NCBI GenBank assembly: GCA_024274855.1
Contig: JAJSAJ010000012.1
Coordinates: 1 to 61,734, forward strand
Direction: 5' to 3'
DNA length: 61,734 bases
Source of the DNA: Planctomycetota bacterium
GTDB lineage: Bacteria > Planctomycetota > Planctomycetia > Pirellulales > Pirellulaceae
The translations under genes and the position numbers were made by a program. The notes beneath the pieces were generated by a model. The model made no database searches. It saw nothing but the letters and a program-made list of their open reading frames with translations, and was not told the origin of the DNA. Positions 1 to 61,734 of the stretch are shown piece after piece. The stretch's first letter is position 1, and every line of letters starts with the position of its first letter.

Positions 1-1614
1 GGACGAGCGAAAGGGACGATCACGGTCGACGGCCAACTGAGCGAAACCACTTGGTCATCCGCTCAGCCAGCGGTGAACTTCTTGGATCAGAAACAGCTGC
101 AGCTTGCATCCAATGAGACAGAAGTACGCATTGCATTTGATGACGCAAAGCTCTTTGTCGCGTTCCGATGCCTGACGCCTGCTGACGACGAACGGATCAT
201 TTTCGGAATCACGAGCCAGAAGGGGAGCAAAGAGAGTCGGCATTGGATCATTGGACAAGATACCAAAGCCCGGCCACTTCGCTTTATCGTCGTAAAGCAC
301 GGGCAGGCCACGAAGTTCGAAGAAGGAAAGAGCCAGACGAAAATCAAGACAGCAACCAACAGCGGCATTTGGGGTGTTGAAATGGCGATCCCACTCAACG
401 AACTGGGGTTTAGATTGACCGCCGGCCGAAGTTGCCTTGTGCAACTCGCCCGCCAGTCCAAGGCCGAATCGGTTGCCTTCGCCTCATTGCAGGGTGCTCC
501 GGTATACGAGATCGAGCATTTTGTGCGGGCCGATGTGACCAACGACACAACGCCACGAACACCAACTCAAGTCACTTTAAAAATAGACGTTCCGATCATG
601 CGTCACGAAACCATGGGGACTGGTTCCGGGACCGTAATCGGCGGTCAACTATGTCTGCTGACGGATCGACCGTTACATCACGTCCGCGTCTCCGTGGCCG
701 CGACCGATGGCGTTCGCGATTTTGGCAAAAAATCGTTTCCCCCAAGCGAACGCATGTCACTAATCTGGAGGCCGAACGTTCCGTTTGCCATGCGGTTTTC
801 CGAAGAAGTTCCCGGCGTCGTCGCTCGGTTTACTGTCACCACCGATGAAGGCGTTTGGAGTTTCGTGCGGCGTTTCGGTGCGCCTCGACGGTCGTCAGAG
901 ATTCCCGCCGACCTCTTTACCGATGGAGTTGGCCAAGGCAAAGCGCTGAACCATCCCGTCTGTTTCCCGGCCGTCGGGTAGGCCGACATGCCGTGGCCAG
1001 AGGGCACAATCGAGTTCTGGATCAGACCAAGATGGAAGTCTAAACCACAACTCGATGGCCCACGTGGCAACCTGCAGCATGCGCTGGTTCACATGGGACC
1101 CATCCGGCCCGACCATCCGACGCTGCTGAACGTCAATACAATTGGACTGATTCACAGTTCGAGCGGCTACCTGGTCGGTTCGTTGGCCAGTTCCCGATAT
1201 CGGCATCGAAGTGCCTCGGCAAGTGTCGCGGATTGGAAGCCGGGCGTCTGGCACCATGTCGCCATGCAATGGAAACTGAACGACGAATCCGGAACCACCG
1301 TGCAGCTCTATTTCGACGGTCAAAGGGCCACGAAACAGACCTACGCGTCCCCCAAAAAGACGGCTGCACAACCGCTGAAGGCCACCAGGTTCCGACCGGC
1401 CGTCCAGATCGGGTCGATGAATACCGGCATTCGCCCGGCCGATGCTGCCATCGATGAACTGCGCGTTAGTTCAGTTCGGCGGTATGCGCACGACTTCGTG
1501 CCGCGCAAACGCTTCTCCGGCGACACGAAGACTCTGAGTTTGTTCCATTTCGATGGGAACCTTAGGGCCGACATGCCGAGCGACTTGCAGGCCACCGTCG
1601 GACCCGCACAGTAG
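1..1614 (+). CDS. Secreted CBM9/DOMON-like carbohydrate-binding plus LamG/concanavalin-A-like lectin domain protein; 5' end lies outside the window; frame interrupted by one in-frame TAG at 979-981 (track ORFs 73..981 and 988..1614 share frame 1)
   Basis: Frame 1 is open from base 1 (GRAKGTITVDGQLSETTWSSAQ...). The downstream part has LamG hallmarks GTIEFWIRP, WHHVAMQW, LYFDG and IDELRVS. The two pieces are separated only by TAG-GCC-GAC. Confidence 0.6.
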
Positions 1615-1869
1615 TCACAACAGCGGGCTGTTTCAGTCTTCAGCCAATTGCCAATCGACACATACTTGCACGACTTCGCGAGGGAAGCGACAATTAAGTA
1701 CCATCTGGTCGCTGGAGATTTGGCCAGAACTTAACGATCTTTGAGTTCGTAATGGAGGAATCGCCGCATCACATCCCGTGGACGGACGGTCGCAATTCGT
1801 TACGGTCCCAACAGATCGCTACACACCCACTTCATCCATTGATTGAACAAATCGAAATAGGATCACACC

Positions 1870-3186
<1,317 letters not shown>

Positions 3187-3225
3187 TCTTCCGATCTGCG
3201 TTGACGTGGAAGGTAACGGTTACAC

Positions 3226-4860
3226 GTGATCAACCGCCGAGAGTTGTTGGCTTCGTTTCTTGGTGCGGCCGCTTGTGGCATGAGTGGCTGTGGCTCGAGT
3301 GGCCCGCATTGTCCACCAGGACGTTTGGTTGGTGCGGCGGTCGAGCTTGGGCATCGCCTGCGCGAGCGGCCCGTGGTCAATGTGCATGACGATCAGTTGC
3401 AACGTCATGCGATTGTGATTGTCGGCGGCGGCATGGCGGGCCTTGCCGCCGCACGACGGCTGCGTCACAGCGGCATGGATGATTTCGTGGTCATCGAACT
3501 GGAGCAAGACCTCGGAGGAACATCGCGATGCGGACAATCGGCGATTACAGGCTTTCCCTGGGGAGCACACTACGTACCCGCACCTCCGAAGCATTTTTCG
3601 GCACTTGTCAACCTGTTCGAGGAAGTCGGCGCGTTGGAAGGGCGTGATGCGTGGGGCCAACCAATCGTCTCTGAAATCTGCCGATGCCGGTATCCTCAGG
3701 AACGAGTATTCTACCGGGGAACTTGGTACGACGGCCTGTATCTCCGTGCCGGGGCTAGTCAACGGGATCTGGATCAACTGGCACGGTTTCGAAAAGAAAT
3801 TGATCGCTGGATTGCGTGGCGAGACAGCCGGGGACGCAGAGCGTTTGCCATTCCCATGGCGGTCGGGTCGGACGACTCGGAGGTCCGTCGCCTGGACCAG
3901 ATGTCTATGTCCCAATGGATGGACAATCACCGGTTCAACTCAAAGCGTCTGAGATGGTTGGTTCAGTATGCTTGTCGTGATGATTACGGAACGCACCCCG
4001 ACCAAACAAGTGCCTGGGCCGGGCTGTTTTACTTCGCTGCTCGGCCCGCTTCACCCGGTCGCCCATCGCCGGACTACATCACATGGCCGGAAGGCAACGG
4101 ACGTCTGGTTCACCACATGAGCCGACCGATCGCCCGGCAGGTCCAGTGCGGCTGGGCAGTTACGTCGATTCGTCCCGGTAGGGTGCCGGACCGACCGCGG
4201 ATCGAATTGCGTGCGATCAACCACGCGGGGGAAGTACGCGGTTACCTCGCTAAGAAAGTGATCGTGGCAGCCCCGCAATTCCTCGCGGCTTTTCTGCTGG
4301 ATTCGTATCGAGCCGATTCGTCGGCGCCCGCCGGCTCGTTCCAATACGGAGCCTGGGCCGTGGCCAACCTGACGCTATCCGAATTACCGAAGGAACCCGG
4401 GCTGCCGATTGCCTGGGACAACGTACTGTATGAGAGCCCGTCGCTCGGTTATGTCGCAAGCAGTTACCAGCGTGGTCGCGATTTCGGGCCCGCCCTCTTG
4501 ACCTATTACTACGCTTTGTGCGACCGGGGGCCCGGCGTGGCCCGGGAGAGGTTATTGGAAGTCGATCGTGAAGGCTGGGCCGAGATCGCTCTGAGTGACC
4601 TCGAACGACCGCATCCGAGTATTCGCCGACTGGTTCAGTCGGTGGATGTCATGCGGTGGGGTCATGCCATGGTTCGGCCGGCGGTCGGGTTCATTTGGGG
4701 GGGGACTCGCCAGGCCGCCGCACAACCGATCGACGGTATTCACTTTGCCCATAGCGATCTGAGTGGCTTGCCGCTGTTTGAAGAGGCCTTTTACCGAGGC
4801 ACCTTGGCTGCCGAGGCGGTCATGCGAGAATTGGGCCGGACCGTCCAAACCGTCTTGTGA
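3226..4860 (+). CDS. FAD/NAD(P)-binding oxidoreductase, amine-oxidase/desaturase-like, probable Tat-lipoprotein
   Basis: IVIVGGGMAGLAAARRL dinucleotide-binding motif. N-terminus RRELLASFLGAAACGMSGC combines an RR motif with a lipobox-like Cys. GTG start. Confidence 0.7.
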   Translation: MINRRELLASFLGAAACGMSGCGSSGPHCPPGRLVGAAVELGHRLRERPVVNVHDDQLQRHAIVIVGGGMAGLAAARRLRHSGMDDFVVIELEQDLGGTSRCGQSAITGFPWGAHYVPAPPKHFSALVNLFEEVGALEGRDAWGQPIVSEICRCRYPQERVFYRGTWYDGLYLRAGASQRDLDQLARFRKEIDRWIAWRDSRGRRAFAIPMAVGSDDSEVRRLDQMSMSQWMDNHRFNSKRLRWLVQYACRDDYGTHPDQTSAWAGLFYFAARPASPGRPSPDYITWPEGNGRLVHHMSRPIARQVQCGWAVTSIRPGRVPDRPRIELRAINHAGEVRGYLAKKVIVAAPQFLAAFLLDSYRADSSAPAGSFQYGAWAVANLTLSELPKEPGLPIAWDNVLYESPSLGYVASSYQRGRDFGPALLTYYYALCDRGPGVARERLLEVDREGWAEIALSDLERPHPSIRRLVQSVDVMRWGHAMVRPAVGFIWGGTRQAAAQPIDGIHFAHSDLSGLPLFEEAFYRGTLAAEAVMRELGRTVQTVL

Positions 4861-5036
4861 GCATGGCCTGCTCGCGACGCAACCATGTTGCACATATTGG
4901 TCCCGTCCATTGACAACCGGCCACGGATACGAAAAGATGCGTTTGTCTCTGGGGGCTCGCCCGAAGAGCGTTACCCGAATTTGAGCGGGCGCGTCTCCTG
5001 GCGAACCGCGAAAGCGAAAAAACCTCGGTGCGTCCC

Positions 5037-5061
5037 GGCTCAGCAGGAGCTTCGCCCTCCC
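5037..5061 (+). repeat. REP-like 25-mer GGCTCAGCAGGAGCTTCGCCCTCCC (family copy a)
   Basis: Identical to 58071-58095. A degenerate complementary arm may lie at about 4983-5007. Confidence 0.5.
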
Positions 5062-5093
5062 AAGTCAACAACCGCCAACCATTTCCCGGACAG

Positions 5094-5534
5094 ATGCTCG
5101 TGACACAACCACCCGCCAAACACGATTCCGAAGAGGCTGCATGCACCAGTTCAGCGATCGGACGGCATCTGTTGGTTGACATGTATGGAATTGACGCTGC
5201 ATTGCTGGCAGATGGAGCCGAATTGGCCAGAGGGTTGCGTGGCGCATTGGTGTCGGCCGGTTTTCACGTGGTCGGTGACGCGGTGCATGAGTTTCCGGGC
5301 GCGGGCGCGGGGATAACTGCGTTTTTTCTGTTGTCGGAATCCCATGCAGCCATCCATACGTATCCCGAATACGAGTATCTGGCACTCGACATCTTCTCGT
5401 GCGGCAGTTCGAATCCTGAAGAGGTGCTGCTCCAGTTCCGGAGTTTGCTGAATCCCCAATCGATCGAAACGATATGGCAAGGTCGCGGGAATCCCAAGTT
5501 ATTGCAGTTCGGTTCGGAACATGATACAGAATAA
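5094..5534 (+). CDS. speH: S-adenosylmethionine decarboxylase proenzyme (small class-1 pyruvoyl enzyme)
   Basis: FFLLSESHAAIHTYPEYEYLALDIFSCG contains the Glu-Ser self-cleavage site and the conserved core. 5094 is the first in-frame ATG upstream of the conserved GRHLLVD. Confidence 0.8.
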   Translation: MLVTQPPAKHDSEEAACTSSAIGRHLLVDMYGIDAALLADGAELARGLRGALVSAGFHVVGDAVHEFPGAGAGITAFFLLSESHAAIHTYPEYEYLALDIFSCGSSNPEEVLLQFRSLLNPQSIETIWQGRGNPKLLQFGSEHDTE

Positions 5535-5579
5535 AACAATGACGTGCTACATGATCTGTTTTCACCAGGAGACGTTGCG

Positions 5580-6320
5580 ATGCGATTCGGCTTATTGTTC
5601 TTGACGTGGAGTCTGTTGATGGTTTCGACTGACGAGAGTTTTGGAGAGGAAATCAAACCGGGTGAACAGATAGCCTGTTCACTGCAACTCGGTGCCAACG
5701 GAGATTCGCAAAAGGCGGCCACGATTCGATATTGGCTGTTCGTGCCGGCCGATTACGAGAAGCGAACCAATTGGCCGCTGATGCTGTTTTTGCACGGGGC
5801 GGGCGAGCGAGGCCAGGACTTGGAGCAAGTGAAAGCGTGGGGGCCTCCAAAACGCGTTGCGACGGAGAAGAACTTTCCATTTGTCGTGGTATCGCCGCAA
5901 TGTCCCAAAGGTGTCTATTGGCATATTGAGCATCTTGCAAAATTGGTGGATCACATCGCCAATACATGCAAAATCGACAAACGTCACATGGTGGTTACGG
6001 GGTTGAGTATGGGCGGTTTTGGAACGTGGCGAATCATTGCCAGATACCCGAAATTATTCGCCGCGGCCGCCCCGATCTGTGGTGGTGGCGATGTCGAAGA
6101 CGCGCCGAAAATGACACAGATCCCCATTTGGGCGTTTCACGGCGATGCCGACTCAACCGTCCCGGTGCAGCGCACACAGGAGATGGTCGATGCCGTGAAA
6201 CAGGCCGGTGGGGACGTCAAACTGACCATCTATCCGGGCGTGAGCCACAACAGCTGGTCCGCGACATATGCCAATCCCAAGCTGTACACGTGGCTGCTGT
6301 CGCATACGCGCAAACCGTAA
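5580..6320 (+). CDS. Secreted alpha/beta-hydrolase (phospholipase/carboxylesterase or dienelactone-hydrolase-like esterase)
   Basis: Signal peptide MRFGLLFLTWSLLMVS, LFLHGAGERG, nucleophile elbow GLSMGG, FHGDADSTVP. AGGAGA lies 7 nt upstream of the ATG at 5580. Confidence 0.7.
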   Translation: MRFGLLFLTWSLLMVSTDESFGEEIKPGEQIACSLQLGANGDSQKAATIRYWLFVPADYEKRTNWPLMLFLHGAGERGQDLEQVKAWGPPKRVATEKNFPFVVVSPQCPKGVYWHIEHLAKLVDHIANTCKIDKRHMVVTGLSMGGFGTWRIIARYPKLFAAAAPICGGGDVEDAPKMTQIPIWAFHGDADSTVPVQRTQEMVDAVKQAGGDVKLTIYPGVSHNSWSATYANPKLYTWLLSHTRKP

Positions 6321-6435
6321 CGGACGTTTGCCTCATTTATGAAACAAACCGTTAAGAAGAAATCGGAACGCTCATCTATCCTGTTCGCCACCAAACCCTA
6401 ACCGGACGAGCCGGAACCATTCAGAAGTGCACTCC

Positions 6436-6487
6436 AGAAGCCGCCTGCTTCAGCTGGCGGAGCAGTCCCGCAATAAACCTACCCGGA
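6436..6487 (+). repeat. 52-nt dispersed repeat, copy 1 (second copy at 41351-41402), bracketed here by the 9-bp inverted repeat GTGCACTCC/GGAGTGCAC
   Basis: AGAAGCCGCCTGCTTCAGCTGGCGGAGCAGTCCCGCAATAAACCTACCCGGA matches 41351-41402 with 4 mismatches. Intergenic, between convergent genes. Confidence 0.6.
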
Positions 6488-6797
6488 GTGCACAAACGTC
6501 GCGAAGGTCCAAACGTTCTTTTTAGCGTTGGAGTTACGTCGCAAATCGAAGTGCCTGAAAACATCCTTGCCATTTTGCGCGGAACTTGCCCCCTAGGGGT
6601 CTCACTGCGGACCGAGAGGCCATTCAAAGTCACAAAGACGATAGACCGGTCTGTTGTGACCGTTCACACAGGTTGCGGCCCTACGGCTTCGTTTCCTGGG
6701 CGATCATTCCGCGACTGCGGCGGACAACGGGTGTATTCCAGCCTCTCATTGCCAAATAGGGGCGCACCAAGCAGCCCCGTCCGACCCCATTACCAGC

Positions 6798-8669
6798 TCA
6801 CTCGGCAACGATAATACCATTGTCGATAGCCTGTTTCAGTACCACCGAGTCGACTTGGATCGAGGTATGATCGTCCAGCACGAGCTTCCCTGTTTCCAGC
6901 GATTCAATTTGGCCGCTGATCCAATGGTTGTCGTCGTAGTAGCGGATCCGGTCACCCGTCTTCAGCGACGCGGCTCCGGCCGACTTCCTGGCCGCCGGCT
7001 TGGCGTTGCCCGCGGGTTGCTTGTCCAGCAGTCCGGCTAGTTCCTGAAGCAGACGCCAGTTTTCGAGACGGTCCTGTCGTGCACTAAGCAACGTGTCGCT
7101 CTGGTTGCCCCCTTTGTCAAACTGTTTGGCAAAACGTCCCTCGCTTCGAGCGAAATCAACAAAGTCGACCGTCTTGCTCGTCTTGGGGTTGGTCCACCAC
7201 GGGTCATTGACGGCAGGATTCCCTTTCAGTGAGAGTCGTTGGCGAATCGTATCGCCCTTTCGGGGATCGTAGACCAACAGGGGAAAAGCACGCGAATCGA
7301 CGGCAAGCCGGGCCTGGTTGGTTGCCATGTTGTCCGCCACGCCATGTTCCGGCTGGCAGGTCGTATAGCAACAGACCAGAGACGGGCCGTCGAATGAAAG
7401 CGCATCGATGATACTACGGTAGAAGTGGTTCATGTGAGCGGCCGTCGTTTGCGCCACATACGTACGAGGGTGCATCATCGCGATCTGGGCAATTTCTTTC
7501 CGCCGTTCCTGTTTGCCGGAAACGACCTTGCCATGAAGGCTCATTTTCGCGTTCTGCCCAGTGAATGTCCCGGTAGAGGCTTGTCCACCCGTATTGGAGT
7601 AGACTTGGGTATCGAGCACAAACACATTGACATTCATGCCGGAGGCGAGCAATCGGGAGAGGGCCTGGAATCCGATATCGAACATCGCGCCATCACCACC
7701 AATGCACCAGATCGGCCTATCCTGCCAGCCCTGTTGATCCCACCGCATACGTAGTCCGGCAGCGAAAGTCGCCACATTTTCAAACAGCGAATTACTCCAC
7801 GGAACCAGGTAGGGATTGTATGGATAGGTCGATGTGTAGACCGTATTGCAACCTGTTGCGGCCAGGATCCCCCAATCGTTGCCAAACTGGACACCGGTCG
7901 CCGCACACATCATTCGCAACGCGGTCCCTTCACCACATCCGGCACAGCTGCCGGCCCCGCCGACGTAGACATGCGACTCTTCCTTCAACATCATGTCGAC
8001 CAACAGATTGTCACTGACAAACTGTTCATCAGAAGGTCCGATCTCCTTGAAAAATCGGTGACTTTTTCGAATCGTCTCCACAACCTTATCGGTCTTGGTG
8101 ATCATCTTCAGCGCATCGTCGCCGCAGACCGTAACACATTCCGCACAGCCTTTGCATTTGGCCGGATCGATAATGATCGTGAACTTGCCACCTTCTCCCG
8201 TTTTCTTCTTCGGGCCGGCGTAATACTTACGGGGCTCGGACCACTGGCGCGCAAACATATCGCGATCGGCCCCGTCAGGAATCTTGCTCAAGTTCAGCTT
8301 CCATTGCTCTTCGCCCTGCACCTTACCGAGAATGGCCGTATCGGGGCACAGAGTAACGCATTCCATGCAGCCGGTACAATTGCCTGGAATATATTCCGGA
8401 ATTTCCGGGGCAACATAGCTGAAGTCACGAAGTGCGGCTGTTCCGACAGGGATCAACGATCGCGCCGTCGCCAGATCGGCCGGCAGTTCTTTCTCGGCCG
8501 TACCGTTTTCATACGCTCGTATGACCGAGTCGTTAAAGGCGCGGACATCGAGCACCGGCAGATCGATAAGTCGATACTCCTGGTCGACCAGCGTGCCATA
8601 GGAGCAGTTATTGTACGGATCGCGCTCGCTTGGCGCGTTCATCGATTTAGGGTTCTCGCCGGAAGCCAT
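6798..8669 (-). CDS. Pyruvate/2-oxoacid:ferredoxin oxidoreductase, ferredoxin-domain plus TPP-binding (beta-like) subunit
   Basis: Two 4Fe-4S motifs (CTGCMECVTLCP, CKGCAECVTVCG). TPP-binding region GGDGAMFDIGFQALS...VLDTQVYSNTGGQ. Confidence 0.8.
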   Translation of the reverse strand: MASGENPKSMNAPSERDPYNNCSYGTLVDQEYRLIDLPVLDVRAFNDSVIRAYENGTAEKELPADLATARSLIPVGTAALRDFSYVAPEIPEYIPGNCTGCMECVTLCPDTAILGKVQGEEQWKLNLSKIPDGADRDMFARQWSEPRKYYAGPKKKTGEGGKFTIIIDPAKCKGCAECVTVCGDDALKMITKTDKVVETIRKSHRFFKEIGPSDEQFVSDNLLVDMMLKEESHVYVGGAGSCAGCGEGTALRMMCAATGVQFGNDWGILAATGCNTVYTSTYPYNPYLVPWSNSLFENVATFAAGLRMRWDQQGWQDRPIWCIGGDGAMFDIGFQALSRLLASGMNVNVFVLDTQVYSNTGGQASTGTFTGQNAKMSLHGKVVSGKQERRKEIAQIAMMHPRTYVAQTTAAHMNHFYRSIIDALSFDGPSLVCCYTTCQPEHGVADNMATNQARLAVDSRAFPLLVYDPRKGDTIRQRLSLKGNPAVNDPWWTNPKTSKTVDFVDFARSEGRFAKQFDKGGNQSDTLLSARQDRLENWRLLQELAGLLDKQPAGNAKPAARKSAGAASLKTGDRIRYYDDNHWISGQIESLETGKLVLDDHTSIQVDSVVLKQAIDNGIIVAE

Positions 8670-8813
8670 CGGCTGGGCCTTTCTATGTAGTCAAACGATT
8701 TTGTGCGGTGTCAATTCTAAAATCTGGCTCAATACGAAGCAGGTACGGTACAGATCGGCATCAAAACAGCCACGGCAATCAGGCTCGGACGCTGCACGGA
8801 ATCCGGCATCATG

Positions 8814-10832
8814 TCAGGGATCCTGCTGTATGATGCGGCGATCGACTTCCTTCAACTCGCTGTACCCCCGTTGAACACACGTCATGTTATCTCGAACGAC
8901 TTGCTCACCCCGCTTTCCGAAATACTTTCGCAGCGCTTTTTCGACACCGGACAGCACCTGCTCGTCCGACATGCCACTGTTGGCCGCATACGGCGTTAAC
9001 TTCAAGAAAGCGCCTAAGGTGACAATTCCCTGCATGCGCATCTGCAAGTCGGGAACCGAAGCTACCTCTCGAGCAATATGAACCATGTCAACAAAAAAGA
9101 CGCGGATGCTATTCTCGCGGATCGTCTTGCGGTGGTGTGGCGGCAGGTGAGCCCAAACGTCCTCTGGGCTCTCCAGCGGTGATTGCATGAAGATTGCCCC
9201 CTGATCAACCAACCCCTTCAACGGATTGCCGCTGAAGAGCGAGTTGACATCGTTCAGGATCACCAAATCGACACGATCCAATTCGCTGTGCGTGCTGACG
9301 TGCGAGTCGGCGATGGTCAGGTAGTAGGTAGTCGGCAGCCCCTTTTTCTCCGATCCGTATTTCGGATAGGCCTGCACGTCTTTGCCGAAAACATCTCCGG
9401 CTATCGACGCGATGACTTTGTTGGTCGTCACCGATCCGAATCCACCGACGCTGTGGCCGCGCATTGAAAAACCACCAGGCGGCCGCAAATCGGGCTCCTC
9501 TTTCACATAAAGCGCCAACGGATGCTTGATTCCCAGACAAAAATACTCAAGACCGCCGCCACTCATGTTATGGAACGTGGCGATCAGGTCACCAGGCCGC
9601 ACATCCCGACTGCCCAGACCGGCGGAGCCATGATAGATCATCGGGATCCGGTCGATCTTGGCATGGCCCATCTGGCCGTTCAGTGCGTCGCAAAATGCGG
9701 CTTTGACTTCACGCGTCAGCGAATTACCGGTTGATGAAAGCGGATCGTCCATCCGTTCCAGAATGGCTATACCCTTACAGTGCTTCAACGCCTCGACAAT
9801 CTCATGCATGGGGAAGGGACGGTAACAGTAGATGGTCAGACATCCGGCCTTCACACCCTGTTGGCGCAAATGATCGACCGTCACCTCAGCGGTCTCCATG
9901 TAGCTGCCCATGCCAACCAGAACATACTCCGCATCTTCACACCGATACGGGGCCAGCAAACCATAGCGACGGCCTGTCTTTTGGGCAAACAACTCGATAG
10001 ACTCGAGCAACGCGTCGCCGACGCGGTCGACATACGCCCGCTGGGCGATCTTGCCCTTCATGTAAGAGTCCTGATTCTGAACGGTTCCCGACATCAAGGG
10101 ATTCTTGGGATCCAGAAGATTGATAAGCTTGTCACTTGGATCCCCCACATAATCTTTCATGAATTCGGGTTCAGGAAGCCTGACCGTTTCAACCGTGTGA
10201 GTCGTCAAGAATCCATCCTGAATACTCATAAATGGAGTTGATGTCGCCTCGGCCGTTCGGCGCGCAATCAAAGCCAAATCACAGGCCTCTTGGGCGTTTC
10301 TGGCAAACAGCATTCCCCAGCCGACATCCGCGACACTCATGACATCGTCATGGCCGGCATGCACATTCAGCGAATGGCTGGTCAGTGCGCGAGCACCAAT
10401 ATGAAAAACAACAGGCAGGCGTTTGCCGGAAATCGTGTAGAGCACCTACTTCATCAGGACCAAGCCCTGTCCGGACGTGAAGTTGGTGACTCGCCCCCCC
10501 GCCAAAGCGAACCCTTCGCAAAAGGATGCGGATGAGTGTTCACTTTCGGGCTCGAAAAAAACCAGAGAATCTCCCCATAGGTTTTTCTTGCCGTTGTTTA
10601 CGGCCGCATTGTATCCCGAACCCATCACGGTCGAACTGGTAATCGGGTACGCTCCGGAACCATGTGTAATGTGAGTTTCCACATGGACGACAGCTTCCGA
10701 ACCGTCACAGGTCACGGGAATGCCCGGATATTGATACTTGCGTGCTGGTTGCTCCTGCACGGGAATCTCCTGATCCTCATCCGAACGTCGCTTCTCAGTA
10801 TTTGAAAGGGTCTGGCTCATTGCGCCGCTCAT
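8814..10832 (-). CDS. Pyruvate/2-oxoacid:ferredoxin oxidoreductase, alpha/gamma-like subunit; interrupted by an in-frame TAG at 10446-10448 (track ORFs 10446..10832 and 8814..10445 are one frame)
   Basis: The minus strand reads CTG ATG AAG TAG GTG CTC TAC, giving ...FTSGQGLVLMK*VLYTISGKRLPVVFHIGARAL. This stretch is contiguous and conserved in PFOR domain I. Confidence 0.75.
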
Positions 10833-11927
10833 TCAGTTAGAAGTTGCCTAGTGGAATGGCGGTCATATTGAACCGCCTGTTTTGAAAAAGACGTCGGCTG
10901 GCCTGACCGAGCCCGACGTCAACGGCCACTCGACGCGGTATCGAATCCGTTTGATGACTCCATTTCGATCCGTCTCCTGCGTCAGGTACGCGACTGGGTT
11001 GAAACAGCCACTTGTCCACTGTGGAGGGACATGCACCGGGTCCACTCCCATGGAAGATCCTCGCCGCGGCCCACGGTCATCCCCCCAACGTGGTCACCAA
11101 CCGCATTCAAACCGCTCGGTACGTTCAGACCACCGCATGAACAGGGTAATCCGGACCGCCCGTTGCGTCCAAGCCCCGTGCTCGGAATAGATCGACCGAG
11201 CGGCGTCTTTGGGCGAGTGCGCGCGGACACCATGATCGCATTTTAGCAGAACCGGCCGATCACCGCTTCCCCAGAAAGTCTTGGGGGGCCGGTCGGGCAG
11301 AGGGAGAAACCGAGAACCGGGTGCACGGCCAATCCCGGTGGCGCGTTTCCCGTCGCCGCGTTACCGCCTCTCCCCCCCAACATCAACGACAGCTCCACCG
11401 CTTCGGACCAACACCGAGAACCGACGTAAATCATGCATTGAATATGCGTTACGACGATTCCCAAGAATCGCTTACTGCTAGCCCATGGGCCATTTGCCGC
11501 CGGACCAGCACGTTATGCCAGCATCACACCACCAGGAGCCGTCGCGAGGTATTGAGGTGGCCGGCATCGCACTGCCACCCGACTCGGAGTATACTCAACC
11601 CGTTTGGGGGTCGGTCCTCCCGTCTCGACCGGCAGCTTGTACTTGCGTGCGGCGACACAGCTTCGTCCAACGGACATCATTAGGTGTGCGTCCCCTTGCG
11701 AGTTTTCGGGGACGGTAAACGGTGAATCGAAAGCGTCACTTTGATTGCAGCCAAAGGCCGTGGTGGGGCCTTCGTGGTCCGTACCCTATCCGGCAATCAA
11801 ATCCAGACGGGTTTTTCCATCTTCCAGGGGAAATGCGAGCACGGCAGGAACGACTCCTCCACAAAGAGGCGTCCCGCGAGATCCCGATATTTCAGCGTCA
11901 ATCACCGCGAACGCGGAGTGCACGACG

Positions 11928-12842
11928 ATGGTTAATAGGAACGTGTTTCAACCCGGCAAGCTGCGGGAACACGTGCGCGATGTCGCCAAGGAGGCACTTA
12001 CTCGTGGGGCGCTGGAGCCGATCGAGACCGATTTGCAATTTCTTGTCGATAGGAACATTCGTTTCATCATTCGCACGGTTGTTGGACGTCCAGACAAGCC
12101 GCGACCCGATACGGCAGACTACGACGCGGTAGACCGCTACAATCCGTTTCTACCCTATGACCCAATGCTCTATGTGGCCGACGTGTCACCAACGCACGTC
12201 TGCTTGTTGAACAAGTACAATGTGGTCGACCACCATCTGCTGGTCATCACGCGTCAGTTCGAGCACCAGGAGTCGCCACTGAATACATCGGACTTTTACG
12301 CGATGTGGCGGTGCATGCGTGAGTATGACTCACTTGGCTTCTACAACTCGGGAGTTATTGCGGGGGCTAGTCAGCCACACAAACACCTTCAAGTCGTTCC
12401 TCTTCCGTTGGCGCCGCATGGACTACCCATTCCGACTGAGCCTCTGTTGATTTCGAAAAATGGCTCGCGACCCGGTCTTTGCCAAGCCGACGCCCTGCCT
12501 TTCGCACATCAATTGTATCGGTGGAATACCGATCCCACTCGGGATCTCGCCAAAGGGGCCGAACAGTCACACCGTGCCTATCGCATGATGCTCGATTCGC
12601 TCGGCATCCGTTTTTCGAAAGGACCGCGCAAACGCGTTTCCGGACCATATAATCTGCTGGTCACACGCGACTGGATGTTGCTGGTGCCGCGCGCCAACGA
12701 ATGCCATGGCCGCGTGTCACTCAACGCATTAGCTTTTGCCGGTGCATTGTTGCTGCACGATGCATGCAACCTGGTGGAGTTAGAAACAGCGGGCCCTTTT
12801 GCTGCATTGCAATCGGTGGCCGTATCGCGGCCCGACACGTAG
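11928..12842 (+). CDS. ATP adenylyltransferase / Ap4A phosphorylase II family (HIT-like) protein
   Basis: LLNKYNVVDHHLLVITRQFEHQ and GASQPHKHLQVVPLP motifs. 11928 is the first ATG before the conserved region. Stop is TAG at 12840-12842. Confidence 0.7.
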   Translation: MVNRNVFQPGKLREHVRDVAKEALTRGALEPIETDLQFLVDRNIRFIIRTVVGRPDKPRPDTADYDAVDRYNPFLPYDPMLYVADVSPTHVCLLNKYNVVDHHLLVITRQFEHQESPLNTSDFYAMWRCMREYDSLGFYNSGVIAGASQPHKHLQVVPLPLAPHGLPIPTEPLLISKNGSRPGLCQADALPFAHQLYRWNTDPTRDLAKGAEQSHRAYRMMLDSLGIRFSKGPRKRVSGPYNLLVTRDWMLLVPRANECHGRVSLNALAFAGALLLHDACNLVELETAGPFAALQSVAVSRPDT

Positions 12843-13891
12843 ACGGTTTCCTGAAAGACGTTTTGCACAACGAAAAGTAACACGAAACTTAGCAAGGCGG
12901 CAACGACGGGAGTCGACACCCATCCAGATGCGACTTTCAATAAGACCTTCCATCGGACCTGGCGGATCGCTCTGCCACCACTTTGGACGGCTGCCACTCC
13001 GATCACCGCACCGATCACTGCCTGCGAACTCGAGACGGGAATCAATGGGAAGTAAAGTCCGATGCGTCCGAACAGATCCTGCAGCCAAGTCGATGAGAAC
13101 ATAAAGAGGACGAGGCCGTGAGCGACGACGACCACCCACGCCGCCACCGGACTCAACGGCATCACACCACGCCCGACCGTCGTCATGACGCCGCGCGAGT
13201 ACGTAAAGACGCCGACGCCGATCGCAACAGCACCGAGTAGAAACAGCTGTTGAGTGCTGGTAACAGTCAGCCATTGGCCGAGGTGAATTTCTCGGAAGGG
13301 CGAGGAAGCGACGAAAACCCCCATGACATTTCCAATGTTATTCGCCCCCAAGCTATACGAACCGAAGGCGCCGGCCAAAATCAGTCCCCAGCGTGTATAC
13401 CAGTCCCGCCGCAGCAGGTGGGGCTGCCACCAACGGATCAGCCACACAATCACGACGTAGATAATTGCAGCAAACAGGGCACCCAAAACCGGGCAGACGA
13501 TCCACGTAGCAACGATACGGATCAACTCGTAAACGTTCGTTGGCGATCGACTGAAAATATTCCACCCGACAATTCCTCCGACAATCGCCTGGGTTGTCGA
13601 CACAGGCAGCCCGGCGCGGGTCATCCCGTAAACCGTCAATGCGGCCGCCAACGCTACTGTGAAGGAACCGGCCAGAGCGTCGACATGGCCGAGCTTGCCC
13701 AGCCCATGCGCTGCGCCGGCACCACCGAAAACCGCGCCTAACACAACAAACAGACTGCAGATCCATGCGGCCGTGGTGAATCGGATCATACGGCTGCCGA
13801 CCGCCGTCCCGAACACATTGGCCGCGTCGTTGGCTCCGAGAGACCAGCCAAGAAACAGACCGCTCGTCAAGTACAAAAAGACCGAGTCCAA
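12578..13891 (-). CDS. Inorganic phosphate transporter, PiT family, with an atypical ~88-codon C-terminal extension overlapping the convergent gene
   Basis: GANDAANVFGTAVGS and GANNIGNVMG signature repeats, many TM helices. TTG start preceded by GGAGGGAGG. First stop is TAG at 12578-12580. Confidence 0.85.
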   Translation of the reverse strand: MDSVFLYLTSGLFLGWSLGANDAANVFGTAVGSRMIRFTTAAWICSLFVVLGAVFGGAGAAHGLGKLGHVDALAGSFTVALAAALTVYGMTRAGLPVSTTQAIVGGIVGWNIFSRSPTNVYELIRIVATWIVCPVLGALFAAIIYVVIVWLIRWWQPHLLRRDWYTRWGLILAGAFGSYSLGANNIGNVMGVFVASSPFREIHLGQWLTVTSTQQLFLLGAVAIGVGVFTYSRGVMTTVGRGVMPLSPVAAWVVVVAHGLVLFMFSSTWLQDLFGRIGLYFPLIPVSSSQAVIGAVIGVAAVQSGGRAIRQVRWKVLLKVASGWVSTPVVAALLSFVLLFVVQNVFQETVYVSGRDTATDCNAAKGPAVSNSTRLHASCSNNAPAKANALSDTRPWHSLARGTSNIQSRVTSRLYGPETRLRGPFEKRMPSESSIMR

Positions 13892-13909
13892 TGCGTTCCT
13901 CCCTCCGGA

Positions 13910-14566
13910 CTACAGGGATCGTTTCACAGCATAGATCGCCAACCGATCGCCGCAGTCCTCGGCCGCATCCGCAATCTCACAAATCACGCGAAGTGTGTCT
14001 CGCAGGTGCAGCTTGCGAGAAAGCTCGATATCCGAGCCAAAAACCGATCGATTCAACCGCAAAGCGATTTCATCGGACTCGGCTTCGAAATACGAGATTT
14101 TATGGATGTGGTCTCGGATACTCGGAACGTCTCGAAAGAACGCTCGAGCCGCCCGAATCGTGTGCTCACAAGCTTCCGTAACAACCGCCCCCAGATCTCG
14201 CACGCGGTCATGATAGATGGTCGGAATCTCGGGCTGCTCAACGACGATCCCCAGCAGACTTGCCTTAAAGCCATCCAACAGTGTGTCAAGGTCGCCGAGC
14301 AGGTTCAGCACATCGCCACGGGACTCGGGAATCAGCATCTCGGTGTAGAGCGTCATTTCGATCGACCGCCGCAATGCATCAGCTTCCGATTCCAGGGCAG
14401 TGAGTTGCTCGATTCTTTCACCCGCGCGCTCCAACCGTGCAGCCAGGAAAGCGTTCAATCCAGCCTGAAAAACCAATCCCCCTTCAGAGATTTTTTCCAA
14501 GAACGTGTCGATCTGGCCTTCCAGGGCTCGCGTGCTGCCAAACAGCGAGAGAATACTGCGTGCCAT
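13910..14566 (-). CDS. DUF47/TIGR00153 PhoU-like phosphate-transport regulator
   Basis: MARSILSLFG...EADALRRSIEMTLYTEMLIPESRGDVL is typical of the family that precedes PiT genes. GAGG RBS lies before the ATG at 14566. Confidence 0.8.
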   Translation of the reverse strand: MARSILSLFGSTRALEGQIDTFLEKISEGGLVFQAGLNAFLAARLERAGERIEQLTALESEADALRRSIEMTLYTEMLIPESRGDVLNLLGDLDTLLDGFKASLLGIVVEQPEIPTIYHDRVRDLGAVVTEACEHTIRAARAFFRDVPSIRDHIHKISYFEAESDEIALRLNRSVFGSDIELSRKLHLRDTLRVICEIADAAEDCGDRLAIYAVKRSL

Positions 14567-15009
14567 CGTTACCTCGTCTCTCAAATGAATCACGTCGCTT
14601 GTCCGTTAAATGTTGCTCGACGTACCAGCAACATCACGGACGGATCACGGAGTTAGACGCGCAAAGGGATCGGGATCAGGCAGCCTCGGCCCGCACACAG
14701 GCTCGGATCGTGCTCGCGGCTCGATCACAAAAGCGGCGGCGCCGCGCGGACAGACGGCGACCGTTTATTGTAGCTCCCTGGCAACGACTCTTCCATGGCA
14801 GACCATGGGATGATTTACTGCCGAATAGGCACACCCCTGACCGACGGTAGACCAGCATTCTGAATCCCAGGCACTTGAGACTCGGGACTCGGACCGACAA
14901 GAAAGCAACGCGGCACGAAGTCAGGTTGCCGTTTTTCGACTTCGCGCCGCGAGCACGACAGCGTCGTGATTCAAGCCAATTGCTCCATTACAGTTGAGCA
15001 AATCGCGAC

Positions 15010-15297
15010 TTACCCCAGCTTCGGGTCCGGATAAACGCCCAGGACTATTTCACGCTCGCTCTTGTCAAAAAGCGAATCGAATGTCTGGTTGTGGTAGAGC
15101 TGTCGACCACTCCGCTCGTCCCGAACACGAAACGTAACGTTGCGAGGCAACTCGAACCTCTCAATTGCCTCCCGGCAAAGATCGCCGATCGTTGTTTTTC
15201 CCCGCGGGCAGTCTCGACGGTGGCAGTAATTGCCGTTCGGGGCGTAGAGGACTAACGAGCGGCGTTTCTGATCGGCTAGTGTTGTCGTCTGTGGCAT
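15010..15297 (-). CDS. Candidate ubiquitin-like (beta-grasp) modifier ending in C-terminal Gly
   Basis: 95-aa ORF downstream of the E1 and E2 genes on the same strand. It ends ...GVYPDPKLG-TAA. AAGGA RBS. The fold assignment is inferred from the sequence pattern only. Confidence 0.5.
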   Translation of the reverse strand: MPQTTTLADQKRRSLVLYAPNGNYCHRRDCPRGKTTIGDLCREAIERFELPRNVTFRVRDERSGRQLYHNQTFDSLFDKSEREIVLGVYPDPKLG

Positions 15298-15559
15298 AGT
15301 ATCATCATCCTTCGTGAGTCATAGTTTTTGGCAGTTTGTTTGGTTATCTTGAAAGGGCCATTTACTGTCTCATCGGTGTACGAATGGGTCGTGGGTCAAT
15401 GAGCACGCTCGGGAACCTGTCATGGTCTTCCAGCCGCACAAACGGGTAGCCACGTTGCGATTGGCGTGCCTCGTTCGCGTTCCAATGACGCGCCATTGAG
15501 TGACAATGGGGGAGGTCGTGGCCGTACCGGCCATTCAGGAAGCCACATCAATGCATTCC

Positions 15560-16129
15560 TTATGCCAAGATCCAATTGTGGTGGTCTTCTCCAAGCGGAA
15601 TTGTCCGAGGACCTTCCGGGGGATACGCTTCAAACAACGGCCGATCATCGGACGGAAAAAACGGTCGGTTCCGCGCGTAGAATTCAGCCGCAGCCGGATT
15701 CAGAACCTGTCTGTCCTCCAAATTGATTGCGCACCAGTCGGCTCGAACTACGTCCCACATGTTGACAAGAATGGACTTGAGCGAGGGCCGGGGCACCTGC
15801 TGCCATGCACATAAAGTTCCGGACGGGGTGAAATTCGGGTGAAAGGGTCGATCCGGGCTCGTTATCGACGCCAGCTCGCCGCGTGCGGGCGAACGCTCCA
15901 AGTAATCGATTTTGTATTTGATTCGCACATCGACTGGGCCGGCAAGAAACAGACGTTTTTCCTGGTCGCGCGTGAGAAAACGAGTCTGAAAGCGGACCAT
16001 GAAGATCATAGCGTCACCCAGATCCGTGATGCCGCGATTGGACACGACGCGACTATGCTCCACAACCGAATACAACTCCAGCACCAGAGCATACTTCACT
16101 GCTAACCATTGCCAACGGTCGATGCTCAT
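15560..16129 (-). CDS. UBC-fold E2-like ubiquitin-conjugating enzyme homologue
   Basis: FHPNFTPSGTLCAW has HPN-x4-G-x2-C with the same spacing as canonical E2 active sites. The preceding VDVRIKYKIDYLERSP resembles the E2 beta-sheet/YP region. The start lies 14 nt after the E1 stop. Confidence 0.7.
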   Translation of the reverse strand: MSIDRWQWLAVKYALVLELYSVVEHSRVVSNRGITDLGDAMIFMVRFQTRFLTRDQEKRLFLAGPVDVRIKYKIDYLERSPARGELASITSPDRPFHPNFTPSGTLCAWQQVPRPSLKSILVNMWDVVRADWCAINLEDRQVLNPAAAEFYARNRPFFPSDDRPLFEAYPPEGPRTIPLGEDHHNWILA

Positions 16130-16143
16130 TGCTTCACCCCATG

Positions 16144-17298
16144 TTACGCAGTAACCTCGATACCAAGTGCAAAGGACGTAACACGTCCTGCGTGTGTCAC
16201 TTCAATGATGGTGCCAGACGGAACTCCCCAATACGACAAACGACTGTTCCAAAACGGCTCGAGCTCTTCGAGCCGCACTTCTTGGTTTCTCTCGGAATCG
16301 ACAGGCCGCATGACCGAGTGGCACACAGCGCAGACGCCGAACGAACTGGTGTCACTCGGTAGCCACCGGACAACGTCGCTCGTGTGATTGCCACAGTCGA
16401 CGCAGCGAGCGGAGAAAGCGATGACTCCATCGAACCGGAGCGTCGCGTCGTCATAGCGCCCAATCCCAACCGCAGCGAGTAGATTGCCGAGCGTCACCAC
16501 GCGCGGGCCGCGCGCCAACCATATGATGCGATACCGCTCGGATGCATGATGCCGGCACGCTGGATTGCGGGGCAAGATAAAGTTCGTCACCGAATAGGGC
16601 TTCAACCCGATATGGACGGACCGATTGATGACCGCATCCCAATCATGTCCTGACCAGATCGGCAACACAGCACTAACGACTTGGCTTGCCGCCTCCCTGG
16701 CAAGCGCCATCGTGACGCCACGCCCGTTCTCGATAGTCGACTCCGTGCAGCCTCCGAACGGATCATCTTCCGGCCAGTTGTAATAGTCCCGACTAAACGA
16801 ACATTCGGCACACGCGTCCAGCTCCGATCCTGTTCCGAATGCACTGACGGTAAGGCAGTTTTCGGCCGGTTGCACGTTGGCTCTGACCAGATTCGCTCCG
16901 GTACGACGAGCAAGTCGATTTGCCAACGCCAAACAACGCCAATTGTCCGCGCAAACAATGATCAACCCACGTGCCCCGACGACACCATCCGGCACACGTT
17001 GGATGTCGCAGGCATACGACACGCATGGGATCCCACGAGTCCGCAGCCATGTCGCATGAACATCGGCCTTCTGCAAACCAACATCACCAAGCGTGCATTG
17101 CCCGGCGACCGCATGCTTGTCCATGTAGCTCTTGTTGTCGACCAGAACCAGCGGAACCCGTATCCGGCGAACCAGCTGCCGAATTACCTGCTTGCCGACA
17201 CTGCCCCCGCCAACAACCGTTACCCGACGCTCGGGCCGCTCCAAAAGGGCCCAATGCCCGCCAGACAACCCACCGGGAAAACAATCCGATTCGCGCAT
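16144..17298 (-). CDS. ThiF/MoeB/HesA-family E1-like adenylyltransferase
   Basis: VTVVGGGSVGKQ Rossmann loop. IIVCADNWRCLALANRLARRTGANLV matches the E1 DN-helix motif. CAEC plus CVDC...CAVC are Zn-type cysteine pairs. Confidence 0.75.
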   Translation of the reverse strand: MRESDCFPGGLSGGHWALLERPERRVTVVGGGSVGKQVIRQLVRRIRVPLVLVDNKSYMDKHAVAGQCTLGDVGLQKADVHATWLRTRGIPCVSYACDIQRVPDGVVGARGLIIVCADNWRCLALANRLARRTGANLVRANVQPAENCLTVSAFGTGSELDACAECSFSRDYYNWPEDDPFGGCTESTIENGRGVTMALAREAASQVVSAVLPIWSGHDWDAVINRSVHIGLKPYSVTNFILPRNPACRHHASERYRIIWLARGPRVVTLGNLLAAVGIGRYDDATLRFDGVIAFSARCVDCGNHTSDVVRWLPSDTSSFGVCAVCHSVMRPVDSERNQEVRLEELEPFWNSRLSYWGVPSGTIIEVTHAGRVTSFALGIEVTA

Positions 17299-18064
17299 CG
17301 CGCTGCGCCCCTCTCACCAGCCCTCTGACCCTGACTGGTGATACCTCACTGCCACGCTCATGCCTGGTTTGCCAGACAAGACACCCCGGCGGCGGCGAGA
17401 CGCCTCTTTCGGATGATCACGACTCGGCACCCCGCCCGTCGCATCGCCCCATGTTGACCAGCATGACCGCATGGCTCGCGTCGACCCCCGTGGCCCGGAC
17501 GGTAGCCCGGCGTGCGGGCACCGGTCCCACATCCCGTGAAATTCACCAAAACCGGCGAACCTCGTGCTATCACCTTCGCTCTTGCTTGGTGCGTGACAAA
17601 CTCTCGGTAACCCGTAAAGTCCGCACCACCTATCGCCATTTGACCAACATTCACCTCGAAGTCAACATTCGGCGTGCCGGATTTGCCAGCAATTACAAAC
17701 TCCTCATCGAAGGTAATACCGTTACAGCGGCATACGCCCCCACCTCCCCCCCATTACAACCACTGCGTCTGCAACATACGGTGCAGACTGATGTTACAGA
17801 CTTCATATTCTCTCAGAACACAACTGGAGATTATGTGTCTTTGACAAAAAACCGGCACTGGCGGCCCATCACCTTTCTTTTTTTCCAACACCTCGCCAGA
17901 GTAAGTACCACCTCTTGGGAAACGAAAAAAAAGGCATATTCTGGCCGAACACAAAAGTTTCTGCCCCCCACGAAGGCCCGCACCACACCGGGGACTAACT
18001 AGGGGTCAGACCTTGTTCTTTGTTGTCATGAAGGAGTGCCAAGGATAGAAATAGAATAGGCGCC

Positions 18065-18181
18065 ATGGCCCGACCACTTCGAATAGAGTTCGCTGGCACG
18101 ATCTATCACGTGATGTCGCGTGGGAATGCGCGCCAAGCGGTCTTCCGAGATGACGTAGACCGACAGATTCTGCTCGATCAT
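18065..18181 (+). pseudogene. N-terminal remnant of a REP-associated tyrosine transposase (RAYT, IS200/IS605 Y1-like, COG1943-type)
   Basis: MARPLRIEFAGTIYHVMSRGNARQAVFRDDVDRQ matches the characteristic N-terminus of this family. Similarity is lost after about 39 codons, and the catalytic HUH/Tyr regions are absent. Confidence 0.55.
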
Positions 18182-18325
18182 GGAAAATACGAAAATCGGG
18201 CCTGCCCCCCTTGGCGGCATGAGGCAAAGTGGGACATCAGCAATTGTGGACCCCGGGGCCGAACTCTCCAAGCATTTGTAGTAGGCTTCCCTGGAATTGG
18301 GTAATGCATATAGTAGCGGCCACTG

Positions 18326-20305
18326 TCAACGGACTTTATCGAAATCAATGGGTGTTTGGTCATTCGAATCCAACAACAGCCAGAGTGTCTGGTTGTCAGT
18401 CGCGCTGGAGATAGCTCGCACAGTGCCGTCGCAAAGGGTCGTTAAGAACACCGAATGACCAGGACCGATCAATCCTTTCCTTGGATCTGACTTGGTCACA
18501 GGCAGATCCTCCGGCTTCGTCCAGGGCACCGATCGATCAGGAGTCACACTAACAATCAAGAGGGTACACGAGGTGCCATCCTCGATATCCTGCATGCGAA
18601 GCGACTCTTTGCTGCCGAACACGGTACCTTTCCCGATCGGGACCAGATAAGTTGTCAGGCCGAGCTTCACATGTGCCTCTGGGTTCTGAAAGGTCTTTAC
18701 GATGAGTGGGATGAACTGCTTATTGTGTTCACTATCCCAAGGCTCGTCCAGACGAAACTGATCGTACAGAGCTTTCTGGTCCAGGAAGGGAAGAATATGA
18801 ACGCGCCAGCTCAACAGCGGTTTGCCGGAGGCGTCGTACGATGCGGCAGGAGGATATCGCTTGTGGACATCATGGTATTTGTGCATGGCCAACCCCAACT
18901 GCTTCAGGTTGCGCATTGACTGCATGTGTTGTGCCACTTCACCGTCAGTCGTATTTATGTCCGCCTGGGGCTTCGCGAAAGGTCTGACCGTCGGCGTTTG
19001 TTTCGGCAAGGTGACACTTCCTGGGGTCTGGCCGTTGATGCCACGGACGATTCGTGCAACTTCCTCCTCGGTAAAATGCCCCGTGATTCGGGCCGATCGC
19101 GAAATCGGCACGATGATCCGCGGCGCACATATGAGCTTGCCATCGATCAGTACAGACAGGAGCCTGTTGAGGTTTTCCGAGGTAAGCTTCTTCATCTTCA
19201 CCGCACCTTTCGGAGTGAAGACAAGGTCGATCACCAGTTGTCCGTGCTCATCCACAGCGGCCGCCGCCTCTGCGATGTCCGCTGACGTAACACAGGACGA
19301 TTTATGCAGGTAGACATTGCGAGCGGATCCCACGACTGATGCTTCAGTCAACCCTTCGCCAGGTTCGTTCTGGGCGACACGGAACTCGACCTTAACCGTC
19401 GATTTGGGCGGTGGGGTCGTCGAACGCATCGAGAAGCGGACCACTCGGTCCTGGAAGAGCGTGAATTCGAGACCCAGCGTTGGATAGAGAGCATATATTG
19501 TGGCCGGCGTCTCCTTTCGCTTCTTAGCTTCTTCGGGATTGCCGAAGGCAGCCGTTAAATCGGACAGACTCGCCCCCAGCCCGATACCCTCCTTCGTCTG
19601 GCCCGCAAAGTCGCGAACAATCACTTCCCGCACTTCCTGACCGTAACAGTCCACTGAGTGCCAGCCCCGCACGGGACTGACGCGAAGGGTGAATCCGCGT
19701 GAACGGTATTCGAGCATTTTTCCGTTGTCTGCGGTTATGTCCGGCTGTCCCAACAGGCGAATCACCTCGTCACGACTCACTCCAAACCGCGCCGGTCCCA
19801 ATCCGACTCCCGGCTTTAACTCCGGAGCAGCCAAGTCTTTCTCCTTGGGTAGCATCGGCAGCGTTGACAGGCCATTGGTTGTCACTGTGAACCCGTCCGG
19901 CGGTTGCATTCGCAATCGGTCGAGATCCACATCGCCGTCGAACACGATGTCACGCATCGTCCCAGTAAAAGCGTGGCCATCCGTCGACCAACCCTCATAT
20001 TCCAGCTGCACTGGAAGATCTGTCCGCGGGTCGACCCAGGCCGTCCATTCCAGCCGCAGGCTCACCTCATCCTGCGTGGCGACGAAGCCAACGACGGTAT
20101 GTCCGTCAATGACCTTTTCCGGAAGACGACGCACCGCGTTCGCAGAAAGTTTCCGTATCCAATCGTATATATTGTCCCGGGGACGTGATTTCGACCCCAC
20201 GGTTATGTGGGCCTCTCGTGAAGCTGGCAACACGAGCATCGATATTCCCAGATTCCTGTCCAACACGGAATAGGTACCCTGCATGTGCTCATACTCAGTT
20301 CGCAT
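18326..20305 (-). CDS. Multidomain protein: LolA/RseB-like N-terminal region, SecD-head-like segment, C-terminal DUF1559 domain (no prepilin leader)
   Basis: The C-terminus MRNLKQLGLAMHKYHD...LSWRVHILPFLDQKALYDQFRLDEPWDSEHN is a DUF1559 signature. The track ORF starts at 20497, but ATG 20305 overlaps the upstream stop (ATGCGAACTGA) and is more plausible. Confidence 0.7.
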   Translation of the reverse strand: MRTEYEHMQGTYSVLDRNLGISMLVLPASREAHITVGSKSRPRDNIYDWIRKLSANAVRRLPEKVIDGHTVVGFVATQDEVSLRLEWTAWVDPRTDLPVQLEYEGWSTDGHAFTGTMRDIVFDGDVDLDRLRMQPPDGFTVTTNGLSTLPMLPKEKDLAAPELKPGVGLGPARFGVSRDEVIRLLGQPDITADNGKMLEYRSRGFTLRVSPVRGWHSVDCYGQEVREVIVRDFAGQTKEGIGLGASLSDLTAAFGNPEEAKKRKETPATIYALYPTLGLEFTLFQDRVVRFSMRSTTPPPKSTVKVEFRVAQNEPGEGLTEASVVGSARNVYLHKSSCVTSADIAEAAAAVDEHGQLVIDLVFTPKGAVKMKKLTSENLNRLLSVLIDGKLICAPRIIVPISRSARITGHFTEEEVARIVRGINGQTPGSVTLPKQTPTVRPFAKPQADINTTDGEVAQHMQSMRNLKQLGLAMHKYHDVHKRYPPAASYDASGKPLLSWRVHILPFLDQKALYDQFRLDEPWDSEHNKQFIPLIVKTFQNPEAHVKLGLTTYLVPIGKGTVFGSKESLRMQDIEDGTSCTLLIVSVTPDRSVPWTKPEDLPVTKSDPRKGLIGPGHSVFLTTLCDGTVRAISSATDNQTLWLLLDSNDQTPIDFDKVR

Positions 20306-20585
20306 CAGTCCGTCGGCAAACGCCACGCACGTGTATTTCGCGACCTTCCCGACGACGCGCTCGCAAGCGATCCAGAGCTCTGGTGGTTGCCAGGCGTTTA
20401 AATAACCCGGGCCAGTTCCGGATCGGCTGCAATTGTGCCTGTTTCCAGGCGCAAAGGAACGTGTCTTGAAAACAGTCGTTGATGTCGTCCTCCACATTCA
20501 GGAGGCGATAAGCCGTCTTCCAAACGATTGGCCCGTACTCGTGGACGATTCGCGACCAATCATGCATTTGGAGCCCTCCGACCAT
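20295..20585 (-). CDS. ECF sigma-70 region-2-only ORF (truncated sigma factor, no region 4)
   Basis: IVWKTAYRLLNVEDDINDCFQDTFLCAWK...LATTRALDRLRARRR is a typical sigma-70 r2 sequence. The ORF ends after 96 aa with no sigma-4 helix-turn-helix. Confidence 0.5.
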   Translation of the reverse strand: MVGGLQMHDWSRIVHEYGPIVWKTAYRLLNVEDDINDCFQDTFLCAWKQAQLQPIRNWPGLFKRLATTRALDRLRARRREGREIHVRGVCRRTDAN

Positions 20586-20980
20586 TTATTAGAACACATT
20601 TCACAATCGGGCTTGGCAGGTCGCATACGCCGACTGTCTCGTCCCCAGAACAGCTTTGAAATGCGTTCTCGTCTTTTCCTCAGTCGTGCGAGGGGGCCGT
20701 TTCTTACAAGAATTCTCGGGATATTTCCAAAACCGGGCCTTTTCCCGGAACGAGATCTGGATTGTGACATTCGTCGAACGCCAGGGCTCACGTGCCTTGC
20801 GCCTTCCGGAATCCATTAACGTGGCATACCAATCCGTCAGCGTCTTACGAGTGGAATGATTGCGGACGGCTTCCGCAATGAAACACGCCCCGTGCACGCC
20901 AGAGTGATCCATCTGAGTGGGCGTTGGGAGTACCGTGCCCAACACGTGGGTCTTGCAACGTCGGCACGTACCGAGACCGC

Positions 20981-22108
20981 TCAACAAGCGTCTTCCTTCA
21001 ACCGCCGCTGCAGAACGGAATCTGGCAGACGTATGACGGTTGCGCGTTTGATGCGATTGTGGACCGGCTCGTCCTCTTCATCCCGGGCCGGCCGAAACGT
21101 AAATGCGACCACATACATACCGAGTTCATAGGCGTCGGTTCGAATCACCGGTGGCCAAAACTGCTCCGCGTCCTTGGTCTGAAGCATCGCGGCAACACAA
21201 CGCGATGCGCGACCAGTAAAGCCACCAATGACCATCTCCAGGCTGCGCCGGATCTTGTCGAACCGAAAGTAGACCAATCCGGCATCTCGATTTGATTCGT
21301 ACGGAAGGTATTCCCATTGCCCCGTTTCCGTCTCGAAATACATACCAGGCTTGGCCTTTCGATCACCGGCAGACAGATGCCGTCCTCCCCAACAACTGAG
21401 CGGCTTATCATCCGTTTTGCGATAGATCATAACGCAAGGACAGCTACGGCGCACCGGTTCGGTAAAATCGTCTTCCGAGCGGAAAGGGACGGCGTTAACG
21501 AATGGAAATGCAATCACAGGCTCGCTCAACGGATTGCTTTTTACGCTGCCCAGGCAAATCGTGGCATTCCGCGAGGACTTCTCGCGAAAGTGCTCGATCT
21601 TGACGATGGCGTCCTTTTTCAATTCATCGCACGTCTTCGTCTTGGCACACCAAGTCGGCGTCAACCGAGGATCGATCTTCGGGATGGGACGCTGTTTGCG
21701 TGCCCGTTTCCTCCTGCTCTCGTCCGAAGCCAGCGTCGTGATTCGATTGACGACAGCCGCATGTAGCAACGAGTCCGCGGCAGCAACCAGATGATCGCAT
21801 CGTCTCGCATCCCAGCGCGTACCCATCGATATCTCTACATGTTGACAGGATCGGGCCATTGACCAGAATCGATCCGGTTTGACAACGAACAAGGCTCCCG
21901 GTAGCTCGGCTTCCAAGACCCTCTCGGTTTGCACCAGGTATTTACAGACGTTTTCCAGAGCATGACGATTAATCTGCTTGGAGCTCCGGTCCAACAGATG
22001 CATCAGTTGATGGCGAGTAATCCCAATTTCTTTCGCCAGGTGGCTGATCGATGGCGCGTCGGCGGCTTGGAGCCCGAGCAAATGAAACAGACGTAGTTGG
22101 ATTCTCAT
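20981..22108 (-). CDS. Hypothetical protein with N-terminal XRE-like helix-turn-helix
   Basis: SISHLAKEIGITRHQLMHLLDRSSKQIN is an HTH pattern. GGAG lies 8 nt upstream of the ATG at 22108. The remaining ~300 aa are unrecognised. Confidence 0.5.
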   Translation of the reverse strand: MRIQLRLFHLLGLQAADAPSISHLAKEIGITRHQLMHLLDRSSKQINRHALENVCKYLVQTERVLEAELPGALFVVKPDRFWSMARSCQHVEISMGTRWDARRCDHLVAAADSLLHAAVVNRITTLASDESRRKRARKQRPIPKIDPRLTPTWCAKTKTCDELKKDAIVKIEHFREKSSRNATICLGSVKSNPLSEPVIAFPFVNAVPFRSEDDFTEPVRRSCPCVMIYRKTDDKPLSCWGGRHLSAGDRKAKPGMYFETETGQWEYLPYESNRDAGLVYFRFDKIRRSLEMVIGGFTGRASRCVAAMLQTKDAEQFWPPVIRTDAYELGMYVVAFTFRPARDEEDEPVHNRIKRATVIRLPDSVLQRRLKEDAC

Positions 22109-22136
22109 AAGAACAACTCCCGGCTGGGCAGGCCAT

Positions 22137-23459
22137 TCATTTCCCGGCACGACGTTTTTCGGGCAGCGATGCGAAATGCTTGTCTGCAAAGTCTAAGTAT
22201 TGCTGCCAATCGTAGCGAGTCAAGTCATGCTTGCCGCTTCGAATATGGTAACCGATGGTCCCGGCAACCGGACGATCGACCGGCTGCATCCGTTTGACCG
22301 GCAACCCAGGCGCACCTAGCAGATGATAGACCGGATTCGCCGCCAAAGCGGAGAGGAACTCGCCCCGCGGATCCGCCCACCGGTCCTCCTTGGCACTGGC
22401 GATATAGACGGGGCGAGGGGCAACCAGTGCAACGAGCATGTGCTGGTCGACCGGCAATGCTTGTTCATTGTCGTTGAACTGCTTGAAGTTGCCACAAAAC
22501 CAGTGTGGAAACACGGTGTTGATCCGTTTGACTGTTTCGCCGAAATGCCGCCTGCTAAGCGCGGCACCACCACATCCCGAGTCGTTCGAAATGACCAGCG
22601 CGAATCGTGCGTCACGGGCTCCCGCCCAAAGAGCCGTCTTGCCTAGACGCGAATGGCCCAAGACAGCAACGCGACGCGGATCCACGTCCGGATCCTGCTC
22701 GAAATAGTCCAACGCACGGCTCAAACCCCAGGCCCAGGCACTGATCGAACCCCACTGGTCAGGCTCAGGACGCGACTGGCCCTTCTTGTAACTCAACGGA
22801 TGCACGCCATTCTGAAAACCATCATCGAAATCCGGATCGATATCGCCGTAGTAGATCGTGGCCAACCCATAACCACGACTCAGAATCAATTCGATCGGCC
22901 AACGACTGGCCGCACTACCACGAGTCTTCCGCGTCGCCCGATGATCGATATAGCCGCGATCCGGTTTATTGCGCATCCATCGTGACGAGAGTCGGATGGC
23001 GGGATCCAAATGCACTGCCTGATTACCTCCAAAGTTCAGGCCGACAAACAAGGGCACCGGCTTTGACGTACCTTTCGGAAGATAGATCAAGATATCCATC
23101 GACGACTCGTGCTGGTGGCTCGTCAAGGAAACCGTAATCTGCTTGCGAATGGCCTTGCCAGCAAGTGCATTAACATCCCGATCAAACTCGCGATACGTCA
23201 CCTTCTCCGGAGGGCCTGGACAGCGACCATAGACCCATGTTTGAAACAAACGCAAGATCTCGGGCCGCCGCGATTCGATCCATGCCTGAGCGTCTCGGAT
23301 CGGCTTACCGTCCTGGCTGACCAGCGGATCCGGAAGGGTAAACTCGGGGACGTTCTGCTCGTCGTAGTTGGCTCCCGCCGGCTGTGCATCAACGGGATCG
23401 GCAACCAACGCCACCAATGCCCATACCAAGACCAAGACTACCTGTCGAGACTTCTTCAT
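22137..23459 (-). CDS. Secreted glucuronoyl esterase-like (CE15-type) alpha/beta hydrolase
   Basis: Signal peptide [34 protein letters not shown] nucleophile motif and overall CE15-like layout. Confidence 0.7.
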
Positions 23460-23661
23460 CGTGACGGCTCCTAACGCGGGCTGCGCCCGCAAGGCTGTAG
23501 GGTCTACGGTACAAACCTTCTTCACAAGCATGCGCACACCGTGCCTGCATGTCACAACCTGAGACTCCCAGTTAAAAGACGTGCCGGCCGACCGTCTCCG
23601 AGAAACACCACGCCGAAGACAATTCCAATTGGCTCGAGACTCCATCGCTTTCCTAGTCTTC

Positions 23662-24999
23662 TCATTGGCCAGATTGATTCGTTTCTTTTTTCGGAAGAAC
23701 TCTCTGCAGGATAATGAACCCGATCGCGCCGGCAACCAACGACGCTGCCAAAACCCCCAGTTTAGCTTGTCCGACAATCGCCGCCTCTGAAAACGCCAGG
23801 CTGCTGACAAAAAGCGACATGGTAAACCCGACGCCGCCCAGACAACTGACACCCCATACATGTTTCCACGAAACACCGGCGGGTAACTCCGCAAAGCCCG
23901 TTCGGATCGCCAGCCAGCTGAAGCCGAGCACGCCGATCTGCTTGCCGATCACCAGACCGAAGACGACGCCAATTCCGACAGAAATGGGACCGGTCGCCAT
24001 GCTGCCAAGATCGACCGCCACACCGGCATTGAACAAGGCAAACAGTGGCAGGATCAAGAACGACGAGACCGGGTGTAAATGATGCTCTAAACTGATACCA
24101 GCCGGCCTCATGTCCTCAGCGGCAACGTAGATATCCTCGAGTGCTTCCAGCTGTTGATGGTCGGTAACCATGCTTTCCCGAGTCAATCGGCTACTGGCCA
24201 ATTGATCCAACCGGTCTCGGCAGCGAGTCAGAAAAGCGCGTGGCTCCAACGTAGCGCGGACGGGAATCAGTAATGCAATCAGCGTACCGGCAACGGTCGT
24301 GTGGACACCAGACGCGAGAATCGCCGCCCAGACTCCAACACACAACAGCAAATAGATACTCGTTCTCCGAATCCCCAGGCGTCCCGCAAGGAGAATCAGA
24401 ACCATAAACACGGCCGCGATCACCAAGGCGCCAAAGACAATGGTTTCGGTGTAAAACAAGGCGATGACAACAACTGCGCCCAAGTCGTCCACGATCGCAA
24501 GGGCGGTGAGAAAGACCTTCAAGGAGACTGTAACGCGACTGCCGAACAACGACAGGATACCCAAGGCGAAGGCAATGTCAGTCGCCATCGGGATGCCCCA
24601 TCCTCGCGAACCGGGTCCACTTGGATTAAACGCCAGGAAAAGTAACGCCGGCGCCAACATCCCGCCCAACGCCGCACTGAACGGAAGCACGGCGTTCTTA
24701 AGCGATTAAAGTTCTCCCACCAGAATCTCTCGCTTGATCTCCAGACCAACGACAAAAAAGAAGATGGCCATCAAACCATCGTTAATCCAGTGATGCAACG
24801 ACAACTGAAAGGTTGAACCGCCCAAAGAAAACCCAAGCGTCGTGTGAAGCAGATCGTCGTAAGCGCCCTCCCAGGGCGAATTGGCCCAGGCTAATGCGAC
24901 GACCGCGCAGAGCAACAGCAAGATGCTGCCGGAAACTTCTGAGTGGAAGAACCGTTGGAACATACTCGGTAGACTGCCGGGTGTTTCTCGATCTAGCAT
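23662..24999 (-). CDS. nhaA: Na+/H+ antiporter NhaA, interrupted by an in-frame TAA at 24706-24708
   Basis: [56 protein letters not shown]...[15 protein letters not shown]. The two track ORFs are one frame. Confidence 0.8.
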
Positions 25000-25255
25000 T
25001 GCTGAACAACTCCATAGCGGAAAATTCGCGATCCGAGGCCGCACGGACAATCGACACAAACCGTTTGCCATACGATACCATTTTCGCGAGCCGCACGTCA
25101 TACGCCAGCACTGTCATTCACGCGATTCCATCATGCGGCAGCCAATCTATGTGCCCATAACGCCTATTCTTACACACCCTGCAGACCTCGCATGCATCGG
25201 GTATAATCTCCTTACCGTTTCGACTTTCGGGGTCCCAATCGCGGAGGTTTTTACA

Positions 25256-26221
25256 ATGCTCTGCCGGTTGTTTGCACGCGGATCCGTGTTACTGGTCGTT
25301 CTGACGACCGTGATCTGGAGCGGCGCGGCGTGGTGTTGGGCAGCGGAGGCCCCAACGACGTCGTGGAAAGCCGGGGTTGCCGCACACGTGATCACGCCCA
25401 AGACGCCGATGTGGATGGCCGGATATGCAGCTAGAAACAAGCCATCCGAGGGCAAGATCCACGATCTTTATGCGAAAGCCTTGGCGTTGGAAGATTCGCA
25501 AGGCTCTCAGCTGCTGATTGTTACACTCGACCTGGTCAGTATCCCACGGCCGTTGCACGATTCGCTCGTTACGCAAATCCAAAAACAATGGGGCATTTCG
25601 CCGGAACGTGTTGTCCTCGGAGCCTCGCACACCCATTGCGGACCCGAACTCCGTATGGGCAAGGCGGCCCTTTATGGTTTGCAACCGGAGCGTGTTCAGC
25701 AGGCACGACAATACATGGCCGAATTGAAACAGACCCTGTTGACACTCATTGGGCATGCAATCGAAACGAAGTGTCCGGTCGAGCTGAGTTACACGCATGG
25801 CCGAGCCGGCTTTGCCATGAACCGAAGACTGCCGACCGAAAATGGGATTCAGAACCGACCCTATCCCAACGGACCGGTCGACCACGATGTTCCAGTGCTC
25901 TGCATCGATGGACCGACGCACCAGCTGAAAGCCGTGCTGTTTGGCTACGCGTGCCATGCCACAACGCTCGGCTTCTACCAGTTTTGTGGTGACTACCCAG
26001 GTTTCGCCCAGCAATACCTCGAGCAGGCACATCCTGGATCGGTCGCGTTATTCCTGGCCGGATGCGGAGGTGATCAGAACCCCCAGCCACGTCGCACATT
26101 GGACTTGGCCGAGCAACATGGCCGGGCTCTGGCAAACGGCGTGGAAGCAGCCGGAAACTCAAAAAGTCGATCTAGTCGGCTGACACAATCTTTCCAGATC
26201 TTGCCAGCACCCGCCCCCTAA
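25256..26221 (+). CDS. Neutral/alkaline ceramidase-like N-terminal domain protein (secreted)
   Basis: HVITPKTPMWMAGYAARNKPSEGKIHDLYAKAL...LGASHTHCGPE pattern. GGAGG lies 7 nt upstream of the ATG at 25256. Confidence 0.65.
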   Translation: MLCRLFARGSVLLVVLTTVIWSGAAWCWAAEAPTTSWKAGVAAHVITPKTPMWMAGYAARNKPSEGKIHDLYAKALALEDSQGSQLLIVTLDLVSIPRPLHDSLVTQIQKQWGISPERVVLGASHTHCGPELRMGKAALYGLQPERVQQARQYMAELKQTLLTLIGHAIETKCPVELSYTHGRAGFAMNRRLPTENGIQNRPYPNGPVDHDVPVLCIDGPTHQLKAVLFGYACHATTLGFYQFCGDYPGFAQQYLEQAHPGSVALFLAGCGGDQNPQPRRTLDLAEQHGRALANGVEAAGNSKSRSSRLTQSFQILPAPAP

Positions 26222-26279
26222 TTCAACCGGTTCCATTCGTCTCTAACCCACTTGACTTCGCATACCGAGGTACCTTCCG

Positions 26280-28685
26280 ATGGCACGCTTACCCCTGTCG
26301 CTTGCAGCCCTTGCATGCATGCTTCCATCGTCCCTGGTTCATGCCGAAGTATCGCTGGACGAAAGGCCTTCGGTGGCCGGTGAGTGGGGCTACCGGCCCG
26401 AGCAAGATGCGGCATCACAAGTCACGCCTCCTTCGTTTTGCTGGCGACCACAACGCGACATCACTTCATGGGAACTCGAGTGCACGGCCGTCTCAGGAAG
26501 TCCATTCCGCTATGTAGCCTCGGTGGAAGACACGAACGTGCACTGTCCACCGAAGGTTTTTCCACCTGGCTGCTATCAATGGCGGTATCGGGGGACGGAC
26601 CACCAGGGTCGGCCAACGCCTTGGAGTCGCATGCGGTCTTTTTCGATCAAAGCCGGGGCGAGCGAAATGCCGATGCCCGTTCGCTCGGAACTGCTCGCTC
26701 GTATTCCAACGCACCATCCGAGGTTATTTGTGCGGCCCGAACAGATGCCCCATTTGCGGCAACTGGCTCAAGGGCCGCTGAATGATTTGTTCCGCCAACT
26801 TGTCAAACAGTCGGATCAACTGGTAGCTAACCCGCCACCAACATCCGAGCCTCCGAAGTATCCGCCCGGAACCGTCCGCAATAGTGATGCGTGGAGGACG
26901 ATCTGGTGGGGCAATCGCACTTATACAACACGGGCACTCAACGGCGCCGCAACGCTGGCCTTCACCCGATTGCTCGGCGGCAAGGAAGAATATGGCCAAC
27001 TGGCCAAACGGATTCTCATGGACTGTGCCCAGTGGGACCCCAAGGGATCCACCGGTTACCGGTACAATGACGAAGCTGGAATGCCATACGCCTATTACTT
27101 TGCCCGCACCTATTCCTTTGTCCATGACCTACTCAGCGAGGACCAGCGACAACAGTGCCGACACGTTCTGCAAGTCCGAGGCGAGGAAATGTACCGGCAC
27201 TTGAATCCACGGCATCTTTGGAGACCCTATTCGAGCCACAGCAACCGAGCCTGGCACTTTCTGGGCGAAGTCGGGATCGCAATGCATGGCGAGATCGAGG
27301 AGGCCGACGATTGGATCTGGATGGCTATGAACGTCTTCTATAACGTCTATCCCGTTTGGTCTGATGAAGATGGAGGCTGGCACGAAGGTTACGTCTACTG
27401 GAACAGTTACATCAGTCGGTTCACATGGTGGGCGGATGTAATGCGGGCCGCGATGCGTATCAACGCCTACAATAAACCCTACTTCTCCCAATGCGGCTAT
27501 TTTCCAATGTATTTGTTACCACCCGGAAAAATCGGCGGCGGATTTGGAGATTTGAATGCGAAAGCTCGGTCCTCGGGAGCCGTCCCATTGGTCACGCAAT
27601 TGGCGGCCCAATCGGGCAACGAGTACTGGCAGTGGTATGTCGAACAGATGAAGGGCCCGAAGCCGACGACCGGCTACGTCGGGTTTATCCGCGGCGCGCT
27701 ACCGAAAGTCACCGCACGTTCGCCGGACGATCTTCCCACTTCTCGGATCTTTCGAGGTGTCGGCGTTGCCATGTTGAACACCACGATCAAAGATGCCAAT
27801 CAGGACGTTCAAGTTCTGTTCAAGAGCAGCCGTTTCGGCACGCAATCGCATGGCTATGATGCGAACAACTCATTCTTGATCTGGGCTTTCGGCCAGCGTC
27901 TGTTGATCCGCAGCGGATATCGAGACAGCTATGGCACGCCGCATCACAAAAACTGGATGTGGAGCACACGATCCGTCAATGATATCACCGTGGACGGCGA
28001 GAGCCAGATGCGTCATTCTGCAGCAGCTCGAGGCGATATTATTGCGTTCAAAACGACGCCAACAATTGACGTGGTTGTTGGCGAAGCAGGGGACACTTAC
28101 AGGGACAAACCGAATCAGCCGTCCCGTCTCGATCGATTAACGCGTTCCATCCTGTTTATCAAACCCGGCCTAATCGTCGTCTTCGACCAACTGGTCGCGA
28201 AACAGCCGGCCCGATTCCAGTACTGGCTGCACGCGACCAAGAAGTTCACCATTGCCGATCAACGCTCCATCAGACTCCAGGTCGGCGGTACGAAATGCAA
28301 CATCGCCTTCTTGGCTCCCGAAAGCCTGCAACTGACACAGACCAATGAGTATGACCCGAACCCGCGCCCACGCATTAAGCTGCGTGAGTGGCACTTAACC
28401 GCCGAAACCCCGATCAAGGCGAAACAAGTTGAATTCATCGCCGTCTACACACCACATCGAAAAACAGACTCTCCCCCGCCGACACCTCGGATAGAACGTG
28501 TCGACGGCGGATACGTCCTGACTGCCAAGTTGGCCGATGGTCAGGCAACACTGTTGCTTCCGCGCGGTCCGAACAGCACCATCTCGGCCAGTGGCATGAC
28601 CACACACGGACAAATCAAAATCCAACGTTGCGATGCGGCCGGCAACGTCAAACAGACGCTCACTGTTTCGGGAATCAACGAATAA
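26280..28685 (+). CDS. Heparinase II/III-like (DUF4962 + Hepar_II_III) polysaccharide-lyase family protein
   Basis: 801 aa with a signal peptide. Conserved stretches SHSNRAWHFLGEVGIA, GGWHEGYVYWN and FGTQSHGYDANNSF. Confidence 0.75.
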   Translation: MARLPLSLAALACMLPSSLVHAEVSLDERPSVAGEWGYRPEQDAASQVTPPSFCWRPQRDITSWELECTAVSGSPFRYVASVEDTNVHCPPKVFPPGCYQWRYRGTDHQGRPTPWSRMRSFSIKAGASEMPMPVRSELLARIPTHHPRLFVRPEQMPHLRQLAQGPLNDLFRQLVKQSDQLVANPPPTSEPPKYPPGTVRNSDAWRTIWWGNRTYTTRALNGAATLAFTRLLGGKEEYGQLAKRILMDCAQWDPKGSTGYRYNDEAGMPYAYYFARTYSFVHDLLSEDQRQQCRHVLQVRGEEMYRHLNPRHLWRPYSSHSNRAWHFLGEVGIAMHGEIEEADDWIWMAMNVFYNVYPVWSDEDGGWHEGYVYWNSYISRFTWWADVMRAAMRINAYNKPYFSQCGYFPMYLLPPGKIGGGFGDLNAKARSSGAVPLVTQLAAQSGNEYWQWYVEQMKGPKPTTGYVGFIRGALPKVTARSPDDLPTSRIFRGVGVAMLNTTIKDANQDVQVLFKSSRFGTQSHGYDANNSFLIWAFGQRLLIRSGYRDSYGTPHHKNWMWSTRSVNDITVDGESQMRHSAAARGDIIAFKTTPTIDVVVGEAGDTYRDKPNQPSRLDRLTRSILFIKPGLIVVFDQLVAKQPARFQYWLHATKKFTIADQRSIRLQVGGTKCNIAFLAPESLQLTQTNEYDPNPRPRIKLREWHLTAETPIKAKQVEFIAVYTPHRKTDSPPPTPRIERVDGGYVLTAKLADGQATLLLPRGPNSTISASGMTTHGQIKIQRCDAAGNVKQTLTVSGINE

Positions 28686-28898
28686 CGAAATCGATTGTCG
28701 CATGTCACGCTGAGTGTCGGCTGTGCACGGCCGCGACTCACTTCAGGCGAAACTGGTAAAGCGCTTTGGAACAGCCGGGGACCACACCTCACGACCGACT
28801 CGGCGTCCGAATCACCGGACTCCGAGTCAACACCCGCGAAGTTGATGGGGGCGCTTACCGAACCGAACCGGAGCGGGACGCGTATTTAAGAACAAATA

Positions 28899-28927
28899 TT
28901 GACGGGATTGCTCCGCCGACATAGTAT
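28899..28927 (+). promoter_or_regulatory. Sigma-70-like promoter candidate (TTGACG - 17 nt - TAGTAT)
   Basis: -35 at 28899-28904 and -10 at 28922-28927 with a 17-nt spacer, about 85 nt upstream of the ATG at 29010. Pattern match only. Confidence 0.3.
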
Positions 28928-29009
28928 GGCACATTAATGGCGTCTCCCGCGTTTGCCAAAGACGTTGCGGTATGGGAGTGGCGAGTCTTTTTGCGAAGCC
29001 AGGCACCCG

Positions 29010-29459
29010 ATGCGAAGTATCCATCAGCATTTGACTGCGATCTTGGCAATGGCCACTTATGGGGTGGCTGTCGGCAGCACGTGGTTTCACACATGCCTAG
29101 TCTGTTCGCCTGTCGCATCACCCGGTCACTTCGCAACGACGTGCCACAGCTGTTGCTTTGATCCATCGGACAACGTGCGATTGGCCGCAGGACTTGAGAC
29201 GCAGCCGCGTCATCCAGAAAAAGGCGATTCGCCTCTATCCAAACGCCAGCATGATGATGGGACATGTCTTCTCTGTCGGTTTCATTCTCAGAAGTCGCCA
29301 ACAATCACGGTCTTCATGCCGTCACTCGGTCTGGGCATTGTTCAGGCCATGGTCCGGCCCCCTCTCAGACAATGGGCCGAGCAACCACTGAGCGATCCCG
29401 ATTGCCGCTCGCCGCCAGTTGGCGTCCGGCTTGTCGCAGCTAGGGATCTTCGTAGCTGA
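29010..29459 (+). CDS. Hypothetical Cys/His-rich small membrane protein
   Basis: One predicted TM helix (LTAILAMATYGVAVGSTWF). CLVC, CHSCC and CLLC motifs. Same strand as, and upstream of, the DUF1559 gene. No family recognised. Confidence 0.3.
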   Translation: MRSIHQHLTAILAMATYGVAVGSTWFHTCLVCSPVASPGHFATTCHSCCFDPSDNVRLAAGLETQPRHPEKGDSPLSKRQHDDGTCLLCRFHSQKSPTITVFMPSLGLGIVQAMVRPPLRQWAEQPLSDPDCRSPPVGVRLVAARDLRS

Positions 29460-29694
29460 ACCTGCGACCGCTCAGATTGTTTGCTGCCGACGGTCGAACT
29501 CTTCCGAGTAAAGCCGCATGCGCAATTCTGGAGCGAGTTGCTGTCTCGTGAGAGCTCCAGGCTGTGCCTTGTGCGCACATTTCGGAATCGACGAAGCGGC
29601 GTTAGCTCGCCGTTTTCAAACGCTCGCCGGCACTCGGGCGGCCATCCTACCGCCCCGTCCATGACACGATCACCATTGTAAGGAACACGTCACA

Positions 29695-30597
29695 ATGACC
29701 AGAAGCCATAAAGCGTTTACATTGATCGAACTGCTTGTTGTAATAGCCATCATCGGCATTTTGGTGGCGTTGCTCTTGCCGGCAGTGCAAGCCGCGCGCG
29801 AGGCGGCGCGTCGCATGTCCTGCAGCAACAACATGAAGCAAATCGGAATCGCACTACAAATGTACCACGACGCCTTCCGCCAACTGCCCGCGGGCTGGCG
29901 GGGCAACGACCCGGCTACCGGCCAGCCGCACTGGTTTGGCCTCCCAGGCTGGGGCTGGGGCTCGGCAATTCTACCCTTTCTGGAGCAAGAGAACGTATCG
30001 GACGGCCTGGTCCATTCCGAGCGGCCGATCACCGATCCGGTCAACACCGCCGCGCGAACGGTCCATCTTCCAATCTATCGCTGTCCATCCGACATTGGTG
30101 ACGAGACGTTCGTTCTTCCTGGAGGTGGTATCTTTGTTGGTCCAGGCAGCTTCCAACCCCTGGAATTGGCCACCGGTAACTATGTGGGTGTGTTCGGAAC
30201 GGTCGACTTGCATCACGTCTGCATGAGCGGCAAGTGTGAAGGAAACGGGACGTTTTTCCTGAATCGCGGTCTGAATTTTTCCGAAATCAAGGATGGTCTG
30301 AGCAACACGATGATCGTGGGCGAACGGTCCTCGAAACTGGCCTATTCAACCTGGGTTGGGGTTGTGACAGGAGGTCAGCACGGTCCGGCACGTGTTGTCG
30401 GCGTCGCCGAGTCTCCACCGAACTCCAAGGCGAGTCCCGAACAGTACTTCCACAACTTCAGCAGTTGGCACCCGACCGGAACGCATTTTCTGTCAGCGGA
30501 TGGATCGGTGCACCTGGTTTCGGAGACAATCAACATGCAGGTCTATCACGCCCTATGCACGCGCAAAGGGCATGACATCATCACGGAAGCATATTAA
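29695..30597 (+). CDS. DUF1559 domain protein with type II secretion/prepilin-type N-terminal cleavage-methylation motif
   Basis: [52 protein letters not shown] is a hallmark Planctomycetota family signature. Confidence 0.9.
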
Positions 30598-30655
30598 GGG
30601 CCGGCGAATCAATTGTTGTCGCGTTTACTGAGAGACATCGCGTCGGTCCCGGTCC

Positions 30656-30759
30656 CCCACGGGCTTGTCCTGTGGGAACCAAAGTCTCTCAAGCTACAGG
30701 GCAGCCGAGCGGTCCTCCATAGCTGCGAGGCTAATTCACCCATGGGACAAGCCCATGGG
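30656..30759. repeat. Pair of inverted ~21-nt hairpin-forming units between convergent genes
   Basis: The units are CCCACGGGCTTGTCCTGTGGG (30656-30676) and CCCATGGGACAAGCCCATGGG (30739-30759). The cores GGGCTTGTCC and GGACAAGCCC are reverse complements. The second unit forms an 8-bp stem 20 nt past the glgX stop. Confidence 0.4.
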
Positions 30760-30779
30760 GGTCTGTACACGGACAACCG

Positions 30780-32864
30780 TCATTGAGCTACATAGCATTT
30801 CATCGCTCGATAGGTCAAGACGACACGATTCGAGCGTGGTGGTGCTGGACCGTCGACGTTGGGATAGATGTCCCGCGGTGACGGACTGGCCGTATCCAAG
30901 AACAATCGCCAACGTTTATGCTGGACGACATCGGGAATCATGAACTCGCGAGCCTCCGAGGTGGCATTGAACATCAACAATACGTCACGTCCCGCGCCGG
31001 TCGGATCTTCCTGAATGCTGGGCGAAGTCAGCAGGCAGATCAGAGTCTGATCGTCGGGATTCCAAGTTGCCGATAAGCCATCCGCGTTAAACCACGACAC
31101 ATCCGGCAACTGGCCATCCTCACGAACGTTTCCCGAAAGAAACCGCTGGCGTCGTACTGTCGGTTGATTGCGACGAAACCGAATCAACGTTTTGACAAAC
31201 CGTAAGAGTTCCGAGTTCCGTTTCGTCAGACGCCAGTCGAACCAGGATAGATCATTATCCTGGCAATAGGCATTGTTATTTCCTTTTTGAGTGCGTTGGC
31301 ATTCATCCCCAGCCACGATCATGGGCACACCCTGACTAAGCAACAATGTAGACAGGATATTCTTGATCTGCCTGGTCCGCAATTGTCGGACGGCCTTGCG
31401 ACGTGTCGGTCCTTCGACCCCATAGTTATCACTCAGATTGTGGTTATCTCCGTCCCGATTGCCCTCGCCGTTGAGCTCGTTGTGTTTGTCCTTGTAGGTA
31501 ACCAGATCATTCAGCGTAAAGCCATCGTGGGATGTCACGAAATTGATGCTGCAGTACGGCGATCTCCCGCCCCCCTGGTACAGGTCACTCGAGCCGGACA
31601 GACGTGTCGCCAGATCGCCAAGCGAACCCATATCGCCTCGCCAGACTCGGCGGATGTCGTCTCGGTATCGTCCATTCCATTCAGCCCAATGTCGGTGGTT
31701 GGAGAACGAACCGACTTGGTACGCACCAGCCGCGTCCCACGCTTCGGCGATGATTTTCGTATCCGCTAACATCGGATCTTCGGCAATGGCCTCAACCAAC
31801 GGAGGATTCGGAACCAGATCGCCGCTGCGATCTCGGCTGAGAATCGAAGCCAGATCGAAACGGAATCCGTCGACGTGGTAATTGTGAACCCAGTGGCGTA
31901 AACAGTGAAAGATCATTTCCCGAACGATCGGGTGGTTGCCATTAATCGTGTTGCCACACCCTGAATAGTTACAGTAGCGACTGCCACAGTTTGCCAAGTG
32001 GTAGTAGACGTGGTTTTCGAGCCCCTTGAAACTCAAGACAGGCCCCAATTCGTTTCCTTCACACGTGTGGTTGAAGACAACATCCAGAATCACCTCGATG
32101 CCCGCCTGGTGCAACGCCTTGACCATTTGCTTGAACTCGAGGACCTGGCACCCTGGTTCGTTGCCGACCGCGTAGCCACGATGCGGTGCGAAGAAGGCCA
32201 TCGGGTCGTAACCCCAGTAATTCGGACGTTCGGGAGCATTTCCCCAGATGTCTCGGATCGGAAACTCGTGAACCGGCATCAGCTCGACTGCCGTAACCCC
32301 TAACGATTTGAGATAAGGGATCTTCTCGATCACGCCAAGGTACGTCCCCGGATACTCGACCTTGCTGGTCTTGCTGCGAGTGAACCCACGCACGTGCATC
32401 TCGTAGATGACGGTCTCCGATATCTCGCGGCGCAGATGTCGGTCGCCCTCCCAGTCAAAGTAATCGTCAACGACAACGCATTTGGGCGGACGGATAATCC
32501 CGTCGTCTGATTTCTGAAAATAGCCCGCCAACGCCTTGGCATAGGGATCGATCAATCGGGCTTGACCATCATACCAGTGCCCCCGCTCGGGATCATTGGG
32601 GCCATCGGCCTGCAAGTGGTACAGTTGGCCCGGCCCGACACCCGGCACAAAAATACTCCAAATGTCTCCCCAGCGATCCGTGGCACAATCAAAAGGGACG
32701 ACATCCGACGGTTCGCGATCCGTCACACCATCGTACAGCAGCAAACGCATGGCCGTTGCCGAATGGCTGTAAATGACGAATTGCACGCCGCCGTCGTGGA
32801 GCAACGCTCCGTAAGGCAACGCATGGGTAAACTGGAATACAGGATGGGGATGTCGCATCAGCAT
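30780..32864 (-). CDS. glgX: Glycogen debranching enzyme (isoamylase-type, GH13)
   Basis: Full-length match in pattern to GlgX (VFNHT, GFRFDLA, EAWD, SHDGFTLNDLV). GAGG lies 7 nt upstream of the ATG at 32864. Confidence 0.9.
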   Translation of the reverse strand: MLMRHPHPVFQFTHALPYGALLHDGGVQFVIYSHSATAMRLLLYDGVTDREPSDVVPFDCATDRWGDIWSIFVPGVGPGQLYHLQADGPNDPERGHWYDGQARLIDPYAKALAGYFQKSDDGIIRPPKCVVVDDYFDWEGDRHLRREISETVIYEMHVRGFTRSKTSKVEYPGTYLGVIEKIPYLKSLGVTAVELMPVHEFPIRDIWGNAPERPNYWGYDPMAFFAPHRGYAVGNEPGCQVLEFKQMVKALHQAGIEVILDVVFNHTCEGNELGPVLSFKGLENHVYYHLANCGSRYCNYSGCGNTINGNHPIVREMIFHCLRHWVHNYHVDGFRFDLASILSRDRSGDLVPNPPLVEAIAEDPMLADTKIIAEAWDAAGAYQVGSFSNHRHWAEWNGRYRDDIRRVWRGDMGSLGDLATRLSGSSDLYQGGGRSPYCSINFVTSHDGFTLNDLVTYKDKHNELNGEGNRDGDNHNLSDNYGVEGPTRRKAVRQLRTRQIKNILSTLLLSQGVPMIVAGDECQRTQKGNNNAYCQDNDLSWFDWRLTKRNSELLRFVKTLIRFRRNQPTVRRQRFLSGNVREDGQLPDVSWFNADGLSATWNPDDQTLICLLTSPSIQEDPTGAGRDVLLMFNATSEAREFMIPDVVQHKRWRLFLDTASPSPRDIYPNVDGPAPPRSNRVVLTYRAMKCYVAQ

Positions 32865-33213
32865 TAGCAAACCTCGCTACGTTCCAAGGTGTATATCGTG
32901 GAAGTACGTCCAACAATACCACCCACAAACGTGCGAAGCAGGACTTCGAACCCCTTTGTGATGGAAAATCAATCGGCGCGCCGCATGTCGCGATACCTGG
33001 CGAAACCATGCCATCGGGTAAGGATGTTGCGCGCCGGTAAACCTTGCAGCCCGAGCGGGATAGAACAGCAAGACTCGTGCAAACCGCCCCCCCAGACGCC
33101 TGCTACGACTCGCTTGCAAACCGTGCAGCCCGCAGTGCCACTTGCCACAATCCTCATCTCTTCCGGTATCAGGCACGTCCAGTATCAGGGCAGGCGGGTA
33201 TTTGCCAGCTCCT

Positions 33214-33993
33214 CTACTCGTCTCCGCGAAAATGCGCGTGACAGTCGTCGCACGCACGCGTCATGGTCTTAAGCATCGACTTGGCGCCTTCCTGGTCGCC
33301 TCGGTGGATCGCCATGTTGACACCACCCGCGGCATCGCGCATCTCCACGCAATACTTGACCCATTTTGCTTCGTCCGCTTCATCCGAACAGTATGTGTCG
33401 TCAAAAGCCGACACTTGGGCAATCGCAGCCAAAGCTGCTGCCAATCCCACAGCCTTGTCCCGAGACTTCGCGAATCGACGACCGTTGACACCACGACGCA
33501 AGCTGCTGTTGAGCTTGGGAACCTGCAACATCAATTGCTCGATGTCCCCCACCGAATGCCAAGAAATATCGTCCGAAGTCTCACTTTTCAGAGCCTCGTC
33601 CAAACTTGCCAGTGCCTTGTTCGCTGTTGCAAACTGGTCCGCGTTCTCAGCAACCGCCAACGCAGCATCAATTACCCCTTTCGCCCCCTTCTTCACCTGG
33701 CTGGACTGATCGTGCTTGGCCAAAACGAGTGCGATCACGGCAACCGTATTCGCATCCCGCGCCACCCGCTGCTGCTGACCGGACTCGTACTCGTCTTCTG
33801 TTGCCAAATCACTGTGCATATGATCAACCAGAACGTGCAACTGACCAACCAGGTCTTTCGCCGGTACATAATGGGACGGTGCACAGGTCACTCGATCCGC
33901 CGCCGGGCCAGCCGCAACAATCGGTAGACTACTTGCCAGCCCGATCAGCCCGATTCCAACACCAACAAGGACAACAAAAAGAGTGGGTTTCAT
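33214..33993 (-). CDS. Periplasmic class-II (cytochrome c'-like) haem protein, four-helix-bundle type
   Basis: Signal peptide. A single CDDCH haem-binding motif at the extreme C-terminus, as in cytochromes c'/c556. AGGAG lies 7 nt upstream of the ATG at 33993. Confidence 0.6.
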   Translation of the reverse strand: MKPTLFVVLVGVGIGLIGLASSLPIVAAGPAADRVTCAPSHYVPAKDLVGQLHVLVDHMHSDLATEDEYESGQQQRVARDANTVAVIALVLAKHDQSSQVKKGAKGVIDAALAVAENADQFATANKALASLDEALKSETSDDISWHSVGDIEQLMLQVPKLNSSLRRGVNGRRFAKSRDKAVGLAAALAAIAQVSAFDDTYCSDEADEAKWVKYCVEMRDAAGGVNMAIHRGDQEGAKSMLKTMTRACDDCHAHFRGDE

Positions 33994-34287
33994 CCGAAAA
34001 CTCCTCATCCAGATCGTTCATTCCCCTTGACCTGCCTGTCTCAAAACCGGCAGGGCAGGCCAACCAAAACACATACTTCCGTCTTGTCGGCTGGCGGTGC
34101 GTCCATCGTATCGGTTTTTTTCACCGCGCAGACCCGATAATCTTACCAGAATACCTAACCAGCTAAGTCGTCACCATGGGTCGGCAGGGCAGCCACCCAG
34201 CTTCAAGCCGGCGTTGGAAGGCAGTGATCGTCAGCTGGGCCAACGGGAGCCAAGCTGGTGAAAAGTGTCGACTCTGGTTGACGTTAC

Positions 34288-34312
34288 GGCTCAGCCGGAG
34301 CTTCGCCCTCCC
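34288..34312 (+). repeat. REP-like 25-mer GGCTCAGCCGGAGCTTCGCCCTCCC (family copy b)
   Basis: One mismatch to the identical 25-mers at 5037-5061 and 58071-58095. Intergenic. Confidence 0.5.
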
Positions 34313-34583
34313 GTGTGGTGGACCATCTTACGATCAAGGCCGCGCTGGGACCGCATTGGTCCGACCCGCTGGTCGATCCGCTTTGCCAAAAACCTACCGA
34401 TGCTTGAAGTTGGCACGATAGAGCCCCCTATTAGCGGTATTTGCAGGTTTTATTGCGAGAGCAGGCAGCATGAAAAAATCCGTCGAGGGGGTCAATAGCA
34501 ACATCAGGTCGCCGGTGCGTTGACAACCTGTGTGGCTCGCACGTAGAATTCCCAGTTTCCGTCACCAAACGAGCGACCGTTGA

Positions 34584-35648
34584 ATGGCTAAAGCAACATA
34601 CAAGAGTGCCGGGGTCGACCTGGACGTTTACCGCGAGTCGATGTCCCGCCTGCCGCAATTGATGCACCGAACGTTTTCGCCTCGGGTTTTGAACCTGGAT
34701 GGCGGGTTTGCCGGTCTTTTTCAGCTCGATTTCGACAATCGGTTGTTTTGCCGCAACTACAGCCAGCCGGTTTTGGTTTCTGGCACGGACGGCGTTGGCA
34801 CGAAGCTAAAAATTGCCCGATTGGCCGATGCCCACAATACGGTCGGCATCGATCTGGTGGCAATGTGCGTCAACGATGTCATTTGCTGTGGTGCCGAGCC
34901 ACTTTTTTTCCTCGATTATGTTGCCATGTCTCACGATGACCCGAATATTTTGGCGCAGGTCGTCGAGGGCGTCAGCAACGGGTGCCTGTTGGCCGGTTGT
35001 GCCCTGTTGGGTGGTGAGACGGCGATCATGCCCGACATGTACGCTGCGGGAGATTATGATCTGGCCGGTTTTTGCGTCGGGGTTGTGGAGCGGCGGCACC
35101 TGATCGATGGAAAGACGATTGTTCCGGATGACGTCGTTTTGGGCGTGGCATCCAATGGTCTACATTCCAACGGATTCAGCCTGGTGCGAAAAGTCGTCTT
35201 CGAGATGAATGGACTGGGCGTGGGGGATTCGGTTGATGAACTTGGCCAAACGGTCGGGAGTGTCTTGATGACTCCAACTCGCATCTACGCGAAAAGCGTG
35301 CACCAAGTCCAGAAATACTACAAGATCAAGAACGTCGTCCATGGTCTAGCCCACATCACGGGTGGGGGCCTGCATGAGAACATCGAGCGGATCGTGCCCC
35401 CGACTGCTGAAGTACGGATTGACAAGGGCAGTTGGGAGATTCCCCCCCTTTTTCCGTGGCTGCAGCGGCTTGGCAACATCGACGAAGACGAGATGTACCG
35501 CGTTTTCAACATGGGCATTGGGCTCGCTTTGATCGTCCGCCCGTTGTACGCCGATACGGTGCAGCGGATTATTCGCGATCAGGGGTTTGGCTGTTGGCCG
35601 ATCGGCCACGTTTCCGAAGGATCGGGGAGCGTCGTTTGGACCGAATAG
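34584..35648 (+). CDS. purM: Phosphoribosylformylglycinamidine cyclo-ligase (AIR synthetase)
   Basis: 354 aa. [30 protein letters not shown] and GGETAIMP motifs. Confidence 0.95.
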
Positions 35649-35718
35649 TTTGCCACGACGGTCGCCGTTCACCTGTACGCCTCCGGTTTTTGTTACAATA
35701 CCAGCGGTCTATTTTCCT

Positions 35719-35855
35719 GTAGCCGTTCACGCCGCTGGGGTCTGACGCAATTTTCGGCGGAGAAAGCGTTTCTTTACGCGAACACATTTTTGTCGCCGAA
35801 AATGGGTCTGACCCCTTGGAAGCGAGCCGGCGGCCTACATTCCGTAAACGGTTAC
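35719..35855 (-). mobile_element. 137-bp palindromic MITE-like element, copy 1, flanked by the 8-bp direct repeat ATTTTCCT
   Basis: Terminal inverted repeats GTAGCCGTTCACG / CGTAAACGGTTAC. Internal long imperfect palindrome. About 97% identical (apart from a 9-nt indel) to the reverse complement of 48125-48252. ATTTTCCT occurs at 35711-35718 and 35856-35863. Confidence 0.75.
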
Positions 35856-35892
35856 ATTTTCCTGCCCACGATTTCCCTCGGAGACCCGCTCC

Positions 35893-38800
35893 ATGACACG
35901 GCCACCTATCAGCGTTCTGCTCGCTTTGTCCAGCCTATTCACGTCCGCCTTCTCGGTAGGTGCAGCCGAGGATACAACGCGTCCGGCAACTGCATCGCCC
36001 CCACGCAATGTGTGCGAGTCACCTCGAGACATTCCGATAGCCTATGCAGCCGACCTGGTCATTGTCGGCGGCAGCACCGGTGCGGTATCGGCCGCGGTGG
36101 CTGCAGCCGAACAAGGTGCCAAAGTGTTCCTTGCGGCACCGTTTCCCTATTTGGGTGAAGACATGACCGCCACGTTGCGGCTTTGGCTGGAACCAGGCGA
36201 GCGGCCGAAGTCTCCATTGGCTCGACGAATCTTTAATGACACGTCACGCGAGGATCCCAATGGAAAGGGACTGGCATTCTCATACGTTTCGGACCGTTCC
36301 GCTTCGTCCCCGCACCCCGACACGACGCCTCCATCGCGATTATCAGACGGCCGTTGGAACCTAGCCACCGATCAGAGTGTCCAATACGATGAGGACGTGA
36401 CGATCACCGCCGATTTGGGAAGCGTCCAAAGCGTTCGAAGCGTGGCGGTCACGTTTTTTCGCCGACGAGCCGGTTCGGATCCCAAAACAGGATTCGAAGT
36501 GGGCCGAGCCACTCTTTGGACCAGCCAGGATAAGAAGACATGGCATCAGGTGGATAAAATCGAGAACGATCTTCCATTCCAAGACGTCTCTCGTCTGTCG
36601 TTAAATGTCGGCACGCAGGCACGGTATATTAGGCTGCTGTTGACGCTTCCCGAAGACTACACACGGATGTTAATCGGCGAGATCACGATTCATGGACCTC
36701 GTCCGCCGGCCAAAGCGGGCAGGTCGGACACTCTTCCGCCACGTCCCATGCACGTCAAGAAAACCCTGGATGATGTCTTAATTCAAGCCGGCGTTCAGTA
36801 CTTGTACAGTTGCTATGCCACGGACCTGCTTTACAACGCGGACGGCGACGTGGCGGGGATCGTGATTGCCAACCGAGCAGGTCGTCAGGCAGTGCTCGCC
36901 AAGACGGTTATTGATGCCACATCGCGAGCGACGATGGCGCGAGTCGCCGGTGCCCGTTTTCGACCTTATCCGAAGGGCAATCACACGTTTCAACGCGTTG
37001 TCATCGGAGGCCATCCTGCCGATAATGAATCGCTGAAAGCTCGGATCCCCGCAGCGCCCTACTCAAGCGTCTATGCGAACCCGGCCGGGGATTCCACCAA
37101 CACGTTCGACATCATCGAATACACGCTTTCATTACCAATGGCCGATGACCGATACGGCTCGTACATGAAGGCCGATCAAATTGCCCGGACAATGACCTAC
37201 GACCCGGATCAACAGTTCACGTCGGATATACTCTTCGAAGTTCCACCAGATCCGATGCACGGACAAGAGACGGCCGACGGGCCCTTTAGAAACGTCGACG
37301 CGTTGCCGTTGGGCGCATTCCGCCCCGAAGGAATCGACCGATTCTGGGTCCTGGGGGGTTGCGCGGACGTTTCACGCCGGCAAGCCGAAGGACTGCTCAG
37401 GCCACTAGCCCTCATCGACCTGGGCGCGCGCATCGGCCAGGCCGCAGCAGCTGCGGTACAATCGATCTCGGAAAGCAAACCAGTCCGACTCAGCGGCGCC
37501 TCATGCAATTCGTCCTCGCGGAAAGTAAATGTGCGCGAGGCACTCAGCGGCGTACGACCCGTGGGAACATACAAGACGATTCACCAGCAGGCGAGAGCTC
37601 TTCCGATTCTGAATACCTGTGACGTGGTCGTCATCGGCGGCGGAACGGGCGGTGGTCCGGCTGGAATTGGTGCCGCACGTCAAGATGCCAAGACACTTGT
37701 CATCGAATATCTTTACGGACTCGGAGGGGTCGGAACGCAAGGTGCCATTTCCAGTTACTACTGGGGAAATAGAATCGGATTTACCGCCACCGTACTTGAC
37801 GGTGCGACGAAATGGCCCATTGAGCCAAAAATGGAATGGTACCGCAAACAACTGCTCGATGCGGGCGGCGAAGTCTGGTTCGGTACGATCGGCTGCGGCG
37901 CGGTCGTCGATGACGACAATCGAGTCATCGGTGCCGTCGTCGCAACACCCTACGGACGCGGTGTCGTTCTTGCCAACACGGTTATCGACGCAACCGGCAA
38001 CTCGGACGTCGCCGCGGCCGCCGGTGCAAACTGTATGTATACCGATGCAACCGAATTCGGCATGCAGGGAACGGGCCTGCCCGGCCGGCAACTCGGGGGC
38101 AGTTACAATAACACCGATTTCACAATTGTTGACGAAACCGACTTGCTCGACATCTGGCGCATGTTTGTCTTCTCAAAGAATAAGTACGCCAACGCTTTCG
38201 ACCACGGCCGGCTGATCGACACTCGGGAACGGCGCCGGATTGTCGGCGGGTTCACGCTGTCGATCCTCGATGAAGTCAACCAACGCACCTACCCGGACAC
38301 CGTGGTTCAAGCCTACAGTAACTTCGACACGCACGGCTATACGATCGATAAGTATTTCCTTTTGGAACACCCCGAGAAAAAGGGAATTCACGTCAACATC
38401 CCGATTCGCGCCATGTTGCCTGACGGGCTGGAGGGAATCATCGTCACTGGCTTGAGTATCAGTGCGCAACGTGATGCGATCCCCCTGATCCGCATGCAGG
38501 CCGATATTCAAAACGGTGGCTACGCAGCCGGTGTCGCTTCGGCAATGGCCGCTCGCCGCAAGATCCCGATCCGCCAAATCTACCTTCGCGAGCTTCAGGA
38601 ACACTTGATCAAGATCGGCAATCTAACACCAAGCGTTCTTGAGGACAAAGACTCGTATCCGTTGTCAGATGCGAAACTCGCCGAAGCGGTCACTAGCCTG
38701 CCCAATGGGATCGGCGCGGCCGTAATCATGACCGAACCCCAACGTTCGATCCCGATGCTCGAAAAGGCCTATGCCGGCGCTTCCGGCGACGCGAAACTCG

Positions 38801-39384
38801 TATATGCCAAGGCCCTCGCCGTACTCGGCCAAGCGACGGGACTCGTGACGCTGCTCGATGCCGTGCAACAGGCCAAACAGTGGGACGCCGGCTGGGACTA
38901 TAAGGGAATGGGCCAATTCGGCAGTGCGCTCAGCCCTCTGGATGAACTGGTCATTTGTCTCGGGCGGGTGGGGAATCCGAAAGCAATTCCCGCGATTCTG
39001 GAGAAGTTGAAACAGCTGGATCGCAAGAGTCCGTTTTCCCACTACCGCGCCGTCGCGCTCGCACTGGAACTGATCGGCGATCCCGAAGCCGCAAAGCCGC
39101 TGGCCGAGGCCCTCGCACGGCCCGGCATCACCGGCCACGTCCAGAATGATCTCGAATCCGCCAAACGGGACGGCACGCCAGGGGGTACGACCGCCGAGCG
39201 CCCACGGCGCAATTCGCTTCGCGAGCTGCTGCTGGCCCGTGCGCTCTATCGGTGCGGCGATTATCAGAATGTCGGCCAGACCATTCTGAAACGCTACACG
39301 CATGACCTGCGAGGCCATCTGGCTCGCCACGCCCAGGCGATACTCGATGCAGGGCACACGGGCCCGAAGGCAGCCGAGAAATAG
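35893..39384 (+). CDS. Large secreted FAD-dependent oxidoreductase-family protein with discoidin-like (F5/8 type C) insert and C-terminal HEAT-like repeats
   Basis: Two FAD-binding motifs (DLVIVGGSTGAVSAAVAAAEQGAKV and DVVVIGGGTGGGPAGIGAARQDAKT), a signal peptide, and C-terminal LGRVGNPKAIPAILEKL repeats. Confidence 0.75.
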   Translation: MTRPPISVLLALSSLFTSAFSVGAAEDTTRPATASPPRNVCESPRDIPIAYAADLVIVGGSTGAVSAAVAAAEQGAKVFLAAPFPYLGEDMTATLRLWLEPGERPKSPLARRIFNDTSREDPNGKGLAFSYVSDRSASSPHPDTTPPSRLSDGRWNLATDQSVQYDEDVTITADLGSVQSVRSVAVTFFRRRAGSDPKTGFEVGRATLWTSQDKKTWHQVDKIENDLPFQDVSRLSLNVGTQARYIRLLLTLPEDYTRMLIGEITIHGPRPPAKAGRSDTLPPRPMHVKKTLDDVLIQAGVQYLYSCYATDLLYNADGDVAGIVIANRAGRQAVLAKTVIDATSRATMARVAGARFRPYPKGNHTFQRVVIGGHPADNESLKARIPAAPYSSVYANPAGDSTNTFDIIEYTLSLPMADDRYGSYMKADQIARTMTYDPDQQFTSDILFEVPPDPMHGQETADGPFRNVDALPLGAFRPEGIDRFWVLGGCADVSRRQAEGLLRPLALIDLGARIGQAAAAAVQSISESKPVRLSGASCNSSSRKVNVREALSGVRPVGTYKTIHQQARALPILNTCDVVVIGGGTGGGPAGIGAARQDAKTLVIEYLYGLGGVGTQGAISSYYWGNRIGFTATVLDGATKWPIEPKMEWYRKQLLDAGGEVWFGTIGCGAVVDDDNRVIGAVVATPYGRGVVLANTVIDATGNSDVAAAAGANCMYTDATEFGMQGTGLPGRQLGGSYNNTDFTIVDETDLLDIWRMFVFSKNKYANAFDHGRLIDTRERRRIVGGFTLSILDEVNQRTYPDTVVQAYSNFDTHGYTIDKYFLLEHPEKKGIHVNIPIRAMLPDGLEGIIVTGLSISAQRDAIPLIRMQADIQNGGYAAGVASAMAARRKIPIRQIYLRELQEHLIKIGNLTPSVLEDKDSYPLSDAKLAEAVTSLPNGIGAAVIMTEPQRSIPMLEKAYAGASGDAKLVYAKALAVLGQATGLVTLLDAVQQAKQWDAGWDYKGMGQFGSALSPLDELVICLGRVGNPKAIPAILEKLKQLDRKSPFSHYRAVALALELIGDPEAAKPLAEALARPGITGHVQNDLESAKRDGTPGGTTAERPRRNSLRELLLARALYRCGDYQNVGQTILKRYTHDLRGHLARHAQAILDAGHTGPKAAEK

Positions 39385-39421
39385 TCCACAGGAACGGGAG
39401 TCATCGCGTGAGGAGTTCAGC

Positions 39422-39792
39422 ATGATGAGATTGAGATCTGTTGTCCTGGTATTGGTCTTGCTCCTGGCCACGGCTCTGCCGCTTGCAGCGCAAACGTCCT
39501 CGATGGTGTGGAACGCGAAGTGGAAGGCCGAGAACAAGCGGTGGGTCGCCTATCATTTGACCGGCGTTAGACCGGACAGACTCGACGCTACAAAGAAACT
39601 CATTGTCGAAGCCCTTGCGCCGCTGGGATTCAACGCCTTATTCTGGAGGTCGACTACGGTTTCCAATTCAAGTCACACCCAGAATTAAACACTAGCGGCC
39701 TTAGCAAGAAGCCGACCCGCGAGGAAACGACACGGGGTGTTGCAGCTACAATCCAGGCAGGGCTGAAAGAACTGCATTCGACGGGCAAGTGA
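39422..39792 (+). pseudogene. Frameshifted, truncated fragment of a secreted glycoside-hydrolase-like protein
   Basis: Strong RBS (GAGGAG 6 nt upstream) and signal peptide MMRLRSVVLVLVLLLATALPLAAQ. After ...LAPLGFNAL the conserved-looking ILEVDYGFQFKSHPEL continues in the next frame, consistent with a 1-nt loss near 39643. That frame stops at 39790-39792. Confidence 0.4.
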
Positions 39793-39923
39793 GCAACCGA
39801 CTGCCTCAAGACAGCACGCGGTGACGTTCCAGGCCGACTTCTAGACGCCTCCTGGTTAGTGAAGCCCCGGAGATCTTGAGCACCGTTCGCGACTCGCCAC
39901 TTTTGCATACCGCGACCTAGATA

Positions 39924-41078
39924 TCAGTCACCATAGAAGCCGTATTCGTACGCCGCATCATACATGGCCAGCACATTTTCCGGTGGCACGCCTGCTTGAA
40001 TGTTGTGCACGTTGTTGAAAACATATCCCCCACCCGGCTTCAACAACTCGATGTTCCGACGCACATGCCGACGCACCGTCTGAACATCCGCGTGTGGCAA
40101 GACATGCTGCGAGTCGATCGCACCACCCCAGAAGGTCAATCGATCTCCGAACTCGGCCTTCAGCACCTGAGGGTCCATGCTGTCGGCGCTGATCTGAACA
40201 GGGTTGATCGCATCGATGCCATTGTCCAACAAGTCTGGAATATAAGCTCGGCAGCCACCACACGTGTGGTACCATACCTTGGCGGGCGTCTTCGACTTGA
40301 TGAATTGCACCAGTTGTTTTTGGCGAGGTTTGACCACTCGGCGATAAAATTCGGGCTGAAACAGCGGCCCACGTTGACCGGCAATATCATCACCGATCAT
40401 GATCACGTCAACAACATCCCCCACTTCGTCCAGAAACAAGCCGAACCAATCCAGCCAGAATCGCAGTGTCCGATCAAGCAACGTTTCACAAAACTCGGGC
40501 TGCTCGATCATATCCATGAACCACCGTTCGAGCCCTCGCATGTACCAGCAGATCTCATAGACGACTCCGCTGATCCCGCTGACAACGGCATACGGTGTTT
40601 CGTTGCGTATCTGCAAGGCTTGTTCGCGCAGTCCCGCGAAACGCGTCGGATCATCACCTTTGGGAAACGGGTACGCCTTGACATCGGCGGTCGACGCGTC
40701 GGCAAGTGGATGGTGAGTGATGTCCATATAGAGTGGTGACTCGTCGGGCATCGACCATCGGATCCCGAACTCATCGACCAAATCATGCCACCGTTGGCCG
40801 TCACGTTCAGCAGCAACAATCCGACCATCAAAACCCGCGGCAGCGCCGGCGTGGATATAACGAGTGTCGACGCGCAGACGCTGCAAAACGGCCTCACTTG
40901 GCTTGGCCAGTTGTTGGACCGCATCGATAATCGCAATTTCTTCGTCAAGCTCCAGATGCTTAATCAGCATCTCGTACGCGCACTTGTGAATCCCCGTCTG
41001 GTTGCCTCCCAAGTCAATCGGAATTCGATCAGGCGTCTGGTGATTCATCGCGGCCAGAAGACGTTGCCGCCCAGTCAT
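39924..41078 (-). CDS. Uroporphyrinogen decarboxylase (URO-D) family protein, methyltransferase/decarboxylase-like
   Basis: MTGRQRLLAAMNHQTPDRIPIDLGG... and C-terminal HTCGG...INPVQ...FWGGAID...VHNIQAGVPPENV are typical of the family. Confidence 0.75.
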   Translation of the reverse strand: MTGRQRLLAAMNHQTPDRIPIDLGGNQTGIHKCAYEMLIKHLELDEEIAIIDAVQQLAKPSEAVLQRLRVDTRYIHAGAAAGFDGRIVAAERDGQRWHDLVDEFGIRWSMPDESPLYMDITHHPLADASTADVKAYPFPKGDDPTRFAGLREQALQIRNETPYAVVSGISGVVYEICWYMRGLERWFMDMIEQPEFCETLLDRTLRFWLDWFGLFLDEVGDVVDVIMIGDDIAGQRGPLFQPEFYRRVVKPRQKQLVQFIKSKTPAKVWYHTCGGCRAYIPDLLDNGIDAINPVQISADSMDPQVLKAEFGDRLTFWGGAIDSQHVLPHADVQTVRRHVRRNIELLKPGGGYVFNNVHNIQAGVPPENVLAMYDAAYEYGFYGD

Positions 41079-41350
41079 CGTTTCCGCGTGTGCATCCACT
41101 GTACTTCCCCGTCTATCTTCTGTTGTCTGTCTGTTTTCAGGTGCCCGTGACAAGACGGAACCCATATTGCCAGAGCCGTTCGGACGGCTTCCGAGGCCGA
41201 ATCGACTCCGAACGAGCGGTTTCCGCCGCACACGACAAATCGCCGACACATTTGCTATCCGCCATGATCACGTAGTCACCAAGATACAACGGGTATTATA
41301 GCAGATTTCACGCAGCAAGAAGCTACGGCACCCCACACCGTGTTCTGAAA

Positions 41351-41402
41351 AGAAGCCGCCTGTTTTAGCTGGCGGAGCAGTCCCGCAGTAAACCTAGCCG
41401 GA
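41351..41402 (+). repeat. 52-nt dispersed repeat, copy 2
   Basis: AGAAGCCGCCTGTTTTAGCTGGCGGAGCAGTCCCGCAGTAAACCTAGCCGGA; 48/52 identical to 6436-6487. Intergenic. Confidence 0.6.
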
Positions 41403-41469
41403 CGCGTCGGAAGTTCGTGTGATGCCAAGCGTCCATTCCAGCCCTGAGATCACAACGAAGCAGGGGGCG

Positions 41470-41709
41470 TTACGGCGGGTCGTGGCCACCGCGACTGAAC
41501 GGGTGGCAACGGAGAATACGGCACAGTCCCTTCCAACCTCCACGCATCGGTCCGTGTTTTTGCACAGCTTGGATGAAATAGTTACTGCAGGTTGGCGTGA
41601 AGCGGCAACTGCCACCAAGCAGCGGGCGGAGGACCGTTTGATACGCTCGCACAAACAGGATCAGGCACCAAGCGGTGGCAGCCGACAACCATCGCGCGAC
41701 ACGCCTCAC
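41470..41709 (-). CDS. yidD: Membrane protein insertion efficiency factor YidD
   Basis: [50 protein letters not shown] is the YidD signature. Confidence 0.9.
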
Positions 41710-42067
41710 TTCGTTCCCCTTTCAGCTGCCGATCGATGCGTCCCGCCAAACGAACCAAAGAATCGCAGACGTCCGAAAAAACGGGCTCGGCACCCCGGCG
41801 CGGACGCGCGACCAGATCGATGCCCGCCGGTATGCTGCCTTGATGTAACCGAAACGCTTATCGAATCAGGCGTTTCCAGCGGTTGCGCACGACCGCATTT
41901 CCGACACGCCGCGAGACGGAAAGTCCCAATCGAGTATGGGGCAACCCGTTTTCGCACCCCTGGACAACCAGAACACGATCTGCCGCATAGACATTTCGTC
42001 GGTAGACACGATCAAAATCTCGCTGCCAACGAACCCGCTGTCGCCTAAAAAACGTGTTGTGTTTCAC
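41582..42067 (-). CDS. rnpA: Ribonuclease P protein component, interrupted by an in-frame TAA at 41858-41860 and lacking a stop at the expected rnpA/yidD junction
   Basis: ...[36 protein letters not shown]... The RNR motif and the conserved C-terminal half are in one frame. That frame stays open until TAA at 41582-41584, inside yidD. Confidence 0.8.
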
Positions 42068-42561
42068 CGTTCTGTATCATCCTGACCCGGCGGCACACCG
42101 TCCACCGGCGGGTGCAATGGCTTGCCGGCCCAATCGTCTGAATCGATCCGCGTGCCACGCCCCGCGATCCCAACCCGATCGGTATCAAGCCGCTTGAGGC
42201 TGCGCCGGCCAACTCGCATCGTCAGCCACGCCCAGACAACCAGCCCAATACCACCGATTGCCAGCAGCGCCAGCGAGCCGATCAGTTTGAACCAGACAAC
42301 AGGCGTAGGGTGTTTGGTTGTAATCTGAGCTAACAGCGGCAGTTGCACTGCGAACGTTGCGTACCCCAAGGCGACAGCCTGGGATCGCATCTTCGAGCGG
42401 TTGCGGCAGACCGCGTCGATCAAACGACGGACCGACTCGCGTTGTTTCGGTAATGGTCGCGTGTCACCTGTCACGGAACGGCCGGTCCAAGTGCTCAGAC
42501 TCCGGCCGTTTTGTATCGCGAGTCGGTCTCGTGACCGGTCTTGGGACGATTGGCTTACCAT
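42064..42561 (-). CDS. Hypothetical membrane protein (two predicted TM helices), translationally coupled to neighbours
   Basis: Its ATG overlaps the upstream stop (ATGGTAA) and its TGA overlaps the rnpA GTG (GTGA). No family recognised. Confidence 0.4.
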
Positions 42562-43502
42562 CGCAAATTCGCTCTAGGCTCCATTGGATTATTTTGGTCG
42601 ATCTTTCGAACCAATTCGGCCGTCTCCTGATCGATCGTATCGGGCAGCACGATGCGGAGTTCGACCAGCAGATCGCCCGCAGTTCCGTGTTGGGGTTGGA
42701 CTCCATGTCCACGGAGTCGAAGGCGGCGGCCACTGGAGGTTCCCGGAGGAACAGTCAACGCGACGATTCCTTTTGGAGTTGGGACATCAATTTTTGCGCC
42801 AAGTGCGGCCTCGGCCAACGTAACCGGCACGACCACGTCCAGATTGAACCCATTGCGTTTAAAAAACGGATGGGGTGCAACCCGTACGGTGATCAGGATA
42901 TCGCCGGCCTGTCCCCCGGTTGTCGAGGGAGCACCTTGGCCACGAACACGAATCTTCTTTCCGTTTTCGATCCCAGCCGGGATCTTTACGGTGATCGTCT
43001 GCACTTTCCCGTCCGATTGGGAAACATTCAGCGTCGCCTCACCGCCGGAGATGGCCGTCGCAAAAGGAACTTCGATCTCAGCCGCTAGATCGCTGCCGCG
43101 TTGCGGACGTGCTCGGCGCCTGGGTCCACCTGCGGATTGCCAGAAAACGTCGCCAAATCCTTCCGGACCTCTCCCGCCAAACAGCTGGCTAAAATCAAAC
43201 TCCTCGAATCCGGCTCCAGCTCCGCCTCCACGGCCCCAACTGGCCCCGGCCGAGGGCCCGCCCGCGCGCCCGGCGCCGGCTGATTCGAACGAACTGCCGT
43301 AGCGGTCATAGAGTTCCCGTTTTTCAGGGTCTCCCAGCACCTCATAGGCTTGCTGGATCTTTTGGAACTTCTCCTTGGCCGCTTTATCGTCCGGGTTCAT
43401 ATCTGGGTGATGTTTGCGGGCCAATTCGCGATATGCGCGCTGAATTTCCGCTTGAGAAGCATCCCGTTTCGTTCCCAGGATCTTGTAATAGTCCTCGTCC
43501 AT
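42555..43502 (-). CDS. J-domain co-chaperone, CbpA-like (DnaJ class lacking the zinc finger)
   Basis: [55 protein letters not shown], a G/F-rich linker, and DnaJ C-terminal domains. Confidence 0.8.
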
Positions 43503-44026
43503 GGCACTCTCAAATGATGCGTCTTGTTTGGCGACCAATCCAACAATCGTTTGGTCAACGGATCGACATTACGATTGGTGAGTGTAAAAAACGGAAACCG
43601 GTACAGTACCAAGAAGTTCCCAAACAAACGCCTTGGAACAATCTGGGCTTACCGGCACCGACGCGAAGCGATGCGGCCCCCTAAGCCTACCCCCCCAATT
43701 GATCGTACGCCACCCACGCTTCAAAATAGGTGGAGCCAGCCTGTACGAGAAATTGGCGGCGCCAACACCCAAACAAACATCGGGTGAATCGACGTTGACA
43801 ACTCGGATTCAGTTTCGGCCCGATCCATGTTCCTACGGCCCAGGGCGGCGAGATTCCTTTCCCTGCCGCCGAAAAACGCCTCGCGGCCCCCACCATAATA
43901 GCCGGCAAACGACTATCATAAGGCACGGGCCCGAAACTGCTCTATTTTATGCCTCGACACCAACCATCTTCAAGCGGCGGCAGCAAAGTCTTTGACGAGC
44001 CTTGGTTTTCCGGCATTGCGGTAGGA

Positions 44027-45580
44027 ATGAAGCGTATGACCAAAACGATATTCAGGTGGGTACTTGCCACACTTATCATGGTATCTGGTCTAGTTGCGGA
44101 CCAGCAGTTGGCGGCGAAAACGAAGGGCGAGTTTGAGATTCGCGCGGTCGATGGCGACACGGGCCAGCCGATTGCGGTCCGGATGCATTTGCTTAATGCG
44201 CGAGGCAGACCGATCAAGCCGCCCCGTCTACCGTTCTGGAAGGGCCATTTTGTTTTCTCGGGAAAAGTCGTCTTGGAATTACGGCCCGGTCGCTACACCT
44301 TCGAGATTGAACGGGGCCCGGAATACCCCGTTCGAACGGGTCATTTCATGATCAAGCGCGGAGCGACCGACAACACGCAAATCACGATGACTCGATTTGT
44401 TGACATGAAAAAAGAGGGTTGGTGGTCTGGCGACCTGCATATCCACCGTGCTCCACGTGATGTTCCGCTGTTGATGCGGGCCGAGGATCTTCACATAGCG
44501 CCGGTGATTACATGGTGGAACGATCGGACGACTTGGAAGGAGGGCAAGATCCCTGATGCGGCACCGGTGCCGCTGGGTAGCAACGCATTTTACAATCTCA
44601 TGGCCGGTGAAGACGAGCGTACTGGCGGTGCCTTGCTGTACTTTAATCTGCCGGGCCCGCTGCCATTGCCCGCGAGATCGCAGGGCGAGTTTCCGCCAAT
44701 GATCCGATTCCTGAAAATGGCCAAGCAGCATCCCGACGCGCACGTCGACATCGAGAAGCCTTTCTGGTGGGACGTGCCCGTCTGGATTGCCACCGGGCTG
44801 TGTGATTCGATCGGCTTGGCCAACAACCACATGCAACGTGACGGGATGCTGGATAACGAGGCCTGGGGCAAGCCACATGATACGACATTCTATCCACCAC
44901 CGCTCGGCACGGGACTATGGACCCAGGATATTTACTACCCCTTGCTGAACTGCGGCATTCGGATCCCGCCCTCGGCCGGTAGCGCGTCGGGTGTTATGTC
45001 GAATCCGATCGGCTACAACCGCGTCTATGTCCAATGTGGCGAGCATCTTGATTACAAGGCCTGGTGGGAGGGCCTGCGAGCCGGACGGGTCGTTGTCACG
45101 AACGGTCCGATGTTACGTCCGAAAGTAAACGGCGAGTTCCCGGGGCACCTGTTTCGTGCCGATGCCGGCAACAGCGTCACGCTGTCGATACGCCTGAACC
45201 TAGCCCTTCGAGATCACGTGAATTATTTGGAAATCGTCAAGAATGGCGAGGTTGTGCACGAAGTCCGCCTCGACGAGTATCGAAAGAATAAAGGTCGACT
45301 GCCAAACGTTACGTTTACCAGCAGTGGGTGGATGTTGATCCGAGCAGTAACCGACAATGCCAAGACGTACCGTTTCGCGTCGACCGGGCCCTATTATGTG
45401 GAGATCGGTCAACAGCCCCGAATCAGCAAAGAAGCGGCACAGTTTTTTCTGGATTGGGTCGAGCAACGAATCGCCAACCTGAAGATCCCCGATGCAATAC
45501 ACGAAAAGGAAATAATGAAATACCAGATTGCCGCACGGCATTTTTGGCAACAGAGAGTCCAATCCGCCACGTCCGACTGA
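44027..45580 (+). CDS. Secreted hypothetical protein with PHP/CehA-like metal-hydrolase motif
   Basis: Signal/TM segment, WWSGDLHIHRAPRD motif. The family assignment is tentative. Confidence 0.45.
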   Translation: MKRMTKTIFRWVLATLIMVSGLVADQQLAAKTKGEFEIRAVDGDTGQPIAVRMHLLNARGRPIKPPRLPFWKGHFVFSGKVVLELRPGRYTFEIERGPEYPVRTGHFMIKRGATDNTQITMTRFVDMKKEGWWSGDLHIHRAPRDVPLLMRAEDLHIAPVITWWNDRTTWKEGKIPDAAPVPLGSNAFYNLMAGEDERTGGALLYFNLPGPLPLPARSQGEFPPMIRFLKMAKQHPDAHVDIEKPFWWDVPVWIATGLCDSIGLANNHMQRDGMLDNEAWGKPHDTTFYPPPLGTGLWTQDIYYPLLNCGIRIPPSAGSASGVMSNPIGYNRVYVQCGEHLDYKAWWEGLRAGRVVVTNGPMLRPKVNGEFPGHLFRADAGNSVTLSIRLNLALRDHVNYLEIVKNGEVVHEVRLDEYRKNKGRLPNVTFTSSGWMLIRAVTDNAKTYRFASTGPYYVEIGQQPRISKEAAQFFLDWVEQRIANLKIPDAIHEKEIMKYQIAARHFWQQRVQSATSD

Positions 45581-45740
45581 TCGCCCCGCGCGATTCAGTA
45601 TTCGGGGCGTCTGGATAAACGACCTCGCTCGCGTCTGGCAGAAAGCCAAGTCGTTTTTCAATCAGACAATTACACTCAGATCAACTGCCCGGCCGTTGCC
45701 AGCATGCTGGAGTGCCGAAGCCTCGGGATAACCTTGCCGT

Positions 45741-46631
45741 ATGAACTCTGAACCAATCTGGCGTCCGCTCTATCCGTTTGTTTCACACTACCATGCGGAC
45801 GATTCCGTCCGCATGCACTACGTCGACGAAGGGCAGGGCCAGCCGCTGCTGATGGTACACGGAAATCCAACCTGGTCATTTTATTGGCGAAATCTGATAC
45901 TCGCCTTTCGAGATCGGTACCGTGTTGTCGCGGTTGATCATGTGGGGTGTGGTTTGAGCGACAAGCCACAACACTACAGGTACACGCTGCAGCAGCATAT
46001 CGACAATCTCGTTCGCCTTGTGGACCACTTGGGGCTGGACAACGTGACACTGGTCGCGCACGACTGGGGCGGACCGATTGGCTTGGGGGCCGTGTTGGCC
46101 CGACCCGATCGATTTCGAGGCCTCGTATTGATGAACACCGGCGCATTTCCACCAGATTTTATTACATTGCGAATCCAGTTGTGCCGAGTTCCGTGGATCG
46201 GGGAATGGGCCATCCGGCGACTGAACCTGTTTTCTCGGGCAGCTTTGCACATGGCCGTTTCCAAGCCCGAACGGATGACACCTGAAGTGCGAGCAGGTTT
46301 GCTTGCCCCGTATGATAGCTGGGAACATCGTGTCGCGGTCGCGAGGTTTGTCCGCGATATCCCACGCTCTCCGAGTCACCCGACGTGGCGAGTCCTGCAG
46401 GAGATCGAGCAGGGGCTTCGCACGCTGAGAGACCGACCTTGCCAGCTTATCTGGGGTATGCGTGATTGGTGTTTTCGACCCAGTTGTCTCGAACGTCTGG
46501 TTGAGTTGCTGCCCGAGGCCAAGACACACCGGTTGGCCAACGCAGGCCATTATGTTGTCGAGGACGCCTACGAGCAGATCATTGCAAGAATAGAACGATT
46601 CCTGGAACGAGAAGTCGGCACGAGTGGGTAA
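45741..46631 (+). CDS. Haloalkane dehalogenase-like alpha/beta hydrolase
   Basis: HGNPTWSFYWRNLI and LVAHDWGGPIGLG motifs. 296 aa. Confidence 0.75.
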   Translation: MNSEPIWRPLYPFVSHYHADDSVRMHYVDEGQGQPLLMVHGNPTWSFYWRNLILAFRDRYRVVAVDHVGCGLSDKPQHYRYTLQQHIDNLVRLVDHLGLDNVTLVAHDWGGPIGLGAVLARPDRFRGLVLMNTGAFPPDFITLRIQLCRVPWIGEWAIRRLNLFSRAALHMAVSKPERMTPEVRAGLLAPYDSWEHRVAVARFVRDIPRSPSHPTWRVLQEIEQGLRTLRDRPCQLIWGMRDWCFRPSCLERLVELLPEAKTHRLANAGHYVVEDAYEQIIARIERFLEREVGTSG

Positions 46632-46693
46632 CCGAGGGCGGCTGGGCCGCCAACCAACTCCGAGCTACCTTGGGCAGCTTTGGGAATGAACGT

Positions 46694-47605
46694 ATGCAAC
46701 AGTCATTATCGATCGGCCAGTGCGCCACACTGGCCTGTTTGCTGGAAGTTGCGGCGCCCAAGCCCGGCAACGTGCATCGAGGGGCCGATTTCGAGGACTT
46801 GACCTTTGGCGATTTCCTTGTCAGTGCCACGGCGATTGCGCCGGCCATGGAAGCCGCTTCACGCCGAGGTGTCGGCCCGACAGTCCTGGCAGCCATCCAA
46901 GCAACCCATCAATGGGTCGCGACGAACTCGAACTTGGGAACGGTTTTGCTGTTGGCTCCGTTGGCGACTGTTGCCCCCTCCGAAACACTTCAGTGCGGCA
47001 TTGCCGAGGTGCTGCGAGGATTGACCGCTCGTGATAGCTTGTGCGTTTACCAAGCCATTCGTGTTGCCAAACCAGGTGGGCTGGGGACGGTCAGGTCGAT
47101 GGATGTCGCGACCGGCGCTCCAGATGATCTGTTGCAGGCGATGGCCGCAGCCGCGGACCGCGACATGGTTGCTCGACAATACGACAACCAGTTTGCGACC
47201 GTTCTGCGAGAGATCGTTCAGTGGCTCAGCACCGGACTGGAACAAGGCTGGGCGCTGTCCGACTCGATCGTTCATTGTCAACTCCAGTTGATCAGCCGAT
47301 ACGGTGACAGCTTGATCGCTCGCAAGTGTGGTCAAGCTCAGTCGCGTGAAGCAGCGGATCGGGCAGCCACAGTGTTGGAGAGTGGCCGACCGGGAGATCC
47401 GAAGTACTTTCGAGCGTTGTCGGATCTGGATTTTTGGATGCGAACCGACCATCATCACCGTAACCCGGGGACAACCGCTGATTTGATCGCTGCCGGACTA
47501 TTCGTCGCCCTGCGCGACCAGGTCTTGCCGCTGCCGTTGAGAGCATTCGCGACCCTATCCGGACCAGAAAATAACTCTGCTTCCAAACAGAAGGGTATCC
47601 AATGA
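46694..47605 (+). CDS. Triphosphoribosyl-dephospho-CoA synthase (CitG/MdcB) family protein
   Basis: ACLLEVAAPKPGNVHRGADFEDLTFGDF is the CitG-family N-terminal motif. The stop overlaps the next start (ATGA). Confidence 0.7.
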   Translation: MQQSLSIGQCATLACLLEVAAPKPGNVHRGADFEDLTFGDFLVSATAIAPAMEAASRRGVGPTVLAAIQATHQWVATNSNLGTVLLLAPLATVAPSETLQCGIAEVLRGLTARDSLCVYQAIRVAKPGGLGTVRSMDVATGAPDDLLQAMAAAADRDMVARQYDNQFATVLREIVQWLSTGLEQGWALSDSIVHCQLQLISRYGDSLIARKCGQAQSREAADRAATVLESGRPGDPKYFRALSDLDFWMRTDHHHRNPGTTADLIAAGLFVALRDQVLPLPLRAFATLSGPENNSASKQKGIQ

Positions 47606-48114
47606 GCGAACGATATCGCGTTCAGCTGAAGAAGGCACATCACGTGTTCAGCGCAGCCCATTTTATTACGTACGACGGACAGACGTGTGAGCCGTTACAC
47701 GGCCACAACTACCGGGTGGCTGTCGAGTTGGAGGGACCACTCGACGAGAATCACTATGTTGTCGACTTCGTGATGCTGGACAAAGCTATCTGTTCGATTC
47801 TGGCCGACCTGGACCACCATGTGCTGCTGCCAACCGAACATCCGGCAATTCGTGTTGTACCTACTGAAAAAGAAGTGGTCGCGACCTTCGAGCAACGACG
47901 CTGGGTGTTCCCACGCAGTGACTGCGTCCTGCTTCCATTACCCAATACGACCGCAGAACTGTTGGCCCGATACATCGCCCACCGGCTGATCGGTTTACTG
48001 GCCCAGAATGGCGTCGAACACCCGCGGATCTTGCGAGTGGCGGTCGATGAAAGCCTCGATCAATGGGGCCAGTGCGAACTGGAGGCCACCCCGTCGCGAT
48101 CGGAAACCGATTGA
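47602..48114 (+). CDS. 6-pyruvoyl-tetrahydropterin synthase / QueD family protein
   Basis: FSAAHFITYDGQTCEPLHGHNYRVAVELEG...HYVVDFVML matches the PTPS/QueD His-triad region. Confidence 0.75.
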   Translation: MSERYRVQLKKAHHVFSAAHFITYDGQTCEPLHGHNYRVAVELEGPLDENHYVVDFVMLDKAICSILADLDHHVLLPTEHPAIRVVPTEKEVVATFEQRRWVFPRSDCVLLPLPNTTAELLARYIAHRLIGLLAQNGVEHPRILRVAVDESLDQWGQCELEATPSRSETD

Positions 48115-48124
48115 ACGATCTGGT

Positions 48125-48252
48125 GTAACCGTTCACGGAATGTAGTTCGCTTCCAAGGGATCAGACCCATTTTCGGCGACAAAATGCGTTCGCGTAAAGA
48201 AACGCTTTCTCCGCCGAAAATTGCGTCAGACCCCAGCGGCGTGAACGGCTAC
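48125..48252 (+). mobile_element. 128-bp palindromic MITE-like element, copy 2, flanked by the 8-bp direct repeat GATCTGGT
   Basis: TIRs GTAACCGTTCACGG / CGTGAACGGCTAC. GATCTGGT occurs at 48117-48124 and 48254-48261, with one extra T at 48253. It is the reverse complement of the copy at 35719-35855. Confidence 0.75.
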
Positions 48253-48786
48253 TGATCTGGTTTTGTCAACAGCATGTTTGACGTGGCCGTTTTGGGGGAG
48301 TGTGGAAGACCGAATCGACTGGTGCTACCCTGTGTCCTGCAATTTGGCGAATTCCAGGTCTTCCGCGAGTCTGGTTCTGCCAGACGGCCAAACCGCGTAT
48401 CAGCCCCCCACTTCACCCCTCCCGCTACCATATTCGACCACATGGTGGCACAACAACCCAACATGCAAGACGTTTAGAAACCGGATTTGGCCGGGGAGGC
48501 GGTCGCCGCGGTCGGATCATGTGCTCACTCACCGCAATCGGAATAATCTCTTCAACTATCCTACCTGCGCGCGCCGATATGTTACGACGAGGCCTTGATC
48601 GTGACGTGGTCCACCACACGTTAGCCCAGCTAACGACCACTGCCTTACGACGCGTGGGGCAGTCGGACAACGCGCGCGTTTGGCCAGCAGCCACACGTGG
48701 TGACGCCCAGTCCACTGTCAATCCCCGCGTCTGCGCGGCTGTCCGCCGCAGGTCAATAACTCGTATCGTGAGAGGCTTTTACGTCG

Positions 48787-49791
48787 ATGTCCACACCGAC
48801 ACCCAACGTGCGCAAAGCCGCGATTCTGTTGGCCAGTTTGCCGCAAGAACAGGCTGCCGCAGTGCTTAGCAAACTCAAACCGAAGCAGATCGAAGCCGTT
48901 TCGATTGAGATCGCCCGCCTTGATCATGTCGGGGGCGATGAAATGGAGTCGATCATCTACGAGTTTGCCGACGCAAATCCCAATTCGTACACAGGCTACG
49001 GCGGTGGCTTGGAACTTGCGAAGTCACTGGTTCAGCAGGCGTTGGGGAAAGACGCTCGGGACACACTTGACAACGTCCAGCAGACGATCGAGGCCTTGCC
49101 GTTCGGGTTTCTCAAGAAAGTGGATCCCACCAACCTGGTCACATTCATCAATGACGAACATCCACAGACGATCGCTTTGATTCTTTCCCATCTGGCACCC
49201 TCGTACGGCGCCCAGGTCATTGCCCAGTTGGCGCCGGATCGCCAGTTATCGGTCATCCAGCGCGTTGCCAGCATGGGGGAAACCAGCCCCGAGGTCATTC
49301 GGCAGGTTGAGCAAGGTTTGGAGTTCCGAATGGCCACGGTGACCAACCAGGCGTACGAGCATGCGGGCGGTGTCGCGACGGTCGCCGAGATCCTGAACGT
49401 CACCGATCGAACGACCGAGCGTAATCTGTTGGAGAATCTGTCTCAGGAAGATCCGGAATTGGTCGAAAATATTCGCCGGTTGATGTTCGTGTTTGAAGAC
49501 GTCAACAAACTAAATGACAAAGACATTCAAGCTGTGCTCAAGAATGTCGAAAGCTCGCAGTGGGCGATGGCGCTCAAAGGTGCGAGTGAAGAGCTCAAGA
49601 GTAAGATCCTCGGCAACATGTCCCAACGAGCGTCTCAGATGTTGTTGGAAGAGATTGAATATCTCGGAGCGGTCCGCCTGTCTGAAGTCGAGTCGGTTCA
49701 ACAACAAATCGTCGATATTATTCGCCATTTGGAAGACGCGGGGCAAATCACAACCCATGCTGAGGAAGAGAACGAAGAGTTGATCGAGTAG
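48787..49791 (+). CDS. fliG: Flagellar motor switch protein FliG
   Basis: 334 aa. AAILLASLPQEQAAAVLSKL, EHPQTIALILSHL and the C-terminal MLLEEIEYLGAVRLSEVESVQQQIV are typical FliG. Confidence 0.9.
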   Translation: MSTPTPNVRKAAILLASLPQEQAAAVLSKLKPKQIEAVSIEIARLDHVGGDEMESIIYEFADANPNSYTGYGGGLELAKSLVQQALGKDARDTLDNVQQTIEALPFGFLKKVDPTNLVTFINDEHPQTIALILSHLAPSYGAQVIAQLAPDRQLSVIQRVASMGETSPEVIRQVEQGLEFRMATVTNQAYEHAGGVATVAEILNVTDRTTERNLLENLSQEDPELVENIRRLMFVFEDVNKLNDKDIQAVLKNVESSQWAMALKGASEELKSKILGNMSQRASQMLLEEIEYLGAVRLSEVESVQQQIVDIIRHLEDAGQITTHAEEENEELIE

Positions 49792-50043
49792 ACTTGAACC
49801 GTGCAACGACAGCTTTCGTTCGACAGCGAGTAGGATCCATTGGGTTTCGTCAAGCGTGGAATCGCGAGCGTTGATTCCAATTTCTGGTTCTCGCACAACA
49901 CGAGTCTTCACGTTATTTCGCGGCTCGCGCGCTGCCGATGTAAAGTCCGAAAGTCAGCTCTTGGCCCATTGCGATTGCCCCTCCGACGCGGACGACGGCG
50001 CAACTTCCATCAAGTCATTGTTATCCTGCAGGTTTCTCCTCGG

Positions 50044-50077
50044 GTAGCCGTTCACGGCTTTGGGCCGCGAACGTTAC
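50044..50077 (+). repeat. Short hairpin resembling the two MITE termini without the internal part
   Basis: GTAGCCGTTCACGG-ctttggg-CCGCGAACGTTAC. The arms resemble the TIRs of the elements at 35.7 and 48.1 kb. Weak call. Confidence 0.25.
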
Positions 50078-50220
50078 GGCGATTTGCGTTGCCCCGACTA
50101 TACGTATCCGAAGATCCCCGTATCATGTTGGCTAGTCTGGATATTTCATGAAGTTCGTGGCGAGGAGCCGCGAGTCGAGGCGGATGCAAGGGGAAGGCCT
50201 TGTGTCCTCAGGAACAGACC

Positions 50221-52833
50221 ATGGCCAAGACTCCGATGATGCAGCAGTACCTGGACGCGAAAACCGCGTGTGGCGATGCGCTGTTGCTTTTCCGTATGGG
50301 TGACTTCTACGAGCTCTTCTATGAAGACGCAAAAGTCGCGGCCCGACAATTGGGTCTGACCTTGACTAGTCGCGATAAGGGGACCAACCCGATTCCGATG
50401 GCAGGGTTTCCTCATCATCAGCTCGACAGCTACTTGGCAAAGTTGATCAACCAGGGTTTTCGAGCGGCTGTCTGCGAGCAGGTCGAGGATCCGCGTCAAG
50501 CCAAGGGGCTGGTCAAACGCGAGATTACGCGAGTCGTTTCGCCAGGTACGTTGACCGACGATGCGATGCTCGACCCGCGTGAATGTAATTTCCTGGCTGC
50601 GGTCATCACGGAAACCGACAAGCCGAAGAACCAGGTGGCACGGGTTGGTATTGCCTGGGCCGAGCTATCGACAGGGCGTTTCTATGCAGCCGTGTTTCCG
50701 GCTCAGCAGCTTGCCGACGAGCTGACTCGGATCGGGCCATCCGAGTGTCTTCTGGCGGATGGCGCGGCGCCGCTGCCCGAATACCTGTGCGATGGCATGA
50801 TGGTCACAACGCGCCCCGCATGGGCGTTTTCACATGACACGGCATTGGAGAACCTGACTCGCCATTTTGAAACAGCAAATCTGGAAGGGTTTGGATTCAC
50901 TCAGCAGGATATTCCCGCGATCCAAGCCGCCGGTGCCGTGTTGGAGTACTTGCAGGAAACGCAGAAGACATCCCTCGATCACTTTGATCATCTGACTCGC
51001 TACCATGTAGGCGAGTTTCTGGAGCTTGACGAATCGACTCGGCGGTCACTAGAAATCACCCGGACCATGCGAGATGGGCGTCGAGACGGATCGCTGCTGG
51101 CAGTTATCGATTGCACGGTGTCTCCCATGGGTTCGCGACTGCTCTACGAATGGATCAGCGCGCCACGAACCGATGTGCCAGCGATCGATAGCCGGCTTGA
51201 TGCGGTCGAGCAGTTGATTGCGGCCGGCCAACTGCGAGACGAACTCCGCAAAACGCTTAAAGGCGTCTATGACATCCAGCGGCTTCTGGCACGGGTTGCC
51301 ACGGGGCGGTCCAGCCCTCGGGATCTGAGCTTCATCGGGCGGACGCTCGCCAATCTTCCGGATGTAAAACAACAGTTGTCGGACATCTCCGGAACCTTAC
51401 TCCAACAGATCGAACAACAACTCGATCCGTGCGAGGATATCCGGCTGCAGCTCGAGGCCGCATTGGTCGACGATTGCCCGTTGACCATTAAGGATGGCGG
51501 GGTCATACGCCCGGGATTTTGCGAGGAGCTGGATGGCATTCGTGAACTTGCCGCGGGGGGTAAACAATGGATCGCCCGCTATCAAGCGGCTGAAACCGAA
51601 CGTACCGGAATTCCGAACCTGAAAGTCGGATACAACAAAGTCTTCGGGTACTTCATCGAGATTACGAACGCGCAGCATGACCGGGTGCCACCCGAGTATA
51701 TTCGAAAACAGACACTCAAGAACGCCGAACGTTATATCACGCCCGAACTGAAGGAATACGAGGAGAAGGTGTTATCGGCGGACGAAAAGGCCGCTCGGCT
51801 GGAATACGACCTGTTCATGCAACTGCGAGATGTTGTTCACCGGGCCACCTCGCGCTTGCAAGCGACGGCCGACGCGCTGGCCCAAATCGATGTTCTGGCG
51901 GCACTGGCTGACCTGGCTCACCGCCACGGCTACTGTCGTCCTAAACTGGTCGAGTCCCACGTTCTGGATATTGTCGATGGGCGACATCCGGTTCTTGACA
52001 TCATCGAACCGCAGGGGACGTTCGTTCCGAACGACACGCTGACGACACCCGAAGAGGGTATGATCCTGTTGATTACCGGTCCGAACATGGCCGGCAAGAG
52101 CACGTACATCCGGCAAGTCGCCCTGCTGACCCTGATGGCTCAGATTGGAAGCTTTGTTCCCGCGAAAAAAGCGACCATCGGTGTCGCGTACCGGATCTTC
52201 GCACGCGTCGGGGCGAGCGATGAATTGACACGTGGCCAGAGCACCTTCATGGTCGAAATGACCGAAACAGCCAGGATTCTCAACGGCGCCACCGAACAGA
52301 GTCTGGTTATTCTGGATGAAATCGGACGCGGCACCAGTACCTACGATGGCCTATCGCTTGCCTGGGCGATCGTGGAGCATCTGCACAACCCGATTACCTG
52401 CCGGACTCTGTTCGCAACGCACTACCACGAACTGACGGATTTGGCGGGGACACTGGCATCAGTACGGAATATGAACGTCGCCGTTAAAGAATGGCAGGAA
52501 AATGTCGTCTTTCTGCACAAGATTGTTCCCGGCGCCGCGGACAAAAGCTACGGGATCCATGTGGCCCGCCTCGCCGGCATTCCAAACGTGGTCAATCAGC
52601 GAGCCAAGCAAATCCTGGCCCAATTGGAGGCAGAGCATCTTGACGAACAGGGCCGACCGAAAATCGGTGCCGGCCGGTCCCAGCAAACACAGGGCGATAT
52701 TCAGCTGACGCTGTTCGCGCCGATGGAACACCCGCTGCTTGACATGATCCGCCAACTTGATATCAACCGTCTGACACCGATCGATGCGTTGCAGACGATC
52801 CAGCAGTGGCAGGATGAACTGCGAGCCGACTGA
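50221..52833 (+). CDS. mutS: DNA mismatch repair protein MutS
   Basis: TPMMQQYLDAKTACGDALLLFRMGDFYELF, Walker A GPNMAGKST, and DEIGRGTSTYDG. Confidence 0.95.
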   Translation: MAKTPMMQQYLDAKTACGDALLLFRMGDFYELFYEDAKVAARQLGLTLTSRDKGTNPIPMAGFPHHQLDSYLAKLINQGFRAAVCEQVEDPRQAKGLVKREITRVVSPGTLTDDAMLDPRECNFLAAVITETDKPKNQVARVGIAWAELSTGRFYAAVFPAQQLADELTRIGPSECLLADGAAPLPEYLCDGMMVTTRPAWAFSHDTALENLTRHFETANLEGFGFTQQDIPAIQAAGAVLEYLQETQKTSLDHFDHLTRYHVGEFLELDESTRRSLEITRTMRDGRRDGSLLAVIDCTVSPMGSRLLYEWISAPRTDVPAIDSRLDAVEQLIAAGQLRDELRKTLKGVYDIQRLLARVATGRSSPRDLSFIGRTLANLPDVKQQLSDISGTLLQQIEQQLDPCEDIRLQLEAALVDDCPLTIKDGGVIRPGFCEELDGIRELAAGGKQWIARYQAAETERTGIPNLKVGYNKVFGYFIEITNAQHDRVPPEYIRKQTLKNAERYITPELKEYEEKVLSADEKAARLEYDLFMQLRDVVHRATSRLQATADALAQIDVLAALADLAHRHGYCRPKLVESHVLDIVDGRHPVLDIIEPQGTFVPNDTLTTPEEGMILLITGPNMAGKSTYIRQVALLTLMAQIGSFVPAKKATIGVAYRIFARVGASDELTRGQSTFMVEMTETARILNGATEQSLVILDEIGRGTSTYDGLSLAWAIVEHLHNPITCRTLFATHYHELTDLAGTLASVRNMNVAVKEWQENVVFLHKIVPGAADKSYGIHVARLAGIPNVVNQRAKQILAQLEAEHLDEQGRPKIGAGRSQQTQGDIQLTLFAPMEHPLLDMIRQLDINRLTPIDALQTIQQWQDELRAD

Positions 52834-52844
52834 GGGTGTTTGGG

Positions 52845-54064
52845 CTAGACGCCCGTGTGTTCGGTACGAGTGATGATTTCGTCCTGCAACTCACTGGATA
52901 GGTCACAGAAGTAGTCGCTGTACCCGGCCACTCGGACGATCAATCCACGGTAGGACTCTGGATTCGCCTGGGCCTTTCGAAGGGTTTCGGCCCATCGGAT
53001 CCGTCGGCAAGCAAACCGGCGAGGTTGATATTCGCGAAGTCGGTATACGTACCGCTTTCCGCTGCCGTAACGCCTACCTTCGGGGGCGCCGGATGGTTAT
53101 TGAACTTGATGAAGAACATCTCGAGCGTCTCCTTGGCCGCATCCCGCGTCAAGGTGCCGTTGTTCAGCCCCTTGATGTAAAACGGAAGCAGGTGCTGATC
53201 GAGATGCCCTGGGCTGAACGCATCCCATCCATTCAGTTCAGTGATCACGGCAAGATGGTAGAACCAATAGCTTTGCAATGCCTCGTGGAAATCACGGGGG
53301 GCATGGGCTGGTACGTGACGGCAGACAGAAGCGATTCTGTTCAGTTCAGCTTTTCGAGCGGGGTCTTGTTCATTGGCTGCTTTCCGATCGGCCAACTCGG
53401 CGTGCCGCTCGGCGAATAAAATGATCGCATCGCATGCGATGCCCATTGCCTTCAGTTCTTCGCGTTTGGAATACGATTCGGCGTCACTCAGCAGATCCAA
53501 TGCAGCAATCGAAGCCGCGATATCCTGTTTGAAATCAACGGCCCCTTTTCGGTAGATTTTGTCGTCCAATACTGTGTGCCCGGGCGCTCGCTGTTCCATG
53601 AACTCCGTAAACACGCCTGCCTCGTAGGCACTACACCATTCGGTCGCCATTGAATTCAGGATTTTGTCGCGCATACTCCGACCACGCCAGAATGGGATTA
53701 CCTTTTTCTCGTATTCGCGCAAGCATGCATCGGGGCAGACGTATCGAGTTTTTTCGCGTGTATCGAGGATCTCCAGGTCTTGCAGTGTGTGGCAGGTCAG
53801 TTCCGGATAGGTTGGAACGGCCTTCGGATACGGACCTCGTTCACCAACAATCAATTCATCATCGCCCAGATAGATTGTTTTGTGCTGGCACAGGTGATGA
53901 AACGACTTGGCTCGCAGGACGGGAACCGACAGCCTGTCATGGTTTGAACGGTAGAAATCAGTCAACAGACTAGCCCGCTCGTGCGACAGCGTGGGGACTG
54001 CATCCAAACTTAGGCGTCTCAGTCGATCATTTCTTTCCGTCATGGCGTCGTCCCTTTTCCTCAT
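52845..54064 (-). pseudogene. Glycyl radical enzyme (PFL2/glycerol-dehydratase-like) remnant with a large internal deletion
   Basis: About 355 N-terminal codons are typical of GREs. A +1 frame then encodes [48 protein letters not shown]-stop, which is the glycyl radical motif. The central catalytic barrel is missing. Confidence 0.75.
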
Positions 54065-54196
54065 CTGACATTCTGAAAACTATCCAGGCAGGTGTCCCAT
54101 CGATCGAATAAGGTAGTCGTTCACGGGGGTTTTCGTCAGCCAGCGCGTTAGCACCGGAGTTTTCCTCGATTTCCCACACGCCCGATTTATCATTAG

Positions 54197-54310
54197 TCAT
54201 TTGACATTACTCATTTATCATCGAGAGAGGTAGCGCAGCGGGGTCATACTCTTTCCAGTGACAAATGATAGCTGCCAACTGACAAATCCCAAATGACAAA
54301 TGATAAATGA
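54197..54310. repeat. AT-rich cluster of TGACAAATGA-type short repeats with inverted partners
   Basis: TGACAAAT occurs at 54259, 54280 and 54294. TCATTTGACA at 54197 and TCATTTATCAT at 54211 are reverse complements of this motif and of ATGATAAATGA at 54300. Confidence 0.4.
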
Positions 54311-54551
54311 CCACTGCCCCTCCACGCATTCTCGCCGTGAACGGTTACCGAATAAGTTCGTCCACGAGTGTGTACCGTGGCGGCGCAAGTCCCGTCGATT
54401 CCGGACGTTGCCACGGTGCTTGGGTGTCTTTCCCTGGGGCTGCCCTGTCTGTCCAGCGTTTCGCGATCTGGACGCCGAGCATTCCAGTCGTTCAGCCACC
54501 GACCAGCGTATGGAGTCCCGCGGCGCGGAAGACGGCCAACGCATTGTTGAT

Positions 54552-55513
54552 TTACAACTCGGTAATCCGGTTCGTGCCCCACGCTGTTTGCTCACAAGCC
54601 TCATCGAGTACTTTTTCCGTTCCCAAGACATGATAGGGCAGCAAATTGACTTGTTGGATACTGGGGGTCGAGGCGACGAGTTGAGCAATCGCCGCAAGTT
54701 GCTCGGTCTTCAGATTCACGCCGGGTACCAACGGAACTCGCACCCATATACGGGCATGCATGTCCGCCAATTTGGCCAGGTTGGACAGGATCAGCCGGTT
54801 CGAAACGGCCGTATAGCGTTGATGCTCGACGTCGTCCACGGTCTTGATGTCGTAAAGAAAGAGATCGACCCACGGAGCAACGTTACGTAGTGTTCCCAAG
54901 GCGCATAGCCAGATGTGTCCAGTGCCGTATGAACATCCTCGGCGCGAAGTGCCTTGAGAAGATCGAGTGTGAACTCAGGTTGTGCCAGGGGTTCGCCGCC
55001 CGATAGTGTGACACCGCCTCCCGATTGGTCGAAAAACAATCGGTCTCGAAGAACTTCATCAAGCACTTCGCGGGTCGTAATCTCTTGCCCAATGATCTGT
55101 CTCGCGCCGGCCGGGCAATTGTCCACACAGGTTCCGCAGAGTGTGCAGCAGAAGGGTCCGTCCAGGACCATATCTGTATGACTAGCGTCAAAGACTGTTA
55201 AGTTCTTGGCCAAGTTCCAGTGACCAACGGAAGCGGGCGATGGAGGCCCCGGGCGGTAGCTTGGATTTGGTTGGCGGCCCTGCCGCCCTGGGCTGCGTTC
55301 GGGACAGATCTCGATACACTCGCCGCACTCGAGGCATTGAGCTTCATTCACACGTGGTTCGGCAATCGACGATCGGCTCTCCGGGTTGTGGCACCACGGG
55401 CAGCGCAGCGGACACCCTTTCAGAAACACGGTTGTCCGAATACCGGGTCCATCGTGCAGCGAATATCGCTGGATATTGAAGATCAGGCCCTGGTGGTTTG
55501 GTTCCATAAGCAA
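54552..55513 (-). pseudogene. Glycyl-radical enzyme activating protein (radical SAM), frameshifted
   Basis: CPLRCPWCHNPE radical-SAM cluster motif and ferredoxin-like Cys clusters. ...DTSGYAPWEHYVTLL continues as PWVDLFLYDIKTVDD...LLPYH in another frame, consistent with a 1-nt loss in CTCC(C)G near 54874-54877. Confidence 0.75.
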
Positions 55514-55588
55514 CGTGGCTCGACTTTGACTGACCCTTTCGGCGCCGACTCAATAAACAGGAATTCGCCCGGACAGCCCCGACGTTTG

Positions 55589-57919
55589 TTACCGGAGAAT
55601 ATGAAACAGGTTACTATATTTGTCAGTCCAAACTCGGATTTCCGGACCGGGCAACGTGACACGAGTTGCCGCATCCTGGATGGCAGTGTTCTCCAGTAAC
55701 GTTGTGTGGCGTGTAACCAGCACCCATTGTGAGCCGGCATCTCCTACGCCACCGTCGTCCTTCGCATCGATCTCGACCGCTCGCATTTTATAGTGATCTG
55801 CCAGCAAGGCAACAATCGGAACTAAATTCAGGTGTCGATTACTTGTGTGAACGGCGATCACACCCTCCGGGCGAAGATGACGCAAGTATTCGCCAAAGGC
55901 TTCGACGGTCAGCAAATGAGCGGGAATGGCGTCTCCACTAAACGCGGCGATCGCCAGGACATGGTAATTCTGGGGCGTTTCGTGTTCGAGAGACAATCTC
56001 GCGTCACCCGGAATGATGTCAACATCAGCGGGACACTCCTTCAAGTACGTGAAGTACTGTTTGGAAATGTCGATCACTTGAGGATTGATCTCATAGAATC
56101 GATAGAGATCGTTTTTCCGGCCGTAGACCGAGATGGCCCCTGAGCCAAGCCCAATTGTTCCAACCCGAATTGCGTCAATTCGCGAGAAGTAATTAAGCGC
56201 CAACCCGATGCCGCTTGCTTTGTGATAATACGTGCAAGCTTCACGCTGCCGATTGGGCTGTAAGAACTGCAATCCATGTAGAATACGACCGTTATAGAGC
56301 AGTCGTCGCCAGTCCGCATCGTCCGGCCCGTCCCACTCGACAACTCGTAACACACCGTAGAAACTGCGGCATGCGGCAATCTCTCTTGAATTCTTGGAAG
56401 ACCGCGTCGAAGGCCATGTTCCGAAAACAACAAAGGCCAGTATCGCGAGCACGCCGATCGGAATGGCCGCGCTGAATCCTGCCGAGCAGATGCGAATCAG
56501 TCTCTTGCAACCGGTCGAGAAACGGCCATTCCCGCTGCTTGACCGTCGTTCTTTTTTCGAGCTGTATTGGCTTTGTAACGCGTCTTCTGTGTGCTTCGAG
56601 CACTCGCCGTGTTCGCACATCTGCTCAGCGGCCAACGGAATGACCGCAAGTGCCGGCGTGGTTTCTTTCTGGGTGCGGCTTTGTCGCCACCGAGACCACC
56701 GCCAGTGCAGCAAGACGTAGCTGGCCAATAGGGCGCCGGCCAGTAGTGTGATGCTCACTTCCCGATAGGATTGAAACACCTTGGGACAGATCAGTGCGAC
56801 GAAGACACCTCCCAGGGCACCGCCGGCGGCGATCATCAAATAGAAAGCTGTCAAATGGCTTGTACCTGGTTTACCCCGGACCAATTCACCGTGGCACAAC
56901 ATGCAAACGAGGAACAAGACGGCCAGGTAAAGCCCCAATTCCAATTGCAGGCTCTTGAGGAAATCCGGAATCTTATAGTCAATGTGCAACAGGGACAGGT
57001 ACGGCTGGACTTCGGTCCTCTTCAAGATGGCACAGATCATGCCGATTGCCAACAACGCCAGGACGGCCGTAATGCGGGGACGATACCACCGTTCGCTGTC
57101 AAAACAGATAATGAATGTCAGCAAATACAGGCTCAGCGGAGCGACCCATAGGAATGGAACGACAGCCACGTCTTGGCAAATCTGATTCGTTACCGCCAAC
57201 AATGCCGTCGACCCGACCGCCGGCAACACGAGCCACCACAGATAGTTCCAGATGGAAGGCTTTACAACTGCGTGACCGTCCGCGTCCGTCTCGTCCTCGC
57301 CGCTCGTTCTGCTCAGGTTCAACCGCAGCATAAGGAGAGCCAGCGTTCCACTGAGAACCACAAACAGAACGAACAGCCACGACCAAATGCGACCCTGCTC
57401 CGGACTCGACAAGGTTGGTTCCACGACAAATGGGTAAGCGAAAAGGGCCGCTAACGACCCAACGTTCGACAATGCATACAGTCGATAAGGCGACCGCCCC
57501 ACAAAGACGCGACCAAACCACGCTTGGAGTCAAGGCGATGATGCGGCGAGCAAGAAATAGGGCAGTCCAACACTGGCGGCTAGAAGCAACAGGATACGAA
57601 CCTGAGGATGGCTACCGTCCATTGGTTTCCATTCCGGACCGGGTGTGATCGGCAGGACCACCAGAGCGACAAGGAGCAATGCAAGGTGAACCGCGCCTTG
57701 CACGCGAGTATTTCGGATCCGATCCAGCAGATGGGCGTACCCATATCCGGCCAACAAGAATACCTGGAAGAACAGCATGGCGGTTGTCCAGACCGCCGGA
57801 CTGCCGCCAAACCAGGGCAAGATCATCTTGCTGATCATCGGCTGAACTAAAAACAAAAGGAGCGCGCTAAACAACACGGTTACCGCAAACCAACCGGAGA
57901 TTCCGATTTTCGATTGCAT
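55589..57919 (-). CDS. Spermidine-synthase-like (aminopropyltransferase fold) protein fused to a polytopic membrane domain; in-frame TGA at 57530-57532
   Basis: The C-terminal domain VGTIGLGSGAISVYG...YEINPQVIDISKQYF...AFSGDAIPAHLLTVEAF is SpeE-like. The N-terminal TM region reads ...LPYFLLAASSP*LQAWFGRVFVGRSPYRLYALSN in one frame. Confidence 0.7.
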
Positions 57920-58024
57920 TATAATCGGTCCATTTTGCAATTTGGATAACGCGATGACGCGATGCGGCCGTCACTCCCCGCAAACGTTTTCGCCTCGCCG
58001 CAGGGGTGGGCTTTGTCCTGAAAC

Positions 58025-58095
58025 GGGAGGGCGAGGCTCCTGCCGAGCCATTCTGGCCAACAAAACAAGAGGCTCAGCAGGAGCTTCGCCCTCCC
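58025..58095. repeat. REP-like long hairpin (25-nt arms, 23/25 complementary, 21-nt loop); possible terminator of the galU-kinase operon
   Basis: The arms are GGGAGGGCGAGGCTCCTGCCGAGCC and GGCTCAGCAGGAGCTTCGCCCTCCC, with a 21-nt loop between them. The right arm recurs at 5037-5061 and 34288-34312. Confidence 0.6.
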
Positions 58096-58129
58096 GGAAA
58101 CACTGTTTCTCCGGGCTCTGCGGCAGAGC

Positions 58130-59161
58130 CTAGTTTTCAACCGTCCCCGCGTCCGGAGGGGCGACCTCCGGCTTCAGCACGCGGCACCGAATGGCCTTCA
58201 GTTCACGTTGCAAGTTTGCAAACATCGATTCGTCTTCGTAGGTTCCTAGAATCGCACCACCCGAGCCAGCAAACTTGGCTGACGCCCCCACTCGCCGAGC
58301 CGCCTCGACCATCGCGATCTGGGAATCGGGCAATCGGCTGATCTGTCGTCGCGTGTCGAAGTTCTCGTTGATCAACGGGCTCAGTTTCTCGGGTTCTCCG
58401 GCGAGCAGTGCCTCATGGCCCATCCGCGCCAAGTGAGCGAACTTTTCCATCGCGGCGATAACTTCCGGTTCTCCTTGCTCGTACCGAGCACGGAGGTTGT
58501 TATGAAAGACCTCGGTCGGCTCACCAATGTCCGTGCAGTAGGCCACATAGAGTGGTGGAAGTAGGGTCGGATCCATGGGTACATAAGTTCCGCACCACAG
58601 CCCCTCCTGCAAAGTCATCTTTTCGTACGAAAAGTCCATGAAGACAACCCCTTCGTAGACTTGGATCACGCGATCCTGCAGGCCGGCGGTGATTCCAAGT
58701 TCTTGCGTTTCGATAGCCAGTACGAATGAAGGAAGCAGCGTCTTGGGGATCGTCACGTGATAGAAGTCCATCAGGGCGCGTAGCGTTGCCACAATGATGG
58801 CACTAGAACCGGCCATTCCAACCTGACGCGGGATATTCGTGGCATAGCGAATCGAAAAAGTGCGATCGTGCAGACAGTCCCGCTCTTTGAAATACTCGAT
58901 AAACCTCTTGATCGTCGCCTTAACCAGGCGAATACCACCGTAGTATCCGTGCAACTTGACGTCTCGGACAAGATCGTCCGCTGACGCGAATCGGCTTCGA
59001 TCTTCTTTCGTAACAACAATCTCCACTTCATCCCACTCGTATAATACGGCCTCGGCATAGTAGTTGCGGAGAATCAGCGATATGGTCTTGCCGTGGTAGC
59101 CGTCAGACGGGTTTCCCAAAAGGCCGGCCCGTGCGTACGCCCGGCAGCGAATGATCTCCAT
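58130..59161 (-). CDS. GHMP-family sugar kinase, glucuronokinase-like
   Basis: GLLGNPSDGYHGKTISL, YYGGIRL, NIPRQVGMAGSSAI (GHMP motif II), GLQDRVIQVYEGVVFMDF and AKFAGSGGA. The start overlaps the galU stop (TGATG). Confidence 0.7.
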   Translation of the reverse strand: MEIIRCRAYARAGLLGNPSDGYHGKTISLILRNYYAEAVLYEWDEVEIVVTKEDRSRFASADDLVRDVKLHGYYGGIRLVKATIKRFIEYFKERDCLHDRTFSIRYATNIPRQVGMAGSSAIIVATLRALMDFYHVTIPKTLLPSFVLAIETQELGITAGLQDRVIQVYEGVVFMDFSYEKMTLQEGLWCGTYVPMDPTLLPPLYVAYCTDIGEPTEVFHNNLRARYEQGEPEVIAAMEKFAHLARMGHEALLAGEPEKLSPLINENFDTRRQISRLPDSQIAMVEAARRVGASAKFAGSGGAILGTYEDESMFANLQRELKAIRCRVLKPEVAPPDAGTVEN

Positions 59162-60054
59162 CACGTCTCCTCTCGATCCAGCAATTGGCGGACAAAGCTC
59201 CTGAGTGACGCGCCGTACTCCGGATCGCTCATCGCGAACTCGGCGAATGTCCGGAAGTAGCTGTCAAAGTTACCGATATCGAAGCGTCGTTCCGTCTTGC
59301 TTAGCGTCACACCGAGCCCCTTGCAGCCGCCGTCGAGCATCAGGCTGATTGCATCGGTCAGTTGCAGTTCACCCCCCTTGCCCGGTTTGATTCGAGTCAG
59401 TGCGTCGAAAATCGCCGGACTGAAGACATAGCGAGCGGCGACGGCCAAGTTGCTTGGCGCTTCTTCCCGGCTCGGCTTCTCAACCAATTTCTCCAGTTGA
59501 AACACTTCGCTCACTTCTCCCGCCGGTTGCGCGATGCCATAGTGCACGACTTCCTCGGGTGCAACCTCCTCGAAGGCCACAACAACGTCCGCGTGGTTCG
59601 ATTCGAACTGGCTGATCATCCGCCGAACAATATCGGATTGGGCATGCAGGCCAATGATCGAATCGCCCAGAGCGACCACGAACGGCTGGCTACCGATCAG
59701 CGGTCGGGCGCACAAGACGGCGTGGCCAAGTCCTAACTGGCGGCGTTGTCGCGTATAAAAATACTCCATGTTCAAACGTTCGAACTCGAGTGCTTTCAAT
59801 TGCTCTTCACGTCCCGTCTCGCGCAGGTAACCGCCCAATTGTTCGTCAAAATCGAAGTGCTGTTCGATCGATGCCTTGCCATGCGACGTGATAAACAACA
59901 GACGCTGGATCCCCGACAAGCCAAGCTCTTCGACAACATATTGGACAACCGGTTTGCGTCCAACAGAAAGCATCTCTTTCGGCTGGCTCTTCGTTGCCGG
60001 CAGCAACCGAGTTCCGTGGCCGGCCACCGGCACAACTGCAATATCAATACTCAT
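59161..60054 (-). CDS. galU: UTP--glucose-1-phosphate uridylyltransferase
   Basis: AVVPVAGHGTRLLPATKSQPKEML is the N-terminal nucleotidyltransferase motif. 297 aa. AGGAA RBS. Confidence 0.9.
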   Translation of the reverse strand: MSIDIAVVPVAGHGTRLLPATKSQPKEMLSVGRKPVVQYVVEELGLSGIQRLLFITSHGKASIEQHFDFDEQLGGYLRETGREEQLKALEFERLNMEYFYTRQRRQLGLGHAVLCARPLIGSQPFVVALGDSIIGLHAQSDIVRRMISQFESNHADVVVAFEEVAPEEVVHYGIAQPAGEVSEVFQLEKLVEKPSREEAPSNLAVAARYVFSPAIFDALTRIKPGKGGELQLTDAISLMLDGGCKGLGVTLSKTERRFDIGNFDSYFRTFAEFAMSDPEYGASLRSFVRQLLDREET

Positions 60055-60317
60055 CGATTCCTGATTCCTTACTCAAGTTACCAAACGCGGCAAGACGCGA
60101 GTAACAATACTGCATTACATTCAACGCGTCACACAACCGTCCCCATGGAGCGACTTCCTGCGTTTCTTCGACGGGCCAAAGCCCCGTCTCGACCCACATC
60201 TGATCGTCGGGCCTGTCCCGGCGGAAGAGATGACGATGTGAATACGGACAAGAGCCGACGTGCGCGCATTCTGTACGGACGCTCCGTTAGAGTTTTCGAC
60301 GTTCCTGCACACCGTAT

Positions 60318-61734
60318 CTAACGTGTCGCCTTCTGTTGCTCCTTACGTTGCTGTTCCAATTGCTCAAGTAGCTTGCGGTAATCCGGCCGGTTCGGCCGCA
60401 TGGCAACCAGTCGTCGCGCGTGGTCCAGCGCCTTGTCCAATTGCTCGTATTTCTGATAGTACAAGACCAGCGCCATCAGAAACTGGTCGTTCGTCGGTTC
60501 CAGACGGCAGGCTGCGTTGAGTGCTTTTTCCGCTTTTTCGATTTCACCGTTCAGATAGAGTGCCAATCCGTAGCGATACTGGATTGCCGCGTGGTCAGGA
60601 AGTAATGACGCATCGCGCGCCAAGCACTGCAACTCGCCGCGGCGGAGTCTCTGAATTTCTTCTGGATAGGCTTTCATACGTTGGGGAAGTCGCTCGGGAC
60701 CGCCGCGTTGAAGCTCTTGCTCCAACGTACGTTCCAAGAGAGCGGCCAGATTCGATCGCGCGCCGGTCAGCGAAGGCTCGACTCGAATCGCGGTGCGGTA
60801 TTCATTCTCTGCCGCCTTGTCCTGCCCGAGTGACTCATAGAGGACCCCCAATGCCATATGGGCGCCGCCACGATCACTCGATTCGTTCACACCGACAATG
60901 TACTCGTCGATCGCACTATCCAGCTTCTCTCGCTGGCTGCCGTTGAGCAACGCGGCGGTCAGGTTCGGAGATAACCGGGCCAGGACATGTCCGGCTTCGG
61001 CCCGTACGTTACGTCGCGGGTCGTCCAACAGCGGCACCAGTTGCCGCGCGAGCGGCGCGAGCTGATCGCGCAACGCGGCCTCCTGTTGTTCGGGCAAACG
61101 CCGTGTTCCGATGTCCGGAATTCGCTCGAAGAAACGGTTGACAGCGGCCATGCGAACCTGCGGGTCCACGTCGCGCAAGGCTTTGAGTTCCGCTGCCAGG
61201 GTCGGTGGATCATCCAGCAGGCCCCGTTGCAGGATCGCGGTTGCCCGAACGATCCCAGGCAACTTTCGGTCCGACGCGACGTCGGCCAACATACGTGCCG
61301 CGTCTGGGTGCTGTTTTCGACCTGCCATCAGCGCATACGCAAAATGCTTCGGCTGGTCCTTCTTGGCCTCATACCACTTCCGCACCGCGTCGTCCGCCCA
61401 CCTGTCGAGCCGTGTCAACTCGCTGGCAATCATCTTGTCCCCGTTACGTGCCGCTTCGATCCAGTCTCGATACTGTGGCAGCTCGGCACGGCGCTTGTCC
61501 GGTATCTCCGCATCGTTCAGGTGGCAGCGAGTGCACGCGTTGGGCAGCCCCAGTGCCACGCTCAGGTCGGTCCGGGGTATTCGAATACTGTGATCTCGGC
61601 GCGGATCGACCTCCATGTAGGCTGTTTCCGGCATGTGGCATTCGACACAAGAGGCCCCCTCGGTCCCCATCTTGTGAAAATGGTGGGCCTCGGAATCGTA
61701 TTTCGCGCCGCTGTGCTGATGGCACGAGGTGCAA
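60318..61734 (-). CDS. Multihaem cytochrome c domain protein with HEAT/TPR repeats; 5' end outside the window
   Basis: CxxCH motifs CTSCH, CVECH and CTRCH. The frame is open to the window edge. The C-terminal half has TPR-like repeats. Confidence 0.7.
   Translation of the reverse strand, partial: CTSCHQHSGAKYDSEAHHFHKMGTEGASCVECHMPETAYMEVDPRRDHSIRIPRTDLSVALGLPNACTRCHLNDAEIPDKRRAELPQYRDWIEAARNGDKMIASELTRLDRWADDAVRKWYEAKKDQPKHFAYALMAGRKQHPDAARMLADVASDRKLPGIVRATAILQRGLLDDPPTLAAELKALRDVDPQVRMAAVNRFFERIPDIGTRRLPEQQEAALRDQLAPLARQLVPLLDDPRRNVRAEAGHVLARLSPNLTAALLNGSQREKLDSAIDEYIVGVNESSDRGGAHMALGVLYESLGQDKAAENEYRTAIRVEPSLTGARSNLAALLERTLEQELQRGGPERLPQRMKAYPEEIQRLRRGELQCLARDASLLPDHAAIQYRYGLALYLNGEIEKAEKALNAACRLEPTNDQFLMALVLYYQKYEQLDKALDHARRLVAMRPNRPDYRKLLEQLEQQRKEQQKATR

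Follow-up and report, generated by a model that had tools for sequence, protein, structure and literature searches.

Results

Three minus-strand genes form a candidate ubiquitin-like conjugation trio

Three open reading frames (ORFs) follow one another on the minus strand of a 61,734-nucleotide stretch of planctomycete DNA, which was analysed as a whole and is referred to here as the window. They encode an E1-like protein of 384 aa (16144-17298), an E2-like protein of 189 aa (15560-16129) and a putative small tag of 95 aa (15010-15297). Each ORF begins with ATG and ends with TAA; 14 nt separate the E1 stop from the E2 start, and 262 nt lie between the E2 and tag genes. An initial annotation of this DNA had proposed the three genes as a compact ubiquitination cassette, and the coordinates, motifs, spacings and TAA stops that it gave were all reproduced from the sequence. 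With a codon model trained on the window, each ORF scored above zero in its own frame only (E1, 0.08; E2, 0.17; tag, 0.14; host mean, 0.21 +/- 0.05), and HMMs built exclusively from relatives matched all three (E = 2e-63, 1e-25 and 6e-10, respectively). Chance ORFs are thus ruled out by the coding signal together with the homologues found for each ORF. Scans for Rfam families and tRNAs gave no match in the window, and promoter-like and terminator-like sites between 14500 and 18400 were no more frequent than in shuffled sequence.

The 384-aa protein belongs to the ThiF/E1 superfamily

The E1-like adenylating enzyme (16144..17298, minus strand) combines a single ThiF adenylation domain with a C-terminal domain that bears two CxxC pairs. 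Motifs read from the sequence are VVGGGSVGKQ, IIVCADNWRCLALANRLARRTGANLV, CAEC (C163/C166), CVDC (C299/C302) and CAVC (C323/C326). The Pfam ThiF model (PF00899) matched the window protein over profile positions 21-236 of 238 with an E-value of 1.4e-4 and a score of 21.5 bits, which is below the gathering score of 28.1 bits. Word-indexed searches that started from either the E1 or the E2 sequence alone matched nothing but the window itself, and the window E1 retrieved no relatives when used as query against genome contigs. An exhaustive HMMER search defined an E1 family of 273 representatives, mostly full-length, approximately 390 aa long and 24-45% identical; ThiF was matched by 40 of 40 aligned members (best E = 7e-31). 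When compared with the PDB, the family profile matched MoeB first (2.4e-20), followed by UBA5 and ThiF (5e-17), with MccB among the best.

At 21 of the 23 conserved positions the window E1 has kept the family residue, and none of those lost belongs to the ATP site or the cysteines. The residues kept comprise G30, G32, D54, K77, D118, C163, C248, C299 and C326, all invariant across 40 family sequences, as well as the near-invariant C166, C184, C302 and C323. Cys184 (codon 16747-16749, minus strand), the candidate catalytic residue in the crossover loop, stands opposite the Cys of the MoeB ...ALTCVEAG... segment in the profile alignment. The C-terminal domain of about 125 aa is conserved in the family; its hhalign comparison with Ub gave E = 0.014 across 19 columns only and was not significant. 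The ThiF match, the family profile and the ATP-site residues agree with one another and with the ThiF/MoeB-type E1 core proposed initially. Judged from its sequence, the 384-aa protein is a divergent ThiF/E1-superfamily enzyme.

The 189-aa protein is predicted to be a UBC-fold E2

The E2 gene (15560..16129, minus strand) encodes FHPNFTPSGTLCAW, which reads HPN-x4-G-x2-C and hence HPN-x7-Cys. The codons of H97-P98-N99 lie at 15833-15841 and that of the predicted catalytic Cys107 at 15809-15811 (both minus strand), in register with canonical E2s. Comparison with five canonical E2s by hhalign gave a probability of 80.5% for the single sequence (E = 1.3e-5) and of 92.7% for the family (E = 4.4e-7), and aligned H97-P98-N99...C107 to H75-P76-N77...C85 of UBE2D2. 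The family comprises 30 clusters, each with E <= 1e-34, whose annotations are all unnamed or "hypothetical"; across its 30 members, the Cys never varies and HPN hardly does. UQ_con (PF00179) matched neither the window E2 nor its L002 homologue at E <= 1, and the best PDB match of the family profile, from sequence only, was an E2 (E = 0.0038).

An AlphaFold2 model based on the 30-sequence alignment reached a pLDDT of 84.7 and a pTM of 0.79. Among the best 50 PDB matches listed by Foldseek for this model, 49 were UBC E2 entries, nearly all eukaryotic, including UbcH5, Cdc34, Ubc4 and Rad6 (probability 0.99-1.00). The top matches, UbcH5c, Cdc34, Ubc4 and Rad6b, had a probability of 1.00, an E-value of 3e-4 and a target-normalised TM of 0.55-0.62. 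The confident UBC-fold model, with the Cys in the canonical place after HPN, bears out the earlier assignment as a UBC-type E2. The modelling indicates that the 189-aa protein is a genuine UBC-fold E2, and the profile comparisons place it as a remote homologue of the UQ_con family, outside the curated membership.

The 95-aa protein is a putative ubiquitin-like tag

The putative tag (15010..15297, minus strand) ends in ...YPDPKLG-stop, with the codon of Gly95 at 15013-15015 (minus strand). A smaller relatives-only HMM also matched this ORF (E = 1.8e-10). Eight of 12 family members terminate in QPDAxLG-stop, and the other 4 carry 1-6 extra residues. The Gly is conserved family-wide, and the exposed terminal Gly noted initially, within KLG-stop, is confirmed. 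The single-sequence model of the tag had a pLDDT of 70 and the order strand-strand-helix-strand-strand; Foldseek found no match to it below E = 1.7, the weak ones including the beta-grasp UFD domains of SUMO-E1 and Uba3. By hhalign, neither the tag nor its family gave a significant match to Ub, NEDD8 or SUMO (E = 0.012-0.036) or to the second tag found in the operons of relatives. No Pfam or NCBIfam model, ubiquitin and UQ_con included, matched the E2 or the tag.

Relatives carry the trio within a larger operon

Relatives were sampled as 13 independent loci from Planctomycetaceae, Gemmataceae and Planctomycetia MAGs; no close relative of the window locus was present in the collections searched. 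In all 13, the trio is housed in a larger operon of 11-13 genes. Homologues of the three genes were found together in 12 of the 13, the L005 contig stopping before the E2 and tag positions, and their co-occurrence is thereby confirmed. The operon opens with a divergent HTH regulator, a small protein, a C4HC3 prokaryotic-RING-like protein, the E1, the E2 and a YbjN-like protein, and continues with the tag, a JAB peptidase, an Mpa-like proteasomal AAA ATPase and a second tag/JAB/ThiF module. A YbjN-like gene follows the E2 gene and precedes the tag gene in 12/13 relatives (the L005 contig ends earlier). The RING-like C4HC3 protein is present in 13/13, and five of eight such members matched Prok-RING_1 (best E = 0.0017), a Pfam family reportedly defined by Burroughs, Iyer and Aravind in 2011. 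JAB peptidases number one or two per operon; in most relatives one adjoins the tag gene, matching Prok-JAB (E = 8e-6) with HxH...SxxD intact.

The gene order of the second module is tag, E2-sized protein, JAB, ThiF. L020, a 14th and more distant locus, has Dop–Pup–PafA in its place. The order of the operon is permuted in L005, L009, L015 and L016, where the RING-like gene and the E1 gene stand at the far end, which indicates that no fixed order is required. Among related genomes, the full operon shows stable chromosomal synteny and lies in no evident defence island.

The window copy is a reduced and rearranged derivative

Of the full operon, only the HTH, E1, E2 and tag genes remain in the window. 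Searches of the whole 61.7 kb with HMMs for the RING-like, JAB and AAA proteins and the remaining partner families gave no match, not even to a pseudogene remnant, which agrees with the earlier remark that no JAB or RING gene lies nearby. The 262-nt spacer between E2 and tag (15298..15559) is occupied in relatives by the YbjN-like gene of approximately 290-340 aa; no YbjN-like remnant was detected there by HMM, and a 54-aa ORF within the spacer had no coding signal in its frame and no family match. Likewise, the 766-nt stretch upstream of the E1 gene (17299..18064), which in relatives is the place of the small-protein and C4HC3 RING-like genes, yielded no remnant by HMM; its ORFs scored weak or negative for coding, and none makes a convincing gene.

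The Xre/Cro-type HTH protein (402 aa; 20981..22189, minus strand) is the ortholog of the relatives' divergent regulator (Pfam HTH_26, E = 7e-4; tblastn, 1e-79 with L002 and 3e-53 with L001; family HMM, 2e-110). Its gene is inverted in the window, and about 3.7 kb of unrelated genes separate it from the E1 gene. GCE (63-71% identity), HTH, PhoU (65%) and PHO4 (75%) are common to the window, L001 and L002, so the neighbourhood is the same, in an altered arrangement. Genes beyond the far end of the L001/L002 operon have no homologue in the window. The initial annotation had regarded the compact cassette as a design distinct from Ub/E1/E2/RING/JAB operons. This view calls for revision, since the trio of the relatives sits in an operon with RING-like, JAB and AAA genes; given these operons and the shared but rearranged neighbourhood, the window copy is a reduced, unusually diverged derivative rather than a separate design. 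It is the sole reduced version found.

Other features of the surroundings were also revisited. A DUF1559 gene is inserted at the locus. The segment at 20295-20585 matches Sigma70_r2 only (E = 1e-9), in keeping with the truncated sigma factor described earlier. The segment at 18065-18304, previously called a transposase remnant, had no match in Pfam, NCBIfam or the PDB, which leaves that call unsupported; we presume a resemblance to IS200/RayT-type N-termini.

The trio has diverged strongly and its reading frames are open

The flanking genes are much more similar to their counterparts in relatives than the trio is. For the window E2, identity to a relative does not exceed 34%, compared with 37-58% between the relatives themselves. 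It keeps 22 of 41 family-conserved positions, compared with a family median of 95% and 80% for the next-lowest member. The 19 losses include the segment LCLGHP directly after the catalytic Cys, a segment that reads LCAWQQ in the window; HPN, G104 and C107 are intact. All three frames are open, with 668 codons in total. In a point-substitution simulation at the excess divergence (a crude estimate, with a simple substitution model and indels uncounted), all three ORFs stayed stop-free with a joint probability of about 4e-5 (E1, 0.02; E2, 0.015; tag, 0.14). We infer from the sequences that divergence after the rearrangement was unusually fast in the trio, most of all in the E2.

Discussion

The reading that we moderately favour is that the trio constitutes a reduced, still-coding module for conjugation of a ubiquitin-like tag by thioester chemistry of the eukaryotic type, derived from the larger planctomycete operon. 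It retains the E1, the UBC-fold E2, the co-occurrence of the three genes and the terminal Gly of the tag from the initial interpretation and abandons the stand-alone compact architecture. The intact catalytic residues, the open frames, the simulation and the frame-specific coding scores suggest that the trio is still under selection. Against this reading, the 7-9 partner genes kept by every relative are absent, and the trio alone may therefore not be the functional unit; the residue losses of the E2, the codon scores under the host mean and the putative nature of the beta-grasp fold of the tag also stand against it.

We hypothesize that the E1 uses G30xG32, D54, K77 and D118 to bind ATP and then adenylates the tag at its exposed Gly95; the tag would need no processing, because its gene ends at this Gly. 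The crossover-loop Cys184 would then accept the tag as a thioester and hand it on to Cys107 of the UBC-fold E2, where HPN, seven residues upstream, may provide the oxyanion-hole Asn by analogy with UBE2D or UBC9. Since the window lacks a RING-like partner, a JAB and an AAA ATPase, transfer to the target lysine would be either E3-independent (directed by the E2 or by auto-modification, in line with proposals for Bil E2s) or dependent on partners encoded off this contig. As to its origin, an inversion with its breakpoint directly past the tag gene would have brought PhoU/PHO4 alongside the tag; deletions and an insertion would have followed, and subsequently the unusually fast divergence of the trio.

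The main rival, which we consider rather unlikely, is a decaying relic, wherein the partners were lost by rearrangement and the E1, E2 and tag are functionless and drifting in frames not yet broken. The disappearance of every partner gene without remnants and the gene-free 262 nt and 766 nt would fit such decay, as would the extreme position of the E2 at conserved sites (22/41), an identity to relatives far under that of the flanking genes, coding scores lower than the host mean, and a locus disturbed by the inverted HTH gene, the inserted DUF1559 gene and the fragment with sigma-70 region 2 only. However, according to the simulation, neutral drift would have brought stops into the 668 intact codons with a probability above 0.9999; moreover, all catalytic and ligand residues checked are retained, the tag still terminates exactly at the conserved Gly, and neither the start codons nor the 14-nt junction between E1 and E2 has been disrupted. 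Alternatively, an active trio may not be autonomous, its E3, JAB peptidase and Mpa-like ATPase being encoded outside the 61.7-kb contig as a version of the relatives' pathway split across loci. The permuted operons of L005, L009, L015 and L016 make this conceivable, and an inversion breakpoint right past the tag would explain why PhoU/PHO4 abut it, the downstream module having been moved and not deleted. We nevertheless regard such a split as unlikely: the window shares the L001/L002 neighbourhood, yet lacks the other operon genes across 61.7 kb, and strong E2 divergence is unexpected if the fit to the same RING-like partner were still required; the view is also restricted to one contig with no close relative on record.

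A role in anti-phage defence, by Bil- or Bub-like tagging of a phage protein with an arms race as the cause of fast evolution, appears still less likely. This idea draws on analogy, as type II CBASS and Bil, the characterised bacterial E1/E2/Ubl operons, are defensive and Bub is suspected to be so (PMC11601596), and on the Xre-type HTH regulator that accompanies the operon, the much faster evolution of operon genes than of flanking genes, and weak matches of the E1 to the Cap2-model E1 domain. The latter, however, reflect generic ThiF-domain similarity, and the E2, tag and HTH proteins match no PADLOC or NCBIfam defence model. The stable synteny outside any evident defence island also argues against defence, and the proteasomal-type AAA ATPase at the core of the full operon, together with Pup ligases in one lineage, indicates protein turnover. 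Finally, sulfur-carrier or peptide modification by an E1 and small protein in the manner of MoeB/MoaD, ThiF/ThiS or MccB, without conjugation to proteins, is suggested by MoeB, ThiF and MccB as top PDB matches of the E1 profile and is highly improbable. It is contradicted by the adjoining UBC-fold E2 with HPN and Cys, which starts 14 nt downstream and accompanies the E1 in 12/13 relatives. Moreover, relatives carry RING-like and JAB genes, the tag terminates in LG and not GG, and no rhodanese domain, thiamine or molybdopterin genes are found nearby.

To our knowledge, eukaryotic HPN-Cys E2s are rare in bacteria and no bacterial operon with such an E2 has been studied experimentally. The E2 and tag of this family escape detection by Pfam, NCBIfam and PADLOC models, and the nearest structural neighbours of the E2 are eukaryotic. 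The complete operon is tied to a proteasomal-type AAA ATPase, and to Dop/Pup/PafA in one lineage, and thus bears on the coupling of tagging to unfoldases. A wider proposal, which we offer tentatively and think rather doubtful, is that the window trio and its relatives represent a previously undescribed planctomycete pathway, in which a RING/E1/E2 cascade of eukaryotic style would attach the LG-ended tag, JAB would remove it and the Mpa-like AAA ATPase would read it. Such a pathway would be the bacterial parallel to ubiquitin-to-unfoldase targeting, with a second ThiS-like module or Pup depending on the lineage, and the window would hold a natural minimal version that is catalytically active without E3, deubiquitinase or unfoldase. 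The window copy reveals which genes outlast the loss of the E3, peptidases and ATPase. Its three proteins could be used to test conjugation without an E3; should the copy turn out inactive, it would be a dated example of operon decay.

Known bacterial E1/E2/Ubl systems include CBASS, Bil, Bub and Caldiarchaeum-type operons. The archetype of the Ub/E1/E2/small-RING/JAB operon is that of "Candidatus Caldiarchaeum subterraneum", which has been reconstituted (PMC5654768), and related operons in Actinobacteria, Planctomycetes and Acidobacteria are attributed to Burroughs, Iyer and Aravind 2011 as cited in PMC4197634. The 2006 Iyer paper mentions neither planctomycetes nor AAA+. Our trio shares with the Caldiarchaeum type an E1 with a single adenylation domain, a candidate crossover-loop Cys and an extra C-terminal domain, a UBC-fold E2 with HPN-x7-Cys, and a small tag with a C-terminal Gly; its relatives also share the C4HC3 RING-like protein and the JAB peptidase beside the tag. 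In contrast, the window is devoid of RING and JAB, the tag ends in LG instead of GG, and the full operon adds the YbjN-like protein, the Mpa-like AAA ATPase and the second tagging module.

Membership in Bil, Bub or Cap2 was ruled out. As in Bub (6E/DUF6527), the E1, E2 and putative Ubl are related to eukaryotic machinery, and the E1 profile matched Citrobacter BubCD (1.9e-11). Bub forms Tyr and Ser oxyesters, is devoid of catalytic cysteines and uses a DUF6527 serine protease (PMC11601596), whereas both the E1 and E2 cysteines are conserved here and DUF6527 is absent among the Pfam-scanned neighbours. Type II CBASS Cap2 shares generic E1-domain similarity (PADLOC E1-E2 models, 7e-5 for the window E1 and as low as 6e-15 for family members); however, Cap2 is an E2-E1 fusion that acts on a CD-NTase together with the JAB protein Cap3, while the genes described here are separate and have their own tag, with no CD-NTase among the Pfam-scanned neighbours. 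The MoeB/MoaD and ThiF/ThiS pairs resemble the trio in the best-matching adenylation domain, a zinc site of CxxC type and a small partner with a C-terminal Gly as the activated residue (predicted for the trio), but have no E2, a GG terminus and a context of cofactor biosynthesis. Bil resembles the proposed window cascade in being an E1/E2/Ubl thioester system without a dedicated E3, and its E2 is proposed to choose targets directly (PMC11601596). [quoted passage not shown] Bil is always accompanied by the JAB peptidase BilC, and the single adenylation domain and missing JAB set the window trio apart from it. The second module of the relatives' operon, by its gene order, is like Bil.

Results

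The initial annotation had described a compact minus-strand cassette encoding an E1, a UBC-type E2 and a small Gly-ended protein (here, the tag). Open reading frames for E1 (16144-17298, 384 aa), E2 (15560-16129, 189 aa) and tag (15010-15297, 95 aa) were found exactly where it had placed them. Each motif that it quoted is legible in the sequence, 14 nt separate the E1 stop from the E2 start and 262 nt the E2 gene from the tag gene, and all three genes end in TAA, as it had reported. Scored with codon log-odds learned from 18 long window ORFs, the three genes reached 0.08, 0.17 and 0.14, positive in the annotated frame only; the host mean is somewhat higher, at 0.21 ± 0.05. The window has a planctomycete appearance: it encodes DUF1559 proteins, and neighbouring genes match planctomycete MAGs.

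Searched alone, the window E1 matched Pfam ThiF below threshold (E 1.4e-4), with nearly the whole profile covered, and a word-indexed homologue search returned nothing besides the query itself. An exhaustive HMMER search revealed a family of 273 representatives, typically 370-400 aa and mostly matched over their full length at 24-45% identity; all 40 aligned members match ThiF (best 7e-31). G30, G32, D54, K77, D118, C163, C248, C299 and C326 are invariant in the alignment, C166, C184, H252, C302 and C323 are nearly so, and the window protein keeps 21 of the 23 strongly conserved positions. The family profile best matches MoeB (2.4e-20), UBA5 and ThiF, with weak matches to BubCD and Cap2; the family is thus distinct from other E1 families. 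C184, in the region of the crossover loop, aligns with the Cys in MoeB's ALTCVEAG segment and is the obvious candidate for the thioester Cys.

The HPN-x4-G-x2-C spacing of the 189-aa protein is indeed canonical, being that of UBE2D2 (H75-P76-N77...C85). No model in Pfam, NCBIfam or PADLOC matched the window E2, and the E2 and tag families are missing from these collections. With hhalign, the single sequence aligned to five canonical E2s at a probability of 80.5% (E 1.3e-5) and six family members did so at 92.7% (E 4.4e-7), with HPN, Cys and the subsequent helices in register. Each of the 30 clusters gathered by a profile search (E <= 1e-34) is either unnamed or annotated as "hypothetical". The AlphaFold2 model built on their alignment reached pLDDT 84.7 and pTM 0.79. 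Canonical E2s made up 49 of the 50 Foldseek matches listed (probability 0.99-1.00), nearly all of them eukaryotic (UbcH5c, Cdc34, Ubc4, Rad6b, Ube2G1, UBC9). A UBC fold with the Cys after HPN, on which the earlier reading had been staked, is thus borne out by the model, Foldseek and hhalign.

An HMM built from relatives only detects the window tag ORF (E 1.8e-10). The family C-terminus is QPDAxLG-stop in eight of 12 members, and the remaining four carry tails of 1-6 residues. A single-sequence model (pLDDT 70) has the order strand-strand-helix-strand-strand; with it, Foldseek gave no significant match, only weak UFD beta-grasp matches (E 2-3). Alignment to Ub/NEDD8/SUMO by hhalign was not significant (E 0.012-0.036).

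Contig look-ups and one genome scan yielded 13 independent loci from Planctomycetaceae, Gemmataceae and Planctomycetia MAGs, and family HMMs identified one conserved operon in all 13. A divergent HTH regulator gene is followed by genes for a small protein and for a protein of ~210 aa whose cysteines and histidines form a C4HC3 pattern, then by E1, E2, a gene for a protein of ~290-340 aa and the tag. A JAB peptidase of ~360 aa usually comes next, ahead of an AAA ATPase of ~560 aa; after these are encoded a second tag of ~105 aa that ends ...KG, a protein of ~275 aa, a DUF2016+JAB protein and a second ThiF. The order is circularly permuted in four loci (L005, L009/L014, L015 and L016), where the RING-like C4HC3 gene and E1 follow the second ThiF instead of preceding E2; in L005 the contig edge falls before E2, the ~290-340-aa gene and the tag. 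Two adjacent ORFs match the second-tag HMM in L009/L014 and L016.

Pfam Prok-RING_1 matched five of eight C4HC3 proteins (best E 0.0017), and weak RING and PHD matches were also seen; the arrangement described for prokaryotic RINGs is C4HC3 (PMC11354881). One member of the ~290-340-aa family matched YbjN above threshold, and the ~360-aa JAB peptidase has an intact HxH...SxxD motif. The AAA ATPase (L010:13180-14883) matched the NCBIfam "proteasome ATPase" model (pup_AAA, Mpa/ARC) over nearly its full length (E 6.6e-27) and fell far short of the equivalog cut-off. To our knowledge, Planctomycetota are not known for proteasomes.

The downstream half of the operon shows a second module with Bil gene order (L002:12857-15617; likewise L005, L007, L009, L010 and L012). 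Its ~105-aa tag is ThiS-like (...AVAVING...FVKPSSxKG, with a short tail in some), and its other genes encode an unannotated ~275-aa protein in which a Cys is conserved, the DUF2016+JAB peptidase and a ThiF of ~275 aa. In the syntenic relative L001 (7860-14996) genes are split or fused: E1 is called as 543 aa and overruns the start of E2, the genes for the YbjN-like protein and the AAA ATPase are in pieces, and the N-terminus of the tag is disrupted. The "contig_" naming suggests that these breaks are long-read assembly indels, not real decay.

Only the HTH, E1, E2 and tag genes of this operon are present in the window. Family HMMs found no match to any other operon family across its 61.7 kb, in agreement with the earlier remark that neither JAB nor RING lies near the trio. 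The neighbourhood is that of L001 and L002: the glucuronoyl-esterase-like protein is 63-71% identical, the HTH regulator has a match in each, and PhoU and PHO4 are 65% and 75% identical to those of L001. PhoU/PHO4 adjoin the tag gene in the window, whereas in L001 they adjoin the glucuronoyl-esterase-like gene. The HTH gene (20981-22189) is inverted compared with every relative in which it is retained; called with a TTG start, it shares 53 nt with the end of the glucuronoyl-esterase-like gene (22137-23894).

Inserted between HTH and E1 are a DUF1559 gene, encoding a 723-aa protein (18326-20497) with a SecDF P1-head-like domain and a C-terminal DUF1559 domain, and, overlapping its start, a 96-aa ORF (20295-20585) with sigma-70 region 2 alone, the truncated sigma factor of the initial annotation. 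The transposase remnant proposed at 18065-18304 was not upheld: this 79-aa ORF is unmatched in Pfam, NCBIfam and PDB, though its N-terminus may resemble that of IS200/RayT-type Y1 transposases. The locus would be most simply explained by an inversion that broke immediately after the tag gene and by later deletions. The 416-nt PhoU-tag spacer, the presumed junction, contains nested inverted repeats (14586-14599 with 14960-14973; inner pair 14708-14724 with 14942-14958, 17 nt, 94% complementary), possibly a scar, possibly a small mobile element.

Discussion

The trio is a genuine E1/E2/tag module of a general kind already known. Its family is planctomycete and unannotated, and the window form is uniquely stripped and fast-diverged. 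The earlier observation of a cassette stands, and its interpretation is supported in part. Among known systems, prokaryotic Ub/E1/E2/RING/JAB operons come closest, with that of Caldiarchaeum as archetype (PMC5654768); bacterial examples have been reported in Planctomycetes, among other phyla (PMC4197634). The relatives fit this class because of their RING-like and JAB genes, and exceed it by the Mpa-like ATPase, the YbjN-like protein and the second tagging module, whereas the window copy falls outside it on both RING and JAB. Assignment of the trio to Bil, Bub or Cap2 was rejected, as their defining features are absent.

We favour, with slightly better than even confidence, a reduced, still-coding thioester cascade. 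E1 would adenylate Gly95 of the tag and carry it as a thioester on Cys184; the tag would pass to Cys107 of E2, where the HPN Asn would stabilise the oxyanion, and transfer to lysine would come last, either E3-free or with partners encoded off contig. That the trio is active but reliant on partners encoded elsewhere is improbable. A role in defence, by analogy with Bil and Bub, is less probable still, and for an E1 family closest to MoeB set beside a UBC-fold E2, a sulfur-carrier role is highly improbable.

It is unlikely, though a serious alternative, that the trio is a non-functional relic. Its divergence far exceeds that of neighbouring genes: no relative is more than 34% identical to the window E2, against 37-58% among the relatives (58% between L001 and L002), and of 41 family-conserved positions this E2 keeps 22, where the family median is 95% and the next-lowest member keeps 80%. 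Even so, HPN, G104 and C107 of E2, the ligand residues of E1 and the terminal Gly of the tag are preserved, and all three frames remain open. In a crude simulation that introduced enough random point substitutions to account for the excess divergence, the probability of remaining stop-free was 0.02 for E1, 0.015 for E2 and 0.14 for the tag, or about 4e-5 jointly before indels. The simulation argues that the trio diverged under selection for coding.

A 14th locus (L020:3523-13949) carries a more distant E1 subfamily with RING-like, E1, E2 (WHPN...C), YbjN-like, tag and JAB genes. After this core come genes for an AAA ATPase that is Mpa-like and has proteasomal OB domains, for two Pup ligases (Dop/PafA) and for a 64-aa protein ending in ...EGGQ, the canonical Pup terminus. 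Here, ubiquitin-type and Pup-type tagging systems thus share one operon and one unfoldase.

Follow-up and report, generated by a model that had tools for sequence, protein, structure and literature searches.

A palindromic element downstream of purM in a Planctomycete: a probable MITE with the ends of ISBst12-like IS66-family insertion sequences

Introduction

Insertion sequences (ISs) of the IS66 family possess ends that start with GTAA, and their insertion is accompanied by an 8-bp target duplication. For ISDge4 from Deinococcus geothermalis, a member of the ISBst12 group, an 8-bp direct repeat has been described together with the ends GTGACTACTCAGCA / GTAACTGCTCAGCA (PMC12898284). Also the IS66-like element (ISGka4-family) on plasmid pHTA426 of Geobacillus kaustophilus, which extends from GTATCTATTCAGCCC to GGGCTGAATAGTTAC and is flanked by the duplication GACGAGTT, has ends of the form GTA(T/A)CTATTCAGCCC. 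Metagenomic homologues of the Geobacillus transposase are encoded by ISs with the ends GTAACTATTCAGCC or GTAACTGCTCAGCC, again with 8-bp duplications and with the stop codon TGA located inside the right end.

Most described MITE families are restricted to one genus or species. While MITEs and the IS66 family are known kinds of elements, a MITE linked to IS66/ISBst12 is undescribed in the literature searched: no description of an IS66/ISBst12-derived MITE, of a Planctomycete MITE or of the terminus sequence reported below was found, the coverage of this search being incomplete. The single pertinent paper obtained deals with GTAG REPs (PMC3733652) and prompted the comparison with REP elements made below. 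The element analyzed here, copy 1, is contained in a window of 61.7 kb, by which we mean the whole stretch of DNA that was analyzed. The window has a G+C content of 56%. The proteins most similar to its PurM bear names from Pirellulaceae and Planctomycetales MAGs, while a look-up of the exact PurM protein gave no match. As the best identity is only 76%, the window originates from a Planctomycete of which no close relative has been sequenced. The nearest purM loci, at this 76% protein identity, carry different genes downstream of purM and no terminus motif, and they are too distant for an empty-site comparison.

The element between purM and the FAD-protein gene

Copy 1 is located between two same-strand genes, purM (Pfam AIRS/AIRS_C), which ends at 35648, and an ORF for an FAD-protein (FAD_oxidored, 1163 aa), which starts at 35893. 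A preliminary description of this DNA had given the spacing as 70 nt after purM, which is correct, and as 38 nt before the FAD-protein gene, which is in fact 37 nt, a trivial difference. The locus consists of the following features:

35711-35718, no strand: left 8-bp target-site duplication ATTTTCCT (sequence read and repeat finder)
35719-35855, no strand: copy 1, probable MITE of 137 bp, non-coding (sequence, fold and divergence points of X1 contigs)
35719-35732, plus strand: terminal inverted repeat GTAGCCGTTCACGc of the IRR type (13/14 against the IRR of the L090 IS)
35737-35815, no strand: internal imperfect palindrome GGGGTCTGACGCAATTTTCGGCG ... CGCCGAAAATGGGTCTGACCCC, the hairpin core (repeat finder and fold)
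35842-35855, minus strand: terminal inverted repeat GTAACCGTTtACGG of the IRL type with one transition (13/14 against the IRL of the L084, L089, L090 and L077 ISs)
35856-35863, no strand: right 8-bp target-site duplication ATTTTCCT (sequence read and repeat finder)

The left end of the element reads GTAGCCGTTCACG (35719-35731) and the right end CGTAAACGGTTAC (35843-35855), the reverse complement of which, GTAACCGTTTACG, matches the left end at 11 of 13 positions. On reading, the duplication ATTTTCCT is exact at both flanks; the repeat finder extended it to 9 nt (ATTTTCCTG), as the base that follows the right ATTTTCCT is a G and so is the first base of the element. The boundaries obtain independent support from X1, one public DNA metagenome that contains, at very low coverage, a relative of this organism with 95-99% identity: the match between the window and X1 contigs with other copies breaks off precisely at 35719 and 35855. 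A search of sequencing runs yielded this one DNA metagenome and no RNA data set. Inside the element, the repeat finder recovered the palindrome arms 35737-35753 / 35799-35815, and the arms of the core at 35750-35759 / 35794-35803 (ATTTTCGGCG / CGCCGAAAAT) are complementary in 10 of 10 positions. No ORF in the ORF list of the window lies wholly inside copy 1. The terminal inverted repeats, the exact 8-bp duplication, the long imperfect internal palindrome and the lack of coding capacity had all been claimed in the preliminary description and were all found again, and the observation of copy 1 as a repeat-bounded element is confirmed.

Copy 1 is predicted to fold as a long hairpin, with -59.6 kcal/mol (z = -4.7) as RNA and -33.5 kcal/mol (z = -4.4) as DNA. 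Neither a terminator-like T-run nor a sigma-70-like promoter consensus was found at the element, and a comparison with Rfam at gathering and permissive thresholds resulted only in noise-level hairpin matches to miRNA precursor families.

The inner palindrome (35737-35815) was also considered as a nested Tn3-derived MITE (TIME), for which inverted repeats of about 38 bp and a 5-bp duplication served as criteria, the Tn3 38-mer itself being present in at least 5000 plasmids. The palindrome agrees with the Tn3 end over its first 12 nt only (GGGGTCTGACGC), and its flanks, CCGCT and TTGGA, do not form a 5-bp duplication, so that this candidate was rejected.

Further copies in the window

When the window was scanned for the terminus motif GTARCCGTTYACG with at most one mismatch, seven occurrences were obtained as compared to 0.23 expected from shuffles, a number that chance does not explain. 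Altogether the 61.7 kb contain three full copies and one or two remnants, which are, besides copy 1:

48125-48252, no strand: copy 2, 128 bp (motif scan and alignment to copy 1)
54113-54348, no strand: copy 4, 236 bp (motif scan; an X1 contig with another member of the copy-4 family has a match that ends exactly at 54113)
50044-50077, plus strand: short remnant of about 34 bp upstream of mutS, GTAGCCGTTCACGG...CGCGAACGTTAC (motif scan; also present in the X1 relative)
35661-35696, plus strand: possible older degenerate remnant GTCGCCGTTCACCT...TTTTTGTTAC (three mismatches to the terminus, just after the purM stop)

Copy 2 belongs to the interior family of copy 1 and has the opposite orientation; apart from an 8-bp internal deletion and a few substitutions, the alignment shows both to be nearly identical. 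Its flanks are CGATCTGGT (48116-48124) and TGATCTGGT (48253-48261), a 9-bp duplication with one mismatch (8/9) that can be written as [C/T]GATCTGGT. Copy 4 has the same termini (GTAGTCGTTCACGG / GTAACCGTTCACGG) and an AT-rich interior that is unrelated to that of copy 1, and it is embedded in an exact 8-bp duplication, CGAATAAG, at 54105-54112 and 54349-54356. The termini of copies 2 and 4 are complementary in 12-13 of 13 positions, and all three full MITEs of the window combine one GTAA end with one GTAG end. In the remnant at 50044-50077 the left terminus is intact, the right one is degenerate, and there is no duplication. The sequence at 35661-35696 is a possible degenerate remnant, on weak evidence that could reflect chance.

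All copies in the window are intergenic and reside among ordinary chromosomal genes, including purM, a PTPS gene, fliG, mutS, a PFL-like gene and dnaJ. They are found at gene boundaries, namely after purM, after the PTPS gene, upstream of the PFL-like gene and upstream of mutS.

The X1 metagenome provides a rough view of the abundance of the family. The unique flank to the left of copy 1 has a word depth of 2, and the interior of the MITE reaches up to about 750, which suggests copies on the order of a hundred or more, a rough figure as other organisms may carry the family as well. The junction 35590-35740 is present in X1, and the insertion of copy 1 is thus shared with that strain; at the copy 1 junctions no empty site was seen in X1, where the coverage is too thin to judge.

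The family in other genomes

A terminus-pair pattern, consisting of GTAGYCGTTYACG, 81-141 nt and CGTRAACGGTTAC, was used to scan one genome per GTDB species. At least 62 loci were obtained, which are distributed over Planctomycetota, Desulfobacterota, Nitrospirota and Nitrospinota. Among the matches listed, about half belong to Planctomycetota (Pirellulaceae, Thermoguttaceae, Phycisphaerae and Mariniblastus), most of the other loci are from Desulfobacterota, and single loci are labelled Thermodesulfovibrionales and Nitrospinota. The 62 listed loci were pooled with the window copies and with extra pairs in the same loci to give a set of 71 elements, 68 of which have both flanks.

Within these 68 elements, the flanking 8-mers agree in 8 of 8 positions in 25 cases, in 7 of 8 in ten and in 6 of 8 in five, meaning that 35 of 68 reach at least 7/8, as opposed to 4/8 at most for neighboring control 8-mers. 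Several apparent failures are in fact 9-bp duplications, for example at L062. In other genomes, roughly one third of the elements lack a recognizable duplication, for which age, rearrangement or assembly chimeras may be responsible. The duplicated sequences differ at every copy and do not reveal a strong target consensus, being only mildly rich in AT (62%).

The elements have little in common apart from their ends. Conservation is confined to positions 1-13 or 1-14, where it amounts to 94-100% (77-80% at position 14), and it drops to background beyond. The lengths range from 73 to 236 bp, and the interiors of the 71 elements fall into 24 unrelated clusters with a G+C content from 38% to 67%, which suggests repeated, independent births of MITEs. 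Fifty of the 71 elements overlap no ORF of at least 150 aa, although such ORFs cover 79% of the sequence. Such properties are those of a non-autonomous element mobilized by a transposase, and they disagree with what a conserved RNA or an array of protein-binding sites would show.

As alternative to a mobile element, copy 1 could be mainly a structure under host selection, i.e. a stabilizing or terminating hairpin that is now immobile and in which the transposon features are fossil. The very stable predicted hairpin would be in line with this, as would the position of copy 1 between genes of the same strand and the strong bias of the family to intergenic sites, but purifying selection against genic insertions would give the same intergenic bias anyway. 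Moreover, neither a terminator-like T-run nor a promoter consensus is present, Rfam gave nothing above noise, the interiors are unrelated between lineages with nothing conserved beyond the putative transposase-binding ends, and the near identity of copies 1 and 2 points to recent spread. We therefore think that a host structure is improbable as the main explanation. With their very stable predicted hairpins, the copies may influence the ends or the stability of transcripts; a regulatory effect of copy 1 on purM or on the FAD-protein gene downstream is speculative.

Insertion sequences with the same ends

The question of an autonomous partner was addressed by scanning metagenomes for CCGTTCACGG with the reverse-translated IS66 motif NN.AERD located 151-211 nt further inward. 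In 117 homologues of the Geobacillus transposase this motif is found 58-68 codons before the stop codon. Eight matches were obtained, and in seven of them an ORF of 466-503 aa for an IS66-type transposase ends at the terminus. The ISs with matching ends GTA(A/G)CCGTTCACGG have a size of 1.52-1.57 kb and contain one transposase gene (DUF6444, zf-IS66, DDE_Tnp_IS66); their lengths of 1524-1569 bp leave space for one ORF only, and tnpA or tnpB is not present. They were found in Planctomycete-type contigs and in peat or soil metagenome contigs, and they include ISs of Planctomycetota. The IS of L077 has a length of 1524 bp, both of its ends read GTAACCGTTCACGG, its ORF matches DDE_Tnp_IS66 with 7.5e-32 as well as zf-IS66 and DUF6444, and the stop codon of the transposase gene is located inside the right end (CCG TGA ACGGTTAC). 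Homologues of the L077 transposase led to three complete ISs in long contigs, each with an exact 8-bp duplication:

L084 IS: 1554 bp, both ends GTAACCGTTCACGG, duplication CACTGCCT
L090 IS: 1563 bp, IRL GTAACCGTTCACGG, IRR GTAGCCGTTCACGG, duplication GGAATCCA
L089 IS: 1553 bp, IRL GTAACCGTTCACGG, IRR with two mismatches, duplication GGTTTTCG

In these three cases the transposase assignment is taken from Pfam and gene calls that had been computed beforehand. The L084 enzyme shares 89% identity with a protein of a Planctomycetaceae MAG that is named IS66 family transposase. L082 likewise carries ends like those of the MITE, and L077, L082, L084, L089 and L090 are all contigs of other organisms. 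In the short metagenome IS contigs L076-L083, no clean duplication was detected. The complete IS of L090 shows the same pair of GTAA and GTAG ends as the three full MITEs of the window; since copy 1 has the GTAG-type end on the left and the GTAA-type end on the right, and the L090 IS has GTAA in its IRL and GTAG in its IRR, copy 1 is inverted relative to this IS. Among the ISs, position 4 of the end can be A, G or C, and it is T in Geobacillus, which makes the G/A difference between the two MITE ends probably unimportant.

An IS66-type transposase was present neither in the 61.7-kb window nor in the 62 listed MITE loci, as judged by tblastn with a Geobacillus ISBst12-type query and by Pfam of the neighboring ORFs, and no transposase was found near solo terminus half-sites in the 62 loci, where the neighboring ORFs are all housekeeping genes. 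Between the MITEs and the sampled ISs, similarity is limited to the terminal 13-20 nt and does not extend into the MITE interiors. An origin of the MITEs by IS deletion is therefore not claimed, only that the ends are shared.

The preliminary description had proposed that copy 1 is a non-autonomous element inserted by a transposase, and had named IS256, ISL3 and IS66 as candidate sources. The proposal is supported by the terminal inverted repeats, the duplications, the further copies and the matching ISs. Copies were indeed discovered in the window, in the X1 metagenome and, in other genomes, at 62 loci or more; the flanking 8-mers, differing at every copy, are not part of a longer conserved repeat; and the search for an IS with the ends GTA(A/G)CCGTTCACGG led to single-ORF elements with 8-bp duplications. 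These belong to the IS66 family, so of the three candidates IS66 holds, and IS256 and ISL3 received no support. A MITE moved by another 8-bp-duplicating DDE family (IS256, ISL3, IS6 or IS1595), with the identity to the IS66 ends being incidental, would agree with the finding that no transposase of any family is located beside the MITEs of the listed loci and the window, and an 8-bp duplication alone cannot discriminate between families. The MITE ends, however, match four independent IS66-family ISs at 13-14 of 14 nt and resemble the ends of the ISBst12 group (GTAAC..TTCA), and such ends were not encountered in ISs of other families, which leaves this explanation with little probability.

Copy 1 has also to be compared with a REPIN, i.e. 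a head-to-head dimer of GTAG REPs that is mobilized by a RAYT, a tyrosine (HUH) transposase belonging to the IS200/IS605 type, instead of by a DDE transposase. Transposition of the IS200/IS605 type is not known to generate a target duplication, whereas 8-9-bp duplications of arbitrary sequence flank most copies of the present family. One end of copy 1 does begin with GTAG, the tag of most REP families, and each terminus contains a tiny CCGT-TC-ACGG hairpin, the TC loop of which fits the 'TY' loop consensus of GTAG REPs. The units are arranged head to head at a distance of 80-210 bp, like HH dimers, and GTAG repeats are reported from Planctomycetes (R. baltica), Desulfatibacillum and Geobacter in a study that does not mention a duplication at REPs (PMC3733652). 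But the stem CCGT/ACGG comprises only 4-5 bp, as compared to 6-13 bp (5 bp in one case) in the described GTAG families (PMC3733652), the second end of copy 1 is GTAA, and identical ends bound IS66-family DDE transposase genes with an equal duplication length. The duplications and the IS66 partners largely refute the REPIN reading, which we regard as the least probable of the alternatives considered and as highly improbable in itself.

Proposed mobilization and significance

We think that copy 1 is very probably a MITE, the ends of which are those of ISBst12-like IS66-family ISs of about 1.55 kb with a single gene, and which depends on a transposase supplied in trans. Its movement in trans is most likely due to an IS66-family transposase of the ISBst12-like kind. 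In the proposed mechanism, an IS66-group transposase produced from a full-length copy elsewhere in the genome would bind both ends of the MITE, the MITE would then be inserted into a target cut with a stagger of 8 nt (occasionally 9 nt), and repair of the stagger would leave the duplicated ATTTTCCT. This implies that such an IS is, or was in the past, presumably present in this genome. The action of the transposase on the MITE in trans is likewise deduced from the shared ends, and transposition could follow a cut-and-paste or a copy-and-paste mode. As 14 nt per end are all that the copies share, this 14-nt stretch is a candidate for the minimal substrate.

For annotation, several intergenic palindromes of the contig are explained as one repeat family. 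The 14-nt signature can be used to find the family, and the contig breaks that it causes, in MAGs of Planctomycetes and Desulfobacterota. The MITE family is furthermore linked to the ISBst12 branch of IS66, the mechanism of which has been little studied. More tentatively, GTA(A/G)CCGTTCACGG may define an undescribed pan-phylum superfamily of IS66/ISBst12-type MITEs, in which MITEs have arisen independently many times (at least 24 unrelated interiors, in Planctomycetota, Desulfobacterota, Nitrospirota and Nitrospinota) and reach numbers per genome in the hundreds, far above those of the parent ISs, a generalization toward which we are nearly evenly inclined, leaning slightly against it. If it were true, IS66-family transposases would be a major overlooked driver of intergenic repeats in these environmental phyla, and the superfamily would be a natural collection of minimal substrates for IS66 transposition, the mechanism of which is poorly understood.

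Comparison with known systems

With the GTAG REPs and REPINs (PMC3733652), the element has in common the GTAG start, the stem-loop with a TC loop, the head-to-head pairing, the intergenic location and the occurrence in Planctomycetes and Deltaproteobacteria. It differs from them by the 8-9-bp duplication, the short stem, the GTAA end and the association with a DDE (IS66) instead of a tyrosine transposase.

The agreement with the ISBst12 group is closer. The MITE terminus and the ends of this group share GTA.C (positions 1-5) and TCA (positions 9-11), and the ISs with MITE-matching ends correspond to the group in their 8-bp duplication, their size of about 1.5-1.6 kb and their single transposase of about 450-500 aa with DUF6444, zf-IS66 and DDE_Tnp_IS66. 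The duplication typical of the group was found to be 8 bp, occasionally 9 bp, in the MITEs and 8 bp in the examined ISs. In several members of the group the stop codon TGA of the transposase gene is positioned inside the right end, as it is in L077, and the reverse complement of the MITE terminus reads CCG TGA ACGGYTAC. On the other hand, copy 1 has only 137 bp and encodes nothing, and its ends GTA(A/G)CCGTTCACGG are identical in 9 of 14 positions to the GTAACT(A/G)(T/C)TCAGCC of Firmicute, Deinococcus and other metagenomic members. The transposases of the MITE-matching ISs are only distantly related to the Geobacillus enzyme and do not appear among its best 120 matches.

Bacterial MITEs such as Correia/NEMIS, RUP, Nezha and MITEAba12 resemble copy 1 in being short, non-coding and intergenic, with terminal inverted repeats, a duplication and many copies, and bacterial MITEs in general share with it a hairpin-forming sequence and ends that are common to a full-length IS. 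What distinguishes the family of copy 1 from the described bacterial MITEs is IS66/ISBst12 as the source family. The family is also unlike most described MITE families in that a single 14-nt terminus encloses no fewer than 24 unrelated interiors and occurs in four phyla or more. In our view, this spread of one terminus across phyla, together with the multitude of unrelated interiors and the high copy numbers, is the most interesting aspect of the family.

Distribution of the family and its short remnants

All copies of the MITE family, that is, the elements that share their 13-14-nt termini with IS66-family insertion sequences of about 1.55 kb, and all of its clear remnants within the window are confined to 26 kb on the right-hand side of the contig (35711-54356 span). 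A scan of the first 35 kb of the window (1-35000) for these termini returned only matches with three mismatches, which is the level expected by chance. Two remnants run directly from terminus to terminus:

35661-35696: possible remnant of about 35 bp
50044-50077: remnant of about 35 bp

In both, an intact or near-intact left end is followed by a few bases and a degenerate ...GTTAC, and neither has a target duplication. Internal deletion may have produced them, or they may be what is left of old copies. The remnant at 50044-50077 is also kept in the related strain that is thinly covered in a public DNA metagenome (run X1).

Genes beside copies 1 and 4

The genes that neighbor the 137-bp copy 1 and the 236-bp copy 4 are the following:

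35893-39384: FAD-protein gene (1163 aa), downstream of copy 1
52940-54064, - strand: PFL-like ORF (374 aa), identified by a profile match
54791-55513: radical-SAM activase-like ORF, upstream of the PFL-like ORF

The 1163-aa protein possesses FAD_oxidored segments in four stretches together with an F5/8 type C (discoidin) domain, and its C-terminal region gives a sub-threshold match to HEAT_2 (23.9 bits, cut-off 27.7). This domain combination is unusual. Copy 4 is placed between the PFL-like and the radical-SAM activase-like ORFs, 48 nt upstream of the start codon of the former. The end of the PFL-like ORF and the convergent mutS gene are about 100 nt apart. The PFL-like ORF covers only positions 1-351 of the 647 positions of the glycyl-radical enzyme profile. 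It lacks the C-terminal half and the glycine-radical domain, and hence has the appearance of a truncated gene or pseudogene.

Clusters, contig breaks and other repeats

In other genomes, nested or abutting MITE copies form clusters, as in L019 (280-779), where three '+' termini are followed by three '-' termini, and also in L015, L024 and L034, which suggests that insertion into or beside other copies is frequent. Many MAG contigs end at or inside a copy (L016, L030, L035, L057), and the family therefore breaks short-read assemblies. Two further loci contain additional repeats:

L048, 4449-6050: ORF-poor stretch of 1.6 kb without an ORF of at least 150 aa
L084, 4060-4140: palindromic repeat of GGTCTT / AAGACC units (GGTCTTGGGTCTTAGGTCTTGG...CCAAGACCTAAGACCC)

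The stretch in L048 contains one full MITE, two solo termini and an additional segment that recurs inside it and whose translation reads ...RVHSRPSAV.... The whole has the look of an intergenic "graveyard" rich in repeats. The palindromic repeat of L084, a Planctomycete-type contig, lies downstream of the complete insertion sequence, at a distance of about 100 nt, and is a repeat family distinct from the MITEs.

Comparison with the Tn3 terminal repeat

The inner palindrome of copy 1 resembles the end of Tn3 at the start of its left arm:

35737-35748: start of the left arm, GGGGTCTGACGC

This start matches the beginning of the Tn3 terminal repeat, the 38-mer of which is present in at least 5000 plasmids, at 12/12 positions, and the right arm does so at 10/12 positions. 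As no 5-bp duplication flanks the palindrome, its likeness to Tn3 is probably a coincidence.
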